The translations under genes were made by a program, and so were the position numbers. Under the pieces are notes generated by a model. It ran no database searches and was not told the DNA's origin. It was given only the letters and a program-made list of their open reading frames with translations. 64,000 bases of DNA, from NCBI GenBank assembly GCA_000182565.2, contig KQ257455.1, one strand, 5' to 3'. This stretch comes from Spizellomyces punctatus DAOM BR117 (taxonomy: Eukaryota). This document shows, piece by piece, positions 1-64,000 of this stretch (positions are counted from its first letter, which is position 1; every line of letters starts with the position of its first letter).

Positions 1-318
<318 letters not shown>

Positions 319-851
319 GCGTGAATGATTTCGCTATTGGGGTGTTTAGTATGATGGTGGCTCGGGCGTCAAATGGGGAAAATAAAGGACCGTATAGTCC
401 CTTCTGATGTACACATTTTTTCATATCCATAACATGTTCGAGTATGCCATCCTTTGTGTACCGGGTGTGCCGGTTTGTGTTCTACCGTAGGCGATAGCGT
501 TGATGACCATGCGGCGGTTATTGAGCTGCCATGAGGCGAGCAGTTATCGTGCGCAGTGCATCCACAACAAGAGCGCAATAGTCAGCTGTGGCCGTAGATC
601 ACGAGTGCCAACATTTGTCTATATATGGCATAAAGTTTGTGGCGTAGTTACTTTATGAGCTGCGCATCAAAGGCACAGTTGAGTTTGCAAATGTCGCGAG
701 TTTGTGGTGAACTTCCGCGCAAACAAAACCTGGCGTGGATATTTTGTGCGTTGGGCAAGAAACCCACGGACGATGACAGCAACATAAGAAGGAAAACATT
801 CGTTTCATCCTTTGTTACCTTACCCGCCAACTCTTACCTGCCATCATCGCC

Positions 852-2754
852 ATGTTTCCCATCAAACAACAAAACAATCACTACTGCTACAGGTTAGTTG
901 ACTATTCGGCAACCTTGTTTTATGACATGCTCACTGGTAAACCTTACAGACACCGACCCGGATTTCAACGGGCAAACGATGTGCGAAAGCGTGAGGAGAT
1001 GAATAGGGTACCATGCCGGAGACGTACTTGCCTGTGCGTTGCCACTCGCTAACTTTCCCCGTGCTGGCACTTGCAGCGTCTTGCAGCTCTACCACAAAAG
1101 GACAGAAATACTGTGTCGCAGTTATGGTCGCTCTTTGCCGCCACCCAAAACTCTCTTCGACCGCTGATTCTCGACGGTATCCTTGACCACTGCTGTCTTC
1201 CGCAGCTCTCGTATATGTCCAGCGCCCTTGCTCCCTTGGTCAGGATCGACTTTGTAACCACCGCTCCTACTGAAATCGCAATCAGGATCCTGCAATACCT
1301 TGATGCAAAGTCCTTGTGTCATGCAGCACAAGTCAGCAAAGCGTGGAAGAAGGTGGCCGACGATGATATAATATGGCACCGCATGTGTGAACAGCATATT
1401 GACAAAAAGTGTAAAAAGTGTGGATGGGGCTTGCCGCTGTTGGACAAGAAGCGCAAAGCGGTTGCAATGACGGAAGGATCTGATAAGAGGCGGAGAACCG
1501 ACGAAATGGCGGGCTTGGCGGATTGCGCAGTGGAACAGCTTTCTCCCAAAGAGCAAGGTGGGTTGCATTGCGTTGTAGGTGGACAGGGCGCTGGGAANNN
1601 NNNNNNNNNNNNNNNNNNNNNNNNNNNNNNNNNNNNNNNNNNNNNNNNNNNNNNNNNNNNNNNNNNNNNNNNNNNNNNNNNNNNNNNNNNNNNNNNNCAA
1701 ATAGGTACATCAGGATGTCAGATATCATCAAGGGAACGCGGAGCCATCGTCTCGACGAATGTACAAACGGCCATGGAAGGAGATTTACGCCGAGCGTCTA
1801 GTGGTGGAACGAAACTGGAGACGAGCTAATTACACGCAGCGCGAGCTAAAAGGGCACACCGACAGTGTGATGGCCCTTCACTATGATGAATGTCGATCGC
1901 TACTCGTGACAGGATCCTATGACTACAGTATCCGAGTATGGAACACAGATACGATGGAATGCATAAAAGTGCTGACGGGACACACTAGATGTGTACGCGG
2001 TATTCACGTCGACGACTCAAAAATTATATCGGGATCCATGGACCGCACCCTCCGAATATGGAACCTCAAAACCTTTCAGTGTATACGAGTACTCGAGGGA
2101 CACACGGCCGGCGTTGTATGTCTCCATTTTAATGACAAGATTCTCGCATCTGGCTCGGTGGATGGTTCAATCCGGGTGTGGAATTTGGGCGCTGGTTGCT
2201 GTTTCACACTTTCTGGCCACAGGGATTGGGTCAACAAAGTACAGATCATTGATAAGACACGGCTGATCTCTTGTTCGGATGACGCCACAGTAAAGATGTG
2301 GAACTTAGAGACACGGCAGGAAATTCGGACCTTCCGCGACCATGTCGGGCAAGTTCAGGGAATGCAAGCCATCATCCCACACTCTCCACCGCGGCTGGAC
2401 GGGATAAGCTATTCTGGAGGCCTTTTGGTGACAGGCGCGCTGGACAACACGGTCAGAATATGGTGCCTCGAAACCGGAGAGTGTCTCAAAAAGCTGTTTG
2501 GTCACGTCGAAGGTGTTTGGTGCATCGGTGTGGACTCATTGAGGATTGTTAGTGGTAGTCAAGACAGAAAGGTTATTGTTTGGGAGTTGGAAGGTGGGAA
2601 ACAAATGTATGAGCTGGGAGGTCATAACGGGGCTGTCAACTGTTGTCAGCTCACTGACACAAAAATCATTACTGGTGGAGAGGACGGAACTATACGCATA
2701 TGGGATTTCTTACCCGTCAATCTTTTTCCGTCGAGGCAGTTGTTAGTGGAGTAA
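852..2754 (+). CDS. MET30: F-box/WD40 SCF substrate receptor, Met30/SconB (sulfur controller) type
   Basis: Spliced N-terminus CYR|HRP, D-domain LILDGILDHCCLPQLSY, F-box IDFVTTAPTEIAIRILQYLDAKSLCHAAQVSKAWKKVADDDIIWHRMCEQHIDKKCKKCGWGLP, then RPWKEIYAERLVVERNWRR and about 7 WD40 repeats. An N gap interrupts the gene. Confidence 0.9.
1598..1697. other. Assembly gap (100 N)
   Basis: Run of N inside the MET30-like gene. Confidence 1.
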
Positions 2755-3189
2755 TGCTTTGCGCTAGTATATCAACCATATGTATATAAGGCAGTTTTTT
2801 TTAATACCATGCGTAGCCATTCAATGATAATTCCTTTAACTTGCTGACGGTTGGCGCAATATGCCTGGGAGTAGTCATTATCAATATGAAATACACAACC
2901 CTGATCCTGCAAATGAGAGGAATGGAAAGCCGACTGGTCAGGTCATCTCATTTCAGCAAGCAGGCCCTGCCTTCCAAGCACCAGCAATTATGAGCTATTT
3001 ACCGTCAGCTTTCGCTGGTGAAAGAATCCACACCAAAAAGAAGATGGTTTCGGCAGGACCCAAAAAGTACTGTATCGCCGTGGCCCTCGTTTACGAGAAA
3101 TCAGTTAAGGGCGCGCACCTCATCTGAAGGTAAGATGGGACTGGATTCTTCCGATACATATATGCTGCCGACCACTTATACTATTTCTG

Positions 3190-5166
3190 TTATGTCACCA
3201 ATTGTATCAAACTCAGTGATCCCTCCTTCAAAATTGCAATACAGTCTTCTCCTATTTGTTGAACTCCTAATACGTCCTCGGACGTGACTCCTCGTCGCCC
3301 AGGGTCCAAGTCTACCACATATTGGTCGGCGTATACACTGTTACCAAAGGGTTGGCGGTAAATGTACACATGTCGTCTCGACTCGATAATCAAGGCCTTC
3401 TGGTAATCGTATGTGACAAACATGAACCGTTTGTCTCGCTTGCTGGCTTGCACGAAACCAAGGGCATTGAATGCAGACGTATGAGTCATTTGCAATTCAG
3501 TACCAACGTCATAGATCAATGCGTCCACGTCCGAGCGCAAGCAGACTGATCCTAGCGACTCATTTTGACGCGGTCGCCACGGAAAGCAAGTACAAAGCCA
3601 CTCTTGACCGCCGGTCAAACTGATGGCCGTTGGCTCCCCTCCTTCTCGTGCAAATCGCACAAAGACGGCAGCATGCCCTTCAAAATCCACTTCTTCTGAT
3701 CGCTCCGTCATTGCATTTTGCATTGGATACGCGGATTCGGGATTTTCATCAGATGCTGTATACTTTTCCAACGCTTCTCGAAAGGTGGCGAGCTCACTTG
3801 GATCAACGGTTTCTTCAACATCGTCTTCATCCTCCCATAAATGCGTCCATCGTGTATTTTCGTTCGCTTTTTGTATGTACAGCGTCAGAAGGCGATTGTT
3901 TTCTAATGTCCAGGTACACTCTCCCGGAACGATATTGTCAAATGTCCGAGCGTCAAAGATTGTTTCTTCTTTTGGTGGAAGGATTTTACACTTTATCCCA
4001 TGGTTGTCAAACCGACAATGGATATCCTTTTTCAGCGTAATGTGCGGAAGCCGGACCGTGATCATAATATCTTCTCCAGTCTGTGTCCACATGTACTCGA
4101 GCTTTTTGGCTTCCACAAACTCAATTTCCTGTTCTCGTCGGATAAGCTCGGCTTTAGTTTGTGGTTGGTGCTCTTGCTGTTCCTCTGGAACGGGAACCTG
4201 TCGAGGTTTTGGATTTTCGTAAGGTATTGCGGCTGCAATCGTAAACCCTTGACCTTCTGGTTCAATAGCCGAAAAGTATGGCACACTGAATCCTTCCACT
4301 GTCCGTAAGCGGGTCACAGGAATGCTGCCGTTCGCGGTACGGCCCTCCCGCAAATCTGCATTCTCGATTTGAAATAGACTGAGGAAAAACGAGAGGCGTG
4401 GATGCAATTCCTTTTGTTGGGGATTGCTGAAAGATGTTGCTGTATGACCAACCGGTTCTTCTACCTCCCGCTCTTCGGTTCTGTAGGCGAGAAAAACTAT
4501 ATTTCCTGAACTCGTCGTTTTAGCATTGGTGAGGATATACGGATGGTCCAAATCCCTGAGTTCTCCAATGAAAGTTGGGAATGACGTGGTGTCGGCTAGA
4601 TGAATCACGGCAATGGACCCTGCCCCGCTACTTATCAAGAGATACTGCCCAGCGCGTTGTATTGACGGATACTCTCTCTCTTCATTGGCAAGAGTTGGCG
4701 CGGGGAACGAATACAAAGTGCGAAAACTGGGCTCGAACGCATCCTGTGACATAGGTGTGATCAGCAAAAGCAGATCTATTATGTGGTTTTCCAGCTATTC
4801 TCTTAACAAGTAAACCCACCTCATTTACCAGAACTTGAATGACATTGTACTCTCCATCCACATAAAATGCACAGTCCCACTCTGGAAACGCAAATAAATG
4901 GTTAAAGCCGCTCCGAGCCTCCAATTTTCGATATGGCGCATGTGTGGAGGAGGGAACTTTGCCAATGTTTACTGGCTCCGGAAGGTCGAAAGTTTTGGGT
5001 TCGCGGACGCCGTCATGTGTCTTGAGCTTGTATCCTTCGAATCTTACACGAAGGTTATTCGCATTGGATGGGGAGGATCTAGAACTTGATTGGGAACTCA
5101 CTTGGGATTCAATAGGCTCCTATCTACAGACAGCTGGACATGTCTTGGTGGGTTAGCTGCCGGCAT
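3190..5166 (-). CDS. NUDCD1: NudC domain-containing protein 1 (CS/p23 co-chaperone)
   Basis: ATG 5166 gives MPAANPPRHVQLSVDRSLLNP|KFEGYKL with an intron starting GTGAGT at 5101. CS domain YMWTQTGEDIMITVRLP and C-terminal motif FNALGFVQASKRDKRF. Confidence 0.88.
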
Positions 5167-5455
5167 CCTGCTGCAGGTAATCTAATGTTGGGACATTGCC
5201 AACTTTTTCGGTGACGGAAGATGGCCATTTTTGTACAAATTGCGCTGACATGATGTGGCTTGCTTAGCTGGGCGTCTTGGTTCATCGGCTGGTGATTCTC
5301 TTGGACAGTCTCCTTTATAAGATTGGAAAAGGCATAAAGGTTCAGATTCTACAACAACCGTCAAGGAAAAAATATCCAAAACAACGGTAAAAACTCATAT
5401 GTTCATAATATAAATATGACCCCGAATAAACACAGATTGTCCGTATCAAACATTA

Positions 5456-8400
5456 TCATAGTCGTGGCTTGCTCGTTGCAGTATCCCCGCCATAATAGCC
5501 CGTTTTTGCAATCTTTGCAGTGTGATCGATTTTAATCTTTTGACCCCCGCCCCGACTCTTTCCTTTTCCACGCCGGGCGTCCACCCATCCAGCTGCAACT
5601 CTTGCCAGGCGAAGGACACGGATGGCGACTGTGGCCGTATCACGTCTGTTTTTACCCTCTCGGCGGAACCGCCCTATTTGCTCACAAAAGTCCCACAATG
5701 AAGATTGCGGTTGGATGTTGTTCCATGCTTCGTAGGCGGGATCTCTGTCGTCATCTTGGACGTCATTGCCGTCCGCACTGGGGTGAGGACCTGCAGAAGC
5801 TGTTATGGATGACGATGGGTTCGTGGAGGCCGTTTGTGTGGTAGACATGGGCTCATTTTGCTGTGGGGATGACGATTCAACTGCCTCGATCATCTGCTCA
5901 GCCTCAGCCAGTTTTTCTTTGTTCCGTATTCTCGCGGCTTTTTCAGCCAAGTAAGCCGCGGCGGCAGCAGAAGTTCCCGCTTGCAGCATATCAATGGCAG
6001 ACGAGGTCACCTCGGCCACTTCCCGGGAAGCAGCTATCTCCGCATACGGAACGTCGGGTGCCGGTGGCAGGCGATCGTGTGGGACGTAGTCAGGGGCAAT
6101 AGCTACCCAGGTGATCATCGGGCCTGAAGGCGGAGCAGGTGGAGGGGCCACAGGAACGACTCCACTCGGTACAGGTAAGCGCGGATCCCGCTTGGGAACT
6201 GGAGGTTCCACGTCAACATATGGCGCAGTTTTCGAGGGAGGTGTCGGACCCTTGCGGATGAGGAGCACGCCCATGTCCTTAAGACGGAGAAACGCGTTCT
6301 TTAAGGTCTCCTTGTTGACGGACTCAAAGTACGACAAATCGCCTGAATGCACACATCAGAAAATCGGTCACTGGTGAATCCTGGCATCAACAGCAGCCAT
6401 ACCTTCGTAGTATAGTGTCTTCCCAAAGAACTGGACTCGATTCATGAAGACGCGCTCATCCACCCATTCCAGAATAGGACTACCACCGTCTGCAGGATGA
6501 GGTGCATCTGGTATAATCGAAAACAAACTGACTGCTGCCAGCCAATACGTTTCAATAAACGGCCACATCAAAAAGCTGCCGATATCTAGCATTAGTTTAC
6601 AATCCGGACCCATATGAGAAAAGAAAATATATCATACCAATAGAAGTCTTGAAAAGGAAAACGGAAACCGCTCGCCCATGAGTCACGATTATCAAATGGA
6701 TGTCAGAAACTGCATCACTTACCAAATGTTTCTCTTCCAATCCGCCGCTCTTCGGCGCTCAGCGTAATCCATTTGTGCACTTCATTCTCCCCATCCCCAT
6801 TCGCCACCACGTCCTCATCAATACTGATGACGTTTGCTTTGTGTAGCCTATCTACGGTTTCATCCAGGTTTTTCTCCAGACCACCAGGCCCGTAAATGAA
6901 TTCAGACTTCAAAAGCTGCGACACGAACGCAACATCTTCTTGCAATGCTGGTCGTAAAAGGATTCGTTGGGCGTGGACCGGACCTCCTGCCTTGACTGTC
7001 GCATACATGGCAGTGGAAAGAATGGCTGAGAATAGTAAGCGACACCATTAACTACGTGGAACAGAATCGGTGTGAAGTGACTGAAAGGTTAGCAAACCTT
7101 CAGACAAGAACATGTGGATGACTTGATTGCGATAAAAGCTCAGTTCGAATCGTTTCATGGGGTAGTAGACTGGTTCTAGAAGGTCTGTACGTTGGCCGAC
7201 CAAGTCCTTCATCTGTTGAATCGCTCTATCACCCATATTAGATAAACCAGCTGGCTCCTTTTTCATTCAATTGGCTGAGAACACACACCTTTCAACGATA
7301 GCCGCTGTGGACATTCCGCCAAAATGTGCCACGCGGCCCCCTTTCGCTAGGATCTCACGTTTCAACCAATTAACTTTTCGTACTAGCTAAATGAGGAAGT
7401 GAGCAGCCAGGTACAAATAGACATGTACTTCAACGAGAACCAACCTCAGCACGACCTACGCCGCGGCCACGCAGCGTTAGAATCACAGTCCCAACTATGA
7501 TGAGGACGTGGGTCATATATGTGACTTTCCCAAATGGTGCAAGTTTACATCAAACGTACCTAATGCTGTGGGCATAGTGACGCTGACTGAATTGATATCA
7601 CTTAGAACCCTACATGCAATCGCATAAGCTAATGAACTTCATTGTGTCGTGAATATCCTTATACCTGAAGCCAAGTGACTGAAGTAACAGTATTTTGTCC
7701 TCTGGAATCCCCATAGGGTTGAAGCTCGAGCTGTGATGAATAAAAGTGCCCAGGTTAGGGTTTGCGATTGACCACAGGCATCTTGCAGAAAGCGTTGCCT
7801 ACCCGCGGCGAACCACTTGACTATTTATGTATTCCTTCAAGGAATATGGCTTCGCGAATCTGATATCAATACGGCCCCACTATGCGGTCTTGTTGAGGAA
7901 AAGGCGAACAGAACTAACAGGCGTTGACATTAAATTTACCTTAAACTGGAACAAACAAACATTAGCAAACATTAGCACTCAATCACAGAGTATCGAAACA
8001 TAGTCTTGTTAACCAAGAGTGGTAGTACAAACCTGAAGAATATTGACATTGTTCAACAGCTGAAATAGCGACTCTTTTTCTTTAGGAGTGCCCAGCAGTT
8101 CATTAACGTAGGATTCGGTCTCAATAACTTTATCGTATCCGATACTCATAGGGACCAGTATTGCGTCACGTACACGGCCACTGGCTATTGCGTCCAGGAT
8201 GATTTTGAGTATGCCGAACTTTGGTTGAAGCAATTTCCCTATTCGACTCCGCGTGCCTTCAATGAAAACCTCAATGTTGTGGCCACGTTGAAGGAGTAAC
8301 TATCAATGAAAAATAAGCAAATCCCGGCGTGGTCCACAAGGATAAAAGTAACCGCATACCTCAATGTATTCCCGCATCAGTGTATTATATAATACGTCGT

Positions 8401-9606
8401 CTCCCCACTGGCGTCTGATGAAGAAAGCACCACCATGTTTCAAAAACCATCCCACTCCGGGAATGTTCAGGTTATCACCAGCCGCGATGTGTGGAAGGGC
8501 GAGCCCAAGTCGGTAAAATATATAGCTGATTTTAAGAATCACCATATTAACCCACAGATTTATCCTACATACGCAGATCCCAAACTTACCTAAGAACAAG
8601 ATAGTCGACGTGGCTCTTATGGGATGGTAGGAACACCAGCGACAACTTATGCTTTTCCGCATATTGGGCATATTTCCGTAGCTGTGATTGATGCGCTCAG
8701 TCGCTCAGTATGACAAGCAAATAAATTAATTATGCACATTGAGCTTCTGCCGCTAACCTCTACAAACTCGCTCTCACGGATGTGAATGCCTTGGTGGTAC
8801 ATTCTCACCAGCATATTATTCATGACAAATGCGATGACTCTGCAACAAAAAAAGGATTAGCCGAGTTGCTCACGACAGCTCTGGCGACGCGCCTGTACTT
8901 TATAGTTCTCATTGAATTCATATCCGCAACCATGCCTTCCATCATCTTCACAAGTTGCTTGCGTGTGTCTATTTCAACTTCCTCTAAGGTAACGTCTCGT
9001 GCTTTACGGTGCGCCCTCTTTGCAAGCTTGTCTTTCGAGGCAACGCTTGAGTGGAGCTGGCGATATCTCTGTAAAGCGATCCTCTTAACGGCATCGTTCA
9101 CTATATCAATATCAACGTCGAGGCGGCGTGAGTGACAAATAGGTTGCCACCGTTCTGGCCATTACATACGCCTTTCTGATGTCATCAACGCCTTCCGTAT
9201 CTCCTCTGAATATTCAGGATAAAATATGCGACTTCCGATATAGTTTTGATAGGCCCGCCATCCCTAGACGACACGATCGAGAAGCGATTAAACTTCCGTT
9301 CTCAATATTCAATCAATTGCGACTCGCATACTTCGCCCGCGTAGAAAGCCGATGATTCGGATGTGAGTCGAAGCATAAACCCAAGTGGATCCGACCTGAA
9401 TCGACCAACACCTGTCCCACTTGAAGAGCATCTTAGCAACCCCAGAAGTGGGATAATTCAATCCCGAGTGCACAACGCAACAATGCAACTTACGCGACAT
9501 TGGTACTGTCTGCGCTATCAACAAGAGTATTCTCCAGCTTTTGTTCCAACCGGGCATCTTTTGAACGCACCGGCCGTGGAGGAGCGGGCTTTGACGATGA
9601 GGACAT
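5456..9606 (-). CDS. PlsB/GPAT-DHAPAT family acyltransferase with C-terminal PTS1-like PRL (GNPAT-like)
   Basis: Many exons. Motifs PSHKSHVDYL (HxxxxD), PHIAAGDNLNIP, GAFFIRR, FIEGTRSRIGKLLQPKFG, VPMSIGYDKVIE. Ends ...TATSKPRL*. Start MSSSSKPAPP at 9606 is inferred. Confidence 0.88.
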
Positions 9607-10984
9607 TTCGTAAAAGACAGATATCGAGGCAACTACAGTCTGCTCCCGAGAAAGATTGCTTTCTTTCCAGGTTTGCTTTCACCAAAAGAAAAAAAGTGTC
9701 TGGGAAGCCCAAACTCGGCCGAATTGAGTTTCCGGAACCTGCTTGTTGTATGGGAACTGCGCAAGGTGCACATGCAGGCTGACCGATAAAGGTCCAATGT
9801 ATCTGGTAGCAGCAGCAGCACGAGCCTGAAGGTCGCGATCGTTGTAAACTCGGTGGATGGAAACGCTAGCCGATGGGAGGTCAACCACTTGTTCTCCCAG
9901 TCTGAACGCGCTCCAACTCTGCAGCGCTTGTTCTTCCCTCGCGTGTCTCCAAGAGTTGTGTCCATAAACCCGGCAATCTGGAACTGGGAGACATGTCAAA
10001 GCCACAATGCTTTGTAAGGAGGGAGACGCATGGAGGCCCAGGGGTGGGTTACAATTGATGATGGCATCAACGTTCCCGCCACGACGGCCAACGACCGGTT
10101 TGGGACGTTATGCAATTTGACAAGCGACACAGGCTATCAGGAGGAAGAGGCGTTCGAATGAGACGATGGAAACATCATATGGGATATTAACCCGCTCTGC
10201 GGGGCGGTTCAGTGGCATGTCACAACAGAAACCATCAAGTCGGATGGATAAGTATTATCTTAAAGCCCGCCTTGCCATCTTCCAATGTCTCTATTACAGT
10301 AATTTACCTATGGATATCAAGCGTGTACGGACTACGCAGTCCCGCCTTTTAGCATGACATATCATGCGTCATGGTGACAGCCCAAGGTCTAATGGAATAT
10401 TGTAACGCCAAAGGGCTCAAGAGATGGTAGGGGTTACAGCATCCCCGGCCGCTTATTCTGAGCAAGGGACTCGGACAAAGTGGATTTGGATCTTCAAAAT
10501 GGAGCTGATCAGATTGACACTTGAATGGAGATTGCTTTGTGCTGGTCTGTTTACCCAGCATTTTGGAAACGCAGGTGCATCCAACCATCAAATAGACATG
10601 CTCTACTGAATTATATTTACCTCTTCAATAGTAATATAGACCTAGCAGCGCTTCTTTTGCTTCTCAAACCATAAACATGTCGCGTTGCTCATTAGGACAC
10701 AGGTCGATCACAGTTATATGTTTCGCCAATTCCTGGACCACCGTGTGCCCCGACAAGATTTGGCTGCTAATGCCCCAAGTTGCATGTAAAATCTATTATC
10801 CGCCTTCCTTCGTTGCTTCCCATTGAGCGAGGGCGGAAAACCAATTTCGTAAGCCATCACAACGGGCAAATGGCAAAGTCATGGACATGAAGCATGGCAC
10901 AGTCATCAAGAATGTGAAAAGCCACGATACAAGAAGATGAAAGTTGGAAATGGAGATCTTGGTCCCAAACCGTTGAAATTCACA

Positions 10985-13012
10985 ATGCCTACGTACTTGA
11001 TACATTTCGCTCAGTTTCATATGGAATTTCGGCTTCCAGGTAAGTTTTGATTAGTGGGATACATTTGAGATATTCCCATTTACCCTTGCATGCAGAGCTG
11101 GACTCGTTGGCCATACTGGAAGCCGTAGAGTTGCGATATGACCCTGCAGCATATTCCAACGATGTAAGTAGCCACTTTGAGCTAGTTGCTACCTTTAGGC
11201 GTCCAGAACTCATATGATCCTTCTAATGAGCATATAGAGTCCATTCATGTTGGTGGAGATCCCAAATGATGACGACGCTCGGAAACTTGTAAAACGATCT
11301 ATACTTGTGAAGTATGAAATTGAAATGCGAAAGGCTCTCATATCTGCAGCAAGATGCTGACTCGTCTTTTAATGCACTAGACATATTGTAAGACTTTGGG
11401 CTGAATCACCGACACTTGAGGACATACTAGAAACAATCAAAGATGCTCGAGAGCTGCATGTGAGCTGTTAACTTGGCTGATCTTTGCCGTCTGATGACAG
11501 AAATTTACCTAATTCTGTTGGGTAGGCACCATACCTAAAAAGTAGTTTCAAGTTTATTGTTGCAGCCTTTGGGTACACAATCGAGTTAGACGAACAGATC
11601 TCCCGTATCGAACGATTCTCCTTTCTTCCATTCGAGGGACCTATTGATCTGAAGAACCCGGACGTTACATTCGCGTACTACGAGGATTATGGGAAACCAT
11701 CTGCACAAGAGGGTGCGGTGAGGGAGGCTAATAAACCAAAAAGAGTTTTTTTTGGAGTATTGGTACATGTTTGGAGAATATGTTTGGCGGAAGGCACTGT
11801 TTTGACTTGAAACCGTTCCCTTCCTCCAGCTGGCAAGCGGTAACCGTGGAGTGGTAACAACATATGACCTCAAAAAACGAAAATATTTGGGAACAACATC
11901 AATGGATGCTGAGTTGTCGCTTGTGATGGCGAATCAAGCATTGGTGCGACGCCGGATGGGGGAGTTAACCAACTACGCGAGATGATGCTGATCAGTATAT
12001 GTTTTAGGTTCGTCTAGGATCATTTGTCTTAGACCCATTCGTGGGCACTGGCAGTTTTCTAATGACATGTGCACATTTCGGAGCCTTCACGATGGGTGCG
12101 GATATTGATGGACGACAAATTCGAGGAAAGGGTGAGTCGTAGAAAGCACTGGGTTTGTGTGTGCAGAATGTTGACGTTTGCGAGCTGTCCAGATAGACGA
12201 AACATCCAGTCGAACGCTGTGCAGTATGGGTTGACTGGACGAGTACTGGATAATGTGGTCTGCGATTTGGGTATGGTTAGGGCACTGAGACATAGTTGGA
12301 CAACTCATACTCACTCCTCTGCTAGCGCATCACCCTTGGCGAATACAACCAGTTTGGGATGCGATAGTGTGCGATGTAAGTTCACTGGCACGACGAGGCG
12401 ACCCCATGTACGTGGCGTTAACATGATGTGTAGCCACCATACGGTGTACGTGCTGGTGCGAAGAAGATCGGAAATAATCCCAAAATAAAACCTCCACCAA
12501 CCGTACTAAAGTCGTAAGTTGGACCAGAAGGCAAGTCAAATTCTCAAGGCGATTTACAAGGGTCTGGTATACAGAAACGGTGAACCGAGGTATCCTCAAA
12601 CCGTCCCTTATGAAATGAACGATGTGATAGTCGATTTGATCGATTTTGCCGCTACATTCCTGGTTCCTGGGGGAAGGCTCGTCTACTGGCTCCCGACAGT
12701 CACCGATGAGTGGGTGCTTTGATTGATCTAACGAACCATCTGAACGACACTGACCATCACTACTATTTGTATAATAACAGATATGTCCCGGAAGACGTCC
12801 CAATACATCCGAAATTCAAACTAGTTGCGAATAGCGAACAGAATTTTGGCAAATGGGCTCGACGGCTCATCACAATGGAGAAACTACGAGGCGATGAAGA
12901 GTTGGTTGGAGTTGATCTGGAGAGAGGAGCCGAGCCGGCAACGGCCGTCCCTGCGCATTCAAAGTTCCGTACAAAGTACTTTGAATGTGTGCGAGGTGTA
13001 GAAAACTTATAG
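10985..13012 (+). CDS. TRM11: tRNA m2G10 methyltransferase
   Basis: Starts MPTYLIHFAQFHMEFRLP. Motifs YLGTTSMDAELSLVMANQA, DPFVGTGSFL, GADIDGRQIRG, DAIVCD|PPYGVRAGAKKIG, GGRLVYWLP, SEQNFGKWARRLITMEK. Confidence 0.93.
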
Positions 13013-13137
13013 GTTGCCAGAGAACCTTGTGAATATAATAGATTTCTCTGCTGCCCAATACATTTTATATTGAATTTCTGAATCTTACCCTACCAATCGC
13101 AGATGCTAATGCATATTGTAATACCAAAAAACATGAT

Positions 13138-15078
13138 TCACACCACATCCTGCTGCAGCTCAAACCTACATCTAGGTTTCGCATATTCCAATGTCCTGAG
13201 CAGGCCCCTCCTACATGCCATAGCATAATCCACATCGGCCATCTTGAACACGACTTTCCTCAAATTGGTGGCCGGAGGGAAAGCCCTCTTCAAGACTTCG
13301 ACGTTCATACAGGCGCTTTCATCTATTGATACATGAAGGCTGTCAAGTAAAGGAGACGAATTGAGTATCACTACCAGATTCGCAACTGTTAGACGAGGAA
13401 TTGTTGTGACATAGATGGATTGAAAGGATCTAATATCCGAATGCAGGGTATTATCATCGTCGTTATCATCCGACTCAAATATATGCATAACATCGGCAAG
13501 GGGTGCACGACAGACGTGAAGGGACTTCAAACGCGCACAAGTGGAAGGGGACAAGGTTCGCAGAAGACGACCGGCCGCATACCCATCTGGGCTGGTAGTC
13601 ACGCCTTCACCGGCATTCTGAACCCACGGGAGCGCCTCTTCTCTTCCCAACTCTAAGCACTCCAAGCCCTTAAAACCGCTCAGATTCCCTCGGGCTGTAG
13701 CGACATCGCCTATCTGCAGAGACTCTAGCCACGGCAAACTCTCTGACAGGAAACCAAGGTCGCAAGGCCCGGTCTCTAGATGCAGGGCTTTGATCGTTGG
13801 ATTGTATCGAGCAAAAACGTGCGCAGGATGGGATGATACATCCACTGCATGGGCTGTGATCACGTATGGGGAATAGATGCCTCTGAGCGACAAGGTGGTC
13901 AATCCAACGGCTAAACAAGAACAGGATTTGAGAAAAAGAATAAGGAAGACAATTTGCGTGTCTCGATTTACCAGCATTTCTTACGGTAGCTCACCTGCAG
14001 ATTTCCGATGCCTATTCTCGAAATCTGACAGTAGCGCTTCAAATGGTCGTGATCGTCCAGTCACAGCCTTTTTCTGGGTCACAGAATGAGACGTGCAATT
14101 GATGCAACGCATACACTGGGTTCCATAATTGAGGAGAACACCGCATCGACTGTCCATGTCATCAGCAGCTTCTGTTATTTTACTGCTATTTAGGCCCGCA
14201 CACAGCATTGCCAGTCGACTGATGAGATTCGGCGGCATTGTCCGAACAGTGGCATAAGAGTGAAGACGAAGCTCTGAGAGTCCTCTTATCGGAATGTCGC
14301 TTACGGCCAAAGAAGGTGAACTCCCATGGTCGGCTTCTTGATTGTTGACATATTCCAACCAATCTGCGACTTCTTGCAACACATTTAGGAACATATCTGC
14401 GTCAAAGCCGTCTCCAGTCGCCAACCAGTCACCCCGTCTGAAGATGAGCTGCATGTATTCCAATCCGTATCTCCCACGCTTCCGCAAGATTGATTTTACC
14501 CCAGTAGCACTTACGCCAGGAATATGGATATTGAGTCCTTTGACCGCTGCCATTCGCCCAATGTCATTTGCCCAGAGGTCGTAAGCGCGGTCTAACCCCT
14601 TTTCTGAAAGACAGACCCGCACAAGTCGATGAGAGGGTAGATAGGCTGCCAAATCCAATATGCATGCATGAGGAAGTTGATAGGACACTTCTCGCCAGCG
14701 CTTGCACACACTACTGAGGTGGACTTCCCATGGAACGGAACGAGTGCCTTTCTTAGGTAATGCTATGGTACATCGCGTTGCAGACTTGACGTGGACAAGA
14801 CGAGTTGGGAGTGGGAGGGACTTTGATGAAGGGGCAATCTGGGTAAGCGGTGGTTGGAGGTAGTGGAAAGTGTGGAGAAGGACATCCTTTGGGAGGGAAT
14901 GGATTGTTGCCAAAGGCTTTTGGGAGCGACGCTGTTGCCGTCGTTGTGTTGGTGAGAGACGAGATGACGGGTGACGGACGTGTGACTTTGACTGGATCGG
15001 TGCTGACGTAGATGGAGAGTCAGTGTGAAGTGCCATCTTGGCCGAGAAAATGGAAGGTTGGGAGCAGCTCGCTCCCAT
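13138..15078 (-). CDS. F-box-like protein with degenerate LRR C-terminus (lineage-specific)
   Basis: Two long ORFs joined by an intron (GTGAGC near 13994 to TTTAG near 13911). IHSLPKDVLLHTFHYL...LSSVCKRWREV is F-box-like, followed by LxxLxL repeats. The start could be 15078 or 15036. Confidence 0.6.
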
Positions 15079-15879
15079 ATCCGCATTGTGCACGTGATAC
15101 GTTCAACTGGCCTCCTCCAAACGCCCGCAACATTGCAATTGAGGTTACGTCTGCTGCAGCTGTGCGGAAAACTAGCCAACTGGTAGAGTTGGTGGCCCTA
15201 CTTCAATATTCCAGTCCAATGCAGAAGCATGCGCATGAATCCATTGACAACTTTTCTTAACAAGTCATGTTGATACAAGAAGAACTCAGCATTGGGACTG
15301 TCGTGTTGAACCGCCCTCGGTGAGGGACATGTACTGTGCCTAGGGTCACTCGTTGGCCATCATAAATGCCAACGCACAATCCTCTCCCCATTGGTCAACT
15401 GGACACCAGCAATGACCAATCGCGGAATGTACAATGTGATCTTGCGGAACACAGCGTCTCCTGGCTTTTGGGATGACAAGATATCATGATGCTGCTGCAA
15501 AGCACGTCTCAGTCTTGAGCTCTCCTGTCCCAGTCTAGTCCAGTGATCGCTTGCCAACTACGTCAATAATCATCCTCATTTGCGTGCCACGGAGCAAAGG
15601 TCTCTGTCGTGAACGCGGCGATGTCAGGCGGCGATGGGAGTATCAACATAACCAATCCAGACTATTCCGTCAATGAACAAGGCAATTCACTTCTGCGGTA
15701 TATGTATCCGTCCTGCTTCTCGTACACATGTTGACTGCGTTGACACCAAGTTGATGCCTTGAAATCGCTGATGACAGCCGCTGATTAGGCGATTCCTACG
15801 ATCACGTGAGATAGTTGGGGCAGCCTTGTTGGCCACCTACAGACCTGCTCTAGACGCATCTTAGACACAAATAACCATC

Positions 15880-17838
<1,959 letters not shown>

Positions 17839-18079
17839 TTAGACATAGCAGGATATTCTTCCTTGTTAGGAAAACAGTGTTAGAATGCAATGTATGGTTG
17901 CCAATATCGTCTATTTTTCTTGAAAACATAATGTTTGCCAGAAAGTCGATTCACGTCTTTTGGGGCTGATCGAGCAAGCTGACTAAGCATATCCCGTGAC
18001 TTGATGACCATGGAAACAGTCTGACCATCACCACCTTGAAAGTAGCAGGATCTCACCCACACTGGCATTGACCGTCAAC

Positions 18080-18736
18080 ATGTCATTAAAGGTGAGCAGG
18101 AACTACCACTGGTTCTGACAATGCTTTTGAGGCTCATGTGATTCGCTTCGCTAGACGGGCTTGGCTTATGGCCGAGTATGGCATCTCGTGGATGCAAAGG
18201 ACAAAGTGCTGGGTAAACTTTCCCAGCGAATCAGCATCGCCCTGCGAGGAAAATACAAACCTATCTTCCACCCTTCTAGTATGCTTTTGAGTACATGCTT
18301 TTTCTCCACCTACGTAGGGCTGACATTTTGTAATCTAGGTGACTGTGGTGACTATGTGGTGGTAGTCAATGCCCGGCACTTGGCCCTCACTGGCAAGAAA
18401 GCCGCGCAGAAGAAATATTTCTGGCACAGCGGATGGCCAGGAGGTGTCACGGAACTTACATACGATAAGTTTTCAGCGGAGCATCCTACCGGAGTATGTA
18501 CATACTCTGTCCTTTTGTACAAATTAGCACTTGCTGATTGGACTTGTTACTAGCCGTTGAAAAAAGCAGTATATGGCATGCTGCCTAAAAACAATCTACG
18601 AAAGGTGCAAATGGGTCGACTGTTCATTTTCGCCGATGCGGATCATCCCTACGAGAAGAATATTTTTCGCGATTATGAGAACGGTGCTGCACAAATCGAT
18701 CTGGATTCGGAGATAGAAGCGCCAAAGAAGGACTGA
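18080..18736 (+). CDS. MRPL23: Mitochondrial ribosomal protein uL13m
   Basis: RVWHLVDAKDKVLGKLSQRISIALRGKYKPIFHPS|GDCGDYVVVVNA, YFWHSGWPGG, KAVYGMLPKNNLR. Four exons. Confidence 0.93.
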
Positions 18737-19000
18737 ATAGATCCATGAATGATATCATTGCAATTGATTCTTGGAGGGTAGGATGGATGGAGAGAGCGAG
18801 TGGGTAATAACATGTATATATGTCAATTATTTTAATCAGATAGAGCGGACTCAAACATCTGTACAGTGATTATCTGACATTTCCCTCACCAAGCAGGTGA
18901 CTCCAGTGTGGATCGGCCCAGCTCAGGCATCCTAAGAGAAAGAGTGGACGAAATTTTCAAAAGGAAAACGGACGAATCTGGGTGTATCTGATTTCTATTA

Positions 19001-21164
19001 CTATGACCTCGTCTTTTCCCAAATCTGAGCGAACATGGGAGTTAATTCGGGGGTTACATCTGCGATTTCCGCTGTGTGTGCCCGCATAATTACCTGAATG
19101 TACGATTCCGAAAGGAATATCATCTGTGGCATTATCTCCTCCACGAACAAATCTTGTATCTGGAACCATTGATCCTTTGCTTTGTCATGCACATGCACTC
19201 TGTATATGCCATTTCCTGGTCCTGGCTTTCCCTCGTGGCAGATATTAGCAACCAGATCATATCGAGTTTCTCCCAGTGCGTCGGGGCCTTCGACGTCTAA
19301 ATTGACATGGGTTACGCGGTTTCCATTACAATAAACTGCACGTCAGAAGACTCACAATCTGACATATCAACGTTCTTGATTGGGAAATTTACGATAGTCG
19401 GGTTCTTCTCCATGGTCCAATTGTTCTTAGTAAAGCGCTTGATATGGAAAATCAGATATTCTGGCAAGGCGGTGATCTTGTATCTTCGTAGGATATTGCC
19501 GCTTTCCTAAATGCACATTTGAATATCACACATATTCCTGAAGCATGATGCCATGTGTTTCTCGAAGTACATACCTGTCCTGTAACACCATCATATTTAC
19601 TCAAAAGGGTGGCTAGTGGAATCTACGAAGACTTAGCCTCCGCTGCAGCGACATGTGATGCAGTTAGACACTACCTGTGGGATGATGTTCTTCTCGGTCT
19701 CATCCTGAAAGAGGGGTGGGGGTGGAAGATCCAACGTCAGGAACATAAAAGGACTTCGTTTCGATATGATTTCTACAAGATAGTATTATCATGTAAATCA
19801 ATGGACCGGCGAGATCAGGATTTAAAATATTACAACAGACCTCGAGATTCATCGAAAACTTTCTTTTCGGCTTCCTCGCCCTCCACTGTCTCCTTGACAA
19901 CAATAGTCTGTGAATCTATTCTTAATTCCCCCTGAAATGTGCGATGAATAAGGCCTGCTATGGGTTAGAGAGCCTGAAGACGTAACTATTATAAATATCA
20001 GATAGAACTCACTGCTGCCTGCCTTCTTTTTTCCACCCATGCCAGCATGCAACGCATTAAGAAGCCATGATATAAGATCCGTGGGATCGGCTTGCTCATT
20101 CAGTCGGAACTTCTTTTGACTAGCATTTGATATTTCCTACTCGAAGCATCAGCCACTGTACGTCTCATTGAAAGGAATAATTGTTGGGTACCTGCAGCAA
20201 TTCATGCGGACTCACTTGGCCCTTGAAAGCACGAGGATTCCATACTTTTCGCATCAGCATCCCAAATCTCTTAACTGAACAACAATAAGCAATATTTGAA
20301 TAATACGAGCGAGGCGTCTCTTTGAAATTCTTACTGACCTAATTCAGATCCCGTCGCTGAGTTGTCAATCAGGAAGTGATCTCGCAGCGGTTGGACGTGA
20401 ATCAAAGATTGCACAACGACGTTGACATAATCGTTCGCCTTAATATTATTAAGACCCACGAACCCTAAAGAATCATTAGGCAAAGCATTCGTAACGATGT
20501 GCGTGTTTTGTCAACTCACCCGGAAGGTACCGCTTGTTGTTCAGATCGTAAGAATATGGATTTACTTTATCCAATTGTGCGACTTGTTCTAGAGTAAATG
20601 TCGGATTGAGGACATACTGCAAATCGATGAGTAAGATTTAATATGAATATCGTCATCTTTGCCCTCTCAGCATTGGAACGTGCCTTGATATCGTTCAACG
20701 AGGAGTCGGTTACCTCATAACCGTCGGGCAAGATATACACCTTATGAGAGTATTAGATCTCGGAACGTTACAAAACCCGCCAGACGTGTGTTTACCTTTA
20801 GTGTGTACAAATTGATGAAAACGTGGTGATTTTCGTGCAGACTATGGAAATAGGCATGTGACGATTTCCCTCTTCCTGTAACGATAATCAAAAACATTGC
20901 CTCACAACGCCAATAATAAATTGAAATATTGTTACCTTGAAAGTACTTCCCGCATACCAAACACGCATATACATTCAGGTTGGAAAGCGAAACGGAGCAC
21001 AGTTTTTCAAAATCGAAGTCCAGCATGTACCGGTTCACTGTATCTAGAAAAAGTCCTTGCGGACCGGCGACCGGCGTGGCCTTTCCCTTTTTACGTGCAG
21101 GCGACTCCACATCGACTTGTTCGGAGTCGCCATTTTCCACGTCGGGATGTTTTCGTTTGTCCAT
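19001..21164 (-). CDS. SAD1: U4/U6.U5 tri-snRNP protein Sad1/USP39 (zf-UBP plus inactive USP domain)
   Basis: LDFDFEKLCSVSLSNLNVYACLVCGKYFQG|RGKSSHAYFH, PGFVGLNNIKANDY, EKNPTIVNFP, WFQIQDLFVEEIMPQMIFLSESYIQIWE. Confidence 0.95.
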
Positions 21165-21222
21165 CTTTTTGGTAGATTAGCGATCTACTATGTGGAAATT
21201 CAAGCGCTTTCATTGCCAGTGG

Positions 21223-21247
21223 TTGATGAGTCATCCTAGGTCACGTG
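21223..21247 (-). promoter_or_regulatory. Composite E-box + AP-1/Gcn4-like element in the SAD1 / zinc-finger gene bidirectional promoter
   Basis: Minus strand reads CACGTGACCTAGGATGACTCATCAA. The same architecture recurs at 46284-46308. Confidence 0.6.
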
Positions 21248-21301
21248 CATTGAAGGTCCTTCCGTGCATCGCAGAATTGAAGAACTTGAAATTCCTTCAA
21301 C

Positions 21302-23160
21302 ATGGAAGCCAAGTTTGACGAACTCCCAGAAACAGTCGCTACGACTGCGGACAGTATGTGACAACTCTTCAAATATTGATCTGGATTTCGCCTTTTGCAA
21401 ATGCTGTCTGCATAGTTTTTGCCACAACGGGTTTCAGCAGCCCCAACATTACTTCGGTCCAGTTTTTGTCGGCGCCTATTGGGACACCAAACAACCCGCA
21501 AACACCAAATTCTCTTCTCTGCAATGTCTGCAAAAAATCATTCTCTTCAGAGGCTACTTTGTCATCGCACCAAAAGACCGCCCGGCATCTCACAGCCTTG
21601 AAGGAGCTTCAGCGAAAGAAAGAGCGGGGCGGGAGGAGCAAGCAGCCTCCTGTGGCAGCTGCCGCTTTCGGTATGTACGCATTTGCGCCTTCACTGTTGA
21701 TGAATCTTTGAATAACCACCCCTTCAGAGGCCACAGCAAAGGTGAGACAGGCAGATAAACTCGCCGTGGCGAATCCTGGCTTGGCTGCAACTATATATTG
21801 GAGTGCGGCAAATGGTATTACGCTGACAGATTACGCTCGTTCGGTTCTTTCAACTCACTTATTTCACCTGTAAATCCCAGTTCTATGGAGCCACAAATGT
21901 GTTCGAGACACTGCCCAATGTCTTTCCAAACTCATCTCGGTTCTCTGTGATCTGAAAGCAGCGTCTCCGACCATTACACCAGAAAAGAACGCTTCCGTAG
22001 TCTTGAAAGCATCGCAAATTGCCGAAACCTTGTATCTTACACGGATCGCTCTGGCAAGATTGCTAACGATCTACGATTGTGACATGGCCCTTGCACTTTA
22101 TATCGACGCAATTGAGGGCAAATACAGCGTGGATGCGACGACCATGGTGTTGGCGTGTGAGGTATATGAAGTGATCATGATAATGGGAAAGTTTCAAGCT
22201 CAGCTGATACCTGAATTTCACAGCACCAGTCATTTGGCGAAGTGGTTACATTTTGCGAAGAAATATTTCGAAAACACATTATGCCCACAACCCCAAAATC
22301 CACTCAATCGCGGAATGCTGCCAGTGACCAACAAACAACGAACTCAAAAAAGTCGGTTGCTTTGCGAAAGATACAATCGACTTTTCTCGAAATCTTTTGT
22401 TTTGCTAAGAACATCGAAGCACCTTTGGAAGCCCTATTTTTTGGGGGGCTAACCTTGGCGGTAGCGAAGGATGAGCTAAAGTACGTAAGGACAAGGTTTT
22501 TCGAAAGAATTTTTGCTCCGCGTATTCACCGCATACCCTTATAGATGGAATGATTACGCCGATGTATGTGTTCGCATCGCAGATGTAAGTGGAGGCTACT
22601 CGGTCTTTTCCGCTCGCATAAGAAGCTTTTCAAGTCCTGACCTCGCCCATGTGCGTAGATTTATTTATCCTTAGACCGACAATGGTCGACATGCGATTGT
22701 CTTGAAGTCGGAGCGAAGGCACTGTGTCAGGGAAGCGATATTTCTTTTACTCAAATTAATGAGAATGACCATACCGACATAGCAACAGAAGATCAACTGT
22801 CACCTTGGAATCTCCTCAGTGAGGCTTTGATGCTCTCAATTCAAATAGGTATATCGCCCGGCGGGTGCAGATCTGACCAGATGAAAAAAGATCGTAGTGA
22901 CATATATTTACACGTGTGTGGCAGATGATCGAGTTCGGGTTTTCCGCCTCGAAGAGTCATTACGAATGGCTCTGGAAGACAAAGGGCAGCTTCCGAATTG
23001 CTGGCAACGATTTTCAGATATAAACGTGAGTGACGTGCCCTACCTGTGCACTGATTTGTTGTCATCAAACTCACTCTATAATATTCTTTATCATTCCTTT
23101 GCTCTGAATGCCCTTGCCCTTAGTTCCTTCTACGATTTGCGAAAGCATCTCGTACGTTAG
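21302..23160 (+). CDS. Uncharacterised protein with one C2H2 (matrin/JAZ-like) zinc finger and a helical C-terminus
   Basis: MEAKFDELPETVATTAD|IFATTG...CNVCKKSFSSEATLSSHQKTARHL. Several GT-AG introns. The 3' exon structure is approximate. Confidence 0.65.
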
Positions 23161-23424
23161 ATCACAGTTGGAGCCAGGAGGAGGAAGCAGGGTATGACAG
23201 CCAAGTGATGACATCCGGCCCCACTTTATTACCTGAAGCCAGCCGACATAAAGTGGTCGCGCTGTGGCGGTCATGGAGAAATTCGCTGTAGATATGTATA
23301 GATTGAACTCCAATTAGAACTGAACCTTTGGCGATAACGGCACATGTGTCTAATATGATGCGAGTACGACGACTATCTAGCTCAAACTATTGCGGTCATA
23401 CATACTTTAATGCTATATACACGT

Positions 23425-24529
23425 TCACGAAACTACACGACAGTTGTGGATTTGGAACACAAGAATGTCAGTCGCCCCGATGGCTTCCAATCTGTCCATA
23501 ATATCCGCCACCTGGTCCTTGAGAACCATTGACGACACTGCAACCCAGTCGCTGTTTTCCAGTGGACTGATTGTAGGCGCCTTTTTACCTGGAGTGATTC
23601 GGACGGCCTCACGGAGTCTCTCCCGTGAGATGTTATAGTTGCATAATACAAACTTTTGTGCTGCAATAACACCCTGGATACGTCGCATAAGTGTCTCAAT
23701 GAGTGGGTTGGTACTTCGTTTCTTGGGGTTGCAGATAAGAACCGCTTGCGATGTAAGAAGAGTTGTGATGGCGTGCAGCTTGGCCTCACGCATTGTTTCT
23801 CCCGACTCAACCAGGTCAACTAAAGGGAGATACGTGTAAACTTGTGATTCATCGTGGAGGACACTGGATTCTACATACCAATTCCGTCCGCCAAACCTAA
23901 TGCACATGCGGCTTCTACCGATCCGTTAATGTAGTTGATAGTCGTCTTTGATGTGGCCTTTGATCGCTCTCCATCAGCTAATTTGGCACCGCCTTTCAAT
24001 AATGCAGCAGCAGCTTGCTCATCCAATCCCGATTCCAGTGCGTCAAAATATCTGTTTTTTAGACGCAACATAGGTTGAGTATTGTATGGCCAATTACAGA
24101 CCCACGAGATGCACATGGGGCTATGCTTCTTCCCTACCTTCTCACAACAGATTCAAAGCTCGTTACAATCCGCTTGCCCACCAAGTCGCGGGCACTCTTT
24201 ACTGGACTACTTATGGGCACCTGTACGCAAAGATTGCATTTTCCAAATCCAAGCTGGAGAAGTTCTTCCACATTCGCTCTGGACTCGACCACCATGTCCT
24301 GGCCAGTAATACCAATATCCACGTTGCCCTCCCCGACGAATGTCCCAATATCAGCGGCAGGGAGGAACACTAGTGCGATTGGGTGGTTGGTAGAAAGGGC
24401 AATATCGAGCCGGTTGCGACGATGGAATTGAATGTCGGCGCCTTTGAGAAGGGTCAAGCAGTGTTCGTGCAAACGTCCCTTCTTTGGGATGGCGAAGAGA
24501 AGCCGATCGTTCAGATCTGAAAAGTCCAT
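23425..24529 (-). CDS. HIS1: ATP phosphoribosyltransferase (long form)
   Basis: DRLLFAIPKKGRL, FLPAADIGTFVGEGNVDIGITGQD, GSVEAACALGLADGI|VDLVESGETM, ITPGKKAPTISPL. Confidence 0.97.
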
Positions 24530-24708
24530 TCTTGCAATTCGTGTCTGGATGCAAGAGTAGTCAAACGATCAAACCACCGGTAGCGCCGCTAGTATTTCCA
24601 CATTTGCTGCACTCACCTCTGCCTACAACGGCAAACCAATGAAATCCTAAAGCCCAATTTCTACCGTCCTGATCGCTGCGGGACGATGTTGCGAAAACTT
24701 GTCGTGGA

Positions 24709-24715
24709 TGACTCA
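24709..24715. promoter_or_regulatory. Gcn4/CpcA-type site TGACTCA upstream of HIS1
   Basis: TGACTCA about 180 nt upstream of the HIS1 ATG. HIS1 is a classical general-control target in yeast. Confidence 0.5.
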
Positions 24716-24878
24716 CTGTGATACAAAGATCTTGCCAACGAGATCTGCTTACCCGATGCATGATGAAGCAGTCCTTTTAACCCACCACAAAATAACGAAT
24801 ATAAAGCAAGAACGAAGCTTTTAAACGGTCCATCATATTATTTTTCACGAGAACATAAACCATAAACTATAACAGACC

Positions 24879-26830
24879 CTAATCCCTCCGCGAACGCTTG
24901 CCATCCCTTCTCGATGAACTTCCTTCGTCCTTGTCCCTTCCTCGCTTCGCGGTAGACAAGAATTCGTCGATACCGTAAATATCTGCTTGTTCCCGCTCAA
25001 ACTGAACAGGACCATCCCTGACTGCACCATCCGCGCCCTGAAATCCCCGATGCGGTCCGCTTTCGCCCAGCATCTTTTCGATCTTCTCTGCTGCCACCCC
25101 ACCGACAGCCTCTTCAGCCTTCTTTGGTCTGTAGATTGCATTGGCAGAAGAGCCCTGAAACAAGGGTTTATCATACAGATTGTAGGAATCTTCCGCTCCA
25201 AAGCCAGAGCCCATCCCTTGATCCTGGTTGAAGAGCCGCTGGTCAAACATTGATTCTTTTGACATTGTTGGCTGCGCAAGACCGAGTGCAATCTTCTCAG
25301 AAATGTCCCGATCCGTGCTGGGAACAAACGCGTGGATTAGCTCACAATCAAGCAAGCATGTGTTACATCGCCCCTCACCTCTTACTCAATACTCTGGCTT
25401 TGGTTTCCGCCCCCATATGGCTCATTCTAAATTCACGTTCCCGCTGCTTCTGCCTCTCTCTCCTCAACTCTTCACGCTCTTTCAACTTTGCGCGATCTTC
25501 CTCGTCAATGCTGTCTTCTGAATCCGATGATGCGTCTGATCTCTCTGATGCAGGTGCAGCGGCCTCTCCACCCGCACCTGAAACCAGCCCAGCTCGTTCC
25601 TCCCGAGCCCTTTGCGCTAGCATTCGAAGCTTTTCCTCCTTTTCTCGTTTTTCTTTGGCCGCCAGCTTTGATTGCATCTCTGATCGAATTTGCACTTCTT
25701 CTCGAGCATGACGATCAGCAATAAACAGCGCTTCAGAGAGTTTTGCGAAATTGTCGTTGATCGTTATCTGTATAAGCGCACGTAGCGCCAAGAGAAGTCA
25801 GGGGAAATCAGAAACAACGGAAAATGCCGGAACTACCTCTTGCAGGCCGCGTCCATCCGCGGCCAGTCGCTTGTCCAACGGGATAGTGTATCCTTTTGCG
25901 TTCTTCCAGTTACTAATGCACGGTGGGATTACCCAGTTCTTCTGTTCTTCAGCAGTGACTTTCCGAGGAGGTGAATGTAACACAGGTGGCGGAGGGGACG
26001 GTGGAGGGCGAGGGACTTTTTTGTGCTTGAAGCGAGGAGGTTCCATTGGGTCAATGGGTGCTTCAACCATACGAATCACACGAGAAGCGGCTCCCGAAGT
26101 CACGGCATTATTTGGTTGTGCTGGAGTGTACTTTACGTAGGTCGGCCCCTTTTTCGCCATGGTGATTTGCTTTGGTTGAGACGCCTTGATTTTTGCTGGA
26201 AGAGGTGCATAGATAAGCACAAGCATCTTGAATACATACTCGATTTTGGCAGTTACGCACCATCCACCAGCTTCTCCAACGCCGCCCTAGTTTTTTCAGC
26301 TGTTTCCCTAATAGTATCCTCATCCGGTCGCATGAGTNNNNNNNNNNNNNNNNNNNNNNNNNNNNNNNNNNNNNNNNNNNNNNNNNNNNNNNNNNNNNNN
26401 NNNNNNNNNNNNNNNNNNNNNNNNNNNNNNNNNNNNNNNNNNNNNNNNNNNNNNNNNNNNNNNNNNNNNNNNNNNNNNNNNNNNNNNNNNNNNNNNNNNN
26501 ATTTCTGGGAAAGCGCCGCCATCTCCAAAGTCCTGCGATAAAAATCAATCACAACTTTCTGGTCATGGATATGAATACTAGTCGGCAGATCTACATCAAG
26601 TACCTCCAAAGTTCTCGGGACAAAACCTTGCCGGTGCCCGTATGGAGGAGGGCCTTTGTGTACAACTGCAACTGTGGGTGCTGACGCTTCGTCATCTTCG
26701 TCATCGCTGGCCCATTTCGACTTTGGAAGCGTCGATGCTCTCGGCTTGGGGAGAACACTGTCGAAAGATTGGATCAGACAACGGAGATGCATAATGTTAT
26801 CTTTTTCCATTCCTACCTGGAGAGAGACAT
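24879..26830 (-). CDS. PRP45: Splicing factor Prp45/SNW1 (SKIP)
   Basis: PPPYGHRQGFVPR, DFGDGGAFPE, DPMEPPRFKHKKVPRPPPSPPPPVLHSPPRK, IPPCISNWKNAKGYTIPLDKRLAADGRGL, DRDISEKIALG. Spans an N gap. Confidence 0.96.
26338..26500. other. Assembly gap
   Basis: Run of N inside PRP45. Confidence 1.
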
Positions 26831-27088
26831 GACTGTTTACTGTTCCGAACCGTCCTGCTCTGCTCGTGAGCTGCACTGGGGAACTGATCAACAGATTAGC
26901 GAAAAGACGCTTGTCACAACCGGCAAATCGCCAAACTGCAAACGCTCTACTAAGCACCGTGTGGCACAGCACTGGCGATGACTGTATTGCCAGCTCCGGC
27001 AAAGGCAGCTTTCCCCATCCGCATCTGCTTGCCTTCCATCGCCCTTCTCCCCAGAGCGAGCTGTTTCTCGGTGGTTCTGAGATGCAGG

Positions 27089-29649
27089 ATGCCACCTTTG
27101 GGACGTCGTTCTTTTCGATGTAGGCAGCGGAACATCTTGCATTTCCTCCGCAGTCGGGAGCTGCACTCTTCACCCTCTGGTCGCTACAAGCAAACATATT
27201 CTTATATATACCCAAATGAAACTGTGTACAATGTGCCAGTTTTCGACTTTACAGTAAAGAAATTTACGCCGGATGGCAAGGTATTTATCTGGATTGAATA
27301 ATATAACAGAAAGCGCAGGACAGTGTCATGGAACACATTCTGTTGGGGGTGGGAATTTGCCAGGATAGAGTACATATTTGTCCGCATTTCTCTTACAATA
27401 TTGGCCTCTTGTAGTACTTGGTCTGCTTCGCAAAGAATATGCATGCAGTCCAGGTTTATAATTACAAAGGCCAGCTTCCAAGAAAAGGTGTTGGCGCAAC
27501 CTTGGGTTTCAATGATGTGTTTGACCTGCGTTACGAGACTGTTCTTACGGGCGGACACGAACTGCTCTGCAAAGACTTCCTTCTCTTTACGGCTGATCAC
27601 CGCTATGTACGTCGTTCTGATCTGTTGTCGTAGGCAGCCAAAGTGCTGCGGTGCCCTTACAAGGTCTTCTGTAGATGATTGTTGTATCTGCCGTCCCATC
27701 AGGATTTCCGAGACCCCTACATAATCCTGCGTCGCTTAAGAATATATTCTTATTGGATGACATAACGTTTTGGGTTCTAGACATTGAAAGAGGACAGGTG
27801 GCTCATGAAAAAATGGGATCTTGTTCGCCCCATTTCCCTAACGGCGGCACTAATAGGTTACGGACAAGCGCGTGTTCATGCATGACTACATATTTTTGAG
27901 CAATCATGCAGGAGTACACTTGTATGATAACATGTTGGGTATTGCATCGGTTCAAAATCAGTCTATATATATCTTGCACATCAAGGTTCGGCTGGTCCTC
28001 TAAAAAACGCATTTTCTGATATTCTGAAACTTTGTCATGCAGGACTCTGGTATTCTTCTGGACGTTCGAACTATCGGCTATCTAAATAACGAGGACGATG
28101 AATTGGTATTGGCCCGGTACCGATTAGCGGAGCAAATGTACAGTAACAAAAAGGTGACAGGGGGACCAGAATTTATTTGGGATTATATGGATAATACTGG
28201 AGAAGAGGACGAGGACAGTGACTGGGACCGGGAGAGCGCTTGGGAAGGGTGGGAAGGCTCTTCACTAGGGTCGCCGTCATCGGACTCCACACCTCCGCCA
28301 CTGCCCGTTCGCCGGTCGGAACCGCCAGATTCCACAAATGCCATGGTGCCAGACGGTCCCGTTGATCGTTCTCGTAATGGACGAGCAACATCATTACGTT
28401 CTTTTGCTGCCCCGTCGAGTACTGCTATTCCTTACGTTAGTGAACAGCCCGATGCTTCCAAGTCAACTTTTTGATTTACATCCAATGAATGCTAGGAATG
28501 TACCCCCTTGAGCGGCGTGAAGCAACGATTAATGGCCTACTTGTTTCGAAAAGCATATTCGTCTGATAGGACCAGGTGAGATTAACATTTCCACGCAATT
28601 CTCTCTCACCTTTGATCAACTAACTTATCACACGCATCAGTCATCTTAGTCACTTCTACCAAACTTTTGCGCATTTTGCCTCGTTGGCGTTATGGCGCAT
28701 GCATTTTTTGGACAACTTACATATTGTGATAAAGTTTGGCTTGGCAGACGCCATTGTAGGAAAGGTACGCGATCGCATACCCGTAGGTTGCAAGGTGATC
28801 ACTACTAGACACGGCCTTTGTAGAACATTGACTCAGCAACATCTAGCCAAACGTCATTCTTTGTTATTTATTCCCTTGCGACTACGAAAGTGTTAGGTGT
28901 TTATGAAAACACGTCGGAGGAACTGCTAAAGTTGTACGAGGATTGGCAAGTCTGCTCCGGCACACCGTACAACCAGTCAGGCCTTTCGATCAGCAACCCA
29001 AGCAATAGTCTATTTGCACGAGAGGAGCATAGCCGCCGAATCAGGGCCGTGCAAAAGGCTAGAAACGGCGGGTAATTGACTTTGTCCCCTCAACCAGCAA
29101 GACTTCATGCCAATCATGCTTTTTATCCAATTCAGACCAGTGCAAGCAGTGAAGCGCGTCCTTTCCGGCCTTCCCTTCAATGATCAGCAGTTTGTTGACT
29201 CCCCCTATCTCGATCACGAGCTCTTCAGTTACGATGATAAGGCTATCAACAATGTGGACAGGTATGATCTTCGCCCTATTCACCGCATACTCTGGCTATG
29301 AACCCAGTTCTGAAGGGTTGGCATCCCTGTAGAGCACGACCGTCCGGCGAGCATCCCATTAAGTTCTTTGACCGGCAAACAGGACAGTTCAAGTTTGCTA
29401 TTGACCCGAATCTACCTTTGAACTCCCGCCAGGTGTATGCACAAGTCCGCGGTGTGAAGTACGTATCTTGAAACATTCTTCGCTCTCTTCCAGTTCTGAC
29501 CCAGCCAACACGTCCTGCAAAGGCGCTATGTAACCTGCATCTTCCATCCTGTGGATCCTTTCATTCTCTCAATACAACAGGTCAACTCATCAATGACTGT
29601 TGTGAATCTCCACATTCGAAGAGAACAACAGCTTGAACCCGATCGGTAA
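27089..29649 (+). CDS. DET1: De-etiolated 1 homolog (DDB1-CUL4 / COP1-associated)
   Basis: NILHFLRSRE, IYPNETVYNV...KKFTPDGK, LCKDFLLFTADHRY, FLSNHAGVHLYDNMLGIASVQNQSIYIL, LWRMHFLDNLHIVIKFG, SPYLDHELFSYDDK, FHPVDPFILSIQ...VVNLHIR. An upstream in-frame ATG at 26978 is an alternative start. Confidence 0.88.
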
Positions 29650-29934
29650 TCGATACTGCTCGAAAATGTAGCTTGCCAATTTCTCACATCACCATTGGGA
29701 GAGTATACACAAACCGCTCATTGATTCTCTTTGGAGAGTCGTCATACACCTGTTGAAGATACTGTATGTCAAATCTCTTGTGCGGCTCCTATTCGTGATA
29801 GCATAGTCATCGTGTATCTCTGCCCGCGCAACGGCATGGTCGGCCTTAGGATGTAGCCTTAGTTCTCTATCAAGTGGACAGCAGTGACAACGAACAGCGC
29901 CAAAAGATCTGTAGAAGCACTAATATATTTCAGC

Positions 29935-31152
29935 CTAATCTGCCTTCTCCACAATACGAGTCAAGTGTTCATCAATTTCATTTTCTGAGAGAGTCCGGAA
30001 TTGGGGAGTCTTTTCGCTCACTATTCCGATCTCAATATCTGCAGACTTCAGATCTTGAGATAGGATTGTTGATAGAGTGGTGATCGCGAGCTGGAGAAAA
30101 GAGAGTATGCAATGAGAAACGGCCCAACTTTCGTGTTAGCAAATAGTCCCTACTTCAACTGTGTCTTCAACATTCAGCTGAGGGTTCTTCTTCAACTTCT
30201 TCTCCAGATGGTTGAGAGCCTCTTGATGCTTTGCTCCCGCAGATGTGGCTTGATAACCGACAAAGTATCTGCGCGAGATAAAATACGGATTAGGCTTGCC
30301 GCATTGTTAAGAATAAAACCAATATATTTACCCTGCTGGATCACATTTGAACACTTGAGGACCTCTTTCTTCGTCATAACCAATTAGGATCATCGCTGAT
30401 AACAGTATTTTAGAGTGATTGAGTACGTCAAGCAGTATGGCAAGTTTTCAAATCCGTGTATAATACTCACAAACGCCCAACGGTCTCATCGCCGCATGTT
30501 GCGTGTACACTTGATTGATGTTTGCTACACGTTTGGCAAGCATATCCGCCGGAATTTCATAACCAAACTTATACCGCCACTCTGCTGCTTCCATACGCGC
30601 GCGACTCACTTGATTGCGGGCGTCGGCTGAAAACAAGATAATCGCTTAATGGTCTATGATCCGGTCTTTAAGGGATGTCATCTCACCTATCAATCCGGTC
30701 ATTACACATCCAATTCTCGGGGTCAACTGGAAAACATGGGTTACGGTAGAAGGGTCGAGAAGCTTGTCCTGAAAGTTCACGATGTTTCAGCGTCAGGACG
30801 CGCGAGCGCATAACGGAGTTCACAGCAGTACGTACTGGAACTTTCTTCTGGGTCACAACCACAGCGCAATCCTTCCCCCTTACGCCAACAGATGTGATTC
30901 CGGCATTGGATATGGCCTTGAACGCATATTCTGACAAAGAATGAAGAATTCGTATCAAGGTCGTTTTCGTGTCGGTCCAACCATGTAGTAAGACTTCAAA
31001 ACCTACCAACTTGATAAAGACGGCCCTCTGGAGAGAAAACGGTGATATGCCGGTCGTATGCAGCTAATTGAACGGACACAGACTCTCAGCTGAGCACATC
31101 AAAACAGCGACAAACGGAATGAGCTGAACATACAGTTTGTGCCGCGACTCAT
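29935..31152 (-). CDS. SCL1: 20S proteasome subunit alpha-1 (PSMA6)
   Basis: [80 protein letters not shown]. Ends [14 protein letters not shown]. Confidence 0.96.
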
Positions 31153-31682
31153 CGTTTAGCCTTTTGTACGCGAGTCACGAATGAAATTCTCTACTATAAG
31201 CAGTGCACCACACGCTACGAGTGTTAGTGCATTGCCTGCAGGGTTGTCTAGTATAATACAAGTGTTTTCCATACCTATTTTCTCGCCTGTATATGAGCAG
31301 ATCCTTTTGCCAATCACGCCGAGTAGACACGACAGCAATCCATTCGTGACGTGTCTTCAAATTGTCCAACTTCTTGGTCACGTGAACGAAGCTTCGTAAG
31401 GGCGGGTTTGAGATTCTGGACACTTTTTTCCACCAACAAGCAATCTTTAATCAAATCCCGTACGTGCGGCAACTGTTTTTTCTTCCTTGGCACGCTTGCC
31501 AGTCGGACACTTCGTAGTGGAGAGAAGATCCATATCAAGTCAGTTTATATCCAGCTATCAGAATTGGGAAGAGGTTGGTTGAGAGAAGCTGAGTTCTGAT
31601 GTCCGCATCCATACACTTTTCTTATTGTTAGACTAGTTTGGTTACTTTGTAGTTTATTGACAAGGTCAACGGGGGATTGAAT

Positions 31683-32978
31683 ATGGTAAGTCCTGACGTT
31701 GGTTCAGCAGGCTCTCGGTCGTCGCAGTTTCCGCGTGACATGGTGTTCCCTCCTGAGCAGCACTAAAGCTCTAAAGCATTTTCTGATTTCTGCAAACTGG
31801 TCTCTCATTTTAATGGAACGAGGAGATCTACTATAGTATCAGATTTACTGATCTAGCCTACGCAGAGCCGGTTTTTTGACGATAGGAATCGTCGGGGGTC
31901 AATGTTTGGAGACCCGTACGGTCGCCCATACCCTAACGTTCCAACATCGTTCGATGAACGTGATTACCGGCCTACGGCGGGATGGGGTGGTCCTCCTGTG
32001 CCTATGGGACCGCCGCAATTAGGTCCGCCTCAGATGCCGTTCTACGGTACAGGAGGGCAGACCTTCTTTGCCTCCGGCTATCCAGGAATGAGCATGGGCT
32101 TTGCCGGTGGACCAGAGCGGTTTGGACATCCGGTATACGAGACCCAACCAACTATGGCACCCTACAGCGGGTCCCGTCCCTCCATGCGCAGCGGTTATGG
32201 CCCAAGGTACGAACTGGAGGTTGGCCGGGACCAGCTTTGGGAGAGAGAGCGGGAGCGAGATAGGGGACGACCAAGCAACTATAACGCGCCACTCCTGGAT
32301 TTCCCTCCGGATCCTGATGTGCGGGGATTTGAGGAGTATAAGCTTCGATGGGACCAAACTACACCCAAGCCTCGAGAGACGTCGGTGAGTGAGCATTGTC
32401 TGATCCACAGAACCCTGTATCCCGGAATTACGCTGACACAACAATTTAGGTGCAAGGTTGGGGCCCTCCACCACAAATCAAGTACGATCCTCTCCTGATG
32501 TGGTCAAGAGAAGTGGAACCATCACGTACCTCCTCCACCACGACACCTTCACCTGCTCGTGATACCCAGATTAAAATCGAACAGAGCGGTGACCAATTTC
32601 GAAGACTCTATGATTATCCTGAATATGTGCAAGAGAGGTACCTGGGACTTGTTGACAGTATACGTCCACGCGCAAACCGTCTTAAGCACTTTACAGACGC
32701 CACAGGTTCGAAGTTGCGGATGCTCATGTCCCCCCTGCATATCATGTTTCGGAGACTGACATACCTCCAAACGTTGGGCCTATTGGGACGCACGGTCGTG
32801 CAAATGCCGATCGCGATCGTAGTCTTAGCCCAGTCCAAACCTACGCTTCGCTCAAAGATGAATATTCAGCAATGCGGTATAAACGAGAGAATCGGTAAGC
32901 GCTCCAAATGCTTCTTTTGGCTTAAAAAGCGGGGACATGTAACCTTTTTTATATTGATATACAAGGTTTGACTATTGA
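31683..32978 (+). CDS. Hypothetical Pro/Gly/Tyr-rich low-complexity protein
   Basis: ATG|GTAAGT at 31683-31686 with acceptor at 31865. An open spliced frame MSRFFDDRNRRGSMFGDPYGRPY... runs through canonical introns to ...MRYKRENR|FDY*. No family recognised. Confidence 0.55.
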
Positions 32979-33343
32979 GTAAGAGTATATTCACATGGAC
33001 CTATGTGAGGGGTAATCAGCCTTTTCGCCGAATTTGACAGATTTTCTCGTGTTGCAGGGACCTTTTCTTGCGTGTTTAGAAGTGGTCTAATTGCTGAACT
33101 GTCACTATGCTGTGGAACGGAAGGTTGCCAGTCATATCGTTTTTATTTTGCATTGTAAGCATAGTGTGAAAGCCTTCTTTGAAAGAGTGGAGTTGGGCAA
33201 TCATAGATATATCCGTCAACTGTCATTTCTTTCTTATGCGTTTCGGTGTTCATGTGGCCTAAACTAATTATCACTTGTGGGCATGTTCAAAACTTTTTTC
33301 TCTGTCGACTATTATACTTTTTCTCCTGACTTTTTCAGCTTTT

Positions 33344-34176
33344 TTAAATTGCATCCATCCAAATACCAGTGTGGATCTTGGTTCTGCCGCCTACCCGACA
33401 ATGCCTACCAAAACATGATAGATGGGATCAATGAAAGACGCTAAGCAAGCCTACCTTTGAGATATCCGCGTTATACCCTTGCCAACCTACCTAGTAATCC
33501 ACTCCTTTTCCTCCTCGTCTGCGACGCGGAGCGGCACTCCCTCGTAATCATAAATGACACCATCCTTTGGATCAAAATAGCCTTCTCCAACGTCAAAGGT
33601 ATTCAGCGGGATGGAATGCGGGCCTGATGGGTCATTTGTGAGCTGCGGGGTGCCAGGTCGGAATCCGTTGATGCGCTCCGAATAAAAGCGGCGATCGGCT
33701 TCAGTACAGTAAGACCAATCTTCTGGAGCGTATTCTAGTCCGTCCTTAAAGGTATAGGTCCCCTAATGTTCGATAAAAGTTAGATGAAGGTGACGAAAGA
33801 TAGTGGGAATAACAAAAAGAATCGTTGTATTTACGCTCAATGCCACACCGTTCTTCCATTGAGCTTCGTATTTCCCGCCATCTTTGAAATGAACTGTGCC
33901 TGACCCGTGAAACCTATTGCAGTGAACATGGGAAGTGGTTGAGTCAAGGTTAGAGATGATTCTCTGTTGACATGTATGTGATAGATACGTACTGACCATC
34001 CTTGAAATCTCCTACATAGATATTCCCATCTGGGAAAATGTATCTGCCCTTTCCTTCGATTCTGGGGGAGCACATAGGCGTAAAGCTTTCGTGACAACTG
34101 GCACGAACATGGAAAAGACATCATATTACCGATCATTAACGATTTCAGCTTCAAACGGTGACCCTGCAAATGCCAT
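33344..34176 (-). CDS. MORN5: MORN repeat-containing protein 5 (cilium-associated)
   Basis: MAFAGSPFEAEIVNDR|IEGKGRYIFPDGNIYVGDFKDG|FHGSGTVHFKDGGKYEAQWKNG|GTYTFKDGLEY..WSYCTEADRRFYSE...FDVGEGYFDP...ADEEEKEWIT|RHCRVG. This matches the MORN5 layout. Confidence 0.88.
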
Positions 34177-34333
34177 GGCAGAAGCCAGAGATCAAAGTGC
34201 ATATGAGCAATCGTTTCGATTGCAAGTGCTGGCTTCTGGCCTTACGTAATGTGGCTTTGCCCCTCCGCTCGCTAGATGAAAGACAACAGTTCATCATGCT
34301 CGACTCTAAAACCCACCACCGCCTGCTTTGACA

Positions 34334-35707
34334 ATGGAGCCATCATCCGACCCATACCATGATCTCATCGGCCTTCCGCCTCCGATTACTTATGCTCAAG
34401 AGACACACCAAGTTATTGCTTCCCCATCGGCAGCGTACGTTAAGTGGCCCGGTGTACTCTGTCGTGAACTGTCCTTGATACCGATACTATCTGCAATCTA
34501 GAACCGAAGCACAAACAATTGCAGCAAATGTAATACAACGTGCCTGGAAAAGATTTCATATGAAGGCTACGTTCCGATGGTTAAAGGAAAACCTGATAAG
34601 AGCGGTGGGCTATGACCTGGACGATGCGACAGCATATATCACGCGCTTATCCAGAGGCTCACCCTACTAATAGGAACGGTCCATGACAATGGAAATATTA
34701 CGAAGATTATCCCCGAGAGAAGCAGAGTTGATCAAAGATCCGGTTGTACAGGGAAAAGTTCGATTCAGGTACGCACTTTTGCACCCAAGTGTTTTTAAAA
34801 GATGTGAAAATTGATACGTGGCTGTTTTGCCCTTCGCTGATAGATTTGGAGGTTCTTCGTTCCCACCGACCATCATGTATAAAATATACACGAAAAGCAA
34901 TAGTGTACATTACTACAGTGGACATCGTCTGATTCAGGCCGACACGCAGGTAAACCTAAAAAGCTAGAAAGCCAAATGAACGCAGATTTCACAGCACAAT
35001 CTTGTAGGCAGCAGTCGATTCATGCGCAATTATGGGCGTCCGACTCTATTCGGAAAATATGATACGGAACGAGTACCAGAACCGCGCGTTAAAGATTTCG
35101 CATTCGGATGAGGTGACGAACCGACTGGAATTTGTGCAGGTGTGTGATGATCCTGTAAACTACTGCTGCCCGAAACGCACTATCGACGACTTATATTTCT
35201 GCTAGTATTTAAGCTCGTTAGATTGTAAACCGGCGTACCTTGGCGGAAGAAATAACGGATGGAGAGAACTTAACATCACACGTAGGTGGAATGAGGACAA
35301 CTCGAGTGTAACAGAGAAAAACAGCTAAACAACTACCATGCTCAATGACGATATGCCAGCGTTCACGGCTACTCAAAATCTAATATACGATGCAAGGAGC
35401 AGCCGCCGGTCCACTCGATTTTCGTCCCGAAACGGAACATCAGGGATTGCTAAAGGGTATCATCCATTTTGTCGGATGTTGCGTAGCATCTGTCACTCAT
35501 AGGAATGCTTTCAGAATCAGTAATTCATCAAGACCTTCCGTTGGTAGAGTACGCAAACAAAATCCAAAATCTCAGAATCGAACACGCCAGCTCCACCGTG
35601 AATTAGAGCCCGAACTTGATGACGATTTTGATCCGCTATTTGAGTGGGCTAACGATCTGTCGCTCGACTCCTTGGCAGATTATGTAGTTGGAGAAGTTAT
35701 GGTCTAA
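34334..35707 (+). CDS. IQ-motif protein of the CXorf58/C11orf65(MFI) family
   Basis: AANVIQRAWKRF, ILRRLSPREAELIKDP...VRF|RFGGSSFPPTIMYKIY, PAYLGGRNNGWREL. Confidence 0.8.
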
Positions 35708-35822
35708 ACGATTGTTACGTATAGAGAGAAATCTACAATTGAGAATATGTCTCTAGAAGCCTATTATGGTGCCTGTACATTGTACAATAATTCCTAGTAA
35801 TGAATGCCCGCAAACTCTCAAG

Positions 35823-37156
35823 TCATTCATCCTCCATTGTCTTCGTATCTGTGATGGTCCACATATAGTAGCTGCCTATTGTGCGATATGGCTCCCAAAT
35901 CTTCGCAGCCTCCCTCATTTCATCCGGCTAAATCAACCACATCGTCAGCTTTAAAAGGAGGAAGAGTAACTCTGAATCCAAAAGGTGATACTGACCGTCG
36001 GGAGATAGATGCCGCCACCTGCCTTTTGTTTCGAGCCCTTCTTACCATTACTTCCTTTCATTCCAAAGTGTTTGCTCATGCCTTTACGTATGCCAAGATC
36101 CCCAACAGGTAGTATATTGGGTCGTTTGAGGTCAAACATAAGGAACATGTCAACTGATAATAAAAAAAGTTCGTATTAATCAGTAGTATAGCACGTTTCG
36201 CCATGCCTTTCCTACCTGTCCACTATTTCATCAGCCGCATTGCCAAGAGTAATGTTCAATTAAACCAAATAGGCGACAAGCCATAATCAGACCATATCAT
36301 ACCGGTCCAATTCCCTTCACGCTACAAAGCAATTCGGCAATAGCGTCGTCCTCCATCCGCAACAAGGCCTCAGTTGATATCGATCCATCCAAGAACCGAT
36401 CCGCTAACGCATGGACATACTCGGCTTTACGCTGAGAGAGCCCTGCTGAAGTCAATTCCTGCCGCTCCTTATCTCGGACCGCCCGCGGCGTCGGAAACCA
36501 TTTAGGATGTCGCTCCGCGGCAGCAGGGTCCAGTTTTTCGTCGAAGAGGGTCAGGAATCTGCGCAAAATGGTAGATGCAGCCTTTCCACTCAGTTGCTAT
36601 CCAGTAAATCACATTAGTATATCTAAGAGAACCTTATGACACAAGACTAGAAATACTGACTTGGTAGATAATTGCCGTCGCAAGCGCCTTGAAAGCATCT
36701 AAACCTTGCTCCGCCGAATCTTCGCTCTCGAAAATCTTACAAGGCTTTCCAGCTCGCTTCACCACTTGCTCTAATCTCGGATCTTGCCCACAAATGTAAG
36801 ATAACGCCGTCGAATAGTCGAACGGTGCGTCTGACGGAGGCAAGGCAGCAGACGGAGCGGCTACCGCGGATGCGGCGGTTTCTATTTCCGATGCCTCAGC
36901 GACAAGGTCCGGTGCATCTGGCGGAATGGACGGCAAGCTTTTCGGTGCTCTAGCAACTTTTACGGGCTTCTTCTTCAACGTCTCATCTATTCTCTCTGTG
37001 ATCTTTCTCTTGGTGACCCTGCAAAATGAAATTGCGACGAAACAACACCGACTCAGTACTGCACAGTTCACCAGACGAACTAAAACAATACCTAAAGACA
37101 GCAGGGCCATCCTGTAGAGCACCAGCTTGAATCTTCGCCTGTCTTCTTGTAAGCAT
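35823..37156 (-). CDS. MAG1: DNA-3-methyladenine glycosylase (HhH-GPD)
   Basis: [77 protein letters not shown]. Confidence 0.92.
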
Positions 37157-37218
37157 CCTAATGTGAGGTAAAAGGAAATTGAATCTGGAAATCATCGTCC
37201 CTGTTCCACCACCGACGG

Positions 37219-37227
37219 ATGACTCAT
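37219..37227. promoter_or_regulatory. Perfect ATGACTCAT bZIP (AP-1/Gcn4) site
   Basis: About 60 nt upstream of the MAG1 ATG, in the divergent MAG1/rhomboid intergenic region. Confidence 0.45.
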
Positions 37228-37624
37228 CCGTTGGTAATTGCTTACTAAGGTGATCAGAGTGCAATGCGCTGTGGGCATCTCCTACGCATCGGGTGCAGGC
37301 ACGCAACAGATTTCGCTAGTATTCAAGGAATTGGTGGCCTCGTGAACCGTGGTAAAATACACTTTTGAAATAGAGCTGTGGGTCTGGAGTGTTCATCAAA
37401 GGAAAGATTTTCAATGTTTCCTTCAAATCAACATTGCCGTGCCAAGTAACCTTAATTCCAACCAAGCCCAATATCTCCCATTTCACGACCATCCCTCTTC
37501 CGTCCGAGACTGGCAACGTATTGCATGTCTACCTTTATCTTGACTACAGGCTGATCCGTCCTGTTTGTGGCGACCCTGGTCAAAAACCGGACGCGTTCGG
37601 CAAACCTAGTCCGCGTGTGGCGAC

Positions 37625-38846
37625 ATGGGGCATCGTTGGATTATCTTCATCTTTGTCCTGCTACTCCTGGCTCATACTACACGCCCCGACGAAGAGGACT
37701 TTAAGCGAAATGTCCGAGAATATGCAGCCGAACAGAGTATCTGGCATTTGTTGGCGTCAACGGCGGTGCTTGGTGTGACAGATGCATTTCACATATTGCG
37801 ACTGGACGACTATGGCCTGTTCACAGTCATTTCCGTTCCCAACTTCTTGGGAAAGGCTCCCCTAAAGTTTGTGGGACTGTTTGGAACTTTTATACCGCTC
37901 TCATGGAAGGTGATACGCAAAGCGTGGCAGGGCTGGGAGCTTGAGGGACCTCATTGCCAGCCATGTCTTAACGGTAATCCTCACAGCTCTTCACAAATAA
38001 TATGACATGCCCTTAATAAAGTATGTCTCGGATATAGGCATCTGTATCGGCAACAACAAGTGTTTCTGTCTGCCGAGCTTTTCCGGTCCAACTTGTGAGC
38101 ACACAATGCCAAAATATGTGACACTTTGGGACTATGTTGGCTATTTCGTTCCGGTAGCCCGACAATACACCGACCATTGTATTTTTGGAATACCGATTCA
38201 CTACCTTCCATCAAGAGTTGTATCAGTTGGAGAAGTGCTTGGTGTCATCGACGTGTCAACGCAGCTTGGACTATTGGATCTGTTAGTGCTTCTTTACCTC
38301 GGTATCTATGTTGCCTGGAAAGTAGCTCCCAGAGACATAATGCAGCGACATTTCGTCGCAAAGTATGCGAATCTAAGGGAGGGAGCAAGACGATACCACG
38401 TCTTGTTGACCAGCGCGTGGAGCCATGATTCCTTCTTGCAGCTCGGGGTGAATCTGTACGGGCTTTACGAATACGGCCCAATGATTTACCAAGTACTGGG
38501 GCCAATCACATTCCTGTATTTCTACTTATTGACCTGCGTCGGGACGGCGAGTCTCAGTCTTTTCTTTGGAATGATCCGCGGTAGGTATGACAAGGAGTAC
38601 CACGGGGCTACAGGCAGCATAATGGCCTTGAGATGCTTTACCGTATGGGGACTGTCCGCTCTCGGCAAGGGAGTGGTGAAATGGCAAGCTGTTAAAGATA
38701 TGGCGCTCTGGCAAGTTGCCGCAGATATTATAGCAAACGGCGGAAACGTAGATGGGTGGGATTATATTGCACCAGCTCTAGTTTCTGGCATCTTCTACTA
38801 TCACTGGTGGCAGGAAGCGAAATATAAACCCATGCGATGGTTTTAA
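37625..38846 (+). CDS. Membrane protein: signal anchor, DUF4359-like segment, EGF-like domain and rhomboid-like domain (probable pseudoprotease)
   Basis: Intron 37974-38037 joins the two ORFs in frame, giving CQPCLN|GICIGNNKCFCLPSFSGPTCE. Rhomboid-like segments RYHVLLTSAWSHDSFLQLGVNLYGL and YHGATGSIMAL follow. Confidence 0.8.
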
Positions 38847-39207
38847 TCTTTGACGGGCCTGAACGAGGTGACCAATTTTGTTGTATGAACTACCACAGCA
38901 CAGCAGGGAAGGCTGTCTGATCCCCCCCTGATGTTCTACGAAACTGGCTGATTACTCCCGCGGTAGCTTGATCTGGAATGATGTGTGCAAGCGATAGAAT
39001 GTTAACGCAAAGTAGAAGCCCTTGGACGTCCGGCGTTGGGGTTATCTGCGACAATAATTTTAAGAATGGCTAACAGCAGCAACGGATCAGGACAAAATCG
39101 CAAATCTCTGTTTGCAAACAATACATATCATCGAAAGTGTATAGTACATGGTGCGCAATCTCAAATCAACAAATGAACAATAATAGCTTGCACGAGCAAG
39201 TCGGTCT

Positions 39208-40057
39208 TCAAATGCAGCCAAAGATCATATCCTCAGGATTTAACCTGAAAGACCATCCCTCTTCGCGACCGCGAGTATTCATGGTATCGAGTTCGTGTTC
39301 ATCCGAACTGGAGGTGCTGGGACTGTCAAGATACAAATGAACGAAGAGATGGAAGAGGTTAATGCTTTCGTCACAAACGTTCTTATGGAGAGGGGGATTA
39401 CATCCGCGGGCACTTTTTTAGTTGAAGGGGAGAGACTCACCGCAACCCACGATCAGCCTGTGCTTTTGCATTTTCCAGTTACGAAAATGCGAGTAAAACT
39501 GCCATCTCTGCCACTTGTCTTTACACAGTCAAGACCCCATATTAACAAATGTAGAATGGAGTTTGTGAGGACTCTGGGTAAACATGGCAAAACGGCAAGG
39601 AGATCATTGCCCCTCCGATGACACCCCTCATGACCGTTGATGTCTCCTGTTAGGCAGACATGCCTTTTACTATGGCTGGTACCTTGGGCACCGATCACGT
39701 ATCCGGTCGTGATGTCCTACTTCCCGCAAGCGTCCAAGAAATACTCCATCCTTTCTTGCACCAGGATGCTATCTCCCCCCCTCTTTAGTGTTAGGGAAAT
39801 CCAAAATGTCAAGTCTTTAGTGCCCACCTCTGTTCTTCGCCGTATGACGAGTCACTGTTTCGCTTGTAGCTCACAGGACGTGTTTGCAAACCGGGGCTTG
39901 CGGAAGACTGAACAGGAAGAATTCCGGCGCCGACAGAAGTGACCGCCCCTCCGGGATGTTGAGCGTCTTGAGGGTGACGAGTGAGATACATGGCTGCGGC
40001 TGCTCCAGCCGTGGCACATCCAGCTGCAACGAGGAAAGGGGCAGCAGGGCCGGGCAT
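39208..40057 (-). CDS. Small orphan protein with N-terminal hydrophobic anchor (about 115 aa)
   Basis: MPGPAAPFLVAAGCATAGAAAAMYLTRH...YGEEQ|SPSTSSSDEHELDTMNTRGREEGWSFRLNPEDMIFGCI* using the phase-2 intron 39827-39323. A TATA box lies upstream. Confidence 0.5.
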
Positions 40058-40195
40058 GTTTGATTTCAATAATGTGGTAGTAGCAAGTGTTGTAAATTAC
40101 AACCTTGAGAGATTTGTACGAAAATGCGCCAAGCTTAAAATATTTGAGAACAAAAACAAATAATTACTGGAAGAGATGATGCCAGAAAATCCATG

Positions 40196-40212
40196 CTTTT
40201 ATATCTGTTTAC
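40196..40212 (-). promoter_or_regulatory. TATA box with adjacent forkhead-type motif
   Basis: Minus strand reads GTAAACAGATATAAAAG about 140 nt upstream of ATG 40057. Confidence 0.4.
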
Positions 40213-41685
40213 ATGTTTCCATGCAATTCCAATGAGCGCATAGGCCTTATCAGCAAAAAACGCGGAACGACGAGCATCAGCTGCCCTCGAGTACCCTTGT
40301 CGTTTGGAGGCTTGTTGTGTGTCCGCGTGCCTGTGCAATCCCAACATATCGGAGATATCTTTATTTGACAGCTGCCACATGAATACGACATTGTAAAGAA
40401 AGGTTCGTTCTTGTTTCACGCACATGACGAGGAGGAGAGTGTCCACCCAATACCCTACTCGCCAAAGGGTTTTTTGGTCCTGTCCCCCCCAGTCGCGTTC
40501 CCTGCACCAAAACAATCCTTCCAACGCGTTCGTGTCAGCCGGGGGGGTTGAACAACAGGCGGGGGGGCAGAGCGTTTGTGTTGCTCGCATGTCCCCCCTT
40601 CCTTCGTTCCTGTTGCCCTCCTTCTTTTTGTTGCTGCAGAGTGGACAGCCTTGAAACTGTCCTCGAGGGTAGAAGTCCACACTTGCGTCATTTTGCTTTG
40701 GGAGGGCAGTCAATGAGATAACCACGAGATATAGCAAGCCAGCGCCTGGATTTCCTGGGGAAGCCAACTTTTGCTAATGTCCAGCATGTCGATGTCGGTC
40801 TCCCTTTGGAGACGGCACATTATTCGTGCTATGTTTATGCCACTCTTCTTATCGTGAATCAATAATGAAAACCTGTCCATGGAAGAGCATTCTTGTCGAG
40901 TTTGATGAATGTTGTCATAGCTTTTGATAAGATAAGTTCACATGGTGCATTCTTGCCTGCTTCTTCTTTTCTGTTGCAGCCAGGCGAAGGGTAGCAAAGG
41001 CATTGTCTTTTGTTTGTCTAAGCGCTGTTTGAACGTCCTTATTCAGATTACCATCGCAGATATCTGAAATGGAAAGCGCCAAATGTGTGCATCCCCGAAA
41101 CGCGAGCATAAACAATGCAGAATCATGTTTTAGGATATTAACAATGCTTTCTTGACAAACATCTCTGCTTCAAAAGCATCAGCATTCTCCCTAATACAAA
41201 TGGTTTCCCTAACAAGCCCTGATCACTTGCTGCTTGAGTGGCGATGATTCGTCCATGTTATGTTTCGATTTCTGCGTTTTGGCGGGCGTGCTCGCACATG
41301 TTCGCTGTCGTCACTATTTTGCATTTGCACACATGCCTAGCGAGAAAAGTACTCGCTACTCATGCGCCTACCCCCTCGCGTTACCTGCCCTGAACACCTT
41401 CCCTTTCCCCCGCGGTTGCATTCGTATCTTCCGGCTTGCATTCCCCATTGATCCTTCTGGCTTATTCTCAAACAGAGCAAGAGATGAACTTGTTTATCCA
41501 TCTACTTGTAGCTACCTGATGCCCTTGTGCCTTGCTCTTCACTGTCGCGAATTCCGGCCCGCTGACGCAATCATTATCCGTATTTATCCACATTCCAATG
41601 AGCATTACATAATCTTTGCATCTTTTGTACTGGATCTACCAAGGACAAAGGTGCACCAAAATTCCAACCTTCTTTAACCTTGTCC

Positions 41686-44238
41686 ATGACGACCGCAGCC
41701 GACTTGAACCCCACAGTCGACAAGTCAGCGCCAGTTATCAAACGACTATATGTCGGTGGGCTTAAATACGACGTGGACAAAGCAGATTTGGAAGCCCGTT
41801 TCAAGAGTTTTGGCAATGTGCTGTCGGTTGACTTGCCTGGTGGAGGACCGTTGGGGGGCTCACGAGGGTTCGGATTCATTGGATTGGAAACGACGCCATC
41901 GGCACTAGCTAGATGTAAATGACACCTGCATGTCATTGGAACGCCAACTCGGTGCTCACTGCTCTTCTGTCCCCTAGGTCTTACGCTCTACAATGGTACG
42001 AAGTGGAAGGGCATGCAGTTGCATATAGAGGAGGCCAAGCAAGATTATATGACAAGGTTCGCTAATGGCAGCATGACAAGATGTGATTTTCAGCGTACTT
42101 TTTCTCACATGGGTTGGCAGGTTGAAGCGAGAGTGGGCAGAAAAGAAGGTGCAGGATGAAGCAAGGGCGAAGGGTGAAGTGCAGATCAGCAATAAGAAAC
42201 GTAAGCGGAAGGCAGTGGAAGTAGCATTGGACATGAATTTGGTTACAGATCGAAACGCAAAAAACCGGAAGGTGGGCACAGCACATAAAGTAACCTGCAG
42301 CCCATCCTCCTCACGTCCATGATATCCGACCTAGGGATGGAAGAATTCGCGTTTCAATCGGGCTGTGGCCGTTTTCCACTATAGGGACAAATTGACTGGC
42401 AAGGTACGTTAGGATAGATGGTTCCCAGCACCGTTGCATTAGTGCGACATCGTTTTCATTCAACACCTTGCAGATTGTCACTGTTGATCCGCTCAGATAT
42501 AAAGATAACCTGAAGAGACCGGAAAGCTATGCGAAATTTACTCCGGTGGCGCGTCTGACGTGGCCCAGCGATGACATTGTTGCCCCACCTCGTCGTGCAT
42601 CAATTGGAACATCGTCCACGACTGTTGACAACATCAGCGTGCCTGCGGTAAACTGGATCGACGATAAACAAACTGCACTCTCGGAAGAGTCAAAGGAGGA
42701 CTCTGCAGATGAGGATGATTTTGCCCTACCCACACGCGGAGGCCTATTTGACTCTACGGACGACGAGGACGGCTCCGATAAGCAAGATTCTGATGATGAA
42801 AGCATAGACTTTAATAGACTAGCAACGATGGAGGTGGATGGAATAGATCCTGTAGATACAGCGGCAGAAGATGATGCATTTGAGACCGTCACATCAACCC
42901 ATATACCAGCCCCTCTTCCTGCTGGCTTGTCAGATGATGATGAAGACGATGATATAATACCTACCGCGCCCCTTCCACCTGTGGAAGCTGCAGCGGCTGG
43001 GGACCCAGATGTAGGAAATAACCTGGCAAAGGAACGATCAAAACTGTTGGGTCTGGCGAAATTCATCATTGGCAATGATTCTTCGGCTCAGCAAGACAAT
43101 ACAATGGCTACGGTGGATTTTACTATGGATGTGGACGACGAGGAAAGCCAGCGGGGATCTCCGATATCTGAAAAAGGTTCTGACATGAGTGGGAAGGATG
43201 GACAAGGGGCTCCGCGGGATACTATCTCCTCAGACAACGAGACGGATGCTAGTGATAGCGAGGAGACGGAATCTGAAGATCTCTCTGAGGCATCAAGTCA
43301 GGAGGATGTGGAAGACGAAGAATCGGAAAAGATGCAAGGGGATGATGATTCGGATGACGAAGGAAGTTCCGACGACAGCGAATCAGGCGAAAGTGACGTG
43401 ACCGAAAATTCGAGTTCCTCCAGTCAAGTGGTCAAAACCGCAGGTGAAAATATCAGCATACCAGACGCTGCGCCAGAGCACCCACAGAATGCACAAGGTA
43501 TGCACCTGGCTGTTGTTTCTGATACAGTATTTAGTGTTTCTCATCCATCAAGTACGCAGATTCTATACCAGAAAAGGGAGCGTCAGGTCCACCGGCGGAG
43601 CGTCATTACGCCGTGAACACCAATCTTCGCGCACTTGTCTTTGGCACCGACGGTGAGTGAAGTCTGATGTAGCGATTACGCAGAAACTAACATGTCTATT
43701 TGTATACAGGTGCAGGCACCTTTTCATTGTTCGGAGGGAGAACCGCTGACGATCCGACCGAGACTGAAGAGCAGGTGGCTACTCCATCGGCATCAGTACC
43801 CCTTTTTAAATTTGCAGATGCAGGACCGGAATCGGTTCCATATGAGCAAGCGGAAGAGGTGGGCTGGTGATTACCTTCAAAAATCATCTCCAATGTCATC
43901 TAACTATTTCATACAGCCGTACGACGAAGCCGAAGTCAGCAAAAGTTTCGGTACATCAACCATGTTCTTCTTCCATTTAGGGGATGAAGGATTATCACAT
44001 CGGTCAAAGTACGCTCCAGATAAATCGTTTATGCGAACAGAGACTGTGTATGTTGCATGATTTTACATCGAAGAACGCATCATTGTTACTCATGTTGGTC
44101 ACAAATAGGGAAGAAATCAAGTCCCAGTGGGAGCAATTCCGACAGGATTTGACCCATGAGTTTAAGAGCAAGCACAAACTAGCTTCGAGACGCAAAGAGA
44201 AAATGAGACGTCAGCGAGGGAAAATACGTGCTGTGTAG
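41686..44238 (+). CDS. NOL8: Nucleolar RRM protein, NOL8-like
   Basis: RRM KRLYVGGLKYDVDKADLEARFKSFGNV...RGFGFI...YNGTKWKGMQLHIEEAKQDY, a long acidic region, and C-terminal FMRTET|..WEQFRQDLTHEFKSKHKLASRR. Confidence 0.8.
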
Positions 44239-44636
44239 TGTAAATAACGTAGCGCGGATAGTATATATAGATGTAATGGCAATGTAAATGGATTTAGCAA
44301 GTCAACTGTGCGGCGAGGAGGACAATGTACGGAGTCTCAGGCGTAGATGAATGACACATCTCAAGTCTTATCCTTGGTTACTCTCCGCTCTCTCGCTCTT
44401 TGTGGATGTTGTAGGGAATGCAGCCATAAACTTTAGCATTGCCTTCCTCTGTTATCCACATGTGTTCCAACGTCAAACACGCGATAGCCAGCAGATTGTA
44501 CAGATTTGACTATTAATAAAAAAGGTATCAATCAAAAAGCCGTCGAGCAATCTTCGCCCCCCGTTCGTCTTCGTCACCTGCTTAACCCACCAGTACGATC
44601 AATGATGGCAGACCTCTGATGAATTCCATCACATGT

Positions 44637-46195
44637 CTATCTACCTTCAAACTCCCCTTTTCGTTTCACCCCTCGCTGCTGCGCACCATTTTCCTGTGGT
44701 TGCTGCTCTCCCTTCCCTTCTTTACGCTTAGCACCCACCCCACCTACATCTCGCGGGAGCTTGTGAGGCGGTGTTGGTCGCGGCAGGTTGCGGAAGTAAA
44801 AGTGTTTCAAAGCCTGGACGGAAATGAGTGTCAATATGATTCCTGGCCGAATGCACCCGTAGTAACATACATCTTCGGCAGTTATTCGCTTCAGGGGATC
44901 AAACAAAAGGAATTGCTCCAGCAAATTTAGAGCGTCCGGCGATGCGGCTGTTAATATGGAACGGAGCGGTGGTTTGGGGTACTGCTGAAATTCAAAATAT
45001 CCGTCCAGCTCCTTCATGCCCTGGAGAATTGCGCCTCATCAATCTGACTTTCCACACGCAGGGCTGCGGAGAGAAGAACCTACAGGCCAGTCTTGCTCGG
45101 TTGGTGTACCAAGAGCTTTAAATATGATCTGTAGTTGGCCAATATCTGAATCTCCCGCCATGAATGGTGTACGCAGCATCAACTCCGCAAATATGCATCC
45201 TACGGCCCACATGTCTATGGCATAACCATAACGCGTGGCGCCTAGTAGAAGCTCTGGTGCTCGATACCATCTCAAACCGAGAATGACTTTTAACACCCGA
45301 GAAAGGACGTTCGAAAAACAATGGACCTCATACCTCGTTACCACGACCGAGGTCATCTTTTTGTGAGGATCTCCATAGTCTCTTGCCATACCAAAATCGG
45401 CAAGCTTGAGCTGCCCATCGCTTGCAAGGAGAAGGTTATTCGGCTTCAAATCCTGCAAATCGTTGGATCTTGTCAGCCCCAAGTGTCAATGAATATTTGA
45501 GAGCACACGGACCCTATGGAGTATAAAGTTGCGATGACAGTGATACAGTCCGCGAAGTGTCATCAACATCCAGCTCTTCACATCGGCGGCGCTGAATACA
45601 ACTGTCTTATTCTTAATGACCATCTCAAGATCTGCGTCCAAGTATTCAAGGACCAGATTGAGATTCGTCTTGTGCGAGAACACATCGATAAGCTGAAGGG
45701 AGTAAGCATAAAAGTGTCGGCGATTATATATGTTTCTTTTTTTGTAGGNNNNNNNNNNNNNNNNNNNNNNNNNNNNNNNNNNNNNNNNNNNNNNNNNNNN
45801 NNNNNNNNNNNNNNNNNNNNNNNNNNNNNNNNNNNNNNNNNNNNNNNNNNNNNNNNNNNNNNNNNNNNNNNNNNNNNNNNNTCATCTTTCTCTTCGGCTT
45901 ATACACACAGTACAGTTAGCCACTTTGTCATTGCCTTGGCAAATTATACTGTATATCACGAGGTGAGGTTCCCACCTTGATCTCCCACCTTCTTATCCTT
46001 TGCCAACCGTTCTCTCTCTCCTGTATGGTCATGTGCCAGCCTTTCTGCAACCTTCTCTTTTCGTATTGGAACTGCCCAACCCAAATACACGGTAGCATAA
46101 GTTCCTTCTCCGACTTTCTTGTCCTTGATAAAGTGTGACCATTTGGATGAGGAGGTCGTTGACCGGAACGACCGCGTGGGTTCTAGATCCGCCAT
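44637..46195 (-). CDS. KIN28: CDK7/Kin28 (TFIIH/CAK kinase)
   Basis: [100 protein letters not shown]. Confidence 0.93.
45749..45881. other. Assembly gap
   Basis: Run of N inside KIN28. Confidence 1.
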
Positions 46196-46283
46196 AACAA
46201 GCAGGACGAATTAAAAATGTTCTTGTGGATGCAGTAAAGTAATGCTGAACCAACGCAAGTTAAACAGCTGCAGGAAGCACGTC

Positions 46284-46308
46284 CACGTGACCATCACTGA
46301 GTCATCAA
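46284..46308 (+). promoter_or_regulatory. Composite E-box + AP-1/Gcn4-like element in the KIN28 / GET2-like bidirectional promoter
   Basis: CACGTGACCATCACTGAGTCATCAA, the twin of the element at 21223-21247. Confidence 0.6.
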
Positions 46309-46359
46309 GATACAATGTTCGAAGTTCCAACTCGTAAAACGTAAAACGATCAACGGAAC

Positions 46360-47528
46360 ATGCCCAGCGACGCAGAAAATCTTCGGTTACGTCGCGAGGC
46401 TCGTAGAAAGAAAATCCTTGTTTCTGGGGAAGATCGCTTAAGTCGAATTGTCAATACCTTTTCTGGTCACCCAACACAACCTTCATCGACCGAGACGGAA
46501 GGAGCGCCCACTGCTTCCGATGTACATCCCGCTGACGAGAATGTACCGACCGCTGCCAAAGAGACGGCGGTACCAAGTGATGATTCTGTAAATGTTGATA
46601 CCCCGGTGAAGCCGATAGATTCAAGATTGCGAGAAAGATTGAAGGCAACAGTTGTCCAATCGCCAAGTGTATCTCGTACCCCAGATAGGAGTACACCTAT
46701 CACTCAGCGAGATGAATCAGAGACGAGCCCGTTGCTGCCATTTGGTGACGATATGTCCTTAGAAGGGAGCCCTGCAGATATCTTTGGAAGATCTTTTCCA
46801 ATTGATGCATTCAGAGAAAGGCTGCTGGCGGAAGCGGGATCCAAAGTGACGGAGCAGGACGAAACCGTGGAGATGCCGGCTCCATCCGCAGTTTCCTCGG
46901 GATCGCGTTTGTTACGCATCATACGAATTGTAAGCGTGGTACTACTTGCTCTGTCCAGTCTTTATATCCTGGTGGTTGAATCGGACGAACTGGACGAGTT
47001 AGTTGGGGAAGATGATAGTTGGGATCCAGAGCATACTCGTCCGTGGAAGAACTGGATGAGAAAACTAGCTGTTTTGGGGTATAAGCCCATACATGAAACC
47101 GGCGAGCTAGAGCTTGGAAATATGCATGTGGTATGTGCCCCATGACTAGCAACGTTCTCCAACTGGTTAATCCCAACCATGTTCTTAACTGTAGCGGCTT
47201 TGGATGATCTTCCTGACCACAGAACTTTCATGGCAAATAATAACTTTTGTATATCGGCAGGTGCGTCAGCGCCGATAACTGGTCTGCGTGGTGTCGCATA
47301 ATTATGGTCTTGGCTAACCAATTCTCTCAACAGCTGAACGCAGACAAAACTCCGCGTGGAGGACTCCTGGAATTAGCCGCCCAACTCGGCTTTCAGAATC
47401 GGCGGCTAGAGTATCTTTTGCAGTCCGTGAATGATTACCGGGTGATATGGGAGTCGTTCATAGAGGATCTTTTTGTGTTCATCTTCATTGTCGGTAGCAT
47501 AATTGGGGTTGCTCTTTTGCTGAGTTGA
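46360..47528 (+). CDS. GET2: GET2/CAML-like tail-anchored protein insertase receptor
   Basis: N-terminal basic motif RLRREARRKKILVSGEDRLSRI, a disordered linker, and C-terminal TM segments ending DLFVFIFIVGSIIGVALLLS*. Confidence 0.7.
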
Positions 47529-47872
47529 GCGTACTACTCCATGTTTCAATGATCCATCATGTATCATATCAAGCTTCAACTTTCAGTACCACAACAATAG
47601 AATGGATTGCAGTCGGACGCGAATTCAATGCACGGACTGGAAGTGTCTTGGTATATTTTCCTTTATTTATTACCAGACTGCTTCCGCCCTTTATGAGGCA
47701 TTCACAGTCTGCAGTGCCACGTAAATATGCCCCTGCCACGTCGATCAACAATTTGTTTATGGGAACGCTACACTGTCAAAAAGAAGAGCCGCGTCAGATG
47801 AGTTCAAATAATGAAGCACAGTCAAACTAACGTACCCATTCAGGTCGACGAGTCGCCAGACGCAGTTTACAT

Positions 47873-48429
47873 CTAGTGGAACTCGAAGCGAGGGTGATCT
47901 GTAAAAGATAATAATGTTAATATCATGTGTAACATGTAAATCACAAAGAGCAACATTCTCGAATACGCACAGTGCTGGTGAATGACAAGCCGCGAAAATG
48001 GGACGAGAAAGAATTGGTGAAGAGTGGTAAGTACAAGCTAGCGACATAGTTCAAATACAGGAAATTTGCGTAAATACTCACGCCGCCCTTGAAGTAAGAA
48101 ATATAGTATCCAACGGGGATCATAACACCAAGGAAGTGCAACACAGGGACGAACGAGTCCTTGGCAATGTAACGCTCGTAGTAGCGACCCCAGAAGGTGG
48201 TGCTGGCGGTTTGCTGCCGGTTACCCTTGGGGATGTGCTGGTAAAAGTACTTCATCTTCTTGAAGATATCAGGGTGCGCCTGGGGGTAGGAAGACTGGAG
48301 TTTGCCGAGTTCCTTGAGCGAAGCGACATTTGGGGGAATCAAGGACGTCTTGGTACGACGGGAGGCAGCCGTGCGAACGGAGCCAGAAACACCGGCAGAA
48401 ACGCGAAGGGATCGTCCGAGGAAGGACAT
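47873..48429 (-). CDS. ATP17: Mitochondrial ATP synthase subunit f
   Basis: Arg/Ser-rich presequence, SLIPPNVAS, FYQHIPKG, YYERY...PVLHFLGVMIPVGYYISYF. C-terminus GG|HY|HPRFEFH* is obtained via a micro-exon. Confidence 0.85.
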
Positions 48430-48629
48430 TGTATGGCAGAGGCTTGCGAGTTGAAAAATGCGAGTTGACGCAGATTTGGAGATGGCCTAGTCGGAAGAAG
48501 CCGCACTTGTTTTCGAGTTTTCGTCGATCGCACACGGAGTCACGTGCTCAGGGTCATTGCCATGACGACGCGGAGTGTGGAACTGAAGCCTTGGGCTCTC
48601 GCGCGAAGATCCTTCTGGCGACTTGCAAG

Positions 48630-49183
48630 ATGGGACGGAAGCAACAGAAAGGCCAGGGCGGTCGCGGAGGAGGAAAGAGCAGTGGTCAAAGAATTGAGCA
48701 TAAAGAAGCGTTTCAGCGCATGAACTTTCTGTATCAAGCTGCTGTTCTCATGGCATCCACACCTGTGGCGACAAGCAGAAACCAAGACTCCACCGCTTTA
48801 ACAAGCGAACCATCACCTAATATCAAACAGAACAAGTGCAATACGATATCCGGACTCGGAAGGTTTTATGCCCATACTCTCCGTCAGGTTGAGCGAAAAC
48901 TAGTTCTGAGATCGCACCCTTATGTGAAGCGAACCATGTGCAAGTACTGTGAAGGTATTCTCCTTTGTGGTGTAACAGCGTCCGTGAGAACTTCAGGTAA
49001 ATAGCCGATATTTATTGGATGCTCTTAGTGTCACAGTCGTCTAACATTGCATTTTCAGCTCGGGGAAAAAATACGTTGATCCAGACCGTCTGCAAAGAGT
49101 GTCAACATGCAAAGTCGTTACCTGTCATGCACAGTAAAGAACTGCACGCCGAACGGGCTGCTGTACAGGATATTGGCAAGTAG
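48630..49183 (+). CDS. RPR2: RNase P/MRP subunit Rpr2/Rpp21/Snm1 (zinc ribbon)
   Basis: QRMNFLYQAA, RFYAHTLRQVERKLVLRSHPYVKRTMCKYC...G, and second CxxC (CKEC) in exon 2. Confidence 0.88.
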
Positions 49184-49416
49184 CAGTGGGAGATACTTGG
49201 CCGGGCGGCAAACCCGTTGCACCAATTTATTTGCAAACTCCCAAAGTACATGTATACTACCTCTCCCTAGCCACGATCCATCATGGAGGGACCAAACCGG
49301 CAAGAGCTGCATGTCCCGGCGACGGAGACCTTGCTTACCCATCTAGAGATTTGTAATGGAGATAGTACGCGGAAATGCCCAAAAGTGACTGTCGTGTTCG
49401 CAAGGGCTGGAAGTTT

Positions 49417-52400
49417 TCACCCTTCTGCCTTGATTGCTGAATCCATCGGGATTTTTGCGTGATCGTCATTATCTTCACGTTGTCCTGAGTCATTCCCACT
49501 GGCCATTGCTGCCACATTATACATCCTTTCGATTCGGTCGTACTCGTGCTGCACTTCTTGCAGCAATTTACGGGATTGTGGGATAAGTTTGAGGTGACCA
49601 GTTGGTGCTGGTGTCTTGAGGAGAGTTGCTATGCAAGTAGCGTATTAATGTTTGCGTAGCGCACCACAACAACCTAATTGTGCGGAGTAAAAAACAAACC
49701 TAAATTTTCTTCGACAACCTTGATCCGCTCGTCTACCCTTTCCATTACCTCCCGCATTTCTGCAAACTCATCCTTTGGTCTCCACTTTCTCGCCGCCCGA
49801 TACTTCTGCATAGACGTTATAGCCGATGGGGTATGCAGTCGCGGCAACGGGTTCTGACCCTCGCCAGAAGCTGTGTCCAATCCTGGAATCAAGTCTGCGA
49901 CCCTTTGTGCCCCTACTTCCTGTGTGGCTTCTTCATTACCCCTCCATCTCCCCATACTCTTCTTCGGGGAAGTCAATGCTGTAATTTTGCGGTGCCTCTG
50001 TCCTTGTTTGCGGCTTGAGGAGAATGTGTGATGCTCGTACGGTTTCTCGATGGCCCTCCAATACGAACTCGGGCTCGTTAGGGCGTATCGGAGGGCACGA
50101 AGGGAGGCTGAGATCGTATTTGGGAATAGATAACTGGTATCTTCGTCCGGTTCTGAGTCAGCGGAGTCGGAGTAGTATGGAGGGGATGAAGTGGATTGGG
50201 AGGAAAGATGCGATGAGCTGAATGGCAGTTGTGGGTTACTGGTGCTTGTGATATGGACGCCGGTGAGAAAGGTGGGATCTTTTGCTGATGGATCGTAGTG
50301 GAGAACGTGTTCGGAAGACTGGAATTCTGGTGGGCATTCTTCGACATTGGACGATCCGTCTGCCTCTTCACCCTGTTCCTCGTCACTCTCCTCAGGTCTT
50401 TCTTTTCTGACCGACATTTCCGCCAGCTCCCCGATGTCCGGTATCCGCCCTCTCCTAATAATATCCTTCACATCTTCTTCTGTATATCTGTATCCTCTCC
50501 GCATCCTCCTCGTAGCAAAAGCGCTTAGGGGCGTGTGCACTTCGCTTACTGTGCGAGGGGCAACATTGTGACCGGGCTGTATGGCTGGTGGTGCATTCTT
50601 GCGGTGAATGTGTGAAAGAAATGATGATGCCGATGGTTTTTTTATGAGGTTTTTTAGTTTGGCAAGGGTGGGTTGGGTGGGCAGCAATGGAAGCGGCGCC
50701 AGCGTGGCGTGGTAGATGGGATCGGCGACGGTTATGTTGTAAAGGGCGGGGAGATCCTTCAAGGGGTTGAAGGCTACATACCCAAGTACTGAAATGCTGG
50801 GCAATGAGTATTTGTATCTTATCGGAAGTCGAACAAACCATCAGAGATTTACCCTCGCCTCCGTCCTCCTTGATTTCCAATCTGCCTTCGGCTGCACGCT
50901 TCATAACAGGGTTCCCTGCCAGATATACCTTTTCCAGCCGTGGTAGTCTCACAATACCCATCAAGTCCTCCATGGTGGATATTAAATTGTGGGTCAGATG
51001 GAGTTCTTCCAACGTGTGGAAGCCATCATACTTGTGCTGTTGCTGAGTGTGCTGGTCGTCGTTCTGGGAAACACGATGCGATAAGAATGAGAGGGTGTGG
51101 ATGCGATTGCGGGTAAGGTCTAGGATTCGAAGACTGGCACAGGTGCTTGGGGTTAGAATTGCTCCATTTCAAAATTGATGATGACTGGTGGTTGCATGCT
51201 TACTTTGGCAGGGCTCCAAGTATTTTGAAAGCCTCAGGACTATTTAATACATTGTTCTCCAAGATCAATACCTCCAACTTTTTAAAGCCGGCTCCTCCTG
51301 GACTTTCCACTGGAAATGGTGGTCGGATAAGGACAAAAGGCGCATCGACAATGACAGACTGCTTGATCTCTTCATGTTGTTCGGGTAGTGGCAGGGTGTC
51401 CGGTACTGGGATGGCCTGAAAGTCCCCTGGTGGTTCGCTGGAATGTGATTGTTCGACAGGGACGATGGCTGGAGCTTCAGTTTGTTCCGCAATGACAGGA
51501 GGTTCTGATTGTGGATTTTGCACCGGGACATCATAGCCTGGTTCAAGATGCTCTTGTCTCTCTACATCGTCTGGCGGTTCAGATTGTTCCAGCTGTTCCT
51601 GCTGCTCTTCACTCTCCATTGGAAAATCTGCCAGTTGTTCCTGCTGCTCTTCACGCTCCATTGGAACATCTGCCAGTTCTTCCTGCTGCTTCTCCTCTCC
51701 TTCTGCAAGACTTTCAATGGATCCTTCATCCATGTTGTCCAACGTTACCGTAAGAGCTCCATCCTCTGCAACAGTGAGTCTTTCCTGGGTGCTCGGACGA
51801 TGCACTTCAGACTCCTGAGGTGATTGCTGCTGCTGATCTTGGTCAGATGACGATGTATTCACCGGTGCTGAATCGTTGGCAGCTGGCTCTGCAGCACTAG
51901 TGGTATCCGTGGGCAGGGGTGCTGCAGCAGCTTCTGATGACACTACGATTGAGGAGTCCGTCTGTTCGTTCGTGGTTGTTGTTTCGGGGGGCGGTGTTGC
52001 GTGTTGTGTCACATTACCTTCCAAGAACCCTTTCTCTAAAGCCTCTAGCTGATACTTTGGCAAGATTCGCTCAATGACCCTATCCCTCCACCGAATCATA
52101 TCCGCGATCTCCACAGGCAGAGATCGAAGATTATTACTTGATAAATCCAAACGACGAAGGTTTGGGAGCGTTGCAAGCACAATAATCCCAGCGTGGGTTA
52201 GGGCATTATATGAGAGGTCTATCTCCTAAATAATTGGGAAAGATGCATGCGTTTACGCCATTTTGTCAGCTGGACGAAAGAATTGTCGGATCTCACCTCG
52301 CACAAGAGAAACCGACCTTCCACTTCCAAATCCAGGTCTTGCACACCATTACATGGCATGACTAGTCTTCTTAGCCCTGGTAGTACTCCCAGCTTTGCAA

Positions 52401-52757
52401 AAGGCAACTCATTCTCGCCGCACTGCAATGAGGCTAGATTGGTGAACATTGTCAAATCATCTTCGATGACATGGCGAAGCTGGTGGGACGACACATCAAG
52501 GTGATACACGTTGTCAGGATCATCTGCAGGGGCTTTATTCAACTTTTTCAAAGGAGAATGAGATAAGGTCGTAGATAAAGTATAGAATTTGTATGTACCA
52601 TAAAAAACCCGTCAAGGACATGAGGTATCTCTATGTATTTTCCTCGACGCTTGCGGACCAGTGTCGGTGAACGAGTGGAGCCCTCCGCAAGAGAATCATC
52701 GTTACCGAGGGTTATTTCGCGCTGATGGACAGCTTGGATACCATGTTGAAATGGCAT
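49417..52757 (-). CDS. Leucine-rich-repeat protein, XRRA1-like
   Basis: VLDGFFM|..DDPDNVYHLDVSSHQL..DDLTMFTNLASLQCGENELPF..LGVLPGLRRLVMPCNGV..LDLSYNAL..LATLPNLRRLDLSSNNL, an acidic insert, further LRRs with LAGNP cap, and ALRYAL motif. Confidence 0.75.
51590..51692 (-). repeat. Coding 42-bp tandem repeat, about 2.5 copies
   Basis: A unit near GTTCCTGCTGCTCTTCACTCTCCATTGGAAAATCTGCCAGTT recurs at 51595, 51637 and 51679. It encodes EEQQEQLADFPMES-like units. Confidence 0.9.
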
Positions 52758-52858
52758 CGTGCATATTTGAGCAACTATTGCCACAGTGTTTCCTGATGCA
52801 TCTAAAAAGGGTGAAGGATCGGATGTGCTTACTCATCGATTACGCAAGCATATTCTTA

Positions 52859-55149
52859 TTAACTGCGCTTTCGCGCTTCAATCTCCCTCCCCAATTCCTG
52901 CAAGCTTTCTTTCAGCGCATTTGCATCCTCAAACCGCCGTCGCTTGAGCGAATCTTGCAGGAATCCTTCAACCTGCTTATACTGTTGTTCCAATACTTCT
53001 AACTCCGGATCTATGGTAATGCTAGCTATCGCCGGTGACTCGACTCCCTTTTTGTTTACCTTGGGCATGAGCTGGAGAGTAAACATATGTGATTGTAGGT
53101 ATTGAATCACGGATAAAGTGATATTGTGATGCAAACGTTGAACCGATGGGGTTGACCCCGGCAGAGATTTGACCGTTTTGCTACCGAGTACCAACAAGTA
53201 GGGAGATGAATCCCAGGTCCCGGGGCCGGAATTCCCCAAATCAGCCCATCCTCTTACCACAGCTTATCAAGTTCTGAGAAGTAGTCTAGCAGGTTTTTCC
53301 TATATCGGTTTGCCATTTGATAATCTCGATCTTCGTAGTCGACTGTGGGGCGGTTTCTGCAAAGCCATGCAATTAGTGGAAACTAACAACTCCCAACTCA
53401 TTATGAAAGACCAGAACGTACGCCATGCTCATCAGGAGGTTATTGAACTTGGGTAATGTCTCCTCCACTAAGCCACGATACTTTGCAATCATCTGTCAAG
53501 ACAGTTACATATATGCAGAATTACCTGGTATCTGATCGTGACCGCAAAGATACCTTGTAGAGTTTTACAATCTGCACGCTATTTACCGAGTCTTGCCACT
53601 TTTCGCGCCGTCTGGCTCCCAGTTAGGAAAAACAAAAAAGCTTCCTATCCGGCGCACTATCACCTACCGCGCAACCACCCTGTTGCAATCTGAGCACACT
53701 CGAATCTCGGCAACAGCTCCGCGCCTCTCCTCGTCTCCTGCACCAAAACGCATCAGGTCAAACACGTGCACGCTCTTTTAGGCTCAGGACTTACCGCACG
53801 ACACCTGAAGGGGAATCATCATTGAACATCCTGGACTACCGCACACGACACGTCCACATAACCGGCAATGATGCCGTCTATTGGTGATGGCTCCGAAGGT
53901 CTTGCTGATACAGGCATGTATGTTAGCTGACAGGGACGCCACTAAGACAGACAATCTGAAACTACCTGCACAGTGGACAACTTGTCACACTGTTGTCATC
54001 TTCCCACGATACAATTGTTTGCTCCGCGACTGTAAAAGTCAAGGTAAATGAGGTTGCAGCGATTGACTACGCCAAGACCACCTACCCTTTCGACTCCCAC
54101 CCCCGTAGAATGAGGACCGTTTGTTGACAGTAGGAGGCCTTGACCCTTCTTCTGCATACATGAGACTAAGCTAAGCACCTAAAGTCTCAGTCAACGATTT
54201 TCTCGGCCATTGAACGGTAAACGTCTTGGATGGCACCTTTTCAAGCCTTTTTTCTAGTTTGTTGGCTTCAAGCTGAAGGTTATCTATGCGATTTTTACGT
54301 ATTCGAAGAAAAGTTTGTGTTCGATTTCGGGAGACGCCAAAGCTGTCTTTATAGCTTTCTCGATCTTTGTAGCATTTTTCGCACACTCTACACCATATGC
54401 CTGCGGCGGGATCTGCTCTGGCATCGGGGGAAAGCCGCATTTGATAAGATGTGTGAGGTTCGCAATATAGGCGGCCGCACCTTCGACCGCAAATAGCGGT
54501 TACGTTAAAAGGAACCATGATAATCCAGCATGTGGTAGGAACCTACTTTCGGCAATGGTGTTTGCCAGCACGCAATCCCAGGGGTTTTCCACAACCCTCC
54601 ATCTCACACCTGTCATTCGGCCCTTCACGTTTCCAATGAGATCTTGTGACGATAGACTCTCCCGATTCACCTACTGGTGTTAGACTTCCGGTCCCACTGC
54701 CTGTCCGCACCAACTCGCTCCCCCCCGGACCAATATTTGGATTCAGCTCAAGCTGCCCATTCTGCGCAAATTTGTCCAATGAAAGGGAATTTAATGTCGA
54801 AGACGTTTTCTGTGCGGCTCTGGTCAGAGGAGCAGCGACCTTTCGCTGAGCGGAGCGAAACCACGATACGAGGGCATCCTTTGTGTCGAAGTCGTTATGC
54901 GAGTCATCCAAATGGCGATTGAGTTGCGCCAGCGATATCATTTCATCGCCTGGGAAAGGAGTTTATGTCAGCAGTCAGCTAAAACCACCAGAAGATGAGC
55001 AAGTTGACCGCACCACATATTGGACATGCTAAAGCTTCGTCAACCGATGACAAGTTTTCGACGGACAGGGTTCGCATATCGCGATTCGCTCGTGCAAAGC
55101 GCGGTGAGCTCGAGCCTGAGGAGGATGCACTTGCTGCTCCCGAAAACAT
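52859..55149 (-). CDS. PEP7: Vac1/Pep7/Rabenosyn-5 (C2H2, two FYVE-type domains, Rab-binding domain)
   Basis: CPICG|DEMISLAQLNRHLDDSH, HWKRE...KHHCRK|CGRLYC, WEDDNSVTSCPLC..RRHHCRLCGRVVC, and C-terminal LEQQYKQVEGFLQDSLKRRRFEDANALKESLQEL. Confidence 0.9.
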
Positions 55150-55404
55150 TCCAGGGGTTTCCAGCAACAAAAAATGGGGTAGATGTGATTTGACGATGCC
55201 AGGAAGAAGATGGCCAGTGTGTCAGCATACCCAGCGAGCTTCAAACACGCTCAGTAGGGCACGTGCTCGAGTGGACGGGTCTTCAGCCGGTCTTGCAGTT
55301 GCTGCTTTCCTCGTCCTCGCCCTAAGATCGGCCATTTTGGAAGGGTTTCCAGGATCTGGAGCTCACAAGGTTGTCTGGAAGCCGGTCCGGGCACCTGCTT
55401 CGTC

Positions 55405-57414
55405 ATGAACATGTTCAGCTCTTTCCCTCCAGCCTACGAGCGACTTCCTGACGCCTCCACCTCCCTTCCAACTGGCGGAACAACTGACCCGACAAAGGCT
55501 CACCCGACTCTTTCTACACTTTCCTGCCTTGCCCGAGTTATTCGTATCATATTTTCTTCAGAGCAGGAGAATGTGCGCTCCCTTTATTTCCTCCTCATTT
55601 TGTGTAGTGTCCTGTATCAAATCTTTGTTTATTATATCGGGATAGCAATACCGAAATTCTATATCGTGTTGAATGCAAAGGACGAAGCTGCTTTCTGGAG
55701 TCTAGTTGGCAGGCTTGTCGGACTGTATCTAGCAATATCAACCGCAAAAGCCTCCCTCCATTTTGTGGGTGGTTTGTTCGCTCTACGGACACGGAGGATC
55801 TTGACCAGAAAGCTGCAGGAAGGATATGTAACCAAGGGCGCACTGTATGATGTTGCACGCTCGAAGGCCGATGGGATAGATAATCCTGATCAGCGCATCA
55901 CCCAAGATGTTGAGAAGTTTTCCGACGAGGTAAGAAAAAGGAGAGTAGTCCAGCATTTATGCAGAGTTTTGGATGACTGATTAGTTCGCAGTCACGTAAG
56001 GTGATGGAGGAAATTGTGATCGAGCCGGCCCTTCTCGTGTACTATACATATCAAACTTACCTCGTCAGTGGATGGCAAGGCCCCTCTATGATCTACCTTT
56101 ACTTTACAGTTTCTTTAGTCGTCTGTCGATATCTGCTTCGCCCCCTTGTGTCACTTGTGTATTCCAAGCAACGGGCAGAGGGTGATTTTCGTTTCCTTCA
56201 CGTTCGGCTCCGCTCCAACGCCGAACCTGTTGCATTCTTAAGGGGTGAAGAATTGGAACGAGGGGTGTTGGAAGAGGCATTCCAAAACTTGTTGGGCCTT
56301 ATGAGAAAGATCGTGCACTGGGAGGCAATCCTGAGGTTTGGAACGTCATATTGCAACTACTTTGGGTCGGTGGTTTGCTATGGCATCATTGCCATGCCGA
56401 TTTTCGATGGGGTATATGATGATTTAAGTCCGTAAGTTAAGGAACTGGCCTTGATGCGCACCCATTGAATATTGAATCACAAGATCCAACCTTAGGGGTG
56501 AACTCAGCGCGCTGATCTCAACAAATCTCTTCTTCTCTCTGTATCTGAGCTACCGATTTACCGCCATTGCCGAGCTAGCGGAAAAGTAAGCCGCCGCTTA
56601 TTGACAGTCAGACCTGCTCACTATGGCTTATGCTTTCCAAAATCGCAGATATGCAGATTTAGCGGGCTATGCGGCACGTATGGGCCAATTTTTCGAGGTC
56701 ATTGATCGCGAGAAACTAACTGCAAGCACTATGGGAAATTACGCGGTTACTACCACTACAAATGATGCGGATCCTTACATATCTATACGAGACCTATCAT
56801 ACAATGTCCCGCAAGGACAGAGCCTTGTCTCCAACCTCACCCTCACAGTTACCCCAGGATCACACTTGCTCATTATGGGACCCTCTGGCAGCGGGAAGTC
56901 CTCATTGTTGCGGGTGTTGAGCGGTCTTTGGGTTCCATATCAAGGTCAAATGAGTCTGCCACCAGAAAATAAAATGCTGTTCCTGCCTCAAATACCCTAT
57001 CTGGTGCATGGTGGGACGCTTCTGGAACAAATCATCTACCCTGCTAAGCTGGAGGAAGTGTACATACCGGACGAGGATGTAGAAGTAGTTTTGCGGACTG
57101 TAGGACTAGAGCATTTACTGCTCCGAGAACGCGACGTAGTTATGGCTGGTAAGGACTTGGACTGGGATGTCATGCTTTCACCCGGCGAGCGGCAACGATT
57201 AGCGTTCGCTAGAGCATTATGGAGACGACCTATTTTTGCGTTCTTGGATGAGGCGACATGTAACATCGATGCAGCTGCTGAAGGAGAGCTCTTCAAAATC
57301 GCTTGGGAAAAGGGCATTACTTGTGTGCTAGTTAGTCATAGAATCGTTCATGGTTTCGGGAGAGTGTTGAGGATCGTGGGGGACGGGACCTGGGTTGAGG
57401 AGAGTTTAGATTAG
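55405..57414 (+). CDS. ABCD4: ABC transporter subfamily D half-transporter, ABCD4-like
   Basis: IDNPDQRITQDVEKF, LVYYTYQTY..SGWQGP, EGDFRFLHVRLRSNAEPVAF, IAMPIFDGVYDDLSP, Walker A GPSGSGKSS, LSPGERQR, FLDEAT. Confidence 0.85.
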
Positions 57415-57578
57415 ACGTTGCAATCGGTGGCATTCCAAAGACAATATCCTTCTCTGGTTGCAACTTTCCACTGATCGGCGTGTTATGTAAGCGACTTTTG
57501 TCATGGGAAATCGCGCGCGCCTTTCGGCTTTCGTCGTCGTTGCGATCTGCAGCGATCTCCAATGGCCGCGTTCATACA

Positions 57579-60500
57579 ATGAGACCAGTGGCACCTCTGG
57601 TAGTCCCAGAATCTTCATTGTGGCATCCAAATCATAATCATATCATCGGCGCCCTCATCCAGGACTTGTTGTCTTCTGAACCCCCGGCAACCGCTCAGGT
57701 AGAGCGACACGTGTTAACGAAGATCCTGCCATACGTTCTCTTCCAGTTCGCTCCTGAGCTGTATAAAACGGACCAGACAAAAGGGCATGAGTCCGCAAAA
57801 TCCTCACGACTTCAAGCCGCAAGAGCTGTTTTAATCGCTCTCAACTATTCGTTAAGTTTGCCCAATGAAGTGCTGTTTGAATCTCCGAATGAAACAAAAT
57901 TCTCGGGTAGGATCAACGACGGAAAAGAAATACGCCTACTGCTTCTGAATGCTTTCACTTTGCTGTGCAAGAGGATAGATGGGTATGTTTGGCGCTGCCT
58001 ATTTTAAGTAACCTTCTTCCTTTTTGACACGAGGGGACCACGTACGTTAGGGAGAAGCTCTGGCTGTTATTCACTCAGAAGACGCAGCTCGCTCGCGTAG
58101 ACAGTAGCAAAAAGCAACCAAATACCGAACACGCCACAGTAAACGCTTCAGCTCGCATTGATATTGTCGTACGATCCATCCTCAGTTTGATCGAAGACGT
58201 GCCCATACTACCCCGAAAAAAGAAACACAATGATCTCGGTAGCCTATGCTGGCGTGCACGAGAGTGTTTGAGGGATCTGCTTATAGCTCTGCGGCGAATA
58301 GCCAAAGTCCCACAGCTTGACCGTCTCCACAGCAGGTTGTCTCTCCTAGAGGAATTTGCGTGTGTTTTGCTCAAGGGGCTCCGGCGAAATGAACGAAAAC
58401 CAAATCTGTACTCTCGATTGAAGGTAAGACAGATTTCCATGGATTTAGGATAGGTCATTGACATCTGTCCATTGCTCCAGCTGCAAATTACGTTATATGC
58501 AGATATGATCCTTCTGCTGCCGGCAACAATGCCTGCACGCGTTCCTCCGAGCAACGTACACTTGCTCGCGCACCCTCTTCTGCTTCTCCGTCATGTGTTT
58601 GTGCCCATCTTGCGATTAACAGTGTGGAATGTGGAAGCTACTTCGCATGGAGCCCAGGCATTCCGCAACCTCCGAGCATATATCCTTGTGTGGGCTGAAG
58701 ATGAAAACGGTCACCTCGACGATATGAGCAACATTCTTACTGAAGATCGACTTACCCTTTCTATTTCCGATTCGAAGCATCTCCTCAAACATACGTCTAT
58801 CCTACTTGTATTACTAGCCGATTTCTTTACCAATGCATCACGGAGCCATGCGAAGGAAATTCTCCCTGCTGCTGACAAGAAGCGTTTCATGCCAATTCTT
58901 CTGACGGACAATATCACGAGAGATTTGGTTCGGTGGACGTTGTCCGGTTATACAACGCGAATGGTACAACTGTTTCTTCTCCCACTGCTGGAACAGTTGA
59001 GCGCTACAGAAGACAATTGGAAACTATGTGAGCGAATTATCGTAAGCGTGTACAATGGACGGTTGGGCTCAAATGAGGATGAACAAGACCATTTTCTTTC
59101 CGGTAAGGGCCACCTATATTACTCCCTAGAGCTCACACGACCGACAATTTGTGGCCATATCATCCAGTGAACGACAGCATCGACTCAACGGTTCAGTGCT
59201 TGACGAAGTGGCTTATTACGAATGCGTGCTGGCGCTATAACCACTCTGACGACGATGCTGACGAAATAGCTGGCGTAACCAGGAGAATGGTAGGAAAACT
59301 GCCCTCACAGGAGGCCAGGCTCCGGGTACGAATATTTTGCATCAAGCTGTTGGGTCGTATCCCGAATGACAATCAGCAGGTTAGCCCCACGCCGTCGTTT
59401 TCTATAAATCTTTTTATAACTTGTTTGCAAGTCTAGATTACAAATTGCATTTTATCATTATTTGATGATCCCTCCTTGAAAATTCGGCTTGCCGCAGCAC
59501 ATGCTATTAACGTTCGGCGTTCGCATACCAAATCCGAATATCGGGAAATCAATCGACCAGGGTTAGAGACACAGGATCAGGTTGGAAGCTGGGGAGCTAC
59601 TGCAGGTCCGAAAGACCGACCGATGGCTCAATCAGTTATGAAGAATGTGCTTTCGAAGCATGCCGACTGCAAAAGCGAGCCCAGACATAAGGACGTAAAA
59701 ATCAAAGTTCGAGCCAAAGACAAAGAGCCTGGAACTCGTTTTGAACAGATGAGTAGGTCCGACCGATCGTCACTACAACCAGGACCCGCTGAGCCTACAT
59801 CCAGACCCGATAGGGCCGGAGAAGAAACTGAACTTATCCATGACTTCTACGAGTATCTGAAAGATCAGACAACAAATGATGTAGGATTTGTGGTTAGAGA
59901 GCTCGCTGGGCGCGATGACCGCATGGAGCAGATGGAGTACAGAGTAGAAGCAGGCGTGCAGCAGATCAATAAGAAACCGGAGCGACAAAGCATTGAAACT
60001 AAGGACCTCAACATAGATTCTGGATTCGCTACGGACGAGCCGCACATTTACAGCCCATCTGTTCCGTCACCAACGTCTTACATCGGATCAAGGGTTAAGC
60101 GTAGTCTCAGTATACCGTCAGGTCGTGCGTACCTACACGATGCGTTTCTTCAAGTGACAGGAACCACGTTAAGGGGATCTCTAAATCTTGATACGCCAAC
60201 GAAGGGGAACTGTGGACCTCACATCAATCCACCTGTCGGACTCGGTCCAGACTTTCAACGCCTGGATGAGTTGGTGGAGGAGCAAATCAGCCGCATTGAT
60301 CGTATCATGAACCATGATCGAACACACGAGAGTAATGGGACTGGACATGTGAATGACGTGAACCCAGATGCCTCTCCAAACCGGCCAAGTGCGTCCTTTT
60401 CCGATCTGCTTGGAGACAGAGCGATAAACTTGAGAAAATTAGAGGACACAATTGACGTAGATGCGGAAGGCGCTGCTCAGTTAAGACACCCCAGGCCAAC

Positions 60501-61749
60501 ACCATTAGACGCCTACCCTGGCTTGCCACGTCCTCAACGCAGCCACATCAAATCTGCGACATCCAGTCTCATTAGTCCGATCGGATCCAGTGACAACGAG
60601 GATGTGGATGCCGAGATGCAATTGGATGAAATTCTAAGTGAGGAGGACGGGAATGATATTTTTGAGGACGATACCATGAAGGGCATGGAACAGGGTATCA
60701 ATTCTGCTGTTGACGACATCGCGCAAGGGGAAAGATTGCCTGCGACACTAAATGTGAATCATGTTTCTGGTGTCATTTTACATGACCAATCTTTTGGAAT
60801 TCAAAGTATTCATAGCCACTCGAAAGGCAGCCTAATGGATCAAGGAGTGGAGAGCGACTTGAATGTGGCAAGTGATAAGTTGGTGGCAGATGATGCACAT
60901 GTGCCCGATAATGTGGCATTAGTACCTTCGGTTGTGGACGACGCTGCCGGTCGTCTCGTTCCCGATAATAAAGCACAAAGCAGTCCCAATGTCAGGGAGA
61001 AGATCAAGGAAGAGAACGTGGACGCGTGCAAGGGAACAGAAATCGTTGAACGAAATAATACGAACGGTGAAAGCACTTTTGTGCTTGACGTGCAAACAGA
61101 TGCAACGGACCACGTCCAACATTATGACTTGGCGACACGTTTTGCCCATCATACCTCCTCCTCATTCACCTCCCTTCTTGCTCCTTTTTACCAAAACGCC
61201 CCCCCAACATTCATTCGCCCGCGTCTTCGAAATGCAGTTGACATGGTGTTGAAAGCGATTGTTTTCTCTCGAAATCTGGACGCACAGATCGAATACAGGA
61301 GTGGGAGATTGAGCGCCCCAAGTGAGGATGAAGAAGGATCAGACAAATCGAATGCATCCAACGCGCAGCGTCTTCATCCTCTTCACCCACTCCTGAAAGG
61401 AGTATTCTCGCTTGACCCAATCCTTCTTTTGCAATATTGCTCTACCCTCGATATGACAGACCTTGCGCGGGCTGTTTCACTCCATAAAACTGCTCAGTGG
61501 CATGAAGGCTTAACTGTGATTCACAGGCACCTATTGCCTCTATCCCGCATATTATTTGAACTTGAAGCCCAATTACATGAACATCTCACCGAAGCACAGG
61601 CATTAGTTATTGTGAGGGATCAAGTGACAGTGGTAAAATTGACTTGCAGAGAGGAAAATGCACTTAGGGATGTGTCTGGATCTCTGGGTAATTTGATTGG
61701 GGCTGGTGATGGAAGCTTTTTGAGATGGGTTGAGGCTGAGATCAAATGA
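57579..61749 (+). CDS. Large uncharacterised protein: helical (HEAT/ARM-like) N-terminal half and long disordered C-terminal half
   Basis: Consecutive + strand ORFs are separated by canonical short introns. Leu-rich helices end with LFDDPSLKIRLAAAHAI (HEAT-like), then a 757-codon terminal ORF. Confidence 0.65.
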
Positions 61750-62710
61750 AGTTGACTTGGGATTCATGGCGGCCGCGATCTCCAGTTTCTGTTTTGTTCT
61801 AGCATCCGTGATATTGGACAGTTTTGCTCTTTAGAGAGAAACAATATATGGATATTAGAGCCGCACGTCGTTATGATCGGGTTTTATCTCGAGAATAACA
61901 GCGTTTATGCTTTCAACTCAAATAATCAATGCAGTCGTGTGCATTGCCTACTCATGGATGTGTTTTGAGGTCAAGGCGGGCGGTAACAGTGCCATCCCCA
62001 TTGGCATTCGTCTATCACAGCGCCTGAGGTAGTTCCTGATGATTAAAAGCCAGCTTGCAGTAAAGGTACAAGAAGTGCAAACATGTCCCCACTGGACATT
62101 CTGTGCACATCTAGCTCCCCACTGTTAGGTTTGAGGTAACCTACAGTTTTCACTATCAGTTAGCAGCCAATGAGCCCTCTGCTTATTTAGGAAAAGCCTC
62201 TTTATCCTCTCGAAATCGACGCAGAATGTGGTTGCTGTCTGAGCCAGAACCTGTCCTATTCTGGCATGGCAACTGACCCCGGATCTGAGCGAATTCAGTT
62301 AAAAATTATTTAACCTGGTGAAGACTGCCGTTGATCTCTGACTATCCAACTGCCATGATGGAGAAAAGTGCCGTTCTCCTATCCAATGTAAGTTTATATG
62401 TTGCGATTTGATGGCAGTGGGGTACAACAGTGTATCAATTGGAGAACAACGCTAACCTGCTAAATCCTGGCAAGCAAAAGAACAATGCATCATATCCACA
62501 TTCATGTCTGGTAAGATCACCTTTTTTTCCCTGTGCGATGCATCTGTGAGTCAGGACACTGGGGCTTTGGCTAGCTAAGATTGCAAGTGGGCTCATAAAA
62601 TATATGGAGCAAAGAAACAGTATAACACCAAAGTCCTGACGTGGCAGAGTCCAAATCTTTCCCCTACAGTGTACCAATTGTAGAATCCCCAGTGTGCAAT
62701 TATCACGTCA

Positions 62711-64000
62711 CTAATCCTCTTCTTCTTCTTCAGCGGTTTGCAACCACAACACAAACGGTGCCGCTTTCTTCTTCAATTCATCAGATCCGATGCCCCTGTA
62801 CCATTCCAAAAATGTGTCTTCCTCCACCAAATCCGTGTCTAAGCAAACCGAAAACTGGTCAATAAAGCACGATAGAGAAATCACTTTACAAGCACCGACG
62901 CACCATAAAGGTCTTTGCATATGAGCGGTACTTTGGATAATAATCCCCTGGTCCTCAGGACCTGCTTTTCCCAGACCTTGAGAAATGCCACTTGATCCTG
63001 ACGACTGCGTATGAACTGTGAACGGATCAGTCAGCTTGAAGCTTCCTGAACCGCTGGGTATGACATGAGATCCCCTAAACATACCTGTTGAAAGAGCTTG
63101 ACCCTGTTTACAATCTTTGCACTCTCGTATGTGCTATCAAGTAATAGCGCTCCCAACAATACAGCAAAGACTTGCCGCTTGCTCAGATCATGCTTGAACT
63201 CCATGCGTGTGACTTCTTTGATTTCTTCGTTGACGCTAAGGCGGCCGGGGTTAATGAAGCGAGCAAGTTCTTGCGAAAGCTTCTCTTCGAGGAGGTTCGC
63301 TTTTTCGTCAGCTGGATGAAGTGGGGCACGTGGCGGTGGTGGAGGGTGGGGGCTATGGACAAGCAGAGACAGACTGCTCAAAATGCCGTCTAGATTACAC
63401 TATAACAACAAGTGCATAACTCCTACATACCTGCTGTTGTTTAGATTTCCTCTTTCTTCGTCGGAGAGTTCGACAATGCGCATCCAAGGTTTGCTCTTAG
63501 AAATTGGACGCCGTGAGTAAGTGCTCGCGTAGTCATGGGCATACTCTTGCAAGGTCCTACTTTATCATCACCACTTAAGAGATCCTTCAACGAAGACTTG
63601 TCTCGGAGATGCCCGCGGGAGGTGGGAGTAGGAGGGGTGGATGATGCCGTGATCGGTGCCTTGGTATTGTTGATCACTTCGACCTTGGCCGGCGTATCCG
63701 GATGAGGTTCGGTTGAAGGCGCGGTTCTACGTTTGCATATCGGTAATCGCAGCTACAGCACAAATTCATTAGCAGATCAAACTCACCTGCTGCGCGTTGC
63801 AGTGTGTGATACATCGCCGTTTGCTTTGGTCTTAAGAGGTGCAGGTGCCTGCTGTATTGGTTCCTTTTGAATGTTGTCCTTCTCACCTTCTCGGGCATGG
63901 TTGGGTCGTTCCCGAAGCTCACTAGAGAAGTAACGAGATCAGCCTTTCCTATGCCAGTGCCCGTCGGATCATGATGGAATACATGCCTAGGACTTTTAAA
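62711..64000 (-). CDS. W2 (eIF5/eIF2B-epsilon/eIF4G C-terminal) domain protein, 5' partial
   Basis: C-terminus DTDLVEEDTFLEWY...KKKAAPFVLWLQTAEEEEED* has the aromatic/acidic boxes. Upstream exons are low-complexity and the gene continues past the window end. Confidence 0.7.

What the first reader, a model, noticed from the sequence alone, without database searches (positions are those of the whole stretch)
37625..38846. EGF-like domain fused to a catalytically degenerate rhomboid in a fungus
Seen: removing intron 37974-38037 fuses two ORFs into a signal anchor, a DUF4359-like segment (TRPDEEDF...DYGLFTV...FVGLFGTFIPL), a six-cysteine EGF-like module (C-x2-C-x3-IC-x5-CFC-x4-SGPTCE) and a rhomboid-like core. 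In that core GxSG reads GATG, the TM2 HxxxN His is Gln, and the TM6 region (DGWDYIAPALVSG) has no His. Known: active rhomboids use a Ser-His dyad, animal rhomboids release EGF ligands, and inactive iRhoms/Derlins act as trafficking or ERAD adaptors. Inference: this may be an undescribed iRhom-like receptor or adaptor carrying its own extracytoplasmic EGF module. I know of no fungal protein with this architecture.
Basis: partly seen in the sequence, partly recalled or inferred. Interest (0 to 1): 0.75.

Follow-up and report, generated by a model that had tools for sequence, protein, structure and literature searches.

The report
DUF4359-EGF-rhomboid pseudoprotease of chytrid fungi
This chytrid gene encodes a seven-helix membrane protein that joins a small bacterial-type domain, one EGF module and a rhomboid protease fold that has lost its catalytic residues; it belongs to a conserved but unstudied family.

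Summary
The window is Spizellomyces punctatus.

It has an N-terminal TM helix and a domain homologous to DUF4359 (profile-profile 95%, E 2.6e-8; no direct Pfam hit). One six-cysteine EGF module, a conserved linker and a six-helix rhomboid core follow. The core superposes on GlpG (Z 20.1, rmsd 2.7 Å, 172 residues).

GlpG S201, H254 and H150 are replaced by T308, Y359 and Q251; N154 and the two GxSG glycines are kept.

It is not unique. About 26 cluster representatives share the architecture, from nine named chytrid taxa and the glaucophyte Cyanophora. Algal relatives have DUF4359 plus rhomboid without EGF.

In the chytrid-type clade only 3 of 24 scorable members keep Ser+His, against 13 of 14 algal relatives and 80 of 88 other rhomboids.

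It is not an iRhom or Derlin. The layout is 1+6, as in PARL, so the EGF lies on the membrane face opposite the vestigial active site.

RNA reads show transcription but no spliced read. The function, probably a non-catalytic binder of membrane clients, is inferred. I found no paper describing the family.

The parts
37625..37973 (+). Exon 1 (aa 1-116 plus the first base of codon 117)
   Evidence: ATG-initiated frame. The spliced length equals that of SPPG_03979.
37974..38037 (+). Intron, 64 nt, GT..AG, phase 1
   Evidence: Sequence. Left unspliced, the frame stops at 38003-38005. The splice restores the EGF cysteine pattern conserved in homologues. No spliced read was seen, and low depth lies over it.
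38038..38846 (+). Exon 2 (aa 117-385 and the stop codon)
   Evidence: 100% identity to P0003. RNA-seq depth reaches 34 at 38480-38857.
37628..37678 (+). TM0, the N-terminal signal-anchor helix (aa 2-18); it takes the place of the extra helix of a 1+6 rhomboid
   Evidence: AF2 helix 2-18. It aligns with the TM helix of bacterial DUF4359 proteins.
37679..37930 (+). DUF4359-like domain (aa 19-102): TRPD motif, two helices, four strands (DYGLFTV, LKFVGLFGTFIPL), one helix
   Evidence: hhalign of A3 against A4: prob 95.2%, E 2.6e-8. Atlas structural neighbours include DUF4359 clusters at TM about 0.6. AF2 secondary structure.
37955..38096 (+). EGF-like module (aa 111-136; C111, C114, C119, C125, C127, C136), interrupted by the intron
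   Evidence: The family profile hits solved EGF repeats. 8-12 of 24 members hit Pfam EGF families, best E 1e-7.
38097..38270 (+). Conserved linker (aa 137-194) with F143-type 'GF.SLW' and 'C.LGIP...LP' motifs
   Evidence: Alignment and conservation table. AF2 pLDDT is 82-95 here.
38271..38825 (+). Six-helix rhomboid core (aa 195-379): TM1 195-212, L1 213-248, TM2 249-270, TM3 272-296, TM4 308-324, TM5 332-349, TM6 357-379
   Evidence: AF2. GlpG by Foldseek: target-normalised TM-score 0.70-0.79. GlpG by VIA: Z 20.1, rmsd 2.7 Å, 172 aligned residues. Pfam.
38439..38441 (+). CAG = Gln251, at the position of GlpG His150 (TM2)
   Evidence: hhalign; sequence.
38610..38612 (+). ACA = Thr308, at the position of the catalytic Ser201 of GlpG (GATG in place of GxSG)
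   Evidence: hhalign; sequence.
38763..38765 (+). TAT = Tyr359, at the position of the catalytic His254 of GlpG (TM6)
   Evidence: hhalign. The same column is His in 80 of 88 scorable other rhomboids.

Best explanation
SPPG_03979 is a real, expressed, two-exon gene. It encodes a seven-helix rhomboid-like pseudoprotease with a DUF4359 - EGF - linker - rhomboid architecture. It belongs to an unnamed family conserved across Chytridiomycota, with relatives in a glaucophyte and a green alga.

Shown:
- The domain composition.
- The rhomboid fold.
- The replacement of the Ser-His dyad and of the TM2 His by Thr, Tyr and Gln.
- The retention of structural rhomboid positions (N255, G306, G309, H246, the L1 motif).
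- Dyad loss as the rule in the chytrid-type clade.

Inferred from helix count and domain chemistry:
- The short N-terminus (4 aa) and loops L1/L3/L5 face the cytosol.
- The DUF4359 domain, the disulfide-bonded EGF and the linker face the ER lumen or the cell exterior.
- This is a PARL-type 1+6 layout in which the loop between the extra helix and TM1 has grown into an ectodomain.
- The vestigial active-site cavity therefore opens on the side opposite the EGF.

Inferred by analogy with other dyad-less rhomboids (iRhoms, Derlins, and catalysis-independent adaptor roles):
- The protein no longer cuts.
- It uses the conserved rhomboid core to bind or destabilise transmembrane segments of client proteins.
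- It uses the DUF4359-EGF ectodomain as an extracytoplasmic protein-binding module.
- So it would act as an adaptor or regulator of membrane-protein trafficking, stability or signalling. It might work together with, or against, the few family members that keep the dyad.

My odds: real spliced gene with this architecture 0.95; catalytically dead 0.9; topology as stated 0.7; secretory-pathway or plasma-membrane location 0.65; adaptor mechanism 0.35.
For: Gene and expression:
- Identity with the public model.
- RNA-seq depth up to 34 over 38480-38857 on the sense-consistent strand.
- The splice restores an EGF pattern conserved in homologues.

Fold:
- AF2 with 150 rows: pLDDT 86.5, pTM 0.72, seven long helices.
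- GlpG by Foldseek: target-normalised TM-score 0.70-0.79. All 16 matches at E<=0.001 are GlpG.
- GlpG by VIA: Z 20.1, rmsd 2.7 Å, 172 of 178 residues.

Dead site:
- T308, Y359 and Q251 stand at S201, H254 and H150.
- PDB entries 2xtu and 2xtv are titled 'GlpG active site mutant S201T'.

DUF4359: hhalign 95.2%, E 2.6e-8.

EGF.

Family:
- 370 hits at E<=1e-3.
- 30 of the 150 listed rows carry the N-domain.
- In a tree of 130 of 150 rows, a 40-row clade (SH-aLRT 96) holds all DUF4359-bearing rows and a 26-row subclade (96) holds the chytrid EGF forms.
- Dyad intact in 3 of 24 scorable rows of the subclade, 13 of 14 of the remaining clade, and 80 of 88 scorable other rhomboids.

Topology:
- Helix count.
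- K+R on the N-tip/L1/L3/L5 side 155 against 102 on the other side, summed over 24 members.
- The PARL N-terminus and active site are both on the matrix side (passages of PMC7966987).
- 1+6 forms are described in the review PMC12615303 (passages).
Against: No spliced read was listed. A depth of about 1.4-1.9 lies over the bins that hold the intron. The junction therefore rests on comparative evidence and the public model only. Some transcripts may retain the intron, which would give a 126-aa DUF4359-only product.

The Pfam rhomboid match covers only the first half of the model. The A1-only profile aligns to GlpG weakly (prob 26%).

No direct Pfam DUF4359 hit was found in any of 24 members.

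The charge bias for the topology is modest, and L1 is long. I could not inspect model coordinates, so whether TM0 packs on the core, or is cleaved as a signal peptide, is open.

Location and clients are untested. Relatives of the core resemble organellar PARL-type rhomboids (recalled, not tested), so a mitochondrial location is not excluded.

Dyad counts depend on a MAFFT alignment. One row (P0040) reads differently in A1 and A2, and P0107 and P0070 sit on long branches.
Confidence: 0.6

Rival explanations
1. The protein is still a protease. Thr308 would act as the nucleophile, with another base (for example His246 or His373) replacing His254.
For: The GxxG frame, the N154 equivalent and the overall active-site architecture are kept. 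Eight rows of the clade keep Ser without the TM6 His, which could hint at an alternative base.
Against: Three of the four catalytic-site positions are changed at once. GlpG S201T is deposited as an 'active site mutant' (2xtu, 2xtv). Within the clade the Ser position holds T, G, N, I, V or A, and the His position holds Y, I, M, W or D. That is the pattern of relaxed constraint, not of a new catalytic solution.
Confidence: 0.05
2. It is an inner-mitochondrial-membrane protein of PARL type. The N-terminus and vestigial site would face the matrix, and the DUF4359-EGF loop would lie in the oxidising intermembrane space.
For: The 1+6 layout is described as mainly organellar (review PMC12615303, passages). 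The consensus of the nearest dyad-bearing rhomboids resembles PARL/Pcp1 motifs as I recall them. Algal DUF4359-rhomboids and a few chytrid members have 20-70 residue N-terminal extensions before TM0, some rich in Arg/Ser/Ala.
Against: Only four residues (MGHR) precede TM0 in S. punctatus, and several chytrid members have acidic residues there, unlike a presequence. EGF modules are typical of the secretory pathway (general knowledge). No targeting predictor was available.
Confidence: 0.15
3. The fusion is an annotation artefact or a decaying gene. On this reading there are two separate products, a DUF4359 protein and an N-truncated rhomboid, or a pseudogene.
For: No junction read, and low read depth over the intron. 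Left unspliced, exon 1 ends in a stop after 126 codons.
Against: The same contiguous architecture occurs in about 26 cluster representatives from many taxa. The splice exactly rebuilds the conserved C..C.NG.C motif. Both frames are open and conserved. AF2 is confident across the junction (pLDDT 88-95 for residues 111-140). RNA covers the 3' exon.
Confidence: 0.04

Closest known systems
PARL/Pcp1-type (1+6) rhomboid proteases
   Same: One extra helix lies N-terminal to the six-helix core. The N-terminus and the active-site face are therefore on one side, and the loop between the extra helix and TM1 is on the other (PMC7966987 passages; PMC12615303 passages). Motifs of the nearest dyad-bearing relatives look PARL-like, but that is recalled and not tested.
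   Different: The dyad is lost. The inter-helix loop is expanded to about 175 residues holding a DUF4359 domain, an EGF module and a conserved linker. No presequence is visible. The extra helix is the TM of a DUF4359 domain.
iRhoms (RHBDF1/2) and Derlins, the known rhomboid pseudoproteases
   Same: A rhomboid fold without a working Ser-His dyad, with an extra domain on the extracytoplasmic side. The probable mode of action, non-catalytic handling of membrane clients, is inferred.
   Different: There is no iRhom homology domain in L1, no long cytosolic N-terminus, no TM7, and no Derlin-type C-terminal tail; the protein ends 6 aa after TM6. Structural scores are lower than for GlpG: iRhom1 Z 17.4, iRhom2 15.4, Derlin-1 14.5, Der1 11.4, against 20.1. 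The ectodomain lies on the face opposite L1, whereas the iRhom domain sits in L1.
E. coli GlpG (active rhomboid protease)
   Same: It is the best structural match: Z 20.1, rmsd 2.7 Å, 172 residues, model residues 194-377 on GlpG 95-272. The N154, G199, G202 and H145 equivalents are kept.
   Different: S201->T, H254->Y and H150->Q. The orientation relative to the N-terminus is inverted because of TM0. There is an N-terminal ectodomain in place of a cytoplasmic domain.
DUF4359 (PF14271) proteins of bacteria
   Same: An N-terminal TM helix is followed by T-N/R-P, two helices, 'DY.lF' and 'LG.lg.F' strands. Profile-profile: 95.2%, E 2.6e-8, 86 columns.
   Different: The bacterial proteins are about 100-aa stand-alone proteins of unknown function. 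In 2 of 2 bacterial genomes examined they are not next to the rhomboid gene. Here the domain is fused upstream of EGF and rhomboid and falls below the Pfam threshold.

Membership tests
Rhomboid superfamily (Pfam PF01694 fold) | Match to the Pfam Rhomboid model above its gathering score | tested here: met
   33.8 bits against 22.6, E 4.6e-8, but only profile positions 4-81 of 143. 18 of 24 family members match.
Rhomboid superfamily (Pfam PF01694 fold) | Six-helix bundle superposable on a solved rhomboid | tested here: met
   GlpG: Z 20.1, rmsd 2.7 Å, 172 of 178 residues. Foldseek target-normalised TM-score 0.70-0.79. Model pLDDT 86.5.
Active rhomboid proteases (MEROPS S54) | Catalytic Ser in GxSG on TM4 and catalytic His on TM6 | tested here: not met
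   Thr308 and Tyr359 stand at GlpG S201 and H254 (hhalign prob 97.6%).
Active rhomboid proteases (MEROPS S54) | TM2 HxxxN (GlpG H150, N154) | tested here: not met
   Gln251 replaces the His; Asn255 is kept.
iRhom | Large iRhom homology domain between TM1 and TM2 | tested here: not met
   L1 is residues 213-248, 36 aa.
iRhom | Long cytoplasmic N-terminal domain and a seventh helix C-terminal to the core (6+1) | tested here: not met
   Four residues precede TM0, and the protein ends 6 residues after TM6. The definition is taken from passages of the review PMC12615303 and from recall.
Derlin | Closest structural and sequence kinship to Der1/Derlin-1, and a cytosolic C-terminal tail | tested here: not met
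   Derlin-1 Z 14.5 and Der1 Z 11.4, against GlpG Z 20.1. There is no tail. That a tail defines the family is recalled.
PARL-type rhomboids | 1+6 topology (an extra helix N-terminal to the core) | tested here: met
   AF2 helices 2-18 plus six core helices.
PARL-type rhomboids | Mitochondrial targeting and inner-membrane location | not testable with these tools
   No targeting predictor was available. By eye there is no presequence (4 aa before TM0).
PARL-type rhomboids | Groups with named PARL/Pcp1 sequences in a tree | not tested
The resemblance of motifs is recalled only.
DUF4359 (PF14271) | Match to the Pfam model above its cut-off | tested here: not met
   No hit at E<=10 in the query. 0 of 24 members hit at E<=1.
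DUF4359 (PF14271) | Profile-level homology to proteins that do pass the Pfam model | tested here: met
   A3 (12 N-domains) against A4 (5 bacterial proteins found with PF14271): prob 95.2%, E 2.6e-8, 86 columns.
EGF-like domain | Six cysteines in EGF spacing and a match to EGF models | tested here: met
   The pattern is in the sequence. The query alone is below the cut-off (EGF_2 15.9 against 22.1 bits). The family profile hits solved EGF repeats at E 1.9e-6, and the best member reaches E 1e-7 for EGF_Teneurin. Disulfide pairing was not examined.

The most novel reading that the evidence does not exclude
Chytrids, and in ancestral active form some algae, possess a distinct class of 'inverted' surface rhomboids. 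In this class a DUF4359-EGF ectodomain senses an extracellular or luminal partner, while a cytosol-facing rhomboid core that has mostly lost catalysis captures transmembrane clients. That would be a receptor/adaptor system evolved independently of animal iRhoms. It would give DUF4359 its first functional context as a rhomboid-coupled module.
Probability: 0.2. Interest if true: 0.75.

Novelty: new variant of a known kind. Interest (0 to 1): 0.55.

Why it matters
Known rhomboid pseudoproteases (iRhoms, Derlins, UBAC2, TMEM115) each revealed a non-proteolytic use of the rhomboid fold. This family would be another, independent case, with three features that make it worth testing.

- A domain combination (DUF4359 + EGF + rhomboid) that I did not find described in print.
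- A natural series from dyad-bearing to dyad-less members inside one clade, which is a ready-made comparison for asking what the fold does without catalysis.
- A PARL-like 1+6 layout, apparently outside mitochondria.

It also links DUF4359, a bacterial and cyanobacterial domain of unknown function, physically to rhomboids in eukaryotes. The family is present in chytrids of ecological and agricultural concern (Batrachochytrium salamandrivorans, Synchytrium endobioticum), but nothing here bears on virulence. The present evidence is entirely computational, apart from the read coverage.

Tried and rejected
Searches and folds that gave little:
- Single-sequence AF2 was useless (pLDDT 37.9).
- Word-indexed homologue searches found almost nothing: self only; none for the N-domain alignment among 52-224 aa proteins; 4 proteins for the family alignment. 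These blanks reflect the candidate cap, because the exhaustive search found 370.
- NCBIfam returned 0 families.
- The hhalign of the 24-row profile against GlpG was weak (prob 26%). The 150-row profile was needed.
- Atlas search by features gave no usable hit for residues 1-110 and scores of 0.75-0.76 for the whole protein, which are leads only.

Sequencing runs:
- No RNA holder was listed by the index.
- Laying one RNA raw-read run and three contig runs gave no joint at the intron.

Genome-level steps:
- No whole genome is held for the window, so paralogues in S. punctatus could not be sought.
- DUF4359 is rare in the Pseudomonadota sampled: 1 of 401 genomes and 2 of 301 genomes.
- In 2 of 2 DUF4359-bearing genomes, DUF4359 is not adjacent to the rhomboid gene.

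Other:
- Earlier findings of the scan: none.
- A conserved membrane-embedded Arg after GxSG ('ALR'), seen by eye, did not reach 60% in the larger alignment, and I dropped it.
- iRhom and Derlin membership were considered and rejected (see Membership tests).
- Complex prediction was not used, because no partner is known.
Full report
WHAT IS THERE

The window is from the chytrid Spizellomyces punctatus DAOM BR117. The translation of 38040-38843 is 100% identical to the 385-aa public protein SPPG_03979 (P0003), which UniRef names 'EGF-like domain-containing protein'. It gives 116 + 1 (split Gly117) + 268 = 385 residues, the length of that protein. Left unspliced, the first frame would stop at 38003-38005.

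THE SPLICE

The comparative evidence is strong. The junction rebuilds C111-x2-C114-x4-C119-x5-C125-x-C127-x8-C136, with two cysteines on one exon and four on the other. The same motif is contiguous in homologues from other chytrids, and Gly117 is conserved in at least 90% of 24 aligned members.

Direct evidence is lacking. One RNA-seq raw-read run of the same species label (about 6% of it read, 135 reads laid) covers the 3' part of the gene to depth 34 (38480-38857). Its depth is only about 1.4-2.9 over 37832-38155. That stretch includes the bin that is mostly intron (depth 1.94), and no joint reached the listing threshold. So the gene is transcribed, the junction is not shown by reads, and some unspliced RNA or DNA carry-over is present.

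DOMAINS

Pfam gives Rhomboid (PF01694) at E 4.6e-8 and 33.8 bits against a cut-off of 22.6. The match covers only residues 236-317, which are profile positions 4-81 of 143. EGF models fall below their cut-offs (EGF_2 E 0.018), and there is no DUF4359 hit even at E<=10. NCBIfam gives nothing.

An exhaustive phmmer search of 1.84 billion cluster representatives found 370 proteins at E<=1e-3 and 15 at E<=1e-10.

With the best 150 as an alignment, AlphaFold2 gives a confident model (mean pLDDT 86.5, pTM 0.72). A single-sequence run had failed (pLDDT 37.9). The model contains:
- helix 2-18 (TM0);
- two helices and four strands (23-102);
- a small beta module (117-127 and following);
- short linker helices (146-184);
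- six long helices (195-212, 249-270, 272-296, 308-324, 332-349, 357-379).

Foldseek against the PDB returns only GlpG entries at E<=0.001 (16 of 16), with target-normalised TM-scores of 0.70-0.79. VIA-align gives:
- GlpG: Z 20.1, rmsd 2.7 Å, 172 of 178 residues, model residues 194-377 on GlpG 95-272;
- iRhom1: Z 17.4;
- iRhom2: Z 15.4;
- Derlin-1: Z 14.5;
- Der1: Z 11.4.

The rhomboid fold is therefore established.

CATALYTIC POSITIONS

I fetched E. coli K-12 glpG and compared it with the 150-row profile whose first row is the query. hhalign gives prob 97.6%, E 4.8e-12 over 164 columns. The equivalences are:
- H145 = H246
- H150 -> Q251
- N154 = N255
- G199 = G306
- S201 -> T308
- G202 = G309
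- H254 -> Y359

The smaller 24-row profile gave the same TM2 and TM4 equivalences, but weakly (prob 26%). The PDB itself holds GlpG S201T entries titled 'active site mutant' (2xtu, 2xtv).

EGF

The family profile hits EGF repeats of teneurin-3 (E 1.9e-6), Hedgehog-interacting protein, reelin and Notch in the PDB. Between 8 and 12 of 24 members hit one Pfam EGF family or another, with a best E of 1e-7.

DUF4359

None of 24 members hits PF14271 at E<=1. The Atlas's structural neighbours of residues 1-110 did include DUF4359 clusters (TM about 0.6, flagged as below the naming bar).

To test the link I searched bacterial genomes with PF14271 itself. It was found in 1 of 401 and in 2 of 301 sampled genomes. 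I extracted five proteins and compared their profile with a profile of 12 N-terminal domains of the family. The result is prob 95.2%, E 2.6e-8 over 86 columns, covering the TM helix, the T-N/R-P motif, 'DY.lF' and 'LG.lG.F'. The segment is thus a divergent DUF4359 domain, including that domain's own TM helix.

THE FAMILY

An HMM of the N-domain finds it in 30 of the 150 listed proteins. About 26 carry a full or partial EGF pattern.

I looked up names for 30 proteins. Those with names are:
- Synchytrium microbalum
- S. endobioticum
- Batrachochytrium salamandrivorans
- Phlyctochytrium bullatum
- Gonapodya prolifera
- Polyrhizophydium stewartii
- Blyttiomyces sp.
- Kappamyces sp.
- the glaucophyte Cyanophora paradoxa (DUF4359 + EGF + rhomboid)
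- the green alga Cymbomonas tetramitiformis (DUF4359 + rhomboid, no EGF)

The rest are unnamed metagenomic records.

I built a quick maximum-likelihood tree of the rhomboid core from 130 of the 150 rows. The 20 dropped rows filled under 75% of the core columns; they include P0008, P0012, P0025 and P0055. The tree puts all DUF4359-bearing rows in one 40-row clade (SH-aLRT 96). Twenty-two of the 23 EGF-bearing rows in the tree fall in a 26-row subclade (96). Cyanophora falls among the algal forms.

Caveats on the tree: support is SH-aLRT only, from a quick search. P0070, P0107 and P0136 are long branches. Eight rows in the clade lack a detectable N-domain, and some of those are fragments.

LOSS OF THE DYAD IS A CLADE TRAIT

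The 26-row subclade breaks down as Ser+His in 3 rows (P0010, P0014 from Phlyctochytrium, P0038), Ser only in 8, His only in 1, neither in 12 (the query among them), and gapped in 2. In the other 14 rows of the DUF4359 clade, Ser+His is found in 13. Among the 90 remaining rhomboids, 80 have Ser+His, 6 have Ser only, 1 has His only, 1 has neither and 2 are gapped.

Generic structural positions of rhomboids stay conserved in the subclade: F222, R235, H246, N255, G271, G306, G309, D346, G361 and G362. This is the pattern expected of a fold kept for a non-catalytic use. It is an inference, not a demonstration.

TOPOLOGY (INFERRED)

There is one helix before the 175-residue DUF4359-EGF-linker region and six after it. 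TM1 is a single span. The ectodomain and loop L1 must therefore lie on opposite faces.

In GlpG-type rhomboids the active site opens on the L1/L3/L5 face. [quoted passage not shown] The review PMC12615303 describes 1+6 forms as mainly organellar (passages).

A disulfide-rich EGF, a four-residue N-terminus (MGHR) and acidic residues after TM0 argue that the ectodomain is luminal or extracellular and that the vestigial site faces the cytosol. The K+R counts summed over 24 members favour this modestly, at 155 on the N-tip/L1/L3/L5 side against 102 on the other.

I could not see model coordinates or run signal or targeting predictors. Three points therefore stay open: cleavage of TM0, its packing on the core, and a mitochondrial alternative with the EGF in the intermembrane space.

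COMPARISON WITH KNOWN KINDS

The protein works, most probably, like other dyad-less rhomboids, as a binder or handler of membrane clients. It is not an iRhom: it has no L1 homology domain, no long N-terminus and no TM7. It is not a Derlin: structural scores are lower and it has no tail. Structurally its core is nearest to an ordinary active rhomboid, and in layout it is nearest to PARL.

The EGF and the vestigial site are on opposite faces.

LITERATURE

Searches for rhomboid with EGF-like domain or chytrid, DUF4359 (one unrelated paper), rhomboid with Spizellomyces, rhomboid with pseudoprotease or Chytridiomycota and rhomboid with Batrachochytrium found no description of this architecture.

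The fungal serine-protease survey PMC5567314 (its rhomboid section read in full; passages) recognises only Pcp1/Rbd1, Rbd2 and ROM-1-like subfamilies. Its supplementary tables were not examined and might list this clade. PMC8778642 (passages) adds nothing on it.

The library excludes most subscription journals, so 'not in print' is limited to these searches.

VERDICT

The gene is a member of a conserved, unstudied, mostly catalytically dead rhomboid clade with a new domain architecture. That makes it a new variant of a known kind, of moderate interest. Its value lies in the natural active-to-inactive series and in the DUF4359 link rather than in any demonstrated function.

Noticed in passing
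P0008 (128-aa protein from an unnamed record): P0008 matches the N-domain of the query (39% identity) up to '...CPGCVNG' and then runs into about 15 unrelated residues and ends. This looks like a gene call that read into an intron at the same position as the S. punctatus intron, which suggests a conserved intron site inside the EGF module.
   Followed up: no
P0019, P0076 (Cymbomonas tetramitiformis), P0081, P0095, P0096, P0146, P0150: These proteins have DUF4359 fused directly to a dyad-bearing rhomboid without an EGF. They carry 25-70 residue N-terminal extensions before the TM helix that could be organelle-targeting peptides. An Atlas structural neighbour of the whole query is an 80-member Streptophyta rhomboid cluster aligned over residues 17-378, which hints that land plants may have the same fusion.
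   Followed up: partly
L082/L083 (G254) and L085/L086 (G635); L084 (G635): Bacterial DUF4359 genes come in pairs 1-2.6 kb apart in both genomes found. One copy (L084) is the N-terminus of a 389-aa open frame with a long unrelated C-terminal part. L083 looks truncated at 82 aa. None lies near the genome's rhomboid gene.
   Followed up: partly
window 38679: A>G appears in 3 of 25 RNA reads. It would change Lys331 to Glu in loop L4. It could be strain polymorphism, editing or error.
   Followed up: no
window 37940-38047: RNA-seq reads at a depth of about 1.4-1.9 lie over the bins holding the 64-nt intron. They could reflect unspliced transcripts, intron retention (which would give a 126-aa DUF4359-only product) or DNA carry-over.
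   Followed up: no
window 36297-36596 (- strand): The upstream, divergently oriented neighbour encodes an HhH-GPD base-excision-repair domain (PF00730, E 5.7e-7). About 430 bp separate the two genes' 5' ends.
   Followed up: no
P0003 residue 164 (window about 38178-38180): A seventh, unpaired cysteine lies in the linker motif 'C.LGIP'. It is conserved in a subset of members (P0005, P0016, P0018, P0021, P0028, P0092) but not in others.
   Followed up: no
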